Of a stretch of DNA of 64,000 bases, positions 1-64,000 are shown piece after piece. Numbering within the stretch: the stretch's first letter is position 1; each line of letters starts with the position of its first letter. This DNA comes from Thermodesulfobacteriota bacterium (GTDB lineage: Bacteria; Desulfobacterota_D; UBA1144; Nemesobacterales; Mycalebacteriaceae): assembly GCA_965198945.1 (NCBI GenBank), contig CBDAQI010000010.1, forward strand, positions 33,533 through 97,532. The letters are read 5' to 3'. A program made the position numbers and the translations under genes. Under the pieces are notes generated by a model that saw only the letters and a program-made list of their open reading frames with translations, did no database searches and was not told the origin of the DNA.

Positions 1-2
1 TC

Positions 3-281
3 GCCCTGAAACAGGGTTTTCCGAAAAACCGGCTCATAACCGGAATGCCGGGGAGCGACATAAAAAAGGAAAAAAAGTTTTTTGAAAAACTCAAAATAAA
101 ATCAATTGTAACAAAAGAAAGCGGAGAAAGCGGCGGGCAGGAGATTAAAATAAAAGCCGCCATTGAGACGGGAGCGAAAATAGCCGTGATAAAACGCCCG
201 GAAAAACCGGTTTTCCCCTTTGCGGTAAAAGGACGGAAACAGATGATTAAAAAAATAAGGGAAATTCACAATGTGCCTTGA
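3..281 (+). CDS. cbiJ: Precorrin-6A/cobalt-precorrin-6A reductase, C-terminal part (5' end outside window)
   Basis: Frame open from window edge; VTKESGESGG..KIKAA...AVIKRP matches the CbiJ/CobK C-terminus; overlaps cbiD start. Confidence 0.75.
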   Translation, partial: ALKQGFPKNRLITGMPGSDIKKEKKFFEKLKIKSIVTKESGESGGQEIKIKAAIETGAKIAVIKRPEKPVFPFAVKGRKQMIKKIREIHNVP

Positions 282-1377
282 GGAACCGCCCGCAAAGACA
301 AAAACAATGAAAACCGGACACACTACGGGCGCCTGCGCGGCGGCCTGTTCAAAGGCGGCGGTTTTAAGCATTCTGGAAAGAAAAAAAATAACAAAAGTGG
401 AAATTGAACTCCCGGGCGGGAAAACCGCCGCCTTCCGAATAAAAAATTCAGAATATAGCAAGAACAGCGCCTCAGCCACAACGGTTAAAGATTCCGGCGA
501 TGATCCCGATGTTACGCACGGGGCCGTAATAGGCAGCAGAGTTATGCTAAACAATACGGGGAAAATAACATTTTTGCGCGGTAAAGGAGTGGGCAAGATA
601 ACGCTTCCGGGGTTGGGATTGGAAATCGGTGAGCCCGCTATAAACAGAGTTCCGAGAAAAATGATAAGCCGTGAAGTCTCGGATTTGCTGAAAAAAAGCG
701 GTCGGAAAAACGCGGGGGCGAAAATAACCGTTTTTGTGCCTGAAGGGGAAAAACTTGCAAAAAAAACCCTCAATTCAAGACTCGGTATCAGGGGCGGAAT
801 ATCAATTATCGGCACAACCGGAATTGTGAGACCTTTCTCAAGCGCCTCATATGTGGCGAGCATTTTCCAGGCGGTTCAAATCGCGGCCGAAAACCGGGCC
901 CCTCATCTGATTGCCTCATCGGGAGGAAGAAGTGAAAAATTTATCAAAAAACAGTTTCCCGACCTGCCGGACTACGCTTTTATACAATACGGGAACTGGG
1001 TGGGCAGGCTGCTTGACGCTACCAAAAAGAATAAAATACAAGACCTGACCCTTGTCATAATGATTGGAAAAGCTGTTAAACTTGCTTCCGGAGAAATGGA
1101 TACACACAGTGGAAAAACCTTTTGGAACAGGGAGTTTATAGCGGAAACGGCGAAAAAAGCCCGCGCCGGGAAAAAGACGGTGGAAGAAATAAAAAATCTG
1201 AACGCCGCCGTGCGTCTTACGGAAATTTTTCCTCTGCGTCCCGAAGAGCCATTCTACCGCGAACTGCTCAAACAGTGCCAGAAACACTGCTCCAAACGCC
1301 TCGGCGGGTTTCTCACACTGGCGCTTGTCGGAACTGACGGAGAAATAGTGTGGTATCCTCAAAAGCCGAATGTCTGA
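271..1377 (+). CDS. cbiD: Cobalt-precorrin-5B C1-methyltransferase
   Basis: KTGHTTGACAAA, KDSGDDPDVTHG, GGISIIGTTGIVRPFS motifs; start may be ATG 307. Confidence 0.95.
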   Translation: MCLEEPPAKTKTMKTGHTTGACAAACSKAAVLSILERKKITKVEIELPGGKTAAFRIKNSEYSKNSASATTVKDSGDDPDVTHGAVIGSRVMLNNTGKITFLRGKGVGKITLPGLGLEIGEPAINRVPRKMISREVSDLLKKSGRKNAGAKITVFVPEGEKLAKKTLNSRLGIRGGISIIGTTGIVRPFSSASYVASIFQAVQIAAENRAPHLIASSGGRSEKFIKKQFPDLPDYAFIQYGNWVGRLLDATKKNKIQDLTLVIMIGKAVKLASGEMDTHSGKTFWNREFIAETAKKARAGKKTVEEIKNLNAAVRLTEIFPLRPEEPFYRELLKQCQKHCSKRLGGFLTLALVGTDGEIVWYPQKPNV

Positions 1378-3085
1378 AAAAGAGTCAAATACTTTCCCTT
1401 TCGCGGCGATATGCGGACAGGATGACCTGAAACTCGCTCTTATTCTCTGCGCGATTGACCCGCAAATAGGAGGCGTTCTCGCCCTGGGTGAGAAAGGAAC
1501 GGGCAAAACAACGGCTGTTCGCGCAATCGGAGAGATGCTTTCGCACGGAGATTTGCGTTTTCCCGTGGTAAACCTTCCCATTGGCGCCACAGAAGACAGG
1601 GTTCTCGGAGCCGTTGATCTGGAAAAACTTATCAATGAAAAACGGGAGTCGGTTCGTCCGGGCCTTCTGGAGCAGGCGCATGGAGGAATTCTCTACATAG
1701 ACGAGGTGAACCTTCTTGACGATTACCTGACGGACATACTTCTTGACGCGGCGTCCGCGGGTGAATATATGCTTGAGAGAGACGGAATATCACGAAAAAT
1801 CAAATCACGCTTCCGGCTTGTCGGAACAATGAACAGAGAAGAAGGTGAACTGAGACCCCAGCTTCTGGACAGGTTCGGTCTTTGTGTTGAAGTGAAATCG
1901 CCTTCCGGGGCCGAAACAAGACAGACGGTGGCGAGGCGGAGAATGGAATTTGATTCCAGCCCCGGAACTTTACGCGCCGCTTTTGAAAAAGAACAGAAAA
2001 AACTGCGGCGGAAAATCACGGATGCGACGGAAAATCTTAACAGGGTGGCGATTCCGGATGAAATTTTTGAAAAATCATGCGCTATTGCGGTTGAGAGCGG
2101 GGCTGAGGGAATGAGAGCGGATATTTTGATTGTTAAATCGGCGCGAGCCCTTGCGGCTTTTGAAGGCCGGAATAAAGTCAGCACGGACGACGCTGATAGA
2201 ACGGCGCCGTTTGTTTTAAGACACCGCAGATCTGACGCCGCGGACGGGAAAAAAAACTCCGGAAATTCCGGGACTGAAAACCATACTCTGACAAGCGGCG
2301 GAACGGGAAACCATAAGGGGGAAAATCCGGTTTCAAATCAGCAAAATGAAAAGGTTTTTCCTCCCGAGGGAAGTTTTTCCGCAATGAAACCGGCATTGCG
2401 GACTCCCGTCTCAAGGCGCGGAAGTTTTTATCCGGAAAAAATAACGGACTCTGCGGGAAAAGGAAAAAGGAAAACGGAAAAAATCAACATTTATGAGTCC
2501 GTGCGCGCCTACTTAAAAAAAGGTAATTTCTCTCCCAAACCAAAAACGAACGGGGGGCGCGGAAAAGTGTCTCTTATTTTCATTATTGATTCCAGCGGTT
2601 CAATGGCTTCCGGAAAACAAATTTCATATGCAAAAAAAATCATCGGGAAAACGGCCATGGAAAACAAGGGGAAAATCACCGAATTTGCCGCGATAGCGAT
2701 TTGCGGAAACGGGGCGCGGATTTTTTACCCTCCGGGAAACGACCCTGAAAAACTGACGACACGGCTCGCCGGAATTAAAACCGGAGGGAAAACAAACATG
2801 GGCGCGGCCGTTGTGCTTGCCAGCAAAATACTGCGAAAAACACGTCGCGCAAAATCGTCCTCATCGGCCATATTCATATTTACGGACGGGAGAATAAATT
2901 TCTGCGAAAGCGGAGAAGACCCTTTTCAAGACACCGTGAAAAAATTCAAAATGGCTATCGGCAAGACTGTAAAAACAACCGTGGTTGACACTGAAACGGG
3001 TTTTGTAAAAATAGACGCGGCGGTGAAATTTTCCGAAGCCATCGGGGCGGATTACGCGCGCGCCGGTGACATAAGGAGAGGGTAA
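1370..3085 (+). CDS. Mg/Co-chelatase ChlI/ChlD-like subunit (AAA+ fused to vWA)
   Basis: Walker A GEKGTGKT, YIDEVNLL, LLDRFG; C-terminal vWA MIDAS DSSGSM, TGGKT, FTDGR. Confidence 0.88.
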   Translation: MSEKESNTFPFAAICGQDDLKLALILCAIDPQIGGVLALGEKGTGKTTAVRAIGEMLSHGDLRFPVVNLPIGATEDRVLGAVDLEKLINEKRESVRPGLLEQAHGGILYIDEVNLLDDYLTDILLDAASAGEYMLERDGISRKIKSRFRLVGTMNREEGELRPQLLDRFGLCVEVKSPSGAETRQTVARRRMEFDSSPGTLRAAFEKEQKKLRRKITDATENLNRVAIPDEIFEKSCAIAVESGAEGMRADILIVKSARALAAFEGRNKVSTDDADRTAPFVLRHRRSDAADGKKNSGNSGTENHTLTSGGTGNHKGENPVSNQQNEKVFPPEGSFSAMKPALRTPVSRRGSFYPEKITDSAGKGKRKTEKINIYESVRAYLKKGNFSPKPKTNGGRGKVSLIFIIDSSGSMASGKQISYAKKIIGKTAMENKGKITEFAAIAICGNGARIFYPPGNDPEKLTTRLAGIKTGGKTNMGAAVVLASKILRKTRRAKSSSSAIFIFTDGRINFCESGEDPFQDTVKKFKMAIGKTVKTTVVDTETGFVKIDAAVKFSEAIGADYARAGDIRRG

Positions 3086-3658
3086 ATGAAAATTTATACA
3101 AAAAAGGGAGATGCCGGAAAAACCGCGCTTTTCGGGGGCAGGCGTGTTGATAAGGATGATGTTCGCGTGGAATGCTACGGCACACTTGACGAAGTAAATT
3201 CAACCATAGGTCTTTTGCGCTCAAAACTCACGGAGAAACACGGGTGGCAAAACGGTTTGCATAAAATACAAAAAGATATGATGGATATGATGTCGCATCT
3301 GGCACGCCCCTCCGATTCCCATAAAAAAAACACAAATCCCGTTCCGGTTGACGGGGCGGAATTTTGCGAAAAATGGATTGACGAACTTGAGAAAAATATG
3401 TCATCTCCTTCGGACTATTTTCTGCTTCCGGGAGGAAATGAAATATCAGCTCTCTGCCACTTAGTAAGAACACAGATAAGAAGGGGCGAGCGCAGGCTCG
3501 TCTCTCTTATGAAAAAAGACGAAATAAATCCCGTTATTCCCGCTTATATAAACCGCCTTTCAGACCTTTTTTTCACACTCGCAAGAGCCGAAATGGATTC
3601 GGCCGGAGTAGCGGAGGAAAAATGGCGTTTGTTTCTTTATAAAAAGAAAAAAAGATAA
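3086..3658 (+). CDS. pduO: PduO-type cob(I)alamin adenosyltransferase
   Basis: KIYTKKGDAGKT, GTLDEVNS, RRGER, YINRLSDLFF. Confidence 0.92.
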   Translation: MKIYTKKGDAGKTALFGGRRVDKDDVRVECYGTLDEVNSTIGLLRSKLTEKHGWQNGLHKIQKDMMDMMSHLARPSDSHKKNTNPVPVDGAEFCEKWIDELEKNMSSPSDYFLLPGGNEISALCHLVRTQIRRGERRLVSLMKKDEINPVIPAYINRLSDLFFTLARAEMDSAGVAEEKWRLFLYKKKKR

Positions 3659-3737
3659 AGACAAAAAATTGCTTAATCACACCGATTTCTAAAACTTTTT
3701 GCAGAACACTGACAATTTTCCTAAAATAGGAGTCGGA

Positions 3738-3959
3738 ATGCATGAACTATCAATTGACATAATTGCGTTTTTCATTTTTGCTTTCGCAACGGTTTTCAGC
3801 GCGGGAATGCTAGTTGCCGAAGTGCGGGGTCTGCGCAGAGATATGGACGACTCGGCGCGCCGGATGGAAGACTGGAAAAGAACGGTCTGGGACAATGAAA
3901 CCAAATACCGCACCCGCATGTGTGAGCGCATCAAGAAAGTGAAAAAATCCGTTGACTAA
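3738..3959 (+). CDS. Small single-TM hypothetical protein (73 aa)
   Basis: AGGAG at 3728-3732 precedes ATG 3738; N-terminal hydrophobic helix followed by a charged tail. Confidence 0.5.
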   Translation: MHELSIDIIAFFIFAFATVFSAGMLVAEVRGLRRDMDDSARRMEDWKRTVWDNETKYRTRMCERIKKVKKSVD

Positions 3960-4223
3960 TGGTCTCACTCCGCACTTGAGGCGGGACGCACAGAGAAACG
4001 GCGGACGCATGAATCTGAAAAATAACATCTGAAATATAATTGAGTCTCAATTCTCAAGCCGCGGCCGAGGGGCGGATTGATGAATTTTCTGGAGTGATGG
4101 AAAACGGTTCTTAAAAAACAAAAGGAGGTTAAGCAAGGGACCGGGCAGTTTTTGAAACACTGTAAAATTGCAAACGGAGCTCCCTTTGAGAGAAAAATTG
4201 GAGAATATGACAGAACAACCCTG

Positions 4224-5111
4224 TCAGAGCTTTGTTTTAATCTCATTCATGCGCAAAACAGTATTTTTCCTCAAATGGTCAATGGCCATCTTTTCAATTT
4301 GCCTCACCCTTTCTCTGCTCAAGCCGGTTATATCAGCGATTTCCCTCAAGGTAAGGGGCTCTTCGGCGCCGCCAATTCCATATCCTAAACGAACGACAGT
4401 CGCCTCTCTGCTGGCAAGACCATTGATGATTTTCCTCACCATCTCCGATTCTCTTCGCCGTGAGTATTTTTCAAATCCGCTGGCGGCTGCGTTGTCTTCA
4501 ATTTGTTCAACAATGCTGACAAACTCTCCGGTTTCCTGTGAAAAGAATTCAGAAACGGAACTGTAACTTGACAGAGCGGCGGCAAGCATATCCTGAGAGA
4601 CTTTTCCCGCAAGGTCCGGAGACTTGTGTCTGAAAGATTCTCTGACAGCCCGTGCGGCGTGTTCAGGTATTTTTACAACACGATGTTTTTCACAGTCCTG
4701 AATTCTGTGCTGAACAGAGTATAAAATCCACCAAGCCGCAATCGTTGAAAACTTGCTTTTTCTTTCCGGGTCATATTTTTGAATTGCCTTCATAAGACCG
4801 AAAATTCCCTCTTGCAGAGAGTCTTCAAAAGAAAGCCTTTCGCTTGCATGGCTCTGACACACCCTGACCATCAGGGGTGTGTTTCTGAGAATAAAAGCGT
4901 GCCGGGCCCTGCTTTCTTTTTTCTTGATAATTGCTTTTAGAATATGATTTTTAGTTTTGCGTGCCGCATTGGAAAGCGCGCGGATTTTTATCAGAGCCCG
5001 CCTTTCCTCAGCATTGTTGAGAAACCCCTGATGCTTTTCCGGAAAAAATTTTTTTATGGCCGCCCCCTCACCGGAGGCCAGAGAACGCTGTGAAAACATA
5101 TTGATTTTCAT
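4224..5111 (-). CDS. Divergent sigma-70 family RNA polymerase sigma factor
   Basis: Region 2 SFEDSLQEGIFGLMKAIQKYD..KFSTIAAWWI; region 4 LTLREIADITGLSRERVRQIE. Confidence 0.88.
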   Translation of the reverse strand: MKINMFSQRSLASGEGAAIKKFFPEKHQGFLNNAEERRALIKIRALSNAARKTKNHILKAIIKKKESRARHAFILRNTPLMVRVCQSHASERLSFEDSLQEGIFGLMKAIQKYDPERKSKFSTIAAWWILYSVQHRIQDCEKHRVVKIPEHAARAVRESFRHKSPDLAGKVSQDMLAAALSSYSSVSEFFSQETGEFVSIVEQIEDNAAASGFEKYSRRRESEMVRKIINGLASREATVVRLGYGIGGAEEPLTLREIADITGLSRERVRQIEKMAIDHLRKNTVLRMNEIKTKL

Positions 5112-5577
5112 TGCATATACCGTCCTTATTTTTGAATTTAGATTTCACCAAGCGCGCGCCAATGGAGACACAGCGCAAAATTGAACCCGCAACCCGCACC
5201 ACCCCGTAGTACGGCTGCCTTGGTATCTCACCCCGGTTTTACATCAATTAAGTGTCGTCGCCCGAGTGAGCGTAAATACATCAGTAAGGTTGGCATTCAA
5301 AATTCAGGATTGTGTTTGTGTCAGTTATTCCTCTCAGTCTGCACTCTAAAGCCATGTTTTTACCTCCTTGTATAAACTGATAAAACATTGTAGGAAAAAA
5401 CGTTCTTTCTTGACAACTTCTGTGAGGAAGAAAAATGAAAAAACCAGTGCAATGAGTCACTTACGGAGCTATTCTCTTCACAAAATGCAAGGATGAGAGG
5501 AGGTCAAAAACGAGTCTTTTATGACTGAAAATGTTGCCAACCGGCAGGATGATTTGGGCAATCCAATTACAATTTGA

Positions 5578-6420
5578 CCGGATTCCAGCCCCCCTTCCCC
5601 ATCCCAATTTTCATGTGATGGGTGTGATTAGTATAGAGACGGAAACAAAAATCTCACCTTCGTAATTACCACACCCCTCAGCCATTCCAACGAAAGCATG
5701 TCTCCAGTGAAAACCAGGGCGGAGATGGGGTGGAAATCTTCCCCTCCCGTCACTCCCGCAAAAGCATGTCCCCGTGGAAACGGGGGAGGGAATCCAGTAT
5801 TTATTAAACACATTGTAGAAAGTCAGTTGTAACACCAAAGTGGAGCGTTTTGTTCTGTCTGTTCTCCGGGGCGCAGACACAAAGTTGTTTTTGAATAAAG
5901 AGTTGCTTTGTTGTCGTTTTCTCTCCACCGGCAGACAACATTGCCTTTGTTGAGTGTCATTTGCTGCATTGCCCACGATTCCCACCCGTTTTCACAGGGA
6001 CAATCTTTCAGGGGAATGAAAGAGAAAATACGGAACTAAACAGAATCGTCTTTTCTCGCTCTCGTCATTCCCGTGGAAACGGGAATCCAGTATTAGAAAT
6101 GACAGAGCATCATTGTTTTCATTATTAGCTATTCTGTGTGAGACACATAATCCGGCATTGAATTAAATGTTTTTGCAATCGCCAAAAGTGTATGCAGATA
6201 AAAAACTTAGAATCCGCTTTTGTGTTGTCCGTATTTCCATTTGCGCTTAGGCGAAGATGCTATTTCTCCCTTCAAGTCATTCTGCCTCTGACACGGAATC
6301 CGAGGGTTTATGGCAGGACTTGTCGGAATACTGGATTCCCGTTTCCACGGGAATGACGGGAGAAAGGGGAATGACGGGGAAAGAATTGGGAATGACAGAG
6401 AAAATGCAGAAATGAAGAGA
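5578..6420. repeat. Cluster of dRS3/REP-like palindromic repeats (ATTCCC-N8-GGGAAT core plus extended degenerate copies)
   Basis: Perfect 32-bp inverted pair at 6063-6094 and 6327-6358; extended or degenerate copies at 5578-5615, about 5685-5740, 5748-5800, 5977-6019, 6277-6302. Confidence 0.85.
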
Positions 6421-6430
6421 AAAGCATCCC

Positions 6431-8753
6431 CTACATCACAAACCTCATTGTAAACAAAACACCCTTTTCATCAGCGGGATTCAACTCATAGTTCCTGTTC
6501 TGAACCGTTATGTCTCCCTTCAACCCCGTGCTGTAGTTAAACTCCACACCGACATCAAAATTCTTCTTCCGCCTCATAAATGACACTCGCGCCGTCTGCG
6601 CATGTCCCCTCGCTGATTTAATCAGTGAATACACGGGATCAACCTCTCCATATGCCGCAGCAGCTCCCACTCCTATCCCATATGTGTCGCCCAACCCGAA
6701 ATACCTGTCAAATGACGCTATCACCTTGTTCGTGTCTCCGAATCTATAGGAACCGCTGCCAACACTGCCGAAAAAAGAATCCGTCTCTCTTTCAAATGCA
6801 ACGGAAAATCCGCTCGTGTGCGATATGCCCGCTCTGCCCACTCCGTATTGCCCGTTCATGAAGAAGAAAGCTCCTTTGAAAAGATGAGCGGCGCTTCCTC
6901 CGTCCACAACGGGGACTGACAGATAACCCGAATCGCGGAAGTCAATCATGCTTTTTATACTGTTCCAGGAGACAGACGGTTCTATGCGCAGGGAAGAAGA
7001 TGAAGCGGAAAGGGGAACTGAAATTTCATAGTCTCTTGCAAACTCGTTGTTTTCATAGCCCTTTACGACAACGGGTTCGGATACAGATGCTCCGGATACG
7101 GCTATGTCGCCCCGGGCAACGGGAAGCAATTCAGCTGGGTCAACAAGATCTCCCGTGGGGAGCCAGATGGCTGAGACGGAGAATTGACCGCAACCATTAA
7201 CAGCCGGGTTTCCAAGGTCTATGGCTGTCTCACAGGCAAGTTTTACAAGTTGCCTGTTTGTAAGGTGAGGCCACACATAGCGGATGTTTACAAGGGTGCC
7301 AAATACAAGAGGGGTGGAATAACTTGTGCCGGGAACTTTAAAGTAGGAAACTGTAGTATCAGTGATTTCCGTTACAACAGTAACCTCATAAGGCGCCAGA
7401 ACGCAGAAATCTCTTGCATCACCGCAACGGTTTGAATTGCCATGTGCTTCCGGAGTGACTCCTGAGCCTGTATCTACTACAATGCCATTGCGCAGCTCTA
7501 TCTTCCGGTAACGCAATGAACCGTCGGTATTTTTCAGAGGCAAGCCTCTGCTGTCTGTAAGAAGGTAGTTCTGACTGTAGAAAGAATCCTCAAGACCGGC
7601 AACCAAAAGAAGTGACCCTGTCATCTCATGAATCTCTCTCAAAGCTTCGGCCCGATGTGCCGGCTGATCCGGTGTTGTTTCAAGTCGTAAAATAGGGTGA
7701 TGATCAAGAGCTACGAAGTCCCGTCTGGTGGAGTCGGGACCAAAATTGCCGGTGCCAACAACAAATAAAGCTTCGGAATCTCTCACGGCTTCAGGAGCAA
7801 TCAGATTCACAACCTCACTAGGGTTATCCTGACCGGAAGATCTGAAAAGGTGTGCCCCGGAAATATTGACTATTCTTGAAAAAGCTCCCGGCCTTTTGCA
7901 AAACAGCCTGCTATCAGAGGGGCTGCAATCATCAGCCAGCTCGTTTACAAAACTCACACTTCGGCCACTGGAAGCTCTGTTGTCATAAAATTGAAGGAAA
8001 TCCGGAAGTGTGGCTATTTCGGCTACTTTGCGCACCCTTGTAGCATGTTGGTCATCTTGTCCGGGGACGGCCGGATTATAGTCACTGTCAACTATTATAC
8101 CGAAAGGTGTAATGGTTTCCCGGGCATCTTTTCTTTGTTGAACTTTTGCCGAGACCTTATCATATAAGGGAAGCAGCCCGGGAATTCTCCTGCGTTGACA
8201 ATCAGAACTCCAGAAACGGGAAGGATGGCAGGCAATTTCCCTGCCGGGAACGGCAGGTCCCAAATCATAAAACGAAGGAGTACGCTGTAGAGGCACAGAC
8301 TCCGGTGCCCTCACAGGCTCCGGCAATGGCACGAAGCTCTCAGAAGGGCTTCATCCGAAACTACGGAGACCGGGAGTTCCCCGCTCCACCGGCCTTCCCA
8401 ATATAGGTAAAGACTCCGGTGCCCTCACAGACTCCGGCAATGGCACGAAGCTCTCAGAAGGGCCAACCGAAACTACGGGACCGGGAGTTCCCCGCTCCAC
8501 CGGCCTTCCCAATATGGGTAAAGACTCCGGCGCCTTCACAGGTTCGGGCAATGGCACAAAACTCTCAGGGGGTAAGGGAGGAAGAGGCGCAGGGTTCGGT
8601 TGTGAAACAATTTGTCTTACACGCTGCGAAAAACCGGCGGAAGTCTGTGTGGAATCCGGCGCCCGTATCGCCGTGCCCCCGCCTCCGCCCGCACATCCTG
8701 ATAACAGGAAAACCGTGAGCGGCAAAAAAAAATTTGTATCCGCTTATCTTCAC
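6431..8753 (-). pseudogene. Lipoprotein S8 subtilase with C-terminal beta-barrel-like domain (NalP/SphB1-like architecture); one frameshift and one in-frame TGA as assembled
   Basis: Triad motifs GIIVDSD / QHATRV / PGTSYSTP and VGTGN in ORF 6431-8332; same-frame upstream ORF 8351-8725 has lipobox LSG-C; removing one T from the T9 run (8724-8732) joins GTG 8753 to give MKISGYKFFLPLTVFLLSGC. Confidence 0.8.
8297..8560 (-). repeat. Coding tandem repeat, about 2.4 copies of a 111-bp (37-aa) Pro-rich unit
   Basis: Units start at 8297, 8411 and 8522 on the + strand (spacing 114 and 111); encodes ESFVPLPE.V.APESLPILGRPVERGTPG. Confidence 0.92.
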
Positions 8754-8879
8754 TGAACTGCAAGACTCCGCACCCCAAATTATAACAAACCAGAGAGTTT
8801 TGCAATTTTTTTGTGCTTATGCTGAATCAGCGATTTCCAGTATTATATTAAAACGCATTGCAGAGGATAGATTTTAATA

Positions 8880-9060
8880 CAAATGCAAGGTGTTTTATTC
8901 CGCTTGTCCGCCGGACAACTTTTTAATAATACGTTGCCTTTTCTCCGCTGGCAGACAGCATTGTTTTTATTAAGTCATGAATTGCCTTGCTCCGGATTCC
9001 CTTCCCCCATCCCAGTTTTCATGAGGACAAGCTTGCACGGCCGATGACGGGAAAAGGGAA
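8880..9060. repeat. Degenerate REP-like copy with a flank resembling 5900-5980
   Basis: ccggattcc..gatgacggg at 8992-9050; ttctccgctggcagacagcattg resembles ctctccaccggcagacaacattg near 5920. Confidence 0.65.
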
Positions 9061-9209
9061 GAGCGGAGAAAAAGCCGGAACTGGGTTGAAAAACGGAAAT
9101 CACAGGTGGTTGTCAATCAGTTTTTTTTTATATTGCCGGTAGTGAAATTATGGTGTTTGGTTGAAGATTGCGGCAAATATTCCAATAATGAAACAAAAAA
9201 ATTATTTTT

Positions 9210-10704
9210 CTACCCCCTCACTTTCATATCTTTCATTCCCTCAGCAAACTTGACCGCGCCAGCTTTTGTCGGCATTTCAAAAATCCCGCTTGTATTATCT
9301 CTTTTCACGGCTTCAAGCAAAGCTCCGAAAGGGTTTTCAGCGCCTTTGTAACGGTCTGCAAATGTCGCGCCGTTTTCCAGTTTCAACACCCCCTCTGGGG
9401 CAAACCGCCGCGCATATTCCGCAACCCACACATGAGGCGCGAATTATGTTTTCGCCTTTCTGAAGCGTAAGAACGCACATCTATTCCCATCTCGCAGTAG
9501 GTTGAGCAGTTTCCGCACGACATGCACTGACCGCCGTTTGTTGTGATTCTAAATTTTGAGAAAAACCGCTGGAAAATTCCGAGAACCGGCCGCCATTGGA
9601 CAACCGAATCTGCACCAAACCCTTGTTCCCATAATCGGATAGAACCCGACACCGACCACCCCTGAAAAAACCGCTCCGATGAAAAACCCATACCACATTG
9701 AGAATTTCTGTGAAATTCCGCCCAGAATTCCACCGCCGGTTGCCCGAGTTGGCCCACAAAAGAAGGGTTGTGACAGTCACAAAAACCAGCACTCCGTGAA
9801 CCATCCATCTCTCAACCTTCCAGGCTTTTGTTGATTTGTCGGAAAGCTGCCGCCACGGGTCTCCCAGGAGTCTCCGCAAGCCCGCCGCAGCCGCAGACCC
9901 ATGAGCAATACCATCTTTTGCCGAATTTGTATGTCAAAAGCGGAGTTGCAATAAATGTCATCACAGCTCCCCAGAAAATAAAAAACACTCCCAGACCTCC
10001 GGCGGAACCGGTTATGTATGAGACCGTGCCGGGAAAAAGATAATCGTATTTGAGAGGCCAGAAGTAGCTGAAATAAAACTCCGGCTGTTGAAACAGTTTC
10101 AAAACATTGGGAATTATGAACGCGAATCCAAGTTGAAAAAACATCACTGAAACCGTGCGTATCTGCTGGTAACGGTTATGCCTGTAGCGCATTATCATTC
10201 TTACGCCGAAAACAAGAATCGCTATTGTGTAGACAAATCCGTAGAGAAACCAGTGACTGGTCTGGCCGGGTGAACCGCCCGTGAGCCAGACATGGAGTGG
10301 GAGAGACTATCTTCACCGCGCCTTCAAGCGGAGCGGGCCTCATATATACCAATATGTAGAATACGGTCATAAAAATTCCCGCTATCCAACCGAGACTTCC
10401 GCGTGAACTCAGATCTTTGAAGTAATTTCCATTGTTTTTAATGCCCGGAGTTCCGTTCTTTATAGGCAAGGTAGAAATATCCGGCGCCTCCGACGGCGGG
10501 GAGCCCGAAAGTGAGCAGCAAGCCCGTCCACGACCCCCCGGAGCCGCTCAAAATCTGCAAAACAAGAGCCAGAATTCCCGCGCCAACCATTGACAGGCAT
10601 ATTTTCTCACCGATTGCGAGCCGCTCTTGCTCATAAATCACGGGCTCTTCAAAGCCCAGAGTTTCCTCGTCATAGTTATATGAGAGTGTTTTTGTGTCCA
10701 TCAT
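9210..10704 (-). pseudogene. 4Fe-4S binding membrane protein, split by about 7 single-base insertions
   Basis: Rejoined frames give KRWYCSWVCGCGGLAET, RVWCRFGCP, QCMSCGNCSTYC, SCVGCGICAAVCP. Confidence 0.85.
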
Positions 10705-11971
10705 CGCAACTGCTCTCTGAAAGTTCCCGCAATCTCTTTTTCATAAAGCGAATAAAACTCAGGGTCAAAATTTGCCTCGCTCAAATTGTCCAGCACGTAG
10801 TCAAGAGGGCGTTCTTCCTCTATCCATTTTTCACACACCTTGTGGCGGTAGCGAAGCCCCATAACATTTACACCTATGGCGGCGCCGTCTCTGTGGACAA
10901 TCCTGAGCGCCGCGAGCCCGTCGGGTCTTTCCCAGTAAAGGTTTTTTTTCTCCTTCAATTTTGAGATTGACCTGTCCGTAGGTCTGATATTCAAGATCAA
11001 GAAATTTGGCGGAATTAAACCAGGTGGCGGGCTCATAGTGCGTCTCAATCCCACACACAGCTTCTGCGGCCGCTTTGCCTTGAGCTTTTCCCGTATACCA
11101 GACCTGTTGAAGCAGGTTGCGCTCCTGCCCGGTTATGATTTCCGCACAGTCTCCGGCGCAGTATATGTTTTCGGTGTCAGTTTTGAATCCCCTGTCCACC
11201 AGTATTCCCCTTCCGGTCTTTATTCCCGCACCGTCCGCAAGAACTTTATTCGGAGTCACGCCCGCGGTCAGACCCACAAATCCGCACTCTATTCTCTGAC
11301 CGTCTTTTGTAACAACCACCCCCCACCCTTCCGCATCCGTTTTCAGTAATCTCGGCGAGTTCTGTGTTCAGGCAAAGATTAATCCCTTCTTTGACTATCA
11401 CGCGGTTAACCATTGCCGATTCTTCATCCGGCAGTATACGGTTCCAATACGAACTTTCGCGCACAAGAAAAGTTACATGAACACCGCGCGAGTGAAGCAT
11501 TTCGGCAAGTTCAATCCCTATAAGTCCCCCGCCCGTTATTACCGCGTGTTTGAGGTCTTTTGAGTTTTTATAAAGTTCCCGCAGATCCATAAGGTCGTAA
11601 AGCCCCTGAACGCCTTTCAAGTCCTGCCCGGGCCAGCCGAATTTGTTCGGTTTGCTTCCCACCGCAAGCAGAAGCTTGTCAAAACTTACGGGTTGTTTTT
11701 TGTGAAGCAGCAGGCGGCTGTTTTTTGTGTCAATCTCCGTCACCCATCCGCGCAGAAGGTCAATGCGCTTTTGCCTCCAGAAACTGTCTTCATATGGCTT
11801 TGTATCCCGGTAGCTCATATGTCCCATGTAGATATACATGAGAGCCGGACGCGAATAGTGAAAATCCGATTCACCGGAAATCATAACAATTTCCCAGTCA
11901 GGCTTGAGCTCTCTTATTCTCAAAGCCGCCGAAACACCGGTTATGCCGTTTCCGATAATTGCGATTTTCAT
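10701..11971 (-). pseudogene. NAD(P)/FAD-dependent oxidoreductase, split by 2 single-base insertions
   Basis: MKIAIIGNGITG (FAD), ITGGGLIG (NAD), IYCAGDCAE; frames 11246-12049, 10831-11319 and 10701-11054 join at a G6 and an A8 run. Confidence 0.88.
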
Positions 11972-12237
11972 TTTTTTCTTACGACAAATATAAACTCTTT
12001 TGTCATTTTTTATATGAAGCTGCGGGACATTTATACGGCCGCTCTTCAATTAAAGTCCCATTCAATATTTCAAATTCACGCTTTGACCCGGAGTTTTATA
12101 AACGAAGCTGATTCATTCAAACAGTGAACGGCTACAGACTGTCAAAAGAGAGAGGCAGGCTTCCGGGTTTCCGTCTCTGTTTTAACCCGCCGGTCTTTGT
12201 TTAATAATTCCCGACTTCGCCGCGAATTCTTCCGGAG

Positions 12238-13581
12238 TCATTTCTTTCTTTTCTTTGGTTTGGCCGCTTTCCGCTTGTTGGCCAGAAAAGCCTTCAAATG
12301 CACATCCGAGTAAGACCCTTTGGGGTAGTATTTGTCATAAAATTCAGGGTCTATGTTCATCGCCTGAAAAACAAGCCGCATATACATCGGGTCAACAAAC
12401 GCCGGGAATCTTCCGTATCTGTCATAAATGTAGTTCGCCACATCGCGGACAATTTGTATGGTCGTTTCGGTGGGCTTTGGCGCCTGCATGAGGTGTTTGT
12501 CGGGCTCGGTGTAGGGGAACGGCTTGTCGCTTTTCCAAGCCGACTCCTTGTGCTCCAGAAAAGCGTCAATGGCCTCATCCATGTTTTTGTAATAGGGCGG
12601 GCAGTAGCCTTCAAAAACCCCATCTTTGCCGACCGGAATTGTGTTCGGCGGATTGATGGAACCGCGTTTCGGCTGGATGAATCTGAATCCGAGGCCTTTG
12701 AACAGATTCGGAGCCGCTCCGAGAGCGAAACGGGGCACAAGCCCGGTAAAAGTCCATCCGGCGAGTCCGAGAGCCTGTAATGCAAGGCTCATGTTCTGGC
12801 ATATAAAGGCCTGCTCAACGTTGAGACCGGTGAGAATTCTCACCTCAAGGTCAAACAGCGAGAGTTTCACCTCGCCCTTGATTCTTCCCTTCTTTATCCA
12901 TTTGTTGAGACCGGCGGGCTTTCCGGTCAGATCGTCCGTGATGGAAAACCCGTAGCTGCTGCTACAGTAGAGAAGCAGAAGGTTCAGATATTCCTCCGTA
13001 ACGTCGGTTACGGGTATAAAGACCGAGGTTCCGGGTTTGTTTGTGTTCCACTGGTTGAAGTCAAAAAGTCCGGGCATTTTGTCGGGCAGGTCGGCTCTTT
13101 TCTTTTCAAGCCTGACAATGCTTTTTCTGTAAAGCTCAAGCATGCGGTCAATGCGTTTCTGCCTTCCCATTTTGAAGAACATGTCCAGTTCACCCGGTTC
13201 GGGCAGCATATGTTTCACATCAACATGGTAAAGCCCTTTGTCATTTGTGAAGAAAAGCTCCGTGCCGTGATTGTTACATGCAGACGGCCATGTTCTGCCC
13301 GTCCACTGACACAGAAGGTCAATTCCGTTTTCAGGCGGCAGGTCTGCGAGGCACAGCCCGGTCAACCCCGTTCCCGACCACACAAGAAGAGCCTCTTCAA
13401 GCTCTTCAAGCGTCACGGGTTTGTATGCGGATTTGAACCCGAGTGTGCTTGTTTCCGGCAGTTCCATTCCGAGCCCGAACCTGCGAGACCTCCGGTTGAA
13501 TATGGAATCAAACAGAGGATATTTGAGCGCATCTTCGTAACGTTTGCTTAGTCTTTTGGTTGTTGTTTTTCTTACGGCCAT
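12238..13581 (-). CDS. Conserved hypothetical protein, probably nitroreductase-fold
   Basis: 447-aa ORF with host-like codon usage; FNRRSRRF and RTWPSA resemble FMN-binding motifs of the nitroreductase superfamily. Confidence 0.6.
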   Translation of the reverse strand: MAVRKTTTKRLSKRYEDALKYPLFDSIFNRRSRRFGLGMELPETSTLGFKSAYKPVTLEELEEALLVWSGTGLTGLCLADLPPENGIDLLCQWTGRTWPSACNNHGTELFFTNDKGLYHVDVKHMLPEPGELDMFFKMGRQKRIDRMLELYRKSIVRLEKKRADLPDKMPGLFDFNQWNTNKPGTSVFIPVTDVTEEYLNLLLLYCSSSYGFSITDDLTGKPAGLNKWIKKGRIKGEVKLSLFDLEVRILTGLNVEQAFICQNMSLALQALGLAGWTFTGLVPRFALGAAPNLFKGLGFRFIQPKRGSINPPNTIPVGKDGVFEGYCPPYYKNMDEAIDAFLEHKESAWKSDKPFPYTEPDKHLMQAPKPTETTIQIVRDVANYIYDRYGRFPAFVDPMYMRLVFQAMNIDPEFYDKYYPKGSYSDVHLKAFLANKRKAAKPKKRKK

Positions 13582-13659
13582 TTTTCTCTCCGGTGTTTTT
13601 TGATGAGTCTAAACCAAAATAATAACACAATAAGAGGCTTGAAATTCCACCACTATTTT

Positions 13660-14577
13660 TTACAAACCCGTTTTTTTTATCACTTCCATAACTTTTTTGT
13701 AAACCCCTCTCCCTGCGGCAACCACCCCCCTGTTTCTCTCAAGCGTCCGACCCGTTGAAAAATCAAGCGGGCACCCGTCAAAATCAGACACCTCCCCGCC
13801 CCCCTCACAGACAATCGCCGCTCCCGCCGCGTGGTCCCACACATTCTCCTTGCGTCCGTCGGAATTGGGAACGCGAATGAAAACGTCCGCCTTCCCGCCC
13901 GCCACCAGAACGTATTTGCACTGGCTGTCCATTCTGACCGTTTCAGTTTGCCCGCCCAGGCCACACATAACTTTTGCCGAAGCCGTATATGCCTCGCACG
14001 TTCCCCGGGCCGTTTCGCACAAAGTGATTTTTCCTCCACTTTTTTCCGGGGCGCGGATGCGTTTTTTCTCCGAGCCGTCAATCCGGGTTTTATAAACACC
14101 CTGCCCGCGGCATCCAAGCATTATGAATCCGAGTCCGGGACATCCGAGAAGTCCGAGCACGGGAGCCCCCTCTTCAATCAGGGCGACCGCGACCGCAAAC
14201 TGGCCTCCGCTGACAAAACCCGCCGTTCCGTCAATCGGGTCAACAGCCCAGAAACGGTCTGCTTCCGCCTCCGTTGTAACCGCCTCAAAAACGCTTGTGT
14301 CCACAGAAGGTGTGAGCTTCAGTATGCCGGCGAGAATGTCCTCTCCCCGCTCTCCGCCGAGAAATTCGGGCTTTTCCTCAGCAACAATACAGTCTCCGGG
14401 AAAACCTTCCTTTATGGATTTTGTAAGAACAAACTGCGCCGCGTAGTCCGCCGCGGTTACCGGCGAACCATCCGGTTTTTGCGCGGGGCTGAAATCTGTT
14501 TTCCGCGCAGCCACGCAGACCGCGCACGCTTGCACAACCGCTTTGAGAGCCATATCCGTTTCCTTTTCAAAATTCAT
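13660..14577 (-). CDS. 3'(2'),5'-bisphosphate nucleotidase (HAL2/SAL-type inositol monophosphatase family)
   Basis: SPVTAADY, WAVDPIDGT, RMDSQCKY, ENVWDHAAG. Confidence 0.9.
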   Translation of the reverse strand: MNFEKETDMALKAVVQACAVCVAARKTDFSPAQKPDGSPVTAADYAAQFVLTKSIKEGFPGDCIVAEEKPEFLGGERGEDILAGILKLTPSVDTSVFEAVTTEAEADRFWAVDPIDGTAGFVSGGQFAVAVALIEEGAPVLGLLGCPGLGFIMLGCRGQGVYKTRIDGSEKKRIRAPEKSGGKITLCETARGTCEAYTASAKVMCGLGGQTETVRMDSQCKYVLVAGGKADVFIRVPNSDGRKENVWDHAAGAAIVCEGGGEVSDFDGCPLDFSTGRTLERNRGVVAAGRGVYKKVMEVIKKTGL

Positions 14578-15932
14578 GTTTTTGTCCGCATGTTTTCAAA
14601 CACTATCATTATCCACACCGGAACAAACTCAACCCAGACAATCACTTCCCGCAGAGCGCTTTGCCCGGAAAGCCCGTATTGGGCGTAGTAAAGCGGAAGA
14701 AAAGCCGTCAGGGAGAGAAGAGACCACATTGCCCCGCTTTTTCTCAGAGCCAAAAACGGAACCACCCAGCAGTAATACCAGGGAAACTGGGTCGGAACGA
14801 TGAGGAATAAAAGGGCGGACACAAAAAGGCACCTGCCAACCAAGTCTCCGCTTTCCCATCTTTTTGAGAAGAAAGCATATCCCGCCCCGCACACGGCCAT
14901 AAAAGCGGTCGCCACCCTCGCCGTAAACTGGCCGTGTCCGATATGGAATCCAAACATCTCCGCAACGGTTTCAGAGACAAAAAGCGTTATTCTGAAAAAT
15001 GAGCTGTTGTTTTCCCAGCTCTGCGCGTAAGCCGTGAGTCCTGAGTTTTCAACCGAAGACGAAGCAATCAGGGGCAGAAGCATGACGGCTGAAAGCGGGA
15101 CGAAGACCGCGAACAGAGAGAGCATTTTTTTCATGTCTTCTCTCCAAATCCGCGCAAGCGGAACAATTAACAGCGCCGTCCAGATTTTTATGGAAACTGA
15201 GAGCGACAGAAAAAAAGAGGCGGCAAATCCGCGCCTGTTTTCCGCCGCGAGAACAGCCGCGAGTAGAAACGGAAACAGGAGCGCTTCAAGATGGCACGAA
15301 AAGAAAATTGTGAAAACCACAAGCGGATTCCACCAGTAAATCATGGTATTCGCTCTGCCCCGGACAAGCCGTCTCAAAATAAACAGTGTCGCCGTGTCCG
15401 CCGCAAGCAGAAGCACACGCCAGGCGGTGACGCTCCATTCGGAGACAAGGTGTGAAACCGCAAAAAACGCCTGTGTCGCGGGAGGGTATATTGTTGTCAG
15501 ATGCGGATGATTGATGCGGCCGGCAATGCCGCCTGACTCCCCGGCAAGCGATTTCAGAAAATCTCCGGCGTTTCCGGTGACAACTTCGGAGGGTGAGAAA
15601 AGATAAGGGTTTGCGCCGCTTGCGGTGACGGCGCCGTCCCACAAATACCGGAAATAGTCGTCTTCAAGTACCGGATGCGAAACCAGCCCCGCCGCTCTCA
15701 TTAAAAGCCCTATTGCAAAAACGGCGGAAAACGATATTTCTCCGCCGCTTTTTTCTCCGGTGCGGATTGCCACCAGGTATAAAACCGCCGCCATACAGAG
15801 AAGCACAACAACAAAAGCCACTGGCATTTCGGCGGTTTTTTCAGGGAAGGCGGAAAATCTTCCGGAAATTCCGGTGATTATCCAAAGCGCGGCGGCGGCG
15901 CCCGCTCCGAGCATTGTGGATGTGTTTCTCAT
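14574..15932 (-). CDS. Multi-TM GT-C glycosyltransferase (GT87/DUF2029-like)
   Basis: EDDYFRYLWDG, HLTTIYPP, YWWNPL, many TM helices. Confidence 0.78.
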   Translation of the reverse strand: MRNTSTMLGAGAAAALWIITGISGRFSAFPEKTAEMPVAFVVVLLCMAAVLYLVAIRTGEKSGGEISFSAVFAIGLLMRAAGLVSHPVLEDDYFRYLWDGAVTASGANPYLFSPSEVVTGNAGDFLKSLAGESGGIAGRINHPHLTTIYPPATQAFFAVSHLVSEWSVTAWRVLLLAADTATLFILRRLVRGRANTMIYWWNPLVVFTIFFSCHLEALLFPFLLAAVLAAENRRGFAASFFLSLSVSIKIWTALLIVPLARIWREDMKKMLSLFAVFVPLSAVMLLPLIASSSVENSGLTAYAQSWENNSSFFRITLFVSETVAEMFGFHIGHGQFTARVATAFMAVCGAGYAFFSKRWESGDLVGRCLFVSALLFLIVPTQFPWYYCWVVPFLALRKSGAMWSLLSLTAFLPLYYAQYGLSGQSALREVIVWVEFVPVWIMIVFENMRTKT

Positions 15933-16000
15933 TTCTTTCCTGTTTCCCGATCAGGATAACAGATTGAAAAAAGGGCGAAGCGGTGTAGTTTTCTTCTCCA

Positions 16001-16543
16001 ATGACTTTGAAAAAAGAAAAAGAGGCTCTGCGCCGCATATTGGTTGACCAGTCAGTGCGATACGGGGATTTCAAACTTGCCTCCGGCGCCAAGAGCGGCT
16101 TTTACATAGATGCAAGAAAAACAACCCTTCATCCCGAAGGAGCCCGTTTTGCGGCGGCAATTTTTCTTGAGGAGTTTTTCAAAGACAAAAATGCAAATGC
16201 CATAGGGGGCCCAACGCTCGGAGCCGACCCGATTGTGGGAGCCATGCTCGCACTTTGTCAGCCCACCGGTGTTCACGGTTTTATAGTTCGTAAAGAGGAG
16301 AAAAAGCACGGCGCACAGAAACTGATTGAGGGAAATTTGCGCGAAGGCGACCGCGCCGTGATGGTTGAGGACGTTGTTACCACGGGCGGCTCGGTTATGC
16401 GCGCCGTTGAGGCGGTCAGGGGCGCCGGAGCGGATGTCTCAAAGGTTATGGCGGTTGTCAGCAGAGCCGAATCGGACAAGGTTTTTACTGATAAGGGAAT
16501 TGAGTTTTTCAGCATATTTGATGTGAGTGAGATAGTGGGGTGA
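16001..16543 (+). CDS. pyrE: Orotate phosphoribosyltransferase
   Basis: FKLASG, RKEEKKHG, VEDVVTTGGS. Confidence 0.95.
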   Translation: MTLKKEKEALRRILVDQSVRYGDFKLASGAKSGFYIDARKTTLHPEGARFAAAIFLEEFFKDKNANAIGGPTLGADPIVGAMLALCQPTGVHGFIVRKEEKKHGAQKLIEGNLREGDRAVMVEDVVTTGGSVMRAVEAVRGAGADVSKVMAVVSRAESDKVFTDKGIEFFSIFDVSEIVG

Positions 16544-16775
16544 AGCGGGGTTTACAATTTTCCCGACTTTGACTTCAACGGGGACGATGTTTTCCGCAAG
16601 ATTTTCTTCTTGAAACAAACCAAGAATGCCTTGTGGATTTCCAATTCCGATACCAACCAAATTAGAAAGTCCGATTTCTCCGCCAACTGTCTACCCATCA
16701 ATTTTGCCCGAAAATTCAAAACTCTTTCTCAAGGTAATTTATCAGCGACTGAAAAGCCAAAAAAGGATACTTTAG

Positions 16776-16818
16776 AAAAAAAGCGGAGGGGCGGTTTCCC
16801 GCTTTCCTCCGCTTTTTT
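16776..16818 (-). terminator. Intrinsic (bidirectional-type) terminator downstream of the OMP gene
   Basis: aaaaaagcggagg...cctccgctttttt hairpin with A/T tails. Confidence 0.75.
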
Positions 16819-16838
16819 ACTCTTTTGGTTTTTTGTTG

Positions 16839-18521
16839 TTACTGAAAGAAGTAGGTAAAAGCCACACCCGCTCTGATACCCCAAATGGAGTCAACATCAC
16901 TTGGTTTCGCAATCGCATAGTGGAACCTGACATCCCCTCCTATGTTCATGTTGTCTCGGAAGGGATAATGGAGTCCCGCTTTGACAAGAATGGGCCAGCT
17001 TGTCCCGCCGTTCACCTTGTCGCCAAGGTCGTAGAACATAATGCCCGTTCCCACTCCGAGATTTCCGGTTACCGTCTCAGACTTGAAGTTCGCAACGGCG
17101 TAAACAGGAACCGTCACATGAAACAGTGTCGGACTTTTGTCCAGATTGCTAACCTGAACCGCTCCCGTGGGAGTTGCAGTGGAGCCCGGGAAAAGATTTG
17201 TCACAATCTGCCGGGCTGGCAAATCTCTGTTTGCCGCATTTGCGCTTGTCACTGCCGCCGCCGCATTTGACGCAAAAACGGGTGCCGCCGCATTTACATG
17301 GTCCGCCGCCGTTGCGCTTACCCGTGTCGCTTCAACAAAAGAGACTAAAGCAGGGCCCGCAGTATCTAATTGATTTTGTTGTGGTGTATTTTCTATGGAT
17401 TGGGTTGCTGTGTTTGCCATAACGGCTCTAATATGTGCGTTATTGGTCGCCGCGGCTGCGTTAATGCCTATGGATTCAATTGATGTGCCCGCGAGTAAAC
17501 TGTTAAGACTTTGCGCAAAATCTTCGGCTGCGGATGCATTGCCGGTTGCTGATACTGTTTGTACCTTTACCGAGCCTACCACGCTTTGTTGGTCCGACCC
17601 TGTTACAAGCGTTTCGAAAGCAGCATTGGCGCCAATAACCCCCCCAGAAGGTCTTTCAAGCAAAACCTGCGCTGTGTTGACCGCCCCTACTAACTGAACA
17701 GCAATACCGACTGCGTTCTGAGCCGAGGTATTTGTTCTGATTGCCTCCTGTTCTGCGGCTATTACCGTTTCCTTTGCCGCCGTATCAACAAGAGCTGCGA
17801 AAGTCAACTGTTCATTAACAGTCAGACCCCCGGCTTCCGCCGAGCGTAATTGACTGAGATATGCAACCAAAAACTGTTGAGCAAAAGTGGCTTTTCTTGC
17901 GTCATTTTCAAGATCGTCCAGAGCAGTTCTGATAGCATCCGGTGCAGTGGCTTGATCTATTGCAACCGCACCAGTTTGACCTTCTCTGGCAATATCATAT
18001 GCCGCAATAACCGCATCCCTAATTCTTTTCTCCTCAGTGTTTTCTGCGGGATTTGCCGCCAGTTTTGCATCTGTAAACAGGTTCAAAGAGGTGTCTTCAT
18101 CTTGACTGCTTACCTGCGTGTAGTTAAGACTGGCCGCTAAGACTTGCGCCTCAATGTCGTTTTCAAGCTGTGTTTTGGGGTTGCCCTTGACCTTAACATC
18201 TGAACTCAGACTTACCATTAATCCGGGCTCAATCTCAATCCCAAGTTCCAGATTGGATGTCCGGTCAAAATAATATCCCGCCTTCGGCGCTATGTAGATT
18301 CCGTGCTCGGTAACCTCGCCTTTGAGGTTTTTAACTGGACTCGTTGCCGCTCCGACATTTACCGTTGCCTTTCCCGGCAACTTCTTCAAATCCGCAGACT
18401 GATAGTAGTAACCGCCCGTTATGCCGAAACGCAGTTTCGTATCTCCCAATGTGTGCTCATCAGCTCTTGCGGCAGAACCCGCAAAAGTGAGCAACAGAAA
18501 AAATAATAAAACCCTTATCAT
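16839..18521 (-). CDS. Outer-membrane 8-stranded beta-barrel protein with an approximately 350-aa Ala-rich loop insertion
   Basis: Signal peptide; three amphipathic strands, a long Ala-rich helical insert, then five strands ending GVAFTYFFQ. Confidence 0.8.
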   Translation of the reverse strand: MIRVLLFFLLLTFAGSAARADEHTLGDTKLRFGITGGYYYQSADLKKLPGKATVNVGAATSPVKNLKGEVTEHGIYIAPKAGYYFDRTSNLELGIEIEPGLMVSLSSDVKVKGNPKTQLENDIEAQVLAASLNYTQVSSQDEDTSLNLFTDAKLAANPAENTEEKRIRDAVIAAYDIAREGQTGAVAIDQATAPDAIRTALDDLENDARKATFAQQFLVAYLSQLRSAEAGGLTVNEQLTFAALVDTAAKETVIAAEQEAIRTNTSAQNAVGIAVQLVGAVNTAQVLLERPSGGVIGANAAFETLVTGSDQQSVVGSVKVQTVSATGNASAAEDFAQSLNSLLAGTSIESIGINAAAATNNAHIRAVMANTATQSIENTPQQNQLDTAGPALVSFVEATRVSATAADHVNAAAPVFASNAAAAVTSANAANRDLPARQIVTNLFPGSTATPTGAVQVSNLDKSPTLFHVTVPVYAVANFKSETVTGNLGVGTGIMFYDLGDKVNGGTSWPILVKAGLHYPFRDNMNIGGDVRFHYAIAKPSDVDSIWGIRAGVAFTYFFQ

Positions 18522-19020
18522 CCTTCACACCCTCCTAAAATTCTTCAAAAGTCACATCGAACTTTTTTATTATAGCCTGATATGCGTTGAAAATTCAAGC
18601 CCCTTTTTAGGGGCTTATAACATTTGCTTGCTGCCAATTTAACTGGAGCCCCGCCTGTCGGGTCTCTGACAAATACAACACTCTGTTTATAGAGAAACTT
18701 ATAGAGAAACACTCAGGCTTCTTCAACTCTGGTTGAATTGGTAGCAAGGCCCGGCGCCCACGCGCTGGCAGAGGATAAAATAAGCCAATTGGGAGATAGT
18801 GAGGTGAAATTTGAAATTTACACCACCCCTCCGCCGCCAAAAGATGAAGACGGCATGATGTTTTGATTGAGCGCCCAGCACCTCTAACGAACCACACACC
18901 TTGTTCATTATCAGTAAACACTGTCGGGGACTTTTTTTACTTTGCAATGTAAAAAAAGAGCCTATAATCATCTTGCTTTTTAATGGTTAGTAAGAATGCC
19001 AACAAAAGGGGAAACAAGCC

Positions 19021-19311
19021 ATGAAAGAAAATAAAGCAGAGCAACTTAATTTGTTTGAAATCAAGGGCAAGGAAATAAATCCCATTGTATCCACCCTTGA
19101 AGAGTTGATAGAGGGCAGGAAATCGCACGCCTTATCTACTTTTGACAGTATTATCAGTGCGTTTGATACCTTCCGCATTTACCCTTCAAGTCATAAAAAA
19201 TCAGATATTGCTAAAACTCCCGCCGAAGGGTTGGCTTCCGATTGGAACAATGTTTTTACAGACTTAAGTATTGCGTTTGGGAACGAAACCTGTCGGGTTG
19301 ACATTGACTAA
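19021..19311 (+). CDS. Hypothetical passenger protein (ASDWNNV..DL motif, typical partner upstream of DUF2335 genes)
   Basis: 96-aa ORF overlapping the DUF2335-like gene. Confidence 0.6.
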   Translation: MKENKAEQLNLFEIKGKEINPIVSTLEELIEGRKSHALSTFDSIISAFDTFRIYPSSHKKSDIAKTPAEGLASDWNNVFTDLSIAFGNETCRVDID

Positions 19312-19738
19312 AAAGCCGCCAGTAAACACTTCTCATTTACCAAACCAACCTGCCTCAGGGCAAGGTGAATTAACTCCTCTGCAAGTTGAATTACGAACTG
19401 AGCAGTTGTTTTCTGGGCCATTGCCGCCTCCCGTAGTGCTTCAAGATTATGAAAAAATTCAAAAAGGATTTGCGGAACGTGTTATCGCAATGGCCGAAAA
19501 AGAACAAAACAACAGGCATACTATAGAAAAAGATAGGCTGGACAATGATTTCGTTGTAGAGAAAAAAGGGCAACAGTTTGCTTTTTGGATTTGTATTGTG
19601 TTAATAGGAGGCGGTGTCGGTCTCGTTGCACTCGGCTACGCTATAGCTGGGGCAGTGCTTGGCACAACCACACTTGGTAGTCTGGCATACACTTTTATTG
19701 CGGGACGCCGTTCCAAAGACAATGCCAAAAACAAGTAA
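19271..19738 (+). CDS. DUF2335-like membrane protein (passenger); start may be TTG 19304
   Basis: FSGPLPPP..LQDYE.....AERVIAMAEKEQ..RH followed by two TM helices. Confidence 0.82.
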   Translation: MRLGTKPVGLTLTKKPPVNTSHLPNQPASGQGELTPLQVELRTEQLFSGPLPPPVVLQDYEKIQKGFAERVIAMAEKEQNNRHTIEKDRLDNDFVVEKKGQQFAFWICIVLIGGGVGLVALGYAIAGAVLGTTTLGSLAYTFIAGRRSKDNAKNK

Positions 19739-19743
19739 TATGT

Positions 19744-19893
19744 CTACTTATTTCTGCGCTTTTTGCTTTTCCTGTTTGCAGATTTGTCGGAGTTTGCTGA
19801 ATCGGTTTTCTTTTTAGGGGACTTCACAATCGCCTTTCCTACATCTTCAATAGATGCATTTATCGGTTCAATGAGCCTTGGTTTACGAGGCAC
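19744..19893 (-). CDS. Small basic protein at the IS1595 transposase 3' end (49 aa)
   Basis: GGAG then GTG; PRKPRLIEPINASIEDVGKA; homologous frame KPKLIEPINATLEDVAKA ends at 29441 in the second element. Confidence 0.5.
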   Translation of the reverse strand: MPRKPRLIEPINASIEDVGKAIVKSPKKKTDSANSDKSANRKSKKRRNK

Positions 19894-20034
19894 AGGTCAA
19901 CTCCTTGTATTTCAGGCGTTTGCCTTCGGTATTCGCTATAATCTTCGCCAGTTGGTTGATTGTGTCAAGCGACTGCAGGTTGTGCCTTCCGGCAAACTCA
20001 TCCACATACCTCTGCAAATGCTTGTTGCTGAATT

Positions 20035-21000
20035 AAGGCCGCATTTGCCAGAGCTTTTGTAGAAGAAGCCTACAGGCAATACAGGGCGATTGATGCCGCC
20101 GCTGACCCCGCTACCCCCCCCCAACCCGCTTATGGCTCAGGTGCAGGCCGCAAACGTTGCTGACTGGACGGTCATCACCGGCAGAGTTGAGTCAGGACTC
20201 GAAACAGCCGGACAACAAATTAGATTTGCAAGTTTAACCGGGGTTGGTGCTAACCCGGCAGATGCTGATGGAGCCTTAGATTTGTTCACAGACGCAAATC
20301 TGAGGGCAGATGCTAGCGATGATAATGATGCCTCCAGAGTTAAAGAAGCAATTATTGCGGCTTATGGAACAGCGAATGTAGGGGGGGGGTTATCGCGGAC
20401 GATGCCAATGAAGGTCAAGTCCGAACGGCCCTTAATGATGGTGGTTTTACCGATGAGGAGAAAGCAGAGTTTACCAAACAGTTTATGATTGAATATTTCC
20501 GCCAGTTAGGCGCTTCTGACACCGTTGTGTTGACTGAAGCACAGACGAGTCTCATAACATCCGTTAATACTGCAAATCCAGATGGCACAGCAGTAACTAC
20601 GATTCCGACGGGAAGACCCGTTCTGGCAAGTGTTTTCCCTTCAGTTGCCACTACGGCAACGGCTCTCCCCGCTGGTAGTGTTCAAGTAAGCAATCTGGAC
20701 AAGAGCCCGACACTGTTTCATATAACGGTTCCGGTTTATGCGGTTGCGAATTTCAGTTCTGAAACGCTGACCGGTAACCTCGGAGTGGGGACGGGCATTA
20801 TGTTCTACGATGTCGGAGACAAAGTGAACGGCGGAGCCGCCTGGCCGATTCTTGTGAAGGCGGGGCTGGAATATCCTCTCAGAGACAACATGAACATAGG
20901 AGGGGACTTGAGGTTCCACTATGCACTCACAAGCCCGAGCGGAGTTGACTCCATCTGGGGCGTCAGAGCGGGTGTGAAGCTCACCTACTTCTTCCAGTAG
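20035..21000 (+). pseudogene. 5'-truncated paralogue of the OMP at 16839-18521, with frameshifts at C9 and G9 runs
   Basis: C-terminal VQVSNLDKSPTLFH...TYFFQ closely matches; LDLFTDANL..RVKEAIIAAY aligns with LNLFTDAKL..RIRDAVIAAY; C9 at 20114-20122, G9 at 20381-20389. Confidence 0.85.
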
Positions 21001-21024
21001 AAGAAACGAAAACTCGCAAATGAT

Positions 21025-21063
21025 AAAAAGCGGAAGAGACTCTTTTAGCCTCTTCCGCTTTTT
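21025..21063 (+). terminator. Intrinsic terminator after the OMP paralogue
   Basis: aaaaagcggaagag...ctcttccgcttttt. Confidence 0.78.
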
Positions 21064-21341
21064 GTTTTGACAGGTCGGAACTTGTTGCAGAAGGAACCGG
21101 CTGCCGGACTGGCAAAAACCCGGGCGGAACTGATTTCAACCGGAAACCGGCGCGGCACTGGGTTTCATATTTTAATCTTGACAGATAACTGTTTTACCGT
21201 AGAATTATGGCGATAGGGAAAGCTTCCTGTTCTGTTTCTCTCCCTCCCGGGGAGAAAAGAAGTGGTTTCAGCAAGGTCTTTTGAGGGTTTTTCCCGGTTC
21301 ATGCATTTTGCACTTAATAACTTTCTTATCAGTTTCTCTTT

Positions 21342-22661
21342 ATGTCTAAAAATCAGCAACAGACTATAGAAACCTCACGCAAGGGTAATGGTTCTTCGGG
21401 CGCCGAGGTTTTGAGTTTGGAAATTCTAAGAAAAAAATCCAACAGCGAGTTGACCAAACTTGCCTCGGACGCCGGTATTGAAGACACGAGCGTTTTGTCG
21501 CGCCAGGACATGATTTATTCAATAATGCGGGCCAAAGGCGGGAGCGGAGACGGTTCCATTCAAACCGAAGGGGTTCTTGAAATACTTTCGGAAGGATACG
21601 GATTTTTAAGGTCTCCGGCAAACAGCTACCTGTTCGGTCCCGACGATGTTTATGTTTCAAGGTCACAGATTCGCTCGGTAAGCCTGAAAACCGGAGATAC
21701 GGTCAGCGGAAAGGTTCGCCTTCCGAGAGACGGAGAGAAAAATCTCGCACTTTTGAAAATTGACTCTGTTAACGGTGAGCCCCCGGCAAAATGCAACGAA
21801 AGAATACCGTTTGAAAATCTCGTTCCGCTACACCCGGAGAAGCGTTTGGATCTTGAGTATGAGGCGAAAGAGTTCAGCACCAGAATTTTGAATCTTTTTG
21901 TCCCCATAGGACTCGGTCAGCGGGCAATGATTGTGGCGCCTCCGAGAACCGGGAAAACCATTCTTCTTCAGAGGATAGCGAACGGAATCACACAGAATCA
22001 TCCCGATGTCAAACTCATAGTTCTTCTCATAGACGAGCGTCCCGAAGAGGTTACCGATATGAAGCGGTCGGTTGTGGGAGAAGTTGTGAGTTCAACATTT
22101 GACGAGCCGCCCAAGCGTCACATTCAGGTCGCGGATATGGTTCTTGAAAAAGCAAAACGCTTTGTTGAACAGGGAAGAGACGTGGTGGTTCTTCTTGACA
22201 GTCTTACCCGTCTTGCGCGGGCGAGCAACACGGTAACTCCCGCGAGCGGCAGAGTTCTTTCAGGCGGAATTGAGGCAAACGCTCTTCAGAAACCGAAGCG
22301 GTTTTTCGGTGCGGCGAGAAACACCGAAGAGGGGGGAAGTCTCACAATCATCGCCACCGCTCTTATAGACACCGGCAGCAGAATGGACGAAGTGATTTTT
22401 GAAGAGTTCAAAGGCACGGGCAATATGGAATGTTATCTTGACAGAAAACTTGCCGACAGAAGAATTTTCCCGGCATTTGAACTTCAGCGTTCCGGCACAA
22501 GAAAAGAAGAGCTTCTTTTGACTGAAGAAGAGATGAACAGAGTCTGGCTCCTGCGCAGAGTGCTGAACCCGATGAACACCGTTGAGGCGATGGAGTTCCT
22601 TCTGGATAAAATGCGCGGCACCAAGAACAACAAAGAGTTTTTGAGCGGAATGAACCAGTAG
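21342..22661 (+). CDS. rho: Transcription termination factor Rho
   Basis: [33 protein letters not shown]. Confidence 0.98.
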
Positions 22662-22702
22662 CGGAATTTTCCCGCTTTCCACTTATTTGCCGGCGCGGCG
22701 CA

Positions 22703-23323
22703 ATGTATTATTTCCCCATGGAACTGCGGATAATTGTCGGCGCATACCTGATTATCTTTTTTGCCGTCATGACCTTTCTTATCAGAAAGGTTGGATCAAA
22801 TATCGGCGCTTGCCCCATAGTCCGCCATAAATCGGATAAAAATCCTCTCATGGCGTTTACCGAGCGTGCGGCTTCTCTTTCATTTTTTCTGCTTATTCTG
22901 AGCGCGGTTTTCTATGTTTTTGACTTCACACCCTTTTTTCTTTTTCACGAATTTTCCCTGCCTTATAAGTATGAAATAAGAATAGCGGGGGTTTTTCTCG
23001 CCGGTATTGCTCTGGTTCTTATTTCCACGGCGCTGCTTCAGATGCGCGATTCATGGCGTATGGGCATAGAAGACAGGTCTGATATGGAAACGGAACTGGT
23101 CAGCCGGGGGCTGTTCAGGTTTTTCCGCCATCCGGTTTATCAGTTTGCCATTGTTCTGGGGGTTTCAATTTTTTTCACGGATCCTCATCCTGTGTCTCTT
23201 CTGAGTGTTACGGTTTACTATGTGGTGCTTTCGGTTCAGGCGCGCATGGAAGAGGAGTTTCTGCTGCGCAAGTGGGGAGAACGCTACCGGGATTTTATGA
23301 GCAGCCGCTCAACATGGTTTTAG
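22703..23323 (+). CDS. Isoprenylcysteine carboxyl methyltransferase family membrane protein
   Basis: GLFRFFRHPVY, RMEEEFL, GERYRDF. Confidence 0.85.
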   Translation: MYYFPMELRIIVGAYLIIFFAVMTFLIRKVGSNIGACPIVRHKSDKNPLMAFTERAASLSFFLLILSAVFYVFDFTPFFLFHEFSLPYKYEIRIAGVFLAGIALVLISTALLQMRDSWRMGIEDRSDMETELVSRGLFRFFRHPVYQFAIVLGVSIFFTDPHPVSLLSVTVYYVVLSVQARMEEEFLLRKWGERYRDFMSSRSTWF

Positions 23324-23361
23324 CGGAGTAGTGTGTAAGGGATTCAAAATCAAATTTTTCT

Positions 23362-23670
23362 TCATCCGGCTTCAACATCAACAAAAATTTCTCCGTTTTC
23401 CACTTTGACTTCAAAAATCTCTATCGGTTCGGTCGCGGGCATGCAGAGAGCTTCACCGGTTTTTACATTAAACTCCGCCCCGTGATAGGCGCAGGTGATG
23501 ACTTCTCCGTCCAGTTCCCCGTCTGAAAGCGGCAGTTCCTGGTGCTTGCACCGGTCTCGGAACGCACAGAACACTCCATCAACATTACAGACGGCCACTT
23601 CATCAAAACCGACCATGAAAGACTTAATTTCTCCGGGAGCTATTTCGGAGATATTGGCGATTTTTTTCAT
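23362..23670 (-). CDS. Rieske-type ferredoxin
   Basis: CKH...C AYH Rieske motifs; likely start ATG 23670 just after sufD. Confidence 0.9.
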   Translation of the reverse strand: MKKIANISEIAPGEIKSFMVGFDEVAVCNVDGVFCAFRDRCKHQELPLSDGELDGEVITCAYHGAEFNVKTGEALCMPATEPIEIFEVKVENGEIFVDVEAG

Positions 23671-23674
23671 CTTT

Positions 23675-25000
23675 TCATTTTCCGAGCGCGGCGGCAAACC
23701 AGCTTTCGGACTCTTTTTCAAGAAAACCGCGAATCGGTTCCACGGTCATCTGCGCTATGCTTTCGCGCGTGAAACCTCTTAAAATGACCGACCGCGCATC
23801 GCTTTCGTGTATTCCCCTTGAGCGTAGATAAAAAACGGCGTCTTCATCCATTTGCCCGATTGTGGCCCCGTGCGTGCATTTGACATCGTCATTATAGATT
23901 TCAAGCTGCGGTTTTGTGTCTATGCGCGCCGTGTCGGAAAGCAGAAGATTGCGGTTAGTCTGTTTCGCGTCCGTTTTGACCGCCCCCTCGTGAACTACGA
24001 TTCTTCCGTGAAAAACACCCCGGCCTTTTTCATTCAGAACACCGTTGAAAATCTGCCGGCTGTCGCAGTGGGGCGCCGCGTGCTCAACCTTCATGAAATT
24101 GTCCATATGCTGGCGTCCGGTCGGCATGAAAAGACCGTTCACAAGACAGTTGGCCCCGCTTCCGGAGAGTTTCGGATGCACGTTGTTTCTCACAATCGCG
24201 CCGCCGGAAAGAACCGAATGAGACAGTGTGTTTGAATCTTTGCCCTGAAGCAGATTAAGGGTTGAGATGTTGACGCCGTCTCTGTCTTCAAATTCAAGAG
24301 TGTAGTGTTCAACTGTGCCGGCGGCCCCAACGGACACTTCGGTCAGGGTGTTTGAAAGAAAACCGCCTCCCCCGACTGATATATAATGCTCAATAACTTT
24401 GGCCTTGCAGCCGTCTTCCGCAATTATCAGATTTCTCGGACTGTTTATCAGCGCAGCCCCGTTGCAGACAGACGCGTAAACAACGTAAACCGGGGTCCGC
24501 TCTTCCGTGCCTCCGGAGATATGCACAAAAGCCCCGTCCTCAAAAAGCGCGGTGTTCAAAGCGGTGAAAAACTCTTTTTCGCAGTCGGAAAGTTTTCCGA
24601 AATGTTCCCGCACTTTCTCCTTATAAGTTTTTGCGGCTTCTGAGAGCGGCAGAACAACAAGGTTTTCAGATTCTTGAGGATTTGAAAGCGCGGGCTCATA
24701 AACACCGTTTACAAACACAAGTGTGGGAGCGCCGAGCCCCTCCACCAGGCGGCCTGAGATGTCGCGCCCGCTTATCTCGGTTTTTCCGGCAAGGCCGTAT
24801 GACGAAGCCGCCACACCCTTCAGGCTGGTAAATCTCCAGTCTTCATGCATTACGGTGGGAAACTCAATTTGCGCAACCGAGAGCGCGGCTTTTTCTTTTA
24901 TTTCGTCAAGAAAGGAAACGCCTGTTTTCGGGGCGTTTTCACAAAGAGCCGCGAGCCCCTCAGCTTTTTTTATAACTTTTGATGACATTTGTTTGTTCAC
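23675..25000 (-). CDS. sufD: Fe-S cluster assembly protein SufD
   Basis: EDWRFT, KPQLEIYNDDVKCTHGAT. Confidence 0.95.
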   Translation of the reverse strand: MNKQMSSKVIKKAEGLAALCENAPKTGVSFLDEIKEKAALSVAQIEFPTVMHEDWRFTSLKGVAASSYGLAGKTEISGRDISGRLVEGLGAPTLVFVNGVYEPALSNPQESENLVVLPLSEAAKTYKEKVREHFGKLSDCEKEFFTALNTALFEDGAFVHISGGTEERTPVYVVYASVCNGAALINSPRNLIIAEDGCKAKVIEHYISVGGGGFLSNTLTEVSVGAAGTVEHYTLEFEDRDGVNISTLNLLQGKDSNTLSHSVLSGGAIVRNNVHPKLSGSGANCLVNGLFMPTGRQHMDNFMKVEHAAPHCDSRQIFNGVLNEKGRGVFHGRIVVHEGAVKTDAKQTNRNLLLSDTARIDTKPQLEIYNDDVKCTHGATIGQMDEDAVFYLRSRGIHESDARSVILRGFTRESIAQMTVEPIRGFLEKESESWFAAALGK

Positions 25001-25747
25001 CTATGCGGATTTTTCAATCCACCCGTAGCCCCTGCTTTCAAGCTCTAAAGCGAGTTCCCTGCCTCCGGATTTAACTATTTTCCCCTCCGCCATAACATGG
25101 ACAAAATCGGGCACGATGTATTCAAGAAGACGCTGGTAATGGGTTATGATTATAAAAGATCTGTCTTTTGACCTCATGGAATTGACGCCTTCGGCGACTA
25201 TTTTGAGCGCATCAATGTCAAGACCGGAATCAGTCTCGTCCAATATGGCGAGTTTCGGTTCAAGGATTTGCATCTGAAAAATTTCGTTTCTCTTTTTCTC
25301 GCCGCCCGAAAACCCTTCGTTTACGGGCCGTGAAAGAAAAGAGCTGTCTATTCCGAGATCTTTCATTTTTTCCGCGGCGAGTTTTGAAAACTCCACATGC
25401 TTTACCGGCTCCATACCCTTGTATTTTCTTATGGAATTGAGCCCCTCCCTCAGCAGGTAGGCGTTTGAAACCCCGGGTATTTCAATGGGATATTGAAACG
25501 CCATGAAAACCCCTTCGGCCGCACGTTCTTCGGGTTCCATGTCAAGAAGGTCTTTCCCTTCAAGTTCAACCGCTCCGTCAGTCACTTGATATGCGTCTTT
25601 TCCGGCGAGAACCTGTGAAAGAGTGCTTTTCCCCGAACCGTTGGGGCCCATTATTGAATGAACCTCCCCCTCTCCCACTTTCAGGTTGAGCCCTTTGAGT
25701 ATTTCCCTGCCGTCAACGCCGGCGCGCAGATTTTTTATTTCAAGCAT
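25001..25747 (-). CDS. sufC: Fe-S cluster assembly ATPase SufC
   Basis: GPNGSGKST, NEGFSGGEKKR, LDETDSGLDID. Confidence 0.97.
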   Translation of the reverse strand: MLEIKNLRAGVDGREILKGLNLKVGEGEVHSIMGPNGSGKSTLSQVLAGKDAYQVTDGAVELEGKDLLDMEPEERAAEGVFMAFQYPIEIPGVSNAYLLREGLNSIRKYKGMEPVKHVEFSKLAAEKMKDLGIDSSFLSRPVNEGFSGGEKKRNEIFQMQILEPKLAILDETDSGLDIDALKIVAEGVNSMRSKDRSFIIITHYQRLLEYIVPDFVHVMAEGKIVKSGGRELALELESRGYGWIEKSA

Positions 25748-25792
25748 TTTTTTCTCCCGCGAAATGTGTTTTGTGTTCTCGCGCCGTGAGGT

Positions 25793-27244
25793 TTATCCGA
25801 CGCTGCCCTCAAGGCTTACACTGAGAAGTTTTTCCGCCTCAACCGCAAACTCAAAAGGCAGTTCCTTGAAAACTTCCTTGCAGAATCCGTTAACAATCAG
25901 TGAAACGGCGTCTTCGGCGGAAAGCCCCCTTTGCTGACAGTAGAATATCTGGTCTTCCCCGATTTTTGAAGTTGACGCCTCATGCTCCATTTGAGCGGTT
26001 GCGTTGTTCACCTCAATATATGGAAATGTGTGAGCTCCGCAATGGTCTCCTATCAGCATTGAATCGCACTGTGTGTAGTTGCGTGAGTTTTCAGCCGGCT
26101 TCCCGATATTTACAAGGCCTCTGTATGTGTTCTGCCCCTTGCCCGCGCTTATGCCTTTTGAAACTATTGTGCTGCTTGTATTTTTGCCGACATGCACCAT
26201 TTTTGTTCCGGTGTCGGCCTGCTGCATTCCGTTTGTCAGCGCGACCGAATAAAATTCTCCGACCGAGTTGTCTCCCTCAAGTATGCACCCCGGATACTTC
26301 CAGGTAATGGCGGAGCCGGTTTCCACCTGAGTCCAAGATATGCGCGAACCCGCTCCCGCACACCTTCCGCGCTTTGTAACAAAGTTGTAGATTCCGCCTT
26401 TGCCCTCGCTGTCTCCGGGATACCAGTTTTGAATGGTTGAGTATTTAATTGTGGCATCCTCAAGAGCCACAAGCTCAACGACCGCCGCATGAAGCTGGTT
26501 TTCGTCCCTCATGGGAGCCGTACAGCCCTCAAGATAACTCACATAACTTCCCTTTTCGGCGATTATTAGAGTTCTTTCAAACTGACCGGTGTTCTCCGCG
26601 TTGATTCTGAAATATGTGGACAGCTCCATCGGGCAGCGCACACCTTCGGGAACATAGACGAAAGAGCCGTCTGTGAATACTGCCGAATTCAGGGCGGCGA
26701 AAAAGTTGTCCGAATGCGGAACAACCGAGCCCATGTATTTTTTCACAAGATCGGGATGCTCACGAACGGCTTCGGAAATTGAACAGAATATGACCCCTTC
26801 GGCGGCGAGTTTTTCCTTGAAAGTGGTTACAAGCGAAACACTGTCAAAAACCGCGTCCACCGCCACGGCTTCACTCTGCACCCCCGCGAGCATCTTCTGC
26901 TCTTCAAGCGGTATGCCGAGCTTTTCATATGTTTTTCTTATCTCGGGGTCTATGTCATCAAGACTTTTCGGGCGCTCTCCGTTTTTGGGCGCTGCGTAGT
27001 AGATTATTTCGTTATAGTCTATGGGCGGGTATTTTACATTTGCCCACTTCGGTTCTTTCATTCCGAGCCAGTGTTTGTATGCCTTCAGCCTCCATTGAAG
27101 CATCCAGTCCGGCTCTTCCTTTTTTGTTGAGATAAAGCGGATTACATCTTCACTGAGGCCTTTCGGCGCGACATCCTGTTCCACATCGGTTGAAAAACCG
27201 TATTTGTATTCCCGCCGGGCGAGTTCCTCAAAGTCAATGCTCAC
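25793..27244 (-). CDS. sufB: Fe-S cluster assembly protein SufB
   Basis: [29 protein letters not shown]; likely GTG start at 27244. Confidence 0.97.
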
Positions 27245-27650
27245 TGAGGTCCCCTTCCTTGGACAAACTCTCAAGGCTTATTTTTTCAAGGGTTCTTATC
27301 ATGGTTGTCTGCAGTTTGTCCCAGACTGGAAATTGCGTACAATTTTCATAAAGCGCACAGGGGCCGTCCTCATTTATACAGTCAACTATTTGTATGTCTC
27401 CCTCAATTGCCTCATATACATGTCTGAGATTCAGCGCGGAAGGTTTTTTTGCGAGCATGTATCCGCCCGAGGGACCGCGTCCCGAAATTACTATCCTCCT
27501 TTTTACAAGCCGCCCCATTATCTTGGCCAGATATTTGTGCGGTATGTGCTGGTGATCGGAAATTTCTTTCATTCCGCACCTTCTTCCCTGGTTGTTGCTC
27601 ATATATGTCAATGAGCGTACGGCATAATCAAGAGCTTTACTTATCTGCAT
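27234..27650 (-). CDS. Rrf2/IscR-family transcriptional regulator
   Basis: DYAVRSL, RGPSGGY, three Cys (DC..PC..NC) as candidate Fe-S ligands; heads the suf operon. Confidence 0.9.
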
Positions 27651-27704
27651 AAATGAGTTCCTCTGTTTGTCATTAACATTTTTTTAAAGAATTAGACTCG
27701 TAGC

Positions 27705-28652
27705 TTAACAGGAAAAATCCATTTTTTCAACTAACTCCCGCGCCAGACCCTCAGCTCTTTGCGGGCTTGAAATTATCGTATCGGTAACAAGAGTCTCAAT
27801 TCCCAGGGACTCTATTTTTTTTGCTTCGGCACGGTCGTTCCGGTCTATCACCATCAGATTGAGAAAGTCGGAATACATCTTTGCAATCTGGAAGGAGGAA
27901 ACTTCAAGGCCCATGGCTTTCATGAGCCGGTCGGCGGGGCCTTTGAGGGGTTTGCCCCCCACAAGCGGACTTACGGCCGCGACAACGGCTTTTGATTTTC
28001 TCAAACATTCCCTCACTCCCGGCACTTCAAGTATGGGCCCTATGCTTATTACCGGGTTGCTCGGACAAAGCACTATCGCCCGGGCTGATTCAATTGCTCC
28101 GGCGACTCCGGGAGCGGGTGTTGCGGAATCAATTCCCTTGAAAGTGATTCCCGAAACCGCGGGCTGCATTTTTCTGCGGACGTAATACTCCTGGAAGTGC
28201 ATCTCTCCCGAATCGGTGTGCACCCATGTTTGAACCCCGCAATCTGTCATCGGTATTATTGCCGCCTTCTCAGCCACCCCGAAACGGCGCGCAATCTCCC
28301 TGACCGCGCCCGAAAGCGGCTCCCCGCCCTCCATCATTTCCGTTCTTATGATGTGTGTGGCAAGGTCGCGGTCACCTATTCTGAACCAGTTTTCCTTTCC
28401 GAGGGAGCCCGCCGCGTCAATAAAATTGAAAGTGTCCCCCTTTATTCCCCAGCCCTTTTTTTTGTCCGCGATTCCCGCAAGCCAGTAGATTACGGTGTCT
28501 ATGTCGGGCGATATGTGCAGACCGAAAAGTTTTATATCATCCGCGCTGTTGACTATGACGGAAAGTTTTCCGCAGTTGCGTCTGACAATTTCCGATGACA
28601 TGCCTTTGAGGAACTTCCCCGCTCCCACACCACCTCCGAGACAGGTAATCAT
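27705..28652 (-). CDS. cofD: 2-phospho-L-lactate transferase (F420 biosynthesis)
   Basis: LGGGVGAGKF, ISPDIDTV, IGDRDLATH, PSNPVISIGPIL. Confidence 0.93.
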   Translation of the reverse strand: MITCLGGGVGAGKFLKGMSSEIVRRNCGKLSVIVNSADDIKLFGLHISPDIDTVIYWLAGIADKKKGWGIKGDTFNFIDAAGSLGKENWFRIGDRDLATHIIRTEMMEGGEPLSGAVREIARRFGVAEKAAIIPMTDCGVQTWVHTDSGEMHFQEYYVRRKMQPAVSGITFKGIDSATPAPGVAGAIESARAIVLCPSNPVISIGPILEVPGVRECLRKSKAVVAAVSPLVGGKPLKGPADRLMKAMGLEVSSFQIAKMYSDFLNLMVIDRNDRAEAKKIESLGIETLVTDTIISSPQRAEGLARELVEKMDFSC

Positions 28653-28750
28653 CCACGAAAGCATATACAAAAAATGCCTTTGTTTGGGGCTTATATACCG
28701 TTTTAGGCAAACAGTAATTTGAACCGGTATTGATGGGCATATTGTTTTGT

Positions 28751-29355
28751 ATGTCTACCAAAAGAAAGAATATCAGTGTTTACGAGTTCATAAGCAGGGA
28801 CCCGGATGAGAAGGCGGTTGTTGTTTTCTTTGAATAAAGCCGGTGGGACAGGACCGGGCGTCATTGTCAGCATTGCGGCGGTTTACGGCCAACCAAAGCC
28901 AAGCGGCAGGATGCCGTTTCACTGCAAAGACTGTAGCAAGCATTTCAGTGTTCGCACGGGTTCCGTGTTTGCGGAGAGCAATCTGCCTCTCAATAAGTGT
29001 CTCATGGCGATTTATTCTCTCGCAACCAACCTTAAAGGGATGGCTACGCTGGCTTGAAAAAAGGTTTTAAGCATATGGCGGTCAGTCACTCTGTGAGTGA
29101 GTATATCAAGTGGTTCATACAAACGGGGTTGAACCCTTCTGGTCAATGCTCAAAAGCGGTTATGTCGGTGTTTATCATCAATTCAGCAATAAGCATTTGC
29201 ATAAATATGTGGATGAGTTCGCGGGCCGGCACAATCTGCGGACGCTTGGCACAATCAACCAACTGGCGAAGATTATAGCGAATACCGAAGGCAAACTCCT
29301 GAAATGCAGAGAGTTGATTTACGCTCCGACAAGCCAAAACTCATTGAACCGATAA
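28751..29355 (+). pseudogene. IS1595-family transposase remnant (stop codon, frameshifts, DDE core deleted)
   Basis: Zn ribbon CQHC..CKDC.KHFSVRTGSVF; C-terminal HTNGVEPFWSMLKSGYVGVYHQFSNKHL. Confidence 0.9.
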
Positions 29356-29685
29356 ATGCAACTCTTGAAGATGTGGCAAAGGCTGTGTTTCGGAATAAGA
29401 AGCTGAAGAAAAAAGACAGAGTAAGAAAGCCGCCCAATTAAAACGCGGAATCTTCATAAATTTTTCTTTGTATACGCCGGCCTGCTTGATAATCTCCAAC
29501 AATGTGCCGACAGGTATTGTTTCTGAGCGATAAGCAGTTAGTCTTTCAATAGCAACTCTACAGGCTTCCCGCAACATTTCAAAAGCATGATCTGCCGTAT
29601 CGCCACAACTGGCAACGCCAAAATCAAGACATTGAGAGAAATAATTTTCGCCCTCTTTCCATGAAACCGCTTTTGTTGTGTCCAT
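29341..29685 (-). pseudogene. HicB-like N-terminus fused to a HicA-like C-terminus (toxin-antitoxin remnant, passenger)
   Basis: WKEGENYFSQC..VASCGDT...A..MLREA (HicB-like) followed by ETIPVGTLLEIIKQAG (HicA-like). Confidence 0.6.
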
Positions 29686-30152
29686 TTCTCCTCTGTGTTT
29701 TCAAATTGCCGAATAATAGGGAACTTTTGCGGAACTAACAGTGCTTTTTGTCAAAAAGCTTTCCCATAACAGTAAAAAGAGTCCCCGATAGTTGTTTACC
29801 AAACTAATGAACGAAGGGTATGAAGTTCATTAAATATTGGGGACTCAAAATTCCAAGCATCAAATTAAGTTGCCAACCAAATCTCCTTGCATACCAGCGC
29901 GTGGGCGCCGGGCCTTGCCACTTACTCACTGAAAAGAGAAAGCCTGACTGTTTCCCTGTAAACAGAGTGTTGTATTGATCAGAGACCCGACAGACGGGTT
30001 TCCAGCGAATAAGTGGCGGGAAAACCATAACAGTAAACTTGTAAAATAATCAAGAAGGCGTCTAACAAAGTATATAAGTCTCCTTTATTTTGTTGGACTT
30101 TACGCTTTTTTGCTTATAAAATGAACAAGAGGTTGGGCTTGGCGGGGGTATT

Positions 30153-31121
30153 ATGGGCACGAGCCTGAAAGAAAACAGAAATTCGTGGTTTGCAAGAATA
30201 ATTGTGATAGTTCTTGCGATCGCGTTCATTGTGGGTCTGGGATATACGGGCGGCTTTCAGGGAGTGTCGGGCGGAGTCGCCGCTGAGGTAAACGGCGAGC
30301 CCATTCCAATTCAATATTATCATCTCGTAAGAGGGCGGATTTTCAACGAACAGACCAAAAATCTGGACAAAATTCCCTTAGAGCTCAGGGAAGCCATAGA
30401 CAGGGTTTCTCTCGCGTTTCTTATTGACAGAAAACTGCTTGCTCAAGGAGCCCGCTCCCTCGGCTTCAGAGCCCTGCCCGAAAATGTCGCCTCGGCAGTG
30501 AAGGCTAACCCGTCCTTTTCCCCGGACGGGGTTTTTGCGGGCCCGGAGTATTACAAATATGTTGTTACACAACAGCTCGGCATGACCGTTTCAAGTTTTG
30601 AGGAGACTATCAGGGACGAAGAACTTGTTATGAAGATGGCCGCCCTTGCAAGCGTATCGTCGGCATGGTCGCCGCTGGAATTGGAAATCCTTTTCAGTTT
30701 TGCCGGCGAGAAGGTAAAAGCTGATTACATCTCTTTTGACAGCCGCTCTGAGGCGCGGAAAGCTCTCAAAAAACTTCAATCGTCGGGAGACCTCTCCGCC
30801 GTTGCTTCAGAGTTCGGAAAAGAAACCGTAACAACACCTTTTTTCACACGTTTTGAAGTTCCGGACAACCTTGATGTAAGTCTGTTCGCGCTAACCCCTT
30901 CAAGCCCCGTTGCGGAAATGGTTTTTTCTTCGGACGGTGTTCACACAGTCGCCGTTCTTTCTGAAAGACAGGCGGAAAAGCCGCAAACCGTTCAAGATAA
31001 AGTCCGCATAGCCACTGAGTATATGCAAGGACGCGGCGCGGACAGGGATGTTATGAACGACTGGATGATGATTCTTTACTCAAAGGCAGATATCAAAGAA
31101 AACAGAGAACTTCTCAGATGA
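30153..31121 (+). CDS. SurA N-terminal domain / PpiD-like periplasmic chaperone
   Basis: N-terminal TM, AAEVNGEPI, LIDRKLLAQ.A..LG, F..DGVF. Confidence 0.8.
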   Translation: MGTSLKENRNSWFARIIVIVLAIAFIVGLGYTGGFQGVSGGVAAEVNGEPIPIQYYHLVRGRIFNEQTKNLDKIPLELREAIDRVSLAFLIDRKLLAQGARSLGFRALPENVASAVKANPSFSPDGVFAGPEYYKYVVTQQLGMTVSSFEETIRDEELVMKMAALASVSSAWSPLELEILFSFAGEKVKADYISFDSRSEARKALKKLQSSGDLSAVASEFGKETVTTPFFTRFEVPDNLDVSLFALTPSSPVAEMVFSSDGVHTVAVLSERQAEKPQTVQDKVRIATEYMQGRGADRDVMNDWMMILYSKADIKENRELLR

Positions 31122-31149
31122 CCGGAGCGGCTTCAAAGGGGAAAAGGCT

Positions 31150-34100
31150 TTGAGAATATCTTCGCTTGAGATTTCAGGCTTCAAATCGTTTCACAGAAAG
31201 ACCAGGATGGAGTTCCACGGGGGCTCAAACGGTATTGTGGGCCCCAACGGCTGCGGCAAGTCCAATGTTGTGGACGCCGTGCGCTGGGTTATCGGGGAGC
31301 AGAATCCGAGAATGCTTCGCGCGGAAACTTCGGAGGACTTAATCTCTGACGGAACGGTTTCTCTCAAACCGGTCGGCATGGCCGAAGTTACCATGGTTCT
31401 GTCGGGTGTGCCGGGGCGCGGTTTTGATGATGTTTCCATAACGCGCAGGGTTTACCGTGACGGCGGCAGCGAATACTCAATAAACGGGGTTTCATGCAGG
31501 CTTAAAGACATTGCCGAGATATTCATGGACACGGGTGCGGGAGCCCGTTCTAATTCAATAATCGGGCAGGGAGAGGTTGAAGGCTTCATAATGGCCAAGC
31601 CCGAGGAAAAACGCAGACTGATAGAGGAAGTTGCGGGAATTGTGAAATACAGAGCCCGGCGGAAGGAGACACGGAGCCGCCTCAGACAGACCGAGGAAAA
31701 TCTTGAAAAAGTAAAGAGCCTGAGCAAGGAAGCTCACAAGCATAAAGAGAACCTCAAGCGGCAGGCGGAACAGGCGCAAAAACTGAACGAGCTTTCAGAG
31801 CGGGCCTCACGTCTTGAATTGCTTATGCTCGGAGCCCAGAAAGAACAAAGCTCCGTAAAACTGGAAGAGGTGCGGGCGCGCAAGTCGGAGATTGAGAATT
31901 CGGCACGGGATATTGAATTGGAAAAAAGCTCCCTGGCGGCCGGTCTCAGAAGTCTTGAACGGGAAGCTCAGGGTCTTGAATCGGCGGCGGCTTCGGCGGA
32001 CTCTGAAATACTTGCCGCAAGGGAAAAGATAAGCGGCGCGGTTTCTTCAAAAGATTTGTTTGCGGGCAGAAAGACCGATATTGAAGGGCTTCTGGACATG
32101 TTTGAAAGTGAAAAGCTTTCGCTTGAGCGGCAGACGCGCGAAATCAAAGAGAAAATTTCAAATATCCGTTCCGAAGATGAAAGTGCGGGCGTCAATATTT
32201 CCGAACTCCGCGCCGAGCTTGACGGCGTTGAGTCTGAGCTTGAGTCTGTCAGAGAAGTAACGCGGGTTGACAAAGACGGCATTGAGGAAGTCAGAAACAG
32301 TTTTTTCAGCACGGTTGAGCAGTGCGACTCAACCGAGGCTTCCTACAGGGAGCTTACGGCGGAGATTGAAAGACTGTCTGCGAGAAGCGGCTATCTGTCG
32401 GAGCATAAAGACAGCCTGCTTGAGGAAAAAAATAGTTTGTCGTCCCAGAGGGAAAATTTTCTCTCTCAGATAAAGAGCATAAGAGGCGCCCAGGAAAATT
32501 CCGAAAAAGAGAGAAAGGATTTGGGAAGCGGTCTCGGTTCTTTCAGCGATGAGCATAAAAAACTGCTTGATAAAATCAGTCTGCTGAAAGACCGGCGGAG
32601 CCGGAGCGCTTCGCGTCTTGAGGAGCTTGTCAATATCCGGGAATCGTTTGAATGGCTTCCCGAATCCTCAAGAAGCCTTCTTTTTGAAGGCGGGGCGGGC
32701 GGCGTCCTCGGCGTTTTGTCGGACTACGCGAGCGTTCCGCCCCGGTATGCCAAAGCTTTTGAAGCCGCACTCGGAGAAAGGGTCGGCTGGATTCTGGTAG
32801 GCACGGGCGGTGACGCATCGGACGCAATCGGCAGGCTGCGCGGGAGCTCGGCGGGAAGGGCGACCTTCATGCCGCTTGATTCGGTGAGTGCGCAAAAAGC
32901 TTTTTCCGCCCCGGACGGAGCGCGTCCGATTTCAGATGTTGTACGTCTGAAAGGCAGAGGCGCCGAAGTTTTGCGGAAAATTCTTGAGGGAATTTACGTT
33001 GTTGACACCCTTGAAGATGCTTTTGAATGTGCCTCCTCCTGCCCGGAGCTTTCCTTTGCGACCCTTGAAGGCGATTTTCTTGACAGTTCGGGAGCCGTTT
33101 CCGGCGGGGGAACAACCGGAGGGGTTTTTGAAAGACAGTCCGAGATAGAGATGCTTACGGCTGAGGTCGCGGAACTTGACGAAAAAATAAAATCTTCACT
33201 TGAAAAGTCAGGCAATTTTGAGGTTCGCATAGAGGAGTTCAGGTCAAAGATAAGCGCTTTGGACGAGCTTATACAAACGGACAGAGTAAAACTTGATTCC
33301 CTTGAGAGAGATCTTGAAAGTTTCAATTTCTCAATTGAGGGCAAAGAATCAAAACTTGCCGAACTGGAAGCGGAAATCACACGGGAGTCTCATAGTTTTC
33401 AGGAGAAAACCGCGCGGCTCAACGAGTGCCGGGAAAAACTTGAGGCATTGCGTGAACGGAGAGAAAATCTTAAAAACAGCCTTGCCGGGCTTGAAGAGAA
33501 AAACTCCGAGGTTGATTCGCGTGAAAGTGCGCTTGCGGGCAGGCTCGGTTCTCTGAAAATAGAAATTGCCTCTCTTGAGCGTGGCAGGGAAAACTCGTCG
33601 CACGCTATAGAGGGTCTTGTTGTCAGGGAGAACGAAATCTCCGCGCGCGTTGAGGAAATCTCCGCAGAGACTGCTGAAAAAATTGAAGAAAAAAGTGAGT
33701 TGGAAAACTCATATCAGGAAACTCGGCAGAGCATAGATGCCCTTGAGGCAGATTTGGAGAAAAGACGGGAAGGTGTGGAAAAAATAAGAGAGGGGCGTAC
33801 GGCCGTTCTATTGAAAATCCGTGATCTGCGCGAGCAGATTGAAGGACTGGACGAACGGATTGAGGAGACGAGGTCGAAGCGCGGGGAATTTGAGATAAGT
33901 CTCGGAACGATTGAGAACAACATGGAATATGTGTCTGAGAAAATAAACGAGGTTCTTGAGAAAAGCGGTGCGGAGATGCCTCCGGCGGAGGAAATCAGTA
34001 TTGTTAATATTGAGGATACAAAGGCGGCTTTTACGGATTTAAGGGCGAAGATTGACAGGTTTGGTCTTGTAAACCTTTTTGCGCCCGAGGAATACGAGAG

Positions 34101-34662
34101 GGAGGAGAAGGAGCACGATTTTCTGGAGACTCAGATAGAAGATCTTGAAAAATCCGCCGCGTCTTTGAAAAAATCCATTTCCCGGCTTGACGGTGAGAGC
34201 GCCGAGAAATTCACCGAGGCTTTTGAGGAGGTGGATTTGAAATTCCGCGAATTGCTTCCCACTCTTTTCAAGGGCGGTGAAGGACGGCTTGTTATGACAA
34301 ATCCCGATGATCCGGTTGAGACGGGCATAGATATTTTTGTAAAGCCCGGCGGCAAGAAATCTCAAAACATGAGTTTGCTCTCAGGCGGCGAGAAGGCGCT
34401 TTCTGCGATTGCTTTCATAATTTCCGCCTGTCTTGTGCGCCCGCTTCCGTTCATAATTCTTGACGAGATAGACGCCCCGCTTGACGATTCAAACACGGGA
34501 AGGTTTGCTTCGCTTATCAAAGAGATTTCCCGCAATTCCCAGACGCTTGTCGTTACGCATAACAAAACCACCATATCCGGGATGGATGCATTGATAGGGA
34601 TAACCGCGAGTAAAGCCGCAAATTCGGCGGTTGTATCGGTTGATTTGGCGAAAGCGGTTTGA
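31150..34662 (+). CDS. smc: Chromosome segregation protein SMC
   Basis: GFKSF, VGPNGCGKSN, hinge GRATFMPL, LSGGEK, LDEIDAPLD. Confidence 0.97.
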   Translation: MRISSLEISGFKSFHRKTRMEFHGGSNGIVGPNGCGKSNVVDAVRWVIGEQNPRMLRAETSEDLISDGTVSLKPVGMAEVTMVLSGVPGRGFDDVSITRRVYRDGGSEYSINGVSCRLKDIAEIFMDTGAGARSNSIIGQGEVEGFIMAKPEEKRRLIEEVAGIVKYRARRKETRSRLRQTEENLEKVKSLSKEAHKHKENLKRQAEQAQKLNELSERASRLELLMLGAQKEQSSVKLEEVRARKSEIENSARDIELEKSSLAAGLRSLEREAQGLESAAASADSEILAAREKISGAVSSKDLFAGRKTDIEGLLDMFESEKLSLERQTREIKEKISNIRSEDESAGVNISELRAELDGVESELESVREVTRVDKDGIEEVRNSFFSTVEQCDSTEASYRELTAEIERLSARSGYLSEHKDSLLEEKNSLSSQRENFLSQIKSIRGAQENSEKERKDLGSGLGSFSDEHKKLLDKISLLKDRRSRSASRLEELVNIRESFEWLPESSRSLLFEGGAGGVLGVLSDYASVPPRYAKAFEAALGERVGWILVGTGGDASDAIGRLRGSSAGRATFMPLDSVSAQKAFSAPDGARPISDVVRLKGRGAEVLRKILEGIYVVDTLEDAFECASSCPELSFATLEGDFLDSSGAVSGGGTTGGVFERQSEIEMLTAEVAELDEKIKSSLEKSGNFEVRIEEFRSKISALDELIQTDRVKLDSLERDLESFNFSIEGKESKLAELEAEITRESHSFQEKTARLNECREKLEALRERRENLKNSLAGLEEKNSEVDSRESALAGRLGSLKIEIASLERGRENSSHAIEGLVVRENEISARVEEISAETAEKIEEKSELENSYQETRQSIDALEADLEKRREGVEKIREGRTAVLLKIRDLREQIEGLDERIEETRSKRGEFEISLGTIENNMEYVSEKINEVLEKSGAEMPPAEEISIVNIEDTKAAFTDLRAKIDRFGLVNLFAPEEYEREEKEHDFLETQIEDLEKSAASLKKSISRLDGESAEKFTEAFEEVDLKFRELLPTLFKGGEGRLVMTNPDDPVETGIDIFVKPGGKKSQNMSLLSGGEKALSAIAFIISACLVRPLPFIILDEIDAPLDDSNTGRFASLIKEISRNSQTLVVTHNKTTISGMDALIGITASKAANSAVVSVDLAKAV

Positions 34663-34783
34663 GGGATAATAGATTCCTAGTTTTGCTGTTAGGTTTAGCT
34701 TTCAATAGAATCAGTGGCGTTGAGGTGTTGTTATTCAGCATCCATTTGTTACTTCTTTTCAATCTATTTATATTCCAAGCCGA

Positions 34784-35760
34784 ATGAAGACGATAAAAAT
34801 ATTTAAAAGACTTCAAAGGTTTGTAGACAAGACTTTCAAAACCACATTAGAAGTTTTTCTTGAGGCTTTAAAGCTTAGTCCAAACGCTCAAGGATATGTA
34901 AGTGGTTCTATAACAGAATTGCTTCTAAAAAATGAGTTGGAATCTCTAGGTTTTCAAGTAAAGAGAATTAGAGAAAAGTGGGAGGGTACAAAACACCCGA
35001 ACCATCATGGAGATTTTATTTCAGAGAGGATGGCCAGAGTCCTTGGTATGTACTTGAGTCCAAGGGTGTCAAGTCCAATGCGGAACGATGGCACAAACTG
35101 TACAATCTCAAAAAATTGAAAAAGGTCTTTTACGACCATCACGAAGTTATTCACTGGATTGATCCTAATCAGCAGATTGAACCCCAAATTGAAAGGTGGA
35201 TTGAAGAGAATCTTCCGGAAATGGTTAGTGGCAAATATTCATGCGACCTGTACTCATACGACGAGATTCGTGATTATTTAAGTAATCCTCCTGCAAGAGA
35301 AACAGACAAACTTAGAGCCATGAGGAGGCTTGAAATCTATAGCCGTGATGAAGTTGGCAATATGTTTCAGGAAAGACTCCAATATCTCATGAGCAAGGTT
35401 ATGTTACTTGATACGCACTTCGTGTCAGGAAAATCGGGAGCAAATGCCAGGACACAAGCTACCCCACTCAAAAATGAATTCAATCTGGTTTCGGTTGACA
35501 TAGTTCTGCGATACAGTGAGCATAAATTTCTTTTTGTTAATCCAAAACATTTGGAATCTTCTGGAAAAGACACTAATCACCTTCAGCAGAATTATGTGAT
35601 GGGTTTTGTTTTTCCTCAGAATGATGGGTCAATGAAAATTGACCTTGCGGATGAATGGCAGGAAGATTTTGGACGTGCCTATAAAACTCTCAGTGCGAAA
35701 GACTCGGTCATTGAAAATGACATGCAGATAGACAACAGGATGGTGATACTTGAAGACTAA
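34784..35760 (+). pseudogene. Putative PD-(D/E)xK restriction endonuclease, one -1 frameshift at the T4 run (35014-35017)
   Basis: Adding one T gives ...KHPNHHGDFYFREDGQSPWYVLESKG; E..D..ExK catalytic pattern; overlaps the methylase. Confidence 0.68.
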
Positions 35761-37784
35761 ATTCGCAAATGAAAGGGTGGAAGTTTCACCCTTCCAATCA
35801 GAATTATTCAAGGATGATAATCTGCTGAGGCGGTTTGAAAAAATACATGACTATATCTATGCCAATGATGGGTTATCTTCCCAACAAACTCTTGAGGCAA
35901 TAGTAAAAATTCTTTTTGTTAAAATTTATGATGAAAAAAACAGCCATACAAAATTTAATATTTCATCGGGAGAAATAAAAGCGCTTGAGCAGTCCTGTTC
36001 ATCTTTGAGTTTACAAAGACGATTTTCTTCTTTACTTGAGAAAACAAAAAAAGAGTTTGGAGAAGTTTTTGATGTGGATGACAAAATAAAGCTCTCTGAC
36101 CTTTCTCTAGGTTTCACTGTCTCTAATCTCCAGTCCGTTTCTCTATCTGGTTCTTCTTTAGATGCTAAAGGATTGGCATTTCAGAAATTTCTCTCTCACC
36201 AAGAAAAAGATGGCAGGGGTCAATTTTTTACTCCAGAACCTGTTGTTGACTTTTGTGTCAATATTATTCAGCCTAATTCTTCTGAGTTAATATCCGACCC
36301 TGCTTGCGGAAGTGGTGGCTTTTTAATTTCTTCATTGAAATATATTGCAGCAAACTGCAAAAATGTGAATTTGAAAAATATAATCTCTGAAAATCTGTTC
36401 GGATTTGATGTCAATAAGAGCATTGCGCGGATTGCTAAAATGAAAATGTTGCTTGAATCCAACACCAGAGTTAATATCGCGTGTGTTAATTCACTTAGTT
36501 CGTTTGATGAAAAAATTGCAAGTCTATGTTTTTCAAATGGAAATTCTTTTGATGGCTTTGATGTCATACTGACCAATCCTCCTTTTGGAGGAAAAATAAC
36601 AAACAAGGATGTCCTTGTTCAGTATGGCCTTGGACACAAGTGGTTAGGTTCAGACAGTGATTATTACAAAATTAAAGAAATAAGAAATTCGCAATCTACA
36701 GAGGCTCTTTTCATAGAAAAATGTCTGCGACTACTGAAAAAGGGCGGACGAATGGCAATTGTATTGCCCAATGGATATTTTGAAAACCCTTCATTGCAGT
36801 ATTTACGTTCTTACATTAAAAAAAAGGCTAATATTCTGGCTATTATAAAACTGCCTCAGGGAACTTTTATTACATATGGAACAGGGGTTAAGACATCTCT
36901 TTTATTCTTGCAAAAAAAGATTATGAATCAAATAAAAAACTATCCGTTTTTTTTAGCAAGATAAGTAAACTCGGCTATCAGGCCAATAAAAATGGAACGC
37001 CCTTATATAAAAAAGACAAATTCGGTTCGGATCTCACAAATAAAAATGGGTATCCTTTATTGGACGAAGACTTATCTCTTGTAGTTGAGGATTACAGTTT
37101 TTTCAAAAGCGGAATCGTATTAAAACCAATTGTTCTTTTTCTGTCAATATTGAAAATCTGAATGGGCGATTTGATTATGATTTTTACTCTCCTGAAACCC
37201 GCAATGTGATAAAGTTTTTGGAAAAGAACAAAAGCGTTAAGTTTGGGGATGTAGCTGAAATAGTAAAGTTGGGGAGCAAAAAATTGAATGGTTCCGAAGG
37301 GAATGTTAAATATGTTGAATTGTCGGATGTAGACACAAATTTATTTGCGATTGTCAACTCAACATTTTACAAGAAGCACGAACTGCCAAGCAGGGCCTCA
37401 TATGAATTAAAAAAAGACAATATAATTACCGCAGTTGCGGGCAATTCTGTCGGTACAAGAAAGCATGCGACGGCTTTGATAACGGAAGAACATGAAGGTT
37501 GTATTTGCACAAATGGCTTCAGGGTATTGGGCGACTTCAGAATAGACTTATATTACTTGCTTTATTTTATGAAAAGCGAAATGTTTCTCAAGCAGATGCA
37601 CATCTACAGAACTGGTGCTGCTATTCCCAATGTTTCCGATAGCGATTTGTCAAATGTTCTTGTAGCTTTGCCGGAAGACGGTATCATTGAGCAGATCAGT
37701 CAAAAGGTCCGCAAATCTCTTGAATTAGGAAAAGAATCAAAAAGAGTATTTGAAAGTATTGAGTTCCAATTCGAAAGTTTGTAA
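35750..37784 (+). pseudogene. N6-adenine/N4-cytosine DNA methylase fused to a specificity (TRD) domain, two -1 frameshifts
   Basis: DPACGSGGFL, TNPPF, GQFFTP; continues after A7 (36912-36918) and A4 (37122-37125) into the TRD-like ORF RTGAAIPNV. Confidence 0.85.
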
Positions 37785-38070
37785 ATATTTTTGAAAACCT
37801 GAATTTTACTTAAAAATTTTTGGAAACAATAAGATATTGCTCTAAAGTCATTTTTTGATTATTTAGTTTTTTCAAACAAGATGTCTAACCTTATTGCTTT
37901 TCTTGGTTGTTTGAAAATTAAATGTCTATTAGAAAGTTTATATTAATGCGTATTGGTTTTATCAATTATAATAATGAACTAATATCTAAAAATGCTCTGC
38001 AAGGCACTTAAAAAGATATTATAAGCCCAAAATGATGGTCGTATCATCAGTCTTTGTCCCGTTACAGGAT

Positions 38071-39070
38071 TTAGCAATTTCCGCCTTTAATCCTCCCGCT
38101 CTCCGTCAACCTGTATTTCTGTGTCGGGCTCCTCGGCGAATCCGGTTGTGTCATCTCAATCAACCCTTTCTCCAATGCGGGTTTCAAATATCTGTCGCTG
38201 AAAGAACGGCGATGTTTTAATCCCAGTTTTTTCATTATCTCGCCCGCCCTGAGCGGCTTTGTTTTGAGTGTTTTCAAAAGCATTTTTACTTGGTCGGTTA
38301 CTTGGTCGCTCGCGGCTTCTGAAACGGCGCTTTCAATCATCTTTAGCGCAAACTCAATAAACTCAGTTGAGCTGCCCGCTTTGTTGCAGTTGTTTAGCGC
38401 TTTGTAATAGTCGGCGCGATGGTTGCGAACCATGCTCTCAAGCGGCAGAAAATTGAAAAGAGAGTTCCATTTTCCCAGAATGAGAGTTTGCCAAAGGCGT
38501 CCCATTCTGCCATTGCCGTCTTGAAACGGATGAATCGCTTCAAACTCATAGTGAAAAACTGAACTGGCAATCAGAGGGTGTTCGTCCGTCCGTTCAAGCC
38601 ATCCCAGCAGTCTTGTCATCAAAACGGGAATCCGCTTTGCTTGCGGGGCTATATGAATAATGCCGCCGGCACCGCCCACTCCCACAACGCCGGAACGGAA
38701 ACATCCAAGTTCTTCCACAAGTCCAAGCATCAAAACTTTGTGCGCGGCAAGCAGGTTTTTTTGAGAGTGCGGGGTCAATTCCGGTATTTTTTCATACGCC
38801 GCAAAAGCGTTTCGCACCTCCCGTATTTCCTGCGGAGGAGCCAGCACGGTTCTGCCTTCAAGGACGGCGGCTACCTGCCCCACGGTCAGAGTGTTTCCCT
38901 CTATTTCCAAACTTCCCTGTATCGTTTTGATACGGTTAATCCTGTTAAGACGGAGCTTTCCCGAACCGGTTTTGCGGGCTTTAGAGATTTCCCAGAAATT
39001 CACCGATTTTTTCCACCAGCCCACCAGCCGACGAAGTTATTTCATAAGGCGGATACGTTTCCCTCTCCAT
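38071..39070 (-). pseudogene. Fic-domain protein with C-terminal HTH; +1 frameshift near 38981
   Basis: HPFQDGNGRMGR; upstream frame from ATG 39070 reads MERETYPPYEITS..LVEKIGEFLGNL, the usual N-terminus, and stops at 38981-38983. Confidence 0.82.
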
Positions 39071-39195
39071 AAACTTAATTCTACTTGGTCGCTTACTTGT
39101 TCGCCACTTGGTCGCTTGCCTTCCATTTTTTCTTGCCTTAGTCCGCCGGAAGCCAGACTAACCCACTCCCGCCGATGTGATAAACTACCCCCGAA

Positions 39196-41937
39196 ATGCT
39201 CGGCAAAGTATTCAAAAAAATAGTCGGAACCAGCAATGACAGACGAGTTCGGAAAATGTATTCCGTTGTGGAAAAGGTGAACGCGCTTGAGGCTGATGTT
39301 TCGGTTCTTTCAAACTCTCAGATTGCGGAAAAAACCTCCGAACTTCGCGCCCGTGTTTCGGGTTCCGCTTCAAAAGGCGATTTGAGCGCGGCGTTTGACG
39401 AAACGCTTCCCGAAGCGTTTGCGCTTGTGCGCGAGGCGTCAAAACGGGCGGTGGGTATGAGGCACTTTGATGTGCAGATTATCGGGGCGCTTGTTCTTCA
39501 CAGAGGCGAGGTGGCTGAGATGAAAACGGGTGAGGGAAAAACCCTTGTCGCCGTTCCGGCTTTGTATCTGAACGCGCTTGCGGAAAAAGGCGCGCATCTG
39601 GTGACCGTTAATGACTACCTCGCGGGCAGAGACGCGCTTTGGATGGGAGCGGCTTATAAACTGCTCGGCCTGCAGGTGGGCGTTATAAACTCAGGGCGGT
39701 CATACCGCGTTGAGTGGGAAAACCCTGAAAGCGCACAGACTGCGGTTCGTGAAAATATGTCCGTATGGATGGGAGGGGCAGACCCGGAACAGCCCGAAGG
39801 AAAAAATCACGAAGCGGTTTCGGCTTTTAAGACCAAACTTGCCGAATGCTCAAAAAGCGAAGCATATGCCTGCGATATTACCTACGGCACAAATAACGAG
39901 TTTGGTTTTGACTACCTGCGCGACAATATGGGTTTCTCGCTTGAAGACTATGTTCAGCGCGGACATTTCTTTGCGATAGTGGATGAGGTTGACAGCATAC
40001 TGATAGACGAGGCGCGCACACCGCTGATTATTTCGGGGCCTTCGGGCGGTTCAACTGATATCTATTACAAAATAGACCATTTGGTGGAAAAGCTTTCAAA
40101 AGAGGAAGACTTTTCAGTTGATGAGAAAAATCGCCGCGCGGAACTTTTTGAATCGGGAATTTCAAAGGTGGAGTCCGCGCTTGGAATTGCAAACCTTTAT
40201 GACCCCTCAAACCTTGAGACGCTTCACTGTGTAAATCAGGCCCTGCGGGCGCGACATCTGTTTCACAGGGATGTGGACTATATGGTCAGAGACGGCAAGG
40301 TTGTGATTGTTGACGAATTCACCGGGCGTCTCATGGAGGGGCGGCGGTGGAGCGACGGTCTTCATCAGGCGGTGGAGGCGAAAGAGAAAGCGGATATAGA
40401 GCAGGAAAACCAGACCCTTGCCACGATAACGCTTCAAAACTATTTCAGAATGTATGAAAAACTTTCGGGAATGACCGGAACGGCAGACACCGAAGCATTT
40501 GAATTTCAGAAAATATACGAGCTTGAAGTTACCATTGTGCCCACTCACAGGGATATGGTGAGAAATGATTTTGACGATGTGATTTACCGCACCGAGAAAG
40601 AGAAAAACTCCGCCATCTGTGACGAGATAAAAGAATTGAACAAACTCGGCAGACCCGTTCTTGTGGGCACAACTTCAATAGAGCAGTCGGAGAAAATATC
40701 CGCCGTTCTTAAAAAAGAGGGCATCGGGCATCAGGTTTTGAACGCTAAAAATCATGCCAGAGAAGCGGAAATAGTGGCTCAGGCCGGCAAAGAGGGGGCG
40801 GTTACCATTGCGACCAACATGGCGGGCAGGGGAACCGACATAGTTCTTGGCGGAAACCCGGAATTTGTTCCCGAAGGTGAGAAAAAGTCGTTTGCGCAAT
40901 CGCAGGCGGATTCCGAAGCCGGAAGGAAAAAGGTTCTGGAACTTGGCGGGCTTCATATAATCGGTTCCGAAAGGCACGAATCCCGACGCATAGACAACCA
41001 GCTGCGCGGTCGCTCGGGGCGTCAGGGAGATCCGGGCTCGTCCCGTTTTTACATATCTTTTGAAGACCCGCTTATGAGAATTTTTGCGTCCGAAAGGGTC
41101 GCTTCAATCATGGACATGGTGGGCTGGGAAGAGGGTGTTCCTATGGAGCACGGGATGATGACAAAGGTCATAGAGTCTGCCCAGAAAAAGGTGGAAAGCC
41201 GTAACTTTGATATAAGAAAACACCTTCTTGACTATGACGATGTGCTGAACACTCAGAGAGAGGTGGTTTACAAACTGCGCCGCGGGATACTTGAGGGCGG
41301 TGGCGCTCTCAAACAGAATTTTCTTGAGATAGTGAAGAAACTTTCCGAAGACCTTTCAGAGGAAATATCCGCCGCCTCCGGTGAAGACGCTCAAGCTGTT
41401 ACAAAAGAGGCGCGGAGCATCTTCAATCTCGGTGACAGAAAAATTGACGATCGCGCCCTCGGCAAAGCGGTGACGGACAGATACGCGGAAAAAGAGTCGG
41501 AAATCGGTGATGACGAAATCGTTTTTGACATTCAGAGGTTCATAATGCTTCAGACCCTTGACGGTTTATGGAAAGACCATCTGCTTGCGATGGACCATCT
41601 GAGGGAGGGAATAGGTTTGCGCGGCTACGCTCAGAAAAACCCGCTTTACGAATACAAAAACGAGGGTTTTGAGATGTTTTCAGATCTGATTGCGACATAT
41701 GAAGAGGAGGTTTGTTCCAAATTTTTCAGTGTTCAGCTGGCGCGCAACGAGGATATACCGTCTTTGGAGCGGGAGCCCGAAACGCAGGATGTGTTTTTGT
41801 CATCCGGCGGCGAACCGGCCGAAGCCCCCGCTCCGCAGGTTGCGGCTCCCGTGCGCAGGGCGGGCGAAAAAGTCGGCAGAAACGACCCGTGCCCGTGCGG
41901 GAGTGGGAAAAAGTTTAAGAAATGTTGCGGGAAGTGA
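39196..41937 (+). CDS. secA: Preprotein translocase subunit SecA
   Basis: [28 protein letters not shown] motif [13 protein letters not shown]. Confidence 0.99.
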
Positions 41938-42075
41938 GCGGGGAACCACTTCAGTAAATTAATAGTTAATAAGCTATCTGTATAAATTAAGTTAGTTGAC
42001 TAAATTTGTATGACTTTATAAAACTGGTTTTTCTTGCATAGCCCACATGAATCACGGTTACAACTTAAGCCCCTG

Positions 42076-42657
42076 TCAGAGGCTGCCGTGCCGCCCGCAG
42101 TGTTCAATGAGTGACTTGCAGGCCTTCTTAAGCATTCCGTCAGTGCGTTCGTCAAGTATCCGGCCGTTCTCGTCAAAAGCACTTGATGCGCCTCTGACGG
42201 AACATTGTTCGGTGATTATCTGTGCGCCGACATTCATCATCACCGAACGCAGGTGGTAAAGGCCGCGAATACCGCCCAGGCTGCCGTCCGAAGCCGAGCC
42301 CAGAGCGATGTATCGCCCGTGCCACGGGTTGGTCCGGTCGGCGTTCGGTGATGACATCAGGCTGACCCAGTCAACCATGTTCTTCAAAAGCGGTGGGATG
42401 GATGAATTGTATTCGGGGCTGGCGATAAAGACGCCGCTGTGTTCGGCAACAATTTTGCCCAGCCGCATGGCGCTTTCGGGAATTCCCTCGCTATCCTTCG
42501 AGTCTTCATTGACCAGAGGCATCGGATAGTCAAGCAGTGAGATGTGTGTAACATCAGCGCCAAACTGCGTCAGCTTCAGCCGTGCCGCATTTACAAGTTT
42601 TTCATTGATTGATGCTGATTTGACCGAACCCGCAAAGACAAGAATGCGCGGTTTCAT
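42076..42657 (-). CDS. NADPH-dependent FMN reductase
   Basis: LVFAGS, SPEYNSSIPPLLKNMVDW, SASDGSLGG. Confidence 0.92.
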   Translation of the reverse strand: MKPRILVFAGSVKSASINEKLVNAARLKLTQFGADVTHISLLDYPMPLVNEDSKDSEGIPESAMRLGKIVAEHSGVFIASPEYNSSIPPLLKNMVDWVSLMSSPNADRTNPWHGRYIALGSASDGSLGGIRGLYHLRSVMMNVGAQIITEQCSVRGASSAFDENGRILDERTDGMLKKACKSLIEHCGRHGSL

Positions 42658-42701
42658 AATTTATCCTCCTCCTAATTAAAGACGGTCATTTCCTGTTTTA
42701 T

Positions 42702-43106
42702 TCAAGCCTTTCTCCACAAACACGCAAACAGGGAGAAAATTAAAACGCTCAAATAAGCGTAACCCAAATCAACAGCGGTTGCGGCTTTTGGGATCCCGCC
42801 CCAGTGGTGCTGGCTGAATATTACCGCTCCGACAATTCCCATTCCGATGAGGACACTCAGTTTGAAGGCGTCTCCGGCGGTTTGAAGACCAAGACCGGCG
42901 GCGATTGCCGCCACACTCAGGCAAACAAGAAACTGTTTTCCAAACTCAACCGCCAGTTTGGAAGGGGTGTCATCGGGTTCGCTAATTCCGACCGCTTCCA
43001 TAAAAATTACGCCGAACACCGCCTCGTTATACCAGACGGCGCCCACCACAAAAGCCACCAAAGTCGCAACGGTTACCGATATGAAGTTAACCCGCGAGAG
43101 GTTCAT
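42702..43106 (-). CDS. DUF1761-like membrane protein
   Basis: AFVVGAVWY..VFG..FM motif and four TM helices; likely ATG 43106. Confidence 0.72.
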   Translation of the reverse strand: MNLSRVNFISVTVATLVAFVVGAVWYNEAVFGVIFMEAVGISEPDDTPSKLAVEFGKQFLVCLSVAAIAAGLGLQTAGDAFKLSVLIGMGIVGAVIFSQHHWGGIPKAATAVDLGYAYLSVLIFSLFACLWRKA

Positions 43107-43398
43107 TGCCGCTTTCCGCGAGTTTTGAGATTTTTGCCGCGAGCGCAAAGTCTTTTTTGGTTATTCCGCCTTCGCTGTGAGTTGAAAGCGTGATTTTCAC
43201 CTTCTTCCAGCCGTGCATCAGGATGTCGGGGTGATGGTCTGCTTTTTCCGCTTCAATTCCGACTCTCACTACAAAAGCAAGGGCTTCCGAGAAGTTCCGT
43301 AAGGTAAAGTTTCTGTAAATGGCTTTTTTACCGGCTCTCCACCCACCGGACAGATTTTTCAGCCTTTTCTGGACTTCCTGAGCGCTTAAAATGGCCAT
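43087..43398 (-). CDS. phhB: Pterin-4-alpha-carbinolamine dehydratase
   Basis: AEKADHHPDI, LSTHSEGGITKKD. Confidence 0.93.
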   Translation of the reverse strand: MAILSAQEVQKRLKNLSGGWRAGKKAIYRNFTLRNFSEALAFVVRVGIEAEKADHHPDILMHGWKKVKITLSTHSEGGITKKDFALAAKISKLAESGNEPLAG

Positions 43399-43492
43399 TT
43401 ACGGGGTCACTGCGCGACTGTTTGACAACTACCGCGCCCACCTTGTATTATACAAACCCTGTTTATTCAAGACAAGGGGGGAGTTGATTCCA

Positions 43493-44701
43493 ATGAGTTG
43501 TGAACTCGGTATGAAAGAAGCCCGCGAGCTTCTGAAAAAACACAAAATTGTAATCGCCGGAGTCGGCGAGACTGAACAGGGAAAGATTCCCGACAAAAGT
43601 TCTTTCCACTTTCTTTCCGAAGCGTCAAAACTTGCGATAGAAGACGCCGGCATCAAAAAAACCGATGTTGACGGTCTTGTAACCGCATTTTCGCTTGTGG
43701 AGCAGACATTTATGCACTGCACCACTTTTGCGGACTATTTCGGTATGAATCCCAGATTTTTCTCATCAATAGCGGTCGGCGGTTCAACGGCCGTGTGGAT
43801 GGCGGCCGAAGCGGCCATGGCCGTTGCGTCAGGTCAGGCCGAAGTCGTTTTGTGTGTCAGGGGAGACAACACGCTTTCCGGAATTTCTTCTTCGGGAATG
43901 GTCGCGCTTATAAGAGAGATGTGCCACGCGGAGTTTGAATTCCCTTACGGGCTTACCACTCCCGGAGGCTATGCGCTTGCGGCACAGAGGTATCTGCACG
44001 AATACGGCAACAGCAGGGAGCACCTCGCCGCAGTTGCCACAACAATGAGAAAACACGCGGCGGACAAAGAAAATGCAATGAATAAAGATCCTCTTTCCAT
44101 TGAGGATGTGCTCGGCTCCCGCGTAATCGCCGAGCCGCTTACAAAATATGACTGCTCAATAATTTCCGACGGCGGCTGCGCTTTCATAATAACCACTGAG
44201 GAAAAGGCAAAAGAGCTGGGCATAGAAAACAATCTTGCCTACCTGTGGGGAATGGGTCAGGGATATTCGCATCAGTATCTGACCACACTCAACGATCTCG
44301 GGCAGATATACGGGGCGGTTGAAGCCTCCGGCAAAAAGGCGTTCGGCACTGCGGGCATAGGCACCGACGATGTTGATGTCGCTTTCCTCTATGACTGCTT
44401 TACGATAACGGTTCTGCTTGAACTTGAGGGGCTCGGCTTTGTCAAACCGGGAGAGGGCGGACCTTTCGCGCTTGAAGGCAGAATGGAGAACGGGAAAGAC
44501 CTTCCGGTCAATACGCACGGAGGTCTTCTCTCTCAGGCGCATCTCGGTGCGATGCACCATGTTGTTGAAGCGACCCTTCAGCTCCGCGGTTCCGCCGGCA
44601 AAAGGCAGGTAGACGGCGCCGAAGTTGCGCTTGTGCATGGAAACGGCGGCATAGTCAGCGCCCACAGCACAATACTGCTCGGCAATCAGCCGCTCAATTG
44701 A
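43493..44701 (+). CDS. Thiolase-like / SCP-x (Ltp2-like) protein
   Basis: CSIISDGG, LYDCFT, NTHGGLLS; likely ATG 43493. Confidence 0.92.
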   Translation: MSCELGMKEARELLKKHKIVIAGVGETEQGKIPDKSSFHFLSEASKLAIEDAGIKKTDVDGLVTAFSLVEQTFMHCTTFADYFGMNPRFFSSIAVGGSTAVWMAAEAAMAVASGQAEVVLCVRGDNTLSGISSSGMVALIREMCHAEFEFPYGLTTPGGYALAAQRYLHEYGNSREHLAAVATTMRKHAADKENAMNKDPLSIEDVLGSRVIAEPLTKYDCSIISDGGCAFIITTEEKAKELGIENNLAYLWGMGQGYSHQYLTTLNDLGQIYGAVEASGKKAFGTAGIGTDDVDVAFLYDCFTITVLLELEGLGFVKPGEGGPFALEGRMENGKDLPVNTHGGLLSQAHLGAMHHVVEATLQLRGSAGKRQVDGAEVALVHGNGGIVSAHSTILLGNQPLN

Positions 44702-44743
44702 CAGGGCGGAGCGGGTTTTTACTAATCAGGAGGAATTACAGAT

Positions 44744-45163
44744 ATGTCTGAAAACAAATATGCAAAACCTCTTCCGGAGTTCCGTCCGGAAACAAAACCG
44801 TTTTGGGACGGGTGTAAGAGTCACAGTCTTATGCTTCCGCGCTCAAAACAGACCGGAAAGTTTTTCTTTTATCCGAGGGCTTTTTCTCCGGGAGATGACA
44901 TGAGCTCTGACATTGAGTGGGTTAAATCTCCGGGCAGGGGAAAAGTCTGGACCTTCTCCATTCATCATATGGGGCCCACAAAGGCCTATAAGGCAGACGG
45001 CGCATATGTGGTTGCGCTCATAGAGCTTGAAGAAGGCGTAAAGATGATGTCCAATGTTGTGGACTGTGATGTGAATGAAGTCAAAATCGGAATGGAAGTT
45101 GAGGTAGTTTTTGACGATGTTACCGACGAGGTGACGCTTCCGAAGTTCCGTCCCGTCAAATAG
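44744..45163 (+). CDS. Zn-ribbon/OB-fold (DUF35) partner of the thiolase
   Basis: PFWDGC, GRGKVWTFSI, LIELEEG..MMSNVV. Confidence 0.9.
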   Translation: MSENKYAKPLPEFRPETKPFWDGCKSHSLMLPRSKQTGKFFFYPRAFSPGDDMSSDIEWVKSPGRGKVWTFSIHHMGPTKAYKADGAYVVALIELEEGVKMMSNVVDCDVNEVKIGMEVEVVFDDVTDEVTLPKFRPVK

Positions 45164-45183
45164 GAACCCGGAGGAAATCAGTT

Positions 45184-45639
45184 ATGTCAAAAATTTTCTA
45201 CGAAGACATTGAAGTGGGTGAAGAGCACGAAAGCACCGGCAGAACCGTTACCGAAGCTGATGTTGTGAATTTTGCCGGTCTTTCGGCGGACTTCAACAAT
45301 ATGCACATAGACGAGGAGTTTGCGAAAAAAACGGTTTTTACAACGCGCGTCGCGCACGGCTTGTGTGTTCTTTCAATATCTTCAGGTCTCTGGTTTACCA
45401 TGCCCAGACTTGCCACAATCGCCTTCATGGGGCTTGAGGACTGGCGCTTTTCCGGTGCGGTAAAGTTTGGCGACACGATAAGAATTAAACGCCGCCTTGC
45501 GGAAAAACGCGAACACAAAAGGCCGAATATGGGTTTTCTCATATGGGAACTTGATGTTCTGAATCAGAAGGACGAGGTTGTGCAGAAGGGCAAATGGGTT
45601 ATTCTTGTTCAGAGAAGGGAAACGGAGGGGAAGAGCTGA
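45184..45639 (+). CDS. MaoC-family dehydratase
   Basis: RTVTEADVVNFAGLSADFNNMHID, RVAHG. Confidence 0.92.
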   Translation: MSKIFYEDIEVGEEHESTGRTVTEADVVNFAGLSADFNNMHIDEEFAKKTVFTTRVAHGLCVLSISSGLWFTMPRLATIAFMGLEDWRFSGAVKFGDTIRIKRRLAEKREHKRPNMGFLIWELDVLNQKDEVVQKGKWVILVQRRETEGKS

Positions 45640-45748
45640 CCGCTCTCCGCAAAGTGAATTTTCCCTTGTTTAATTGGTGTCTGTTACATTATAATGAGTG
45701 TTCAGTTTCGGGTTATTGTTTTTTAATCCTTAACGGGAGATTATCAGG

Positions 45749-46396
45749 ATGAGGAAATTTATCTTATTACTGGTTCCGGTTTTTACGGCCGTCCTTGCAT
45801 TTACCGCACCCTCCGTTGCACAGACGGATCCCGGCTACGGGTCTTTGGGTGCGAGCTCTGTGACGGCAAAGTTTATTTCAAAAGAGTTCGGGGGTGAAAT
45901 CGTACGGAAAGCTGCGGTGTCCGGAGCCCAAAGGTTTCAGGGATTTCAAATTGACACGGATTTGTTCCACACAGAGCATGTTGATTTTATTACCGAGACT
46001 TCATACTCTCAGGTATCTTCAAACGGTTTGAAATCGTGGGTCTTTGACGCTTCCCTGAAGCCCGTTGCATATAAACGGATAACACCGAACATCAAATTAT
46101 TCGGAGCGGGTTCTCTCGGTCTTGCAAGAGCCAATGTAAAGACTTCCCACACGAATCAATACAAGGAAACCGAGCTTATATGGAGCCTTGCCACCGGCGC
46201 CGAACTTAACCAGGGGCGTTTGTCTTTGCTTATTTCGGTCGGATATGAGTGGATGGATGAATTTGGAAAAGGCGCCGAGGTTGAAACCGAAGCCAAAATA
46301 ACAATGACAGACCGGTTGTTTCTGAACACCGGATTGGGCTATAACTGGAATCCTCAGGCTTTTTCGTTCAATATCGGAATGGGTCTCCGTTTCTGA
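45749..46396 (+). CDS. Outer-membrane beta-barrel protein
   Basis: Signal peptide, amphipathic strands, C-terminal GLRF. Confidence 0.75.
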   Translation: MRKFILLLVPVFTAVLAFTAPSVAQTDPGYGSLGASSVTAKFISKEFGGEIVRKAAVSGAQRFQGFQIDTDLFHTEHVDFITETSYSQVSSNGLKSWVFDASLKPVAYKRITPNIKLFGAGSLGLARANVKTSHTNQYKETELIWSLATGAELNQGRLSLLISVGYEWMDEFGKGAEVETEAKITMTDRLFLNTGLGYNWNPQAFSFNIGMGLRF

Positions 46397-46419
46397 TTCA
46401 AAACGGATTTTACTTTTTA

Positions 46420-47175
46420 TCAGTTATCGCAGCTTTTGAGAATTTTTGCCACTTCTCCGGAAAAACCGGCTATTTTCTCTCTTATGATAAGGTCTGCATA
46501 TTCGTCATAGGGAGTTTCCATAAGGTTCAGAATTATAAGTTTTGCGCCTTTTCTCAGAGCCATTTGAGGCAGAGTGCTCGCCGGTGTTACAACAAGTGAA
46601 GAACCGGCCACTATAAGAACATCCGATTTCTCAACCAGCTCAACCGCATTGTTCCACGGTTCGCGCGGAAGCGGCTCTCCGAAAAAAACCGCGTTCGGTT
46701 TCAGAATTCCGCCACACTCGCAGACGGGGGCTTTTTCTCCATTCTTCACCCTCTCCATCACTTCTTCCATCGGTCTGTGCTCTCCGCATTCAACACAAAC
46801 CGTCTCCCGTATTGAGCCGTGAAGCTCATGCACGGTTTGTGAGCCGGCCTCTGTGTGAAGCCCGTCCACGTTCTGGGTTATGATTCCCCCTATCACTCCC
46901 CGACTTTCAAGTTCGGAAAACAAAAAATGTCCGGCATTGGGTTTTGCCGCACTGCGGGTCGGGTAGAGCTCCAGCGCATATGAGTAGTAGGCTGCGGGAT
47001 TGCGAAGAAATCCGTCAAGACTGACCACCGATTGGTCCATTTTTTCCCAGATGCCCTCTCCGGGTGACCTGTAGTCGGGAATTCCGGACTCGGTGCTTAT
47101 TCCCGCTCCGGTGAGAACCGCGCCGTTTCCGGCAAGCGAGAGTATTTCAACAAATTTTTCCGCCCCGGCGTGCAA
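46420..47175 (-). CDS. cobB: NAD-dependent protein deacylase (sirtuin)
   Basis: GAGISTESGIPDYR, TQNVDGLH, CxxC..CxC, GSSL. Confidence 0.93.
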   Translation of the reverse strand: MHAGAEKFVEILSLAGNGAVLTGAGISTESGIPDYRSPGEGIWEKMDQSVVSLDGFLRNPAAYYSYALELYPTRSAAKPNAGHFLFSELESRGVIGGIITQNVDGLHTEAGSQTVHELHGSIRETVCVECGEHRPMEEVMERVKNGEKAPVCECGGILKPNAVFFGEPLPREPWNNAVELVEKSDVLIVAGSSLVVTPASTLPQMALRKGAKLIILNLMETPYDEYADLIIREKIAGFSGEVAKILKSCDN

Positions 47176-47195
47176 ACCGTCAACCGTCCGGGTTT

Positions 47196-47869
47196 TTACC
47201 GTGAGTCCGGCAGAAAGGTGATTTTTTTTGCATTACCGTCTTCTTTTGTCTCAAATTTTATGCCTTTCATTTCTTTTACCGCGGTATAGACCACTTTTCT
47301 TTCATATGCCTGCATTTTATGGAAAGTGAACGGCCTTCCCGATTCTATTACCTTTTTTGCGGCTTCCACAGCTTTTCTTTCAATCTCTTTTTCTCTTTCC
47401 CTTTTGTAGTTGTTGATGTCTATTGAAATTCTTTTGCCTTTGCCCGGCTGCTTGCCCGTTTTTGCCGACACTATTCTCGCGACAATGTATTCCAGATTTC
47501 TGAGGGTTTCCCCGTATTTACCTATTAAAAGGCCTTGGGACTCTTCAACATTCAAGTCAACCTCTATGGCAGAATCGGTTTCCGAAACTTTGAGGGAGTG
47601 TTGGATTCCCATAATGTCCAGAATTTTTGCGGTTGCCTCGCGGGTTTCTTCCGGCACTTTTTCAGGGAAGTAAGCCGTTGTTCCGCCGCCGTTTTCACCG
47701 CCTTTCGCCATGACTCTGATCTTTGCCTTTTTGCCGCCTATCCCAGGATGCCTCTTGTTGGTTTCTGTAAAACCTCAACTTGAACTTCGTCCCTGCGGAC
47801 ACTCAATTCCAGAAGAGCTTCTTCAATCGCTTCTTCAACCGTGTCAGCCTCTTTTTCAATCATTTTCAT
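47196..47869 (-). pseudogene. jag: Jag/EloR (KhpB) RNA-binding protein, -1 frameshift at 47742-47744 as assembled
   Basis: ATG 47869 reads MKMIEKEADTVEEAIEEAL..RGILG then stop; adding one G joins the KH/R3H part (GLLIGKYGETL). Confidence 0.85.
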
Positions 47870-47909
47870 TTTCCCGTTCCTCCAGTTTTGTTACTTGTTT
47901 TCCCCCTTT

Positions 47910-49562
47910 TTAAGCGGGACTGCTCCTGTTTATGTATATCTGTTGTGCAACACTCAGCACATTGCTTGCCGTCCAGTACAGCACAAGACCCGAAGGAAAG
48001 TCCCACATGACAACCGTAAAAACCACCGGCATGAACTGCATTATTTTCGCCTGCATCGCGGCAGTGTCGCCCGTGGCGGTCATGGGAGTGAGCTTTGTTG
48101 AAAACCACCATGAAACCCCCATTGCAAGAGGGAGAATTCTAAACGGCACGGAAGTCCAGGGTATGGTGAAAAGCCCCTTCTCAGGAGCCGAAAGGTCTGT
48201 TATCCAGAGAAAATCACTGTGACGCAAGTCTATTGAATACAGAAGACCGTAGTAAAGGGCTATGAAAACCGGCACCTGAGCGAGCATCGGCAGACATCCT
48301 CCCAGACTGCTGAGCGGATTGACTCCGTGGCTTGAGTAGAGCTTCATCATTTCCTCGTTCTGGCGCTTTTTATCGTCCTTGAACTTTTCCTTCAGAGCAT
48401 CTATTTTCGGTTTTATGATTTCCATTTTCTTCTGCATCTTCTTCATTGATCTCATTCCCCTTATGGAGAGAGGTAGAAACATCAATCTGAACACAATTGT
48501 TATTACTATTATTGACACTCCGTAGTTGTTGAAAATCCTGTTTGTGTAGTTCAGGATTTTTACGGCGAGTTTTGAAAGACCTCCGAACCATCCGTAATCA
48601 ATGGCATTTTCAAACCCGTAGCCGGCAGCTTTAAGCATGCTCTCCTCTTTGGGGCCGATGTAGGATTTCCATTTGCGAACCGAGATCGCGCCTGCGGGAA
48701 CCGAAAACCTTCCATATGAAAAGGCGGTCTCAATGTTTTCCGCCTTGTCGTTTTTTGCGCGAACCTCTGTTGTTTCACCCGATTCGGGCAGTGAAGCGAG
48801 AATGAAGTATTTTTTTGAAAAACCAAGCCAGTCCACTCTTCCGGAAAGTGAACGTCCGCTTTTGTCTCCGGCATCGTTGAACTGTTTCTTTTCACCGTTC
48901 AGCGAGACGACAAGAGCGTCCGCAGGCCCGTATCGCGCCTCCTCTATTTCTCCTCTCTGAAGAAAATGGATTGCATATTCGGCGGTTTCTCCGGATTTGT
49001 TTTCTATCTCGTATCTGCCTCCGATAACATATGTGTCCGGTGCAAAAGAAAGTTTTTTGGTAATTTTAACGCCGTCTTTTTCATACAGGAGGGCTATCTC
49101 TCTTGCGAGCCCCTCAACATTGACAACTTCTGCTCCCTCATATTTGAAAGGTATTGCGGGCGCAAGTTTTATTTTTTCAACGGACAAAGCCGTTTCGGGA
49201 GCCGTTGACGAGACCTCAAGAAGATTCAGCCGGGTTTCGGCACCGGGGTTTTCAAAGTAGTTGTGAAGAAGAAACTTCTTGACGGTTCCGCCCGCAGTGT
49301 CAACAAATGCGGTGTATAGAGGTGTCCGGATCTCCAGCGTTTTGCCGGTTTGCACGGAGTCCCAGGGATTTTGCTCTCCCCAGACGCCTGCCGGAACCGC
49401 CGCCGTTGCGGCCTGCTTTCGTTCCGTCCGTTTTTCAGTTTTCTCCACGGCAGCCTGTTCGGCCTGCGGTCTGGGAGGAAACAGTTTGGAATATCCGAAG
49501 ATAATTCCCAGGGCGAGAACGGCAAAGACTATGTAATTAAAGGTGAGTTTTTCATCTTTCAT
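47910..49562 (-). CDS. yidC: Membrane protein insertase YidC
   Basis: YIGPK, NYGVSII, GCLPMLAQVPVF, PSGLVLYW. Confidence 0.97.
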   Translation of the reverse strand: MKDEKLTFNYIVFAVLALGIIFGYSKLFPPRPQAEQAAVEKTEKRTERKQAATAAVPAGVWGEQNPWDSVQTGKTLEIRTPLYTAFVDTAGGTVKKFLLHNYFENPGAETRLNLLEVSSTAPETALSVEKIKLAPAIPFKYEGAEVVNVEGLAREIALLYEKDGVKITKKLSFAPDTYVIGGRYEIENKSGETAEYAIHFLQRGEIEEARYGPADALVVSLNGEKKQFNDAGDKSGRSLSGRVDWLGFSKKYFILASLPESGETTEVRAKNDKAENIETAFSYGRFSVPAGAISVRKWKSYIGPKEESMLKAAGYGFENAIDYGWFGGLSKLAVKILNYTNRIFNNYGVSIIVITIVFRLMFLPLSIRGMRSMKKMQKKMEIIKPKIDALKEKFKDDKKRQNEEMMKLYSSHGVNPLSSLGGCLPMLAQVPVFIALYYGLLYSIDLRHSDFLWITDLSAPEKGLFTIPWTSVPFRILPLAMGVSWWFSTKLTPMTATGDTAAMQAKIMQFMPVVFTVVMWDFPSGLVLYWTASNVLSVAQQIYINRSSPA

Positions 49563-49576
49563 GTTTTTTCACCGGT

Positions 49577-49819
49577 TCATTTTGTTCCGCTTGTCCCTCC
49601 CACCGGGTCATAACCGCCCGGATGGAAGGGGTGGCATTTTGCAATTCTGCGCAGAGCCATTGCTCCGCCCTTTCCCATACCATGCATTTTGATTGCTTGT
49701 GCCGAGTATTCGGAACAGCTCGGATGGAAGCGGCATCGTTTTCCCAGTATGGGGGAGACGGCTTTGCGGTATATCTCTATCAGTAAAACGGCCAGTTTCC
49801 CGGCCGCACGGGCGGCCAT
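49577..49819 (-). CDS. yidD: Membrane protein insertion efficiency factor
   Basis: [26 protein letters not shown]. Confidence 0.95.
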
Positions 49820-50169
49820 TATTTATCCCCGCCCATCATATCAATTATTTCTCCGCTTACTGCGGGAAAAGAAAGGTGAGACACATCCTTTTTTGCTATG
49901 AAAACCACATCGTTTGAGTCAAATCTGTGTTTGTTCAGTCTGAAAGTCTCCCTGAAATAACGTTTGATTTTGTTTCTTGAAACGGCTTGCGAAACCGCTT
50001 TTTTAGCAACGGTGTGGCCCATGCGCGGAAAGCCCAGACCGTTTTTTAACATTGCGAGAGAGAAGTTTTGAGATGAGATCCTTTTTCCCTTTTTCAGAAC
50101 GCGCTCATACTCATTTTTTTCCATAAGTTTTTCTCGTTTTCGCAGCCTTGCATCGCGGACTCCATTCAT
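49819..50169 (-). CDS. rnpA: Ribonuclease P protein component
   Basis: [16 protein letters not shown] motif; synteny with rpmH and yidD. Confidence 0.93.
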
Positions 50170-50315
50170 TTTGACCGGAACTGGACGGTCAGAACATACC
50201 TGCCTTTCTGCACCCTTCTTTTAAGAGTGCGGCGACCGCCCACCGTGCTCATCCTCGCGCGGAATCCGTGGGTTCTTATCGCTTTTTTTCTGTGCGGCTG
50301 AAAAGTTCTCTTCAT
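50166..50315 (-). CDS. rpmH: 50S ribosomal protein L34 (not in ORF track)
   Basis: Manual translation [49 protein letters not shown]. Confidence 0.96.
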
Positions 50316-50423
50316 GGCGAATCGCTCTAAACTACCACAATGGGGGAGTCGGTCAAGTTTGACAACGATTCGCTATTGCTGTTAAATGTTGACAGTATTC
50401 CACTTTCCGGACAACCGCCACCG

Positions 50424-50639
50424 ATGGTATTTGAAGGGCTGAAATTGATGTTTGCGGGGATGTTTGTCGTCTATGTATTCCTCTCCGTTCTTCTTGTCAT
50501 GATAAAAGTATCGGCTCGTTTTTTTGCCGGGTTACCCGAAAATCCTGTCGGACCGCCGGTTTCTTCCACAAAGAATGAGAACGGTAGAATAGCCGCGGTC
50601 ATTGCGGCGGCCGTGGCGGCTTACAGGTCGGGCAGGTGA
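50424..50639 (+). CDS. oadG: Na+-translocating decarboxylase gamma subunit
   Basis: GLKLMFAGMFVVYVFL, IAAVIAAAVAAY; precedes oadA. Confidence 0.85.
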   Translation: MVFEGLKLMFAGMFVVYVFLSVLLVMIKVSARFFAGLPENPVGPPVSSTKNENGRIAAVIAAAVAAYRSGR

Positions 50640-50661
50640 TAATGTTTTCCGTTAAGGGTAT

Positions 50662-52488
50662 TTGCATATGAAAAAAATACTTTTCCAAGACACGTCTTTC
50701 AGAGACGGTTTTCAGTCATTTTTCGGCGCGCGTGTGCTGACAAAAGATTTTATTCCGGCGGTTGAGGCCGCTTCTCATGCCGGAATAACACATTTTGAAG
50801 CCGGTGGCGGGGCAAGGTTTCAAAGCCTTTTTCTCTATTGCGGGGAGTCCGCGTTTGAAATGATGGACAGCTTCAGAAAAGCCGCGGGTCCCGATGCCAA
50901 TCTTCAGACCCTTGCAAGGGGGATTAACGTGGTTGCGCTCTCGGCTCAACCCAAAGACATGATTGACCTTCATGCGAAAATGTTCAAAAAACACGGCATA
51001 ACGCATATAAGAAATTTTGACGCCCTCAACGATGTCAGGAACCTTGAGTATTCCGCACAGTGCATAAAAAACGCGGGAATTCACCATCAGGTTGTCGTAA
51101 CAATGATGGAACTTCCGCCCGGATGTGAAGGCGCCCACGACTCTGATTTCTATGTTTCCAAAGTCCGTGAAATACTTGACTCCGGTCTTCCCTTTGACTC
51201 AATCTGCTTCAAAGACGCTTCGGGAACATCAAATCCCCGGAAGGTTTATGACACGGTCAAACGCGCGAGGGAACTTGTCGGGGAAAACACAGTCCTGTGG
51301 GTGCATACTCATGAGACGGCCGCCCAGGGCGTTCTCCAATACACGGCCGCAATAGAGGCCGGGTGTGACGGCATTTGTGTCGCAAGATCCCCCGTTTCGG
51401 GCGGGACTGCTCAGCCGGACATGATTTCCATGTGCGGCGCCCTCAAGGGAACCGAATTCACCCTTGATGTGGATTTGAAAAAAATCCTTGAGGCAAACGC
51501 GATTTTCAAGGAATGCATGGCGGATTACTATTTTCCTCCGGAAGCGCTGGGAATTTCGCCCGAGGTTCTGCTTTCTCCGATGCCGGGCGGAGCGCTTACC
51601 GCAAACACAATGATGATGCGCGACACCAATACACTTGACCTCTACCCGAAAGTGATAGAAGAGATGTCCGAGTGTGTCGCAAGAGGCGGGTTCGGCACTT
51701 CGGTGACGCCGGTTTCACAGTTCTATTTTCAGCAGGCCTTTGCAAATGTTACACAAGGCAGGTGGAAGAAAATATCGGACGGATACGGTAACATGGTGCT
51801 TGGTTACTTCGGACGCACGCCCGTTGCGCCCGACCCCGAAGTTGTAAAAATCGCCGAAGAGCAGATGGGCAAACCCCGTTTTGAAGGAGACCCTCTTGAG
51901 GTGATTGAACCGGGAATTCCGGTTGCAAAAACAGTTCTTGAAAAAGAAGGCCTTCCCATTACAGACGAAAACATTTTTATAGTCGGAGCTCTTGCGACCC
52001 CGAGCGGCAACAAAGGGCTTGATTTTCTGAAGGGCGATTTCTCGGTAAATGTCAGAAAAGGCGAGGCATCAAAACCGCAGGTGTCCGGTGATGCGGATAA
52101 ACTCTCTGATTCCTTCACCGCCACTGTTGACGGCAAAAAATACGCCGTTCGCGTTAAAGAAAAAGACGGCGGTTTCACGGTCGCGGTTGATGGCAGAGAC
52201 TACTCCGTGGGGATTGGCGAAGGGGGGGATGTCCCCGCTCAGGCTTCCGCCGCGCCGGCGGGAGGCGATGTCATGCCGATTATCGCGGCGGTTCCCGGAA
52301 ATATCTGTAAACTGTCGGTTTCCGTTGGAGACAGTGTTGAGGAAAACCAGACTCTCCTTGTTCTTGAAGCGATGAAGATGGAAACTCCGGTCTCTTCTCC
52401 CTGTTCGGGAGTTGTGGCCTCAATAGAGGTTGTTGTGGGTGATGTTGTTGAATCGGGTCAGGCTTTGATGACCATAGCCCCGAATTGA
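50662..52488 (+). CDS. oadA: Oxaloacetate decarboxylase alpha subunit (carboxyltransferase plus biotin carrier)
   Basis: DTSFRDGFQS, FKDASG, TPVSQ, EAMKM. Confidence 0.92.
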   Translation: MHMKKILFQDTSFRDGFQSFFGARVLTKDFIPAVEAASHAGITHFEAGGGARFQSLFLYCGESAFEMMDSFRKAAGPDANLQTLARGINVVALSAQPKDMIDLHAKMFKKHGITHIRNFDALNDVRNLEYSAQCIKNAGIHHQVVVTMMELPPGCEGAHDSDFYVSKVREILDSGLPFDSICFKDASGTSNPRKVYDTVKRARELVGENTVLWVHTHETAAQGVLQYTAAIEAGCDGICVARSPVSGGTAQPDMISMCGALKGTEFTLDVDLKKILEANAIFKECMADYYFPPEALGISPEVLLSPMPGGALTANTMMMRDTNTLDLYPKVIEEMSECVARGGFGTSVTPVSQFYFQQAFANVTQGRWKKISDGYGNMVLGYFGRTPVAPDPEVVKIAEEQMGKPRFEGDPLEVIEPGIPVAKTVLEKEGLPITDENIFIVGALATPSGNKGLDFLKGDFSVNVRKGEASKPQVSGDADKLSDSFTATVDGKKYAVRVKEKDGGFTVAVDGRDYSVGIGEGGDVPAQASAAPAGGDVMPIIAAVPGNICKLSVSVGDSVEENQTLLVLEAMKMETPVSSPCSGVVASIEVVVGDVVESGQALMTIAPN

Positions 52489-52510
52489 CGATTAATCCGC
52501 GCCGTTTGAT

Positions 52511-53785
52511 ATGAGAAAGACACATTTATTTGCCGTTTCAGCAGTCTTGATGGCGGCGGCTTTTGCGCTTTTTGTTTCCCCGGCTTTTGCGGCTCTCGGC
52601 GAGGGCTCTCAGCTTCCGGGTCTTATGGACATTTTCCGCAATCTTGCGAAGGAAACCGGGGTTAACGGCTTTTTCTCTTCAGGCGATTCCTGGATTGACG
52701 GCCCCGGACGGCTGATCATGGTTTGCGTCGGTTTTGCGCTTCTTTATCTCGGAATTGCAAAGCAGTTTGAGCCTCTGTTGCTTGTTACAATAGGTTTCGG
52801 GTGTGTGCTTTCCAACATACCTCTCGCGGGAATAAGTGAACCGGGGGGAATACTGAACTACGTTTACAACGCGGGTATAAAAACCGGAATTTTTCCGCTG
52901 ATAATTTTCATGGGAGTCGGCGCGCTTACTGATTTCGGTCCCCTTCTCGCCAATCCCAGAACCATACTTCTCGGAGTTGCCGCGCAGTTCGGCATATTTG
53001 CCACGCTGATAGGAGCGCTGGCACTCACGCGATTTGTTGACGGCATAGATTTTTCCTTTGCGGATGCGGCCTCCATAGGCATAATAGGAGGTGCGGACGG
53101 GCCCACAGCCATTTATGTTTCCTCTCAGTTGTCGCCGCGTCTTCTCGGGGCGATTTCAGTTTCCGCATATTCTTATATGGCCCTTGTTCCCCTGATACAG
53201 CCACCGATAATGAAGGCTCTTACGACAAAAGAGGAAAGGATGATAAGGATGGAGCAGCTAAGGCCTGTCGGGAAAGTTGAGAAAATCATGTTCCCTCTCA
53301 TCTCGGTCACTCTTTGCGCTCTCTTTCTGCCGTCCGCCGCCCCGCTTATCGGTTTTTTTATGTTCGGCAATCTTATGAAAGAGTGCGGCGTGGTAGATCG
53401 TCTTTCGGACACGGTGCAGAACTCCCTTATCAACATAACCACAATATTTCTCGGTCTCGGGGTCGGTTCAAAGCTTTCCGCCACGGAGTTTCTCAGTATT
53501 GAGACAATCGGAATTCTTCTGCTCGGTGTTGTCGCTTTCTGCATAGGGACCGCCGCCGGGGTTCTGAAGGCGAAGTTTCTGAATCTTTTTTCCAAAAACA
53601 AAATAAACCCGCTTATTGGTTCCGCGGGCGTTTCTGCCGTTCCGATGGCGGCGCGTGTTTCGCAGGATGTCGGCGCGAAGGAAGATCCTCAAAACTTTTT
53701 GCTTATGCATGCGATGGGTCCAAATGTGGCCGGAGTTCTCGGTTCCGCGGTCGCGGCGGGAATTTTGCTTGCGGTGTTTTCTTGA
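52511..53785 (+). CDS. oadB: Na+-translocating decarboxylase beta subunit
   Basis: [31 protein letters not shown]. Confidence 0.96.
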
Positions 53786-54198
53786 AAAACGTTTTTATGG
53801 AGTTTGGAAAGCCCGTTATTTTTTTTGACGGCGTCTGCGGTTTATGCAACGGGTTTGTTGATTTTATTATAAAGCGCGACCGCAAAGACGGATTTCTTTT
53901 TTCACCGCTTCAGGGTGAGACCGCAGCGAAATTTCTTCCGGCTCTTTCCGACAGTTTTCAGCAGTGGGACATTGTCTATGCGGACGAAGACGGGTTTCAC
54001 AGAGCTTCTGACGCCACGATAAAAATTGTTTCAAAACTGGGGGGTATATGGGCTGCGACCGGTATTTTTATTTTTGTTCCCAAATTCATAAGAGACGCTC
54101 TCTACCGCCATGTGGCCGCAAACCGTTACAAATGGTTTGGCAGGTGGGATTTCTGCCGGATTCCCTCGGAAGACGAAAAAAGCAAGTTTCTTCCCTGA
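53782..54198 (+). CDS. DCC1-like thiol-disulfide oxidoreductase (DUF393)
   Basis: [22 protein letters not shown]. Confidence 0.92.
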
Positions 54199-54213
54199 TA
54201 TGTTAAAACGCTT

Positions 54214-54804
54214 ATGAATGGAAGAAAAAAATCCGTAAAAAGGTTTATATCCGCCATTTTGATACTGCAGGGGCTTTATGTGGTGTTTCCCCTTCCAGAC
54301 ATCTGGCCCGTGTCCAACTACCCGATGTTCAGCCGTGCGTCCGGCGCCTCCGTTGTCTATTCAAAACAAATAGTCGCTGTTACCAAAGACGGTGAGCGTG
54401 AGCTGAGAGCCACTGATATAGCCCCTTTTGACATTGTGCGTCTTTCAAAAGGGATAGACAGAATTACCCATGGGGACAGGTTTGCGGAGAAGGATGACAG
54501 AAGAATAAACCGCATAATTGACGCCCTTCAACTAAGTCTCTCAGACGGCGAGTCTGTGAGGCGTTTTATAAAAACGAAACTTCTTTACCAAAAAAACGCC
54601 GGAAGCGTGGAAGATGAATTGAAAACGGTTTTTCAATATCTGTCAGAGCAGTATAAGCGCAATGGCGGTCCGGATGATTTTTCTGAAATTAGACTTTACA
54701 ACATAAGGCATGATTGGACGGATGTTCCGCCGCTGTCGGCCGAGACGGAAAAAATTCTGATCTATTCAACAAAAACCGGAATGGGAGAGAAATGGAGCAA
54801 ATAG
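54214..54804 (+). CDS. Hypothetical protein resembling the C-terminal domain of HTTM proteins
   Basis: One TM then WPVSNYPMFS; adjacent to the HTTM-like gene. Confidence 0.55.
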   Translation: MNGRKKSVKRFISAILILQGLYVVFPLPDIWPVSNYPMFSRASGASVVYSKQIVAVTKDGERELRATDIAPFDIVRLSKGIDRITHGDRFAEKDDRRINRIIDALQLSLSDGESVRRFIKTKLLYQKNAGSVEDELKTVFQYLSEQYKRNGGPDDFSEIRLYNIRHDWTDVPPLSAETEKILIYSTKTGMGEKWSK

Positions 54805-55694
54805 CGGGAAAATTAAAAGACCGTTTTTTCGGTTTTTTCTTTGCCGAATCGGAAGCTTCGGCGCTTGGGGTTTGCAGGTTTTTATTCTGCGGATTTATTT
54901 TTGTTTATTACCTCGGCGCAAATTTTGCAGACTGGGGTCTGGTTCCCGATGAGCTCTGGCATCCGATTTTTCTGTTTGATATTTTCAACCTGCCGGTTTT
55001 TTCCCCGGCTGTCCTCAAGGTTCTGGGACTGGTCTGGCTTGCCTGTGTTTTTTTGAGCGCGGTCGGATTTTTCTCCCGTCCAGCCACATTTCTGTCATTT
55101 GTCATTGGTTTCTATCTCATCGGAATGACCAACAGTTTTTCCAAAACCCATCACATGGAAACCATCGTGCTTTTTGTTTTCGCAATTCTGGCTTTTTCCC
55201 GTTGCGGAGACGGTTTTTCGGTGGACCGGCTGATAAAATCTCGTCGCGGCGAGCGCATTTCTCCTTCGTGGGAATACGGGTGGCCCGTCAAATTAATTCA
55301 GGTGCTTATGATTTTCTTTTTCTGCGCCGCGGGACTTTCAAAATTGAGAAATTCTGGGCTTGAATGGGTTTTTTCAGAAAACTTGTCCGGCCTTTTTATT
55401 TCCGGACTGCTTGGAAATCAGAGGCACGAGCCGCTTTTTGACTGGCTCACTTTGATGCTTGCGCAGAAACATATCTCAATTTTTCTTGCAGGAATCACCT
55501 TACTTCTTGAACTGTTGGCACCGCTCGCATTTTTTGGACGACGTTTGAAAGTTGTTATCGGCATGGGGCTGTTTTTTATGATGGCGGGTTTCTGGGTGGT
55601 GATGGGGCTTGCTTTTCCGCAGTGGATTGCGGCTTTTGTATTCTGGTTGCCGTGGGATGAGGTGGTTCGCAGAACGAATATCAGGAGCGGATAA
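54792..55694 (+). CDS. HTTM-domain-like membrane protein
   Basis: ALGVCRFL, FSVDRL, FFCAAGLSKL, LLELLAP; likely ATG 54792. Confidence 0.78.
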   Translation: MEQIAGKLKDRFFGFFFAESEASALGVCRFLFCGFIFVYYLGANFADWGLVPDELWHPIFLFDIFNLPVFSPAVLKVLGLVWLACVFLSAVGFFSRPATFLSFVIGFYLIGMTNSFSKTHHMETIVLFVFAILAFSRCGDGFSVDRLIKSRRGERISPSWEYGWPVKLIQVLMIFFFCAAGLSKLRNSGLEWVFSENLSGLFISGLLGNQRHEPLFDWLTLMLAQKHISIFLAGITLLLELLAPLAFFGRRLKVVIGMGLFFMMAGFWVVMGLAFPQWIAAFVFWLPWDEVVRRTNIRSG

Positions 55695-56234
55695 ATTAAA
55701 AACGGAACAGTTTTTCTTCTTTGTATTGCGCTGGTTTTTGCGGGTTTTCCTCTACTGTCCGCGGAAGCGGTTGATAATGGCAGGGCGCTGCCGGAATTCA
55801 CATCAAAAAACCCGCAGGACTGGATTAACTCAAAGCCGCTGAAAAAATCAGATCTTAAGGGCGGGGTAACTCTCATATATTTCTGGGCTTTTGACTGCTG
55901 GAATTCATACCGTTCTTTCCCGTGGCTGCGCGGAATTGAAAAGCGTTTCGCGGACAGGCGGTTTAAGGTGGTCGGCATACACACGCCTGAGTTTGAGCGC
56001 GAAAAAAGCAGAAAAAATCTTGAGGCGAAAGTGAAAGAGTTCAAACTTGCTCATCCAGTTATGATGGACAATAATTTCAGATACTGGCGAAAAATGAACA
56101 ACCGCTACTGGCCCGCTTTTTATCTCGTGGACGGAGAGGGCGATGTCGTCTATAAAATGATAGGGGAAACGCACAAAGGACAGAAAAAAGCGGAAGAGTT
56201 TGAAAGGGCTTTGGAGGGTTTGGTTAACCAGTGA
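55695..56234 (+). CDS. Exported redoxin (TlpA/DipZ-like) with probable ATT start
   Basis: Frame open from 55695: signal-like helix, WINSKPL, FWAFDCWNS, VGIHTPEF, NRYWPAFY; AGGAG 7 nt upstream of ATT. Confidence 0.8.
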   Translation: MKNGTVFLLCIALVFAGFPLLSAEAVDNGRALPEFTSKNPQDWINSKPLKKSDLKGGVTLIYFWAFDCWNSYRSFPWLRGIEKRFADRRFKVVGIHTPEFEREKSRKNLEAKVKEFKLAHPVMMDNNFRYWRKMNNRYWPAFYLVDGEGDVVYKMIGETHKGQKKAEEFERALEGLVNQ

Positions 56235-56281
56235 ATCTGGTAGACTTTTCTTGAAAAAAATTATATCGTGGGCTTGAATGT

Positions 56282-57439
56282 ATGAACAGAATTGAAAGTA
56301 CATTAAGAAAGGAAGTTAAGAAGGTTCTTGTTGGTCAGGGGTATAGGATTAGCAAAGGGCAGTTTTGCTTTGACACAGATAATATAGAAAAAAAGCGATA
56401 TTTGCATCAATTTTCCCGGGCGGAAAGAATTAGAGAAAATTTTGATTTTATAAGATCATTTTTGCCTGAAGCCAGAAAACATCTTCTTGATAGTTCAAGT
56501 TTAGAAGTCTCAAAAATTCAACCCAGATTATTAGAAATAAAGTCAGGAACAAGAGAAGGAAGTTTATTCCGTTGGTGGAACCTTGTTTGGTGGAGCCTCC
56601 CATATGAAAAATCATATGGAAGACAGATGAGGTTTATTGTATGGGATGAATATCACGACGCTCCGATTGGTCTGATAGGTTTACAAAGTCCTCTTCTTTC
56701 TTGGAGTGTTAGAGACAAATACCTTTCAATAGGAGTCAAACAAAGAGATTACTGGGTAAATCAATCTCTTTCTGCTCAAAGATTGGGTTCACTTCCTCCT
56801 TACAATGGGTTTTTAGGTGGAAAACTGGTTGCTTCACTGATGACGTCGGATTTGGTTAGGGAATCTTTTAATAAAAAATATAATGAAAGTCAAACATTGC
56901 TTTTGAGAAGGAGATTGCCGGCAAATCTGCTTTTTATAACTACTACGGGTGCATATGGGAAGAGCAGTGTTTACAATCGGCTCAAGTTTAATGAGGAAAA
57001 AATCTGTGATTTTATCGGCTACACAAGAGGAAGTGGTTCATTTCATATATCTAATACTCTTTACGAAAGTTTTGTCAGTTATCTGAGAGACCAGGGCTAT
57101 AAGGCAGGAAGGTCTTTTGGGAACGGTCCTTCTGTTAAAATGAGAAATATAAGGAAAGCAATGAACTTGTTAGGTTTCAAAAACGGCTGTGAGCATGGAA
57201 TGAAAAGAGCTGTATACCTTTTTCCATTTGTTTCAAATTTGAAACCTGTAATACAGAAAGAGCAAAAGCCTGTTTGGTATCAAAGAAGTATAGAAGATTT
57301 GACAAACTACTGGAAAGAAAGGTGGGCTTGTAAAAGAGTCGACAATCATGAGAAAAGTTTTTTTTCCGGTGAAGATTATATTGATGAATTGTTAAAAGAT
57401 TTGGCAAATTGCGAGAAACTTGCGAGTAAGAATATTTAG
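56282..57439 (+). CDS. DUF4338 / Druantia DruA-like protein
   Basis: WSLPYEKSYGRQMRFIVWD..H...GLIGL, RDKY, PPYN.FLGGKLVASL, ITTTGAYGKSSVYNRL. Confidence 0.8.
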   Translation: MNRIESTLRKEVKKVLVGQGYRISKGQFCFDTDNIEKKRYLHQFSRAERIRENFDFIRSFLPEARKHLLDSSSLEVSKIQPRLLEIKSGTREGSLFRWWNLVWWSLPYEKSYGRQMRFIVWDEYHDAPIGLIGLQSPLLSWSVRDKYLSIGVKQRDYWVNQSLSAQRLGSLPPYNGFLGGKLVASLMTSDLVRESFNKKYNESQTLLLRRRLPANLLFITTTGAYGKSSVYNRLKFNEEKICDFIGYTRGSGSFHISNTLYESFVSYLRDQGYKAGRSFGNGPSVKMRNIRKAMNLLGFKNGCEHGMKRAVYLFPFVSNLKPVIQKEQKPVWYQRSIEDLTNYWKERWACKRVDNHEKSFFSGEDYIDELLKDLANCEKLASKNI

Positions 57440-57441
57440 TT

Positions 57442-58623
57442 ATGGACAAAAAACCTTACGCATATTTGCCAGAAGATCTTTTGTTGCAAATGCTTGAAAA
57501 AGCGCCTCAAACTGCAAAACAATTGGCAAATGCAATTGAAGTCAATGAATCTCAAGTAGAAAAAGCAAGGAGTTTATTAAAAGATAAAGACTTTATTATA
57601 TCTTGTTCTGGAGGCGATGTTACAGAATCAATTATGGCTACTGATGGTGCCAATATTATTGAACATAAGGCAAGTGCTGACATTGTTTTGGCAATTGCAG
57701 TTGGAGTAGATGGTCTTTCAAAAGAATCTTCAACTCATTGGCCTGAAGGCTCGCGACAGTATCAGCAATGGCAAGATGCGTTACCTCACCACGTTGCTAA
57801 TTCAAGATTGGCACAAGGTGTGATGTTCCTTATGGAATTAAGCATTCTGGCTGAGACAGACAGAAAAATCAGAATAATGGATGGTTCTCATATAACTGCT
57901 ATTCTCAAGCTCAATAGTTTGTTAAGTGCTAATGATGAAGATAGAGCTGATAAGCCATACGTGAAAGCCCTCTCAAGATTCCTGTCTGAAAACTATGACA
58001 AAGTCATTCCCGATATACCGGATATTATCGCTTCTGCTTTTTCCGACAAATCTATAATAAGTCTTACCAAATATTCTTCTTCAAGGGAGATTATAGACTC
58101 TCAATTGCAAACACTTGAAATAGTTGCCGATGACAAGGTTTTTATGTCTACGCTTCTTGAGGAAAATGAGTATACAAAACCTGTTTCTGTGGGACAATCA
58201 GCAAAAGATAAAAAAATGTGGGAAGATTTTCATATAAAGTGCAATTTGCCAGTTGACGGAGTAAATAATTCGGAACTTGAAAATCGTCTTGAAGATGCAA
58301 TTGCTCCATTCAAAATTACGGAAGATCACGAATCGAATTTGTTTTTTTGTTATTATAAACCTTTGAAACATACTATGGCTCATCGAGTTGAATTAAAGAA
58401 GAGTCTTGCGGAAAGTAAAAAAGATCTTGAGTTTTTTCTTAGAAGTTTGAAAAAACAAATAATCTTTCCAGAAATACGAGAGCCATACCCACAGTTTTTA
58501 GCAGATATTATTGCCAAAAATATTTATTTTGGAATGGAAGCGGTTAATCAGGCTATTTTCAATAATAAACTGCTACATAGCCAGAAAAATTTTGATTTTG
58601 TTCTTCCATATAGGACAAGTTAA
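57442..58623 (+). CDS. nurA: NurA-like nuclease
   Basis: IMATDGA, RIMDGSH, EPYPQFLADIIAK, consistent with the NurA RNase H-like acidic motifs. Confidence 0.78.
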   Translation: MDKKPYAYLPEDLLLQMLEKAPQTAKQLANAIEVNESQVEKARSLLKDKDFIISCSGGDVTESIMATDGANIIEHKASADIVLAIAVGVDGLSKESSTHWPEGSRQYQQWQDALPHHVANSRLAQGVMFLMELSILAETDRKIRIMDGSHITAILKLNSLLSANDEDRADKPYVKALSRFLSENYDKVIPDIPDIIASAFSDKSIISLTKYSSSREIIDSQLQTLEIVADDKVFMSTLLEENEYTKPVSVGQSAKDKKMWEDFHIKCNLPVDGVNNSELENRLEDAIAPFKITEDHESNLFFCYYKPLKHTMAHRVELKKSLAESKKDLEFFLRSLKKQIIFPEIREPYPQFLADIIAKNIYFGMEAVNQAIFNNKLLHSQKNFDFVLPYRTS

Positions 58624-58635
58624 GTAGTAAGTATT

Positions 58636-60381
58636 GTGCCTGTGCCCGAATCTATTATTGACTTACTGAATTCTGATCAGAAACCCCTTGGAGCAGTCGG
58701 TTCTCCAAGTGACACTTTTGAAGCAACTGTTGATGTTCTTGAGGTTAGCGAGAAGGAAAAACTTTTGGGTGAATTGGCTTGTTTTTGTGTAAAAGAAGGC
58801 AGTGGTGATGTGTTTGTACTGGGTCAAATAACTGAAATTACAACAGAAAACAGATGGCACCAATAGCCATCCTTTAAAGGTATTATAAAAAGACATGGCA
58901 ATCTTCCCAATTTAAGTGGTGTAGCAGATAATCGTATCGCTAGGATAAATGTCCAATCCAGTTTTATGCTGACAAGTAATCAATCAGAAGCAGAAGCACA
59001 TAAATTAGCAAATTCTCCTTCAACGGGTGTGCCTGTGAAAAGAGTAAGTAATGAGATCATGCAAAAACTCGTGAGGCAATATGAAGAACTTGTTTCTCTT
59101 GGAAACTCTTACGATACCGATGTCAGTGTGCCATTTTGGTTCAAACACTTTGGCAAGCCAACTGAAGGGGGAGATGGTGATGCATATCATATTGGAGTTT
59201 TTGGCCGTACGGGTTCTGGAAAAACTACAACAGCTGCTAACATGATTTTAGGTTATGCTCGCAATAGTTCTCATATGAATATTTTGATTCTTGATCCGCA
59301 AGAGCAGTTTTACGAAGACAATAATGTGTTGCCAAACGAAGTGAGTTTTAAAGAGCAAATATTAAAAACTGGAATGACTTATGAAAAATATAGAGTTCCT
59401 GAAGAAGTTGCATTGCCTGATGATGCAAAACTCTTTAGTGAACTTCTATTGAATTATAATTTTATCAAAATTGCTTTCGATATTTTAACTGAGCAAAAAC
59501 TTGAAGAAATGAGAGAAGCTATAGAGAGATATGTTAGCATTCGTATAGATAACGGAAGATTAAAAATCTCTACGAATCCTGAAAAATTATACGAGGATTT
59601 GCTTAATTATTTTCTTAATGAGAATGAAAATAAAGAAAGAGAACCCTTGAAGCAGGTCTATAGTACAAAACCCAAAATAAATGAGATTAAAGAAAATATA
59701 AGAAATACAATCTCTTCTAATAAAGGAAAGGAAATCTGGAAAGTGATATGCAGTCTTTTTTCAGAATCCGGGAAAAAACCTCTCAGAGAGATAGTAAATG
59801 AAGTTGTTAGGCAAAATAATTCTCAAAATGGAGAAAATGGCAAGACAATTGTTTTAAACATTTCTGCGAGAGGGGCTCAAAGGGGAATGGATGATTTGCA
59901 TGCATTGTATGTAAAAATCATTGAAGATTCTATTAAAGAAAAGGGAGCGAAACTTTATGCAGATGGGAAAAAAGCAAATTGTCTCGTTGTATTGGACGAA
60001 GCTCATCGCTTTATAAATACGTACAATTATGATCAACAAATCAAAGAATTGACTGCCAGCATTATTGATGCCGTTCGCACAACCAGAAAGTATGGAATTG
60101 GCTATATGTTTATTACTCAAACTATTGAATCACTTCACAGGGAAATTAGAGATCAAATTAGAATATTTGCTTTTGGTTATGGTCTTACAAGTGGTACAGA
60201 ATTCGCGCAAATTAAGAATATAATCAACGACGAATCAGGAGCAAAGTTTTATCGTTCTTTTATAGATCCATCAAGTAATAAAAAGTTTCCGTTCATGTTT
60301 TATGGACCTATTTCTCCTCTTTCATTTACAGGTGCGCCTCTTTTCTTAGAAATGAATGGCCAAATTATTGATTTTCCATAA
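58636..60381 (+). pseudogene. herA: HerA-like ATPase (HAS barrel plus P-loop) interrupted by a single in-frame TAG at 58864-58866
   Basis: ORFs 58636-58866 and 58966-60381 share a frame with no other stop between them; GAVGSPS, GRTGSGKT, VLDEAHRF, RKYGIG..FITQ. Confidence 0.85.
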
Positions 60382-60606
60382 ATTTTTCCTGCATGTCATG
60401 TTATTGTCCAGTTTTCTCAATTGCACCTTTTGATTTTCTCCATCTTTTGTTTATAGTCCTTAAATCTCGAAGTGATCTGATAATTTTCGTATTAGGCAAT
60501 CGTTCTTTTGTCTCAAACTGCGTTTCTTTATTACCTCAACTATAAAGTGAATTGAGAAAATATTTTCTGAAAGTTTTTTACTTGTGAAATTAAAATTTCT
60601 TCAATC

Positions 60607-61408
60607 TCACAAAATAACCGTCTTTTCCCCGTCAATAAATATGCGGTGCTCAATGTGATATTTGACGGCTTTGGCAAGCGCCTCGCATTCATTTTCCATT
60701 CCGGTTTGCTTGAGGTCTTCGGGGGTCTGGTTATGATCAACGCGGGTTGTTTTTTGTTCAATGATCGGGCCTTCGTCCAGATTTTTTGTCACATAGTGCG
60801 CCGTTGCGCCGATAAGTTTCACTCCGTGTTTGTGCGCCTGATGGTAGGGTCTTGCGCCTTTGAACGCGGGCAGAAATGAGTGGTGGATATTTATGCACCT
60901 GCCCTGCAACTCACCGGCGAGTTCGGGAGACAAGACCTGCATGTAACGGGCAAGCACAACAAGCTCCGTTCCGGTTTCCCCGATAATTTCCAACAATTCT
61001 TTCTCCCGTTTTTTTCGTGTCGCCGGGCTGACGGGCAGATGAATAAAACGGACGCCTTCGTTTTCGGCATCCGGTTTTTCTGCGGTAAAACAGGTCTTGC
61101 AGGCAGTGCCCGTCTTTTGAGACCATAATTAAAACCCTGAACGGTTTTTGCGGGTCATGAATCTCCCATTTCATTCCGAATTTGTCCGCGACCCGGGGAA
61201 ATTTCCGGCGGATTTCACCAATTTTTTGTTTTTCAGGATGAGTCCGGAACTCGGTTCTCATAAAAAATTTGCGGTTTGACTCGTCATCAAACTGCTGCAG
61301 TGACAGAAGATAGCAGCCGTTTTCAGAAAGAAACGAGGTTATTGCGGCGACTATACCGCTTCCCGCCGGGCAGACAACGGTCAGGATAAAATTTCCTTCT
61401 TCCTTCAA
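60607..61408 (-). pseudogene. purU: Formyltetrahydrofolate deformylase with an internal deletion and frameshift near 61070
   Basis: GIVAAIT, HCLQDL, LARYMQVLS, INIHHSFLPAFKGARPYHQA; the conserved VxSNH segment is missing at the frame junction. Confidence 0.9.
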
Positions 61409-62160
61409 GTTTGCACGCTTCTCTGTATCGCCCCTCTTATCTCCGCCCATTTTGCGTTTAGAAATCTCAAGTCAGATTCCGCTTTTTCAAAATCGCCTTT
61501 TTCAATGCCGCTTATAATTCTTTTCAAATCGCCCACTGAATTTTCGTTTTTCATTGAATCCTGAGTTATGAAAGAGCATATTTCACCGTAGTTGAGAACA
61601 ATTTCCCCGTCCGAGTCAAAACCGCGCAGCCAGCTGTTCATTTCGCTCAGTTTCCTGGGAAGATCTTTCAGTTTGGCAAATTCGGGATATTTGGAAACTA
61701 TGTCCCCCGTTTTTTCCAGAACTTTTTCCGCTGTCCTGATTCTCTCCATGGCGGTTCCTATGTTTTCCGGATAGAAAATTGAATCATGGTGAACGGCACC
61801 GAAACCCGCGTGTGTATAGAAAAAGTCGCGTTTTTCCTCATCAAATGCAATCAGCCACTCAAACGGAATGAAATCTTCGGAGGAAACTATGTTGAAACTT
61901 GACCGGTCTCTCAGCCTGCAGACAAAATAACGCCCGTCCTTTTTTGAAAAAAAACAGTCTCTTATTTCATTTGCTCCGATATCAAGATAGTTTGCAAGGG
62001 AGTTTCTGAATTCATCATATTCGGCTCCGCCCCATGTTGATTTGGGAGAGGCCGGTCTGTCCCAGAATTTTTCGTAAAATCTTATGTATTCCCTCCAGTA
62101 TTCATTGCCTCCCGGCACCGAATCAATCGTTTCATAAACCATCAGAGCGCACTGTGCCAT
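61405..62160 (-). CDS. Hypothetical protein (251 aa)
   Basis: Long ORF, co-oriented and tightly coupled with aroE and purU; no family recognised. Confidence 0.7.
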   Translation of the reverse strand: MAQCALMVYETIDSVPGGNEYWREYIRFYEKFWDRPASPKSTWGGAEYDEFRNSLANYLDIGANEIRDCFFSKKDGRYFVCRLRDRSSFNIVSSEDFIPFEWLIAFDEEKRDFFYTHAGFGAVHHDSIFYPENIGTAMERIRTAEKVLEKTGDIVSKYPEFAKLKDLPRKLSEMNSWLRGFDSDGEIVLNYGEICSFITQDSMKNENSVGDLKRIISGIEKGDFEKAESDLRFLNAKWAEIRGAIQRSVQT

Positions 62161-62162
62161 TT

Positions 62163-63008
62163 CTAAAATTCCTCCAGGGCTTTTTTCATCACTTCAATCG
62201 GCGCTTCCCTGTCCGTCCAAATCTCAAAAGATTTTACACCCTGATAAAGAAGCATGCCGATTCCCGAATCAGCGTTTATTCCAAGCTCCCGCGCCTTTCT
62301 CACAAGCGGTGTCAGAGCGGGTTTGTAGACAAGGTCATAAACGCCGAATTTTCCGCCGAATTTTTCAAGCGGCAGGTCAAGCGGCGGATTCTCTCCCATT
62401 CCGGCCGATGAACAGTTTATGATTATATCAACCCCTCCCGTAAATTCTTCAATTTTACCGCCGCCCAGTCCGCAACTCTCAATTTCAATTTTAGGAAATT
62501 TTTCAGAAAATTCCCACACGAGTTTTTGCGCTTTCCCGGGCGTTCTGTTAGCGATAAAAATTCCCTTCGCTTTTCTCATGCAAAGTCCCGAAACAAGAGC
62601 CCTCGCCGAGCCGCCCGCGCCCGTGATGAGAGCGGATTTGCCCTGCGGCGTAAACCCCATTGCCACTTCAAGCGCTTTGAGGGCGCCTTCAATGTCGGTG
62701 TTGTATCCTGACAGATGTCCGTCATCATTTTTTACCGTGTTCACCGCACCCGCGAGTTCGGCCTCCGGAGAAAGAAAATCCATCTCAGGCATAATCGCCC
62801 GCTTGTGCGGAACGGTTACATTTACTCCGCGCAGGGGCAGAGAGCGCACCGCTTCAACCGCCTCCGCGATCTCATCGGGAGCAATGTCATATGGGTCATA
62901 GCGGCAGTTCATTCCAAGAGAGGCAAACGCCGCGTTGTGCATGTCGGGCGAGCGGCTCTGGCTCACCGGATGGCCGAATATGCCGAACAGTGTGGTCTCC
63001 TCGCTCAC
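62163..63008 (-). CDS. aroE: Shikimate dehydrogenase
   Basis: SRSPDMHN, NVTVPHK, GAVNT, GYNTD, GAGGSAR. Confidence 0.96.
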   Translation of the reverse strand: MSEETTLFGIFGHPVSQSRSPDMHNAAFASLGMNCRYDPYDIAPDEIAEAVEAVRSLPLRGVNVTVPHKRAIMPEMDFLSPEAELAGAVNTVKNDDGHLSGYNTDIEGALKALEVAMGFTPQGKSALITGAGGSARALVSGLCMRKAKGIFIANRTPGKAQKLVWEFSEKFPKIEIESCGLGGGKIEEFTGGVDIIINCSSAGMGENPPLDLPLEKFGGKFGVYDLVYKPALTPLVRKARELGINADSGIGMLLYQGVKSFEIWTDREAPIEVMKKALEEF

Positions 63009-63943
63009 GGTTGTTGCTCCGCGCCGTTTTTCTCAATAATTGAGCGGACACGCCCTATGTCTTTTCCTATCTGCTCTGAAAGCTCAGCCGCGGAGGCGAA
63101 TTTTTTTTCATCCCTGACCCTTTCCACAAACTCAATGTTCGTTTCCCGTCCGTAGAAATCACCCTTTATATCAATCAAATGGCTTTCAATCACCGTTTTA
63201 TCCCCCCCGAAAGTGGGCCTGATTCCGATGTTGGTTATGCTCCCGCACCGTCCCTCGCCGCTGACCTCCGTAAAGGTTGCGTAAACGCCGGGTTTGGGCA
63301 GAATTTCCCACTGTGTTTTGAGGTTTAGGGTCGGAAACCCTATTTCCCTGCCTCGTTTTTCACCCTCTTCCACAACACCCCTTATGTGGTAGCGGTATCC
63401 GAGAAATTCAGACGCCTCCGCCACCCGGCCTTCAAGAACCAATTCCCTTATCCGGCTGCTGCTGACCCTTTCGTATCCGACTCGCGCGGGCTCAAGAACA
63501 ACCGTCTCAAAACCGTATTTTACGCCCAGTTTTTTCAGCATATCAACATTGCCGCTTCTGTTTCTGCCAAACCCGAACCTCGGTCCCACAACCATGCTTT
63601 TCACTCCGGCTTTTTCCACCATGATTTCCCTTATGAAGCTTTCCGGAGACATGAGCGACAAACTTTTACAAAACTCAAGGCGCACCGCGATTTCAATGCC
63701 GCTTTTTTCAAGCAGTTTCAACCTTTCCTCAAAAGGCACGAGCAAATGGGCGGTTTTGCTCCTGAGAAATTTCTGCGGATGAGGGTCAAAAGTTATCACG
63801 CATGACTTTACCCCATATTGCCGCGCCTTGTCTTTGAGTGTGGCAATGATTTTCCCGTGTCCCAGGTGGACTCCGTCAAAATTGCCGAGCGCACAGGCGG
63901 TTCTCAACTCCGGTGTTGCGGAAAAGCCGTTAAAAAAATCCAA
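63005..63943 (-). CDS. ribF: Bifunctional riboflavin kinase / FAD synthetase
   Basis: GNFDGVHLGH, VSSSRIR, GFPTLN, NIGIRPT. Confidence 0.97.
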   Translation of the reverse strand: MDFFNGFSATPELRTACALGNFDGVHLGHGKIIATLKDKARQYGVKSCVITFDPHPQKFLRSKTAHLLVPFEERLKLLEKSGIEIAVRLEFCKSLSLMSPESFIREIMVEKAGVKSMVVGPRFGFGRNRSGNVDMLKKLGVKYGFETVVLEPARVGYERVSSSRIRELVLEGRVAEASEFLGYRYHIRGVVEEGEKRGREIGFPTLNLKTQWEILPKPGVYATFTEVSGEGRCGSITNIGIRPTFGGDKTVIESHLIDIKGDFYGRETNIEFVERVRDEKKFASAAELSEQIGKDIGRVRSIIEKNGAEQQP

Positions 63944-64000
63944 TTCTATTTTCTCCAGAAATCGGGAATGAAAAGCACAAGTATGGTATAAAGCTCAAGT

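Follow-up and report, generated by a model that had tools for sequence, protein, structure and literature searches.

Our findings identify a three-gene unit, encoding a DruA-like protein, a NurA-like nuclease and a HerA-like ATPase, that is almost invariant across distant phyla, is compositionally foreign to its hosts and often lies in restriction and defence neighbourhoods or in the cargo of transposons. Drawing on gene neighbourhood and on analogy, we propose that the trio is a laterally acquired cassette whose most likely role is defence against phages or plasmids, a reading to which we assign a probability of about 0.62. The copy in the window, by which we mean the whole 64-kb stretch of DNA analysed here, is very probably inactive through a recent GAG-to-TAG nonsense change in herA, with druA and nurA left intact; it is thus a pseudogenised example of the system and not a working instance of it.

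The cassette and its three proteins

The three genes are co-oriented and tightly packed, with gaps of 2 bp between druA and nurA and of 12 bp between nurA and herA, and in this respect the ORF coordinates agree with the sequence-only reading from which the analysis started. The features of the locus are as follows.

56282..57439, + strand: druA-like gene, 385 aa, DUF4338/DruA with a predicted GNAT-like core, intact
57442..58623, + strand: nurA-like nuclease gene, intact, 393 aa, the N-terminal segment helical and possibly a winged helix
58636..60381, + strand: herA-like ATPase gene, 581 codons on read-through, a pseudogene by virtue of one nonsense codon
58864..58866, + strand: premature in-frame TAG at herA codon 77
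56000..60750, no strand: low-GC island that holds the cassette, GC 0.30-0.39 against 0.45-0.55 in the flanks
56227..56241, + strand: terminator-like hairpin 3' of the redoxin gene and upstream of druA, from a consensus scan only

The trio had been described as more AT-rich than its surroundings, and its mean GC is indeed 0.353, against 0.479 in the left flank and 0.486 in the right. The flanking host genes are convergent, as had been claimed, with an AhpC/Redoxin-family gene on the + strand ending at 56234 to the left and purU on the - strand (60607-61450) to the right; purU itself is in two parts, one ORF with the ACT domain and another with a truncated Formyl_trans_N. The hairpin, found by consensus scan only, suggests that the druA cassette may be transcribed apart from the redoxin gene. 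For this particular genome the significance is modest, as the island is decaying, in a genome that resembles those of sponge symbionts, and purU next to the cassette is broken too.

The assignment of the third gene to HerA is upheld by a family scan (DUF87, E 1.1e-9) and by matches of the family profile to solved chains, namely 8wiv (E 2.7e-8), Sulfolobus HerA 4d2i (E 2.7e-7) and TdpA (E 3.8e-7), and the Walker A (GRTGSGKT) and Walker B (VLDEAH) motifs are present and conserved. The HerA models of PADLOC match the protein weakly, at E 7e-12 or worse, and its best PADLOC match is mad8 of MADS (E 4e-19). The in-frame TAG that had been noticed in the operon falls within this gene and leaves, in place of one frame, an N-terminal fragment of 76 aa and, from an ATG at 58966, an ORF of 471 aa. 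It stands in the strictly conserved N-terminal motif NRWHE[ED]PSFKG, at a position that is E or D in 37 of 37 aligned homologues, so that a single base change from GAG suffices to yield it. An assembly error is ruled out, since the Logan contigs, run-level assemblies of three runs from two samples, show 0 differences across 56000-60800. A recoded sense codon is ruled out as well, because TAG ends 4 of the 31 long ORFs, druA among them, and because the homologues carry Glu or Asp at this position. Longer-term decay of herA is not seen: its frame retains all 102 of the 102 positions that are invariant in other copies, and DruA likewise retains 71 of 71.

The NurA call holds at the level of the family. 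The window's own protein gives no NurA match in Pfam, and searches of the PDB by sequence, with the single protein and with the family profile, returned no match, so the call is carried by the Pfam matches of its relatives and by a fold search. Among close family members, 13 of 16 match Pfam NurA (PF09376; best E 2.4e-9), a member of the second of the two clades described below reaches 42 bits where the gathering score is 21, and many of the 321 homologous clusters carry a precomputed NurA match. The nine best Foldseek PDB matches of the structural model, which is of low confidence (pLDDT 65), are all NurA structures (2ygk, E 7.7e-5). At least 97% of 91 sequences share residues D68, E132, D147 and D355, which, judging by their position in the motif, are probably the catalytic residues of the nuclease; the catalytic residues of the ATPase are likewise kept in 97% or more of the sequences. 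Weak HRDC, HTH_5 and TrmB matches fall on NurA residues 2-53. No model in PADLOC-DB v2.0.0 matches the NurA component, and NCBIfam offers no useful match for either NurA or DruA.

The identity of DruA is accepted by profile searches, the family scan giving Pfam PF14236 at E 1.2e-59 and PADLOC DruA1 at E 7.7e-88, and the window protein is collinear over its full length with the type I DruA proteins of Ralstonia pUW163a and Nitrosococcus pNWAT01. The literature that we found assigns no function to DruA. PDB fold matches of its AF2 model (pLDDT 84.7) are nearly all GNAT acetyltransferases, though individually weak (best E 0.0095), and the core at residues ~80-250 reaches a TM-score of ~0.5 against GNAT structures when normalised to target length. 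The sequence gives no match to the GNAT families of Pfam, which returns DruA only; DUF4338 has been stated, independently of our fold search, to be a GNAT domain (PMC10853773). The GNAT/Mom-like fold suggested from the letters therefore stands in its first half, as a predicted GNAT fold, and is unsupported in its second, as no Mom-named entry occurs among the top 50 BFVD viral fold matches. Residues 166-183 of DruA form a conserved stretch, QRLGSLPPYNGFLGGKLV, whose predicted strand-then-helix context resembles the GNAT cofactor-binding site, and this segment (LPPYN..LGGK) is the one feature that points to a putative role of DruA in acyl-CoA binding or transfer.

Conservation, spread and genomic setting

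The three-gene order seen in the window recurs from whichever end it is sought. Among 38 genome loci anchored on NurA, 31 hold all three genes, DruA adjoining in 35 and HerA in 31, and where a partner is missing, the locus is a degraded remnant or runs into the end of its contig. When metagenome loci are anchored on DruA, all three genes are present in 60 of the best 80 of 526 relatives and a further 7 stop within 156 bp after NurA; most of the 20 loci without the full trio are too short to judge. Two divergent clades share this one architecture, the proteins of clade 2 being 40-47% (DruA), 24-29% (NurA) and 31-36% (HerA) identical to those of the window.

The family is rare, with 441 representative clusters among 1.84 billion, and its hosts comprise Gammaproteobacteria (including sponge symbionts), Bdellovibrionales, Patescibacteria/candidate phyla radiation (CPR), Omnitrophus, Ignavibacteriales, Eubacteriaceae, Campylobacterota and Dadabacteria. 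Protein identity across these hosts is 45-82%, which, given their distance from one another, indicates lateral spread of the trio. Of 34 other loci, 30 also have a trio of lower GC than its flanks. At the syntenic locus of Ca. Mycalebacterium zealandia the pattern is the same (GC 0.379 against 0.505 and 0.509 in the flanks), and here the cassette occupies the same site as in the window and is 79-82% identical to it, against 69-91% for the flanks. This shared site and flank-like divergence suggest that the cassette has been inherited vertically in these two lineages for some time, and they rule out a recent insertion in the lineage of the window.

The genes that surround the trio vary from locus to locus. 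The type I restriction gene HsdR lies near it in two loci, a PLD-SNF2 restriction gene together with an Eco57I-like methyltransferase adjoins druA in two others, and an OLD-family nuclease gene (ATPase-TOPRIM) is found nearby in one. Within Tn7-like elements the trio follows directly after tniQ in one case and with one further ORF between in another. Antitoxin and Zeta-toxin-like genes, AlpA, a large deaminase and Fic also occur among the neighbours, and among the 129 nearest neighbours DNA methylases outnumber every other Pfam family. These neighbourhoods are given as observed, with no matched control for the chance frequency of restriction genes. Across the annotated related loci the neighbours seen fall into restriction genes, mobile-element genes and housekeeping genes of unrelated function, and in the sponge-symbiont genomes, including the window and its Mycalebacterium relative, they are housekeeping genes, which counts against the defence reading. 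A phage-borne origin was rejected, as the 2.9 million viral contigs of IMG/VR hold no relatives of the trio; among 50,697 phage records there were no NurA-like genes and only distant DUF4338 genes, in Pelagibacter phages. On the plasmids searched, every DruA found belonged to canonical Druantia, and the NurA-like genes found were distant.

Possible functions of the trio

If the trio serves in defence, a HerA hexamer would act as an ATP-driven dsDNA translocase that passes DNA to a NurA dimer for degradation from free ends, in the manner of the resection machines that HerA-NurA forms in archaea and Deinococcus; such end-directed degradation would allow the cassette to destroy linear invading DNA. 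Specificity would be provided by the GNAT-fold DruA, the sole component common to type I Druantia. DruA could mark self, either DNA or a host factor, by acyl transfer, or it could sense infection and license the motor.

A narrower version of the defence reading, which we regard as possible but unlikely, would liken the trio to a restriction-modification system in which self DNA receives an acyl-type, non-methyl mark from DruA, and DNA that lacks the mark is shredded from its ends by HerA-NurA. The predicted GNAT-like core of DruA (PMC10853773) is consistent with this, as is a preprint reporting that type I Druantia gives host DNA a new 'm6A' signal without a methylase domain (bioRxiv 10.1101/2024.04.14.589459); DruA is the only protein common to that system and the trio, although the signal was not attributed to DruA or assigned to any gene. 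The pattern of gene loss also fits. Clean single-gene disruptions strike herA and spare druA in the window and in three other loci (L035, L095 and L118), which is the order of decay expected if the restriction arm must go first, and the probability that all four disruptions would fall in herA, were they spread in proportion to gene length, is ~0.03; these are, however, only four events, and in a fifth locus (L016) both druA and herA carry lesions. The occurrence of distant DUF4338 genes in myophages of Pelagibacter, and of DruA-like folds in giant viruses, recalls the distribution of many DNA-modifying enzymes. Against this version, the action of DruA on DNA is purely presumptive, Mom is missing from the top 50 viral fold matches, the best PDB fold matches are protein and RNA acetyltransferases, and NurA and HerA carry no recognised modification-reading domain. 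Were it true, the trio would be a minimal restriction-modification system of a new chemical type, and the so far unexplained DNA modification that has been reported in type I Druantia would have DruA as its source.

We consider it improbable that the trio is instead a housekeeping or stress-related DNA-repair module, in which HerA-NurA would be a bacterial end-resection machine and DruA a regulatory acetyltransferase. In its favour, end resection is the canonical task of a NurA-HerA pair, archaeal NurA and HerA are among the top fold and profile matches, and two dadabacterial genomes hold the cassette amid housekeeping genes at a conserved site. These points are outweighed in our judgement by a distribution that is patchy across phyla yet accompanied by high identity and foreign GC, by the rarity of the family, by the occurrence of the cassette in Tn7-like cargo and beside restriction genes, and by its repeated reduction to pseudogenes or remnants. 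Neither Mre11 nor Rad50 adjoins the cassette in the window, where its neighbours are the redoxin-family gene and the split purU, and DruA, the third member, is a protein known elsewhere from a defence system.

We likewise give little credence to a selfish addiction or exclusion module serving the maintenance or competition of an element, with DruA restraining a HerA-NurA toxin or being itself a GNAT toxin: GNAT-fold toxins are established in toxin-antitoxin systems, and the mobile-element cargo, the toxin-antitoxin neighbours and the early loss of herA would agree with it, but the trio is not accompanied by integrase or replication genes, its three large and strongly conserved proteins are unlike typical toxin-antitoxin pairs, and the viral contigs and plasmids described above did not yield the cassette.

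The defence reading matters chiefly for what it may reveal about DruA. In phage screens in E. coli, type I Druantia is reported to be among the most potent defence systems (bioRxiv 10.1101/2024.04.14.589459), and the trio joins DruA to a different, much simpler and well-understood effector, the HerA-NurA translocase-nuclease. A three-gene unit of this kind would therefore offer a tractable system in which to define the role of DruA as a sensor, a regulator or a self-marking enzyme. It would also bring a NurA-based member into the HerA family of defence systems, and the repeated, herA-specific loss hints at how the system is restrained.

Relation to known systems

The trio appears to be undescribed: PADLOC-DB v2.0.0 contains no such system and files DruA only under Druantia, and the full-text papers that could be searched yielded none that describes it. 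With the family calls accepted by profile searches, the three genes found together in other genomes and no catalogue entry for them, the proposal made in the sequence-only reading stands on each point that could be computed.

The closest comparison is with type I Druantia, of which we take DruA to be the signature gene. Both systems begin with a DruA of equal length and domain layout, at 30-33% collinear identity and with the motifs GR..R..VWD, LPPYN..LGGKL, ITT..G.SS.YNR, GYT.G.G.FHI and FG.GP in common, and both pair it with a large ATP-driven DNA motor. Unlike Druantia, the trio is without DruB, DruC, DruD and the YprA/DUF1998-type DruE and has in their place a NurA nuclease and an ATPase of the FtsK-HerA superfamily; the gene 3' of nurA is a 581-codon HerA, where type I Druantia has a DruE helicase of ~1800-2100 aa. 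The earlier observation that DruB-E are not adjacent extends to the whole 64-kb window, in which tblastn found no relatives of them (the best hit of Ralstonia DruE, at E 0.45, is not a find), and to the best 80 of 526 DruA-anchored metagenome loci, in none of which they occur. An incomplete or orphan type I Druantia is thereby ruled out, NurA-HerA being the constant partner.

With the HerA-NurA end-resection complex of Sulfolobus, Pyrococcus, Thermococcus and Deinococcus the trio shares neighbouring genes for a NurA-fold nuclease and a HerA/DUF87 ATPase, the conserved acidic residues of the former and the Walker A and B motifs of the latter. The likeness in sequence is remote (no PDB match for NurA, E ~1e-7 for HerA), and the trio differs in its obligatory DruA, its lack of an adjacent Mre11-Rad50, the extra N-terminal helical segment of its NurA, its lateral mobility and its foreign composition. 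The predicted fold of DruA at residues ~80-250 resembles the core of GNAT acyltransferases such as GCN5, NAT10/Kre33-type enzymes and small bacterial GNATs, whereas the protein as a whole is much larger (385 aa) and has additional N- and C-terminal helical regions. MADS (mad1-mad8, with mad2 a methyltransferase) is matched in the three-gene cassette by HerA only.

The known HerA-based defence systems provide the remaining parallel. Sir2-HerA, DUF4297-HerA and the HerA-like TdpA (8wet/8wfd) combine a hexameric ATPase core of the HerA family with an attached effector, as the trio does, and the closest solved relatives of its HerA are the defence-associated 8wiv, TdpA and 8xau together with Sulfolobus HerA. 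The products of druA and nurA in the window give no PADLOC or Pfam match to Sir2 or DUF4297; in the trio the effector is a NurA nuclease, and a third gene, of predicted GNAT fold, has been added.

Architecture and conservation of the DruA-NurA-HerA cassette

The three co-oriented genes at 56282-60381, druA, nurA and herA, almost certainly form a conserved three-gene unit. Separated by gaps of 2 bp and then 12 bp, they lie in a stretch of low GC content (0.30-0.39 over approximately 56000-60750 versus 0.45-0.55 on both sides; 0.353 for the cassette itself, with flanks at 0.479 and 0.486). The layout described in the sequence-only reading, namely co-oriented open reading frames with these gaps, low GC and convergent flanking genes, proved accurate in every detail that was checked.

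Features of the cassette and its flanks
55695-56234, + strand, AhpC/Redoxin-family gene upstream of the cassette, ending at 56234
56282-57439, + strand, druA open reading frame, 385 aa
57442-58623, + strand, nurA open reading frame, 393 aa
58636-60381, + strand, herA frame, 581 codons, open save for one TAG
58864-58866, + strand, in-frame TAG that splits herA
60607-61450, - strand, split purU, downstream of the cassette and convergent

A terminator-like hairpin lies 3' of the redoxin gene, ahead of druA. Judged by homology, the redoxin gene is intact from approximately 55725, its product being 65% identical to that of Mycalebacterium; since no ATG, GTG or TTG start occurs until 55968, the gene may use a rare start codon directly past the stop of the gene upstream. 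Between this gene and the DCC1-like gene, two overlapping ORFs (54214-55694, + strand) encode 196 aa and 326 aa, the latter membrane-like in appearance; neither has a Pfam match or a counterpart at the syntenic Mycalebacterium locus. On the other side, purU comprises two ORFs in different frames, one with the ACT domain (60911-61450) and one (60607-60996) that matches Formyl_trans_N over model positions 75-181 only, with approximately 15 codons of the expected linker gone, and it appears to be a pseudogene. It is absent at the corresponding position of the Ca. Mycalebacterium relative.

The conserved gene order that the sequence-only reading proposed to look for was recovered in two scans. In a NurA-anchored scan of one genome per species, with partners sought by tblastn, DruA adjoins NurA in 35 of 38 loci and HerA does so in 31 of 38; the loci without HerA either reach a contig edge at or inside NurA (L017, L023, L044, L045) or are degraded remnants (L042, L043, L046). 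For the DruA-anchored metagenome scan the alignment was built with canonical Druantia DruA among its sequences, and among the best 80 of 526 relatives all three genes were present in 60, 7 more loci stop at most 156 bp past NurA, and most of those remaining are too short to judge, while DruB-E, the other genes of type I Druantia, occurred in 0 of these 80. The architecture is common to two clades, the second sharing 40-47% (DruA), 24-29% (NurA) and 31-36% (HerA) identity with the window proteins, and the order is usually DruA-NurA-HerA, with a few loci having NurA-HerA-DruA or a divergent DruA.

Among loci long enough to contain partners, L116 (659-4956) departs most clearly from this arrangement: a DruA 44% identical to that of the window precedes, in place of NurA-HerA, a protein of 1054 aa with Sacsin (HATPase-like) and NOV_C domains, which suggests that DruA is able to couple with other ATPase-type partners. 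At L127, DruA is followed by a 395-aa ORF of no assigned family. A plasmid of Euzebya pacifica (L049, 6998-10113) carries a distant NurA-like gene (24% identity) and a DUF87 gene with no annotated DruA; two small hypothetical genes precede the pair, and a restriction endonuclease, ruvA and a cytosine methyltransferase are nearby. In the clade 2 locus L103, gaps of approximately 3 kb between the genes (DruA 9721-10767, NurA 13736-14785, HerA 17635-19314) suggest insertions within the operon.

Component proteins and the herA stop codon

All three family assignments made from the sequence alone were borne out by profile and structure searches. The druA product matches Pfam DruA/DUF4338 (E 1.2e-59) and PADLOC DruA1 (E 7.7e-88, covering nearly the whole model), and it aligns end to end, at 30-33% identity and with common motifs throughout, with DruA from genuine type I Druantia operons on Ralstonia pUW163a and Nitrosococcus pNWAT01; in the operon of the former, DruA is followed by three genes and then a 1851-aa DEAD/DEAH-box helicase. 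Nearly all PDB fold matches of its AlphaFold2 model (38 homologues, mean pLDDT 84.7) are GNAT acyltransferases, each match being weak (best E 0.0095). Among them are GCN5, small bacterial GNATs and one large chain of the SSU processome, probably the NAT10/Kre33 acetyltransferase. These matches agree with the description of DUF4338 as a GNAT domain (PMC10853773). The GNAT part of an earlier suggestion of a GNAT/Mom-like fold fits the predicted structure and the Mom part is not supported, as no protein named Mom was among the top 50 viral (BFVD) fold matches of the model. Those matches include uncharacterised giant-virus proteins, from Faunusvirus (E 4e-15), Yasminevirus and Dasosvirus, and a Caudovirales fragment; distant DUF4338 genes also occur in the Pelagibacter myophages Mosig and HTVC008M (MT647606.1 14499-15410; NC_020484.1 86422-86928).

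The window NurA protein itself has no Pfam match. Its family is tight (321 clusters at 90% identity), and a profile search of 1.84 billion proteins gave 441 representatives, of which 47 reach E <= 1e-30. Pfam NurA is matched by 13 of 16 family members (best E 2.4e-9), and one protein from the more distant clade reaches 42 bits where the gathering score is 21. The AlphaFold2 model is mediocre (pLDDT 65); its nine best PDB fold matches are all NurA structures, and at least 97% of the 91 sequences compared keep D68, E132, D147 and D355. The herA product is a HerA/DUF87 ATPase carrying the Walker motifs A (GRTGSGKT) and B (VLDEAH), and its family profile matches the solved chains 8wiv (a HerA central-domain protein), Sulfolobus HerA 4d2i, TdpA, and HerA 8xau and 8ziq.

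The TAG in herA cuts the frame into an N-terminal piece of 76 aa and a 471-aa ORF from an internal ATG at 58966. Its column is Glu or Asp in 37 of 37 aligned homologues (motif NRWHE[ED]PSFKG[IV]IKRHG), and a single GAG-to-TAG change would explain it. This lesion is real, recent and the sole one, because independent assemblies of three public runs, covering two samples, show zero differences over 56000-60800, this genome uses TAG as an ordinary stop, and all 102 residues invariant across the other copies are retained. The window cassette is very probably non-functional, since the stop would sever the N-terminal barrel region of HerA. For the window DruA (79%) and NurA (82%) the nearest relatives are those of Ca. 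Mycalebacterium, but HerA is only 69% identical to its orthologue there versus 75-76% to gammaproteobacterial sponge-MAG copies (L008, L009, L010 and L012 compared); herA has a history distinct from that of the other two genes, and the identities suggest recombination between cassettes.

Clean single-gene disruptions strike herA 4 times (window, L035, L095, L118) and druA or nurA alone 0 times, for which the chance is approximately 0.03 in this small sample if hits were proportional to gene length. In a Falkowbacteria MAG (L035, 9208-10968) herA has an in-frame TAA at approximately codon 47-51, and in L095 the stop is at approximately codon 388; L118 and L016 have frame changes in herA, with druA also broken in L016. 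A pair that works like restriction-modification would be expected to decay in this order, with herA lost first.

Hosts, neighbours and mobility

The hosts include sponge-associated Gammaproteobacteria, Bdellovibrionales, many Patescibacteria, Ca. Omnitrophus, Ignavibacteriales, Eubacteriaceae, Brocadiales, Arcobacter and Dadabacteria. This breadth, at 45% to 82% protein identity to the window, together with cassette GC below that of the flanks in 30 of 34 loci, points to lateral transfer. Two independent Tn7-like elements carry the trio just past tnsA-tnsB-tniB-tniQ: directly after tniQ in L130 (5402-14279), and with one further ORF between in Arcobacter sp. F155 (L001, 1285-10973), where the downstream cargo includes patatin, Endonuclease_NS and Prok-JAB/ThiF genes. 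Searches of viral contigs and phage genomes did not recover the cassette. In the window and Mycalebacterium lineage it is an old resident, because the copy in Ca. Mycalebacterium zealandia occupies the corresponding position, behind the OAD-DCC1-redoxin genes, and its divergence is like that of the flanks, which rules out a fresh insertion.

Neighbours of the cassette in related loci
L024, L127: type I HsdR gene
L023, L030: PLD-SNF2 helicase and Eco57I/MmeI-like methyltransferase abutting druA
L025: large N6/N4 methylase
L026: OLD-family ATPase-TOPRIM gene
Other related loci: antitoxin and Zeta-toxin-like genes; AlpA, large deaminase and Fic

The sequence-only reading proposed a search for enrichment near defence genes. 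Restriction and methylase genes do occur beside the cassette, and across the 129 nearest-neighbour ORFs no Pfam families are more frequent than the DNA methylases, an association that is qualitative and has no matched control.

Proposed role and relation to known systems

HerA is a hexameric dsDNA translocase to which a NurA dimer binds; the motor pushes DNA into the nuclease, with processing from free ends. The structures matched by the NurA model and the HerA profile are consistent with this established picture, and the HerA-NurA machine of the cassette would destroy invading linear DNA. The candidate defence interpretation is supported, the inferred defence function having a probability of roughly 0.6, and the window copy represents a pseudogenised example. 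DruA would provide specificity, either as a sensor or licensing subunit or by marking self. Self-marking seems unlikely, though several observations lend it some indirect support: according to a preprint (10.1101/2024.04.14.589459), type I Druantia, which lacks a methylase domain, gives host DNA a new 'm6A' signal, not attributed there to a gene; DruA is the sole protein common to Druantia I and the trio; and the herA-only lesions and the viral DUF4338 genes and DruA-like folds point the same way. However, the lesions are few, no Mom-named entry is among the viral fold matches, and any contact of DruA with DNA is hypothetical.

The view that the trio is not a named system agrees with PADLOC-DB v2.0.0, in which no model matches the NurA component, and with full-text literature searching, which turned up no account of DruA together with NurA and HerA. 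Lacking DruB-E, the cassette does not belong to Druantia I; with neither effector of Sir2-HerA or DUF4297-HerA, it belongs to neither of these, and a mad8-like HerA as its only match likewise excludes MADS. It qualifies as a HerA-NurA pair in both sequence and fold, but lacks the repair context. In summary, the trio joins known defence-associated parts in a strongly conserved combination that is undescribed within PADLOC-DB v2.0.0 and the literature searched.
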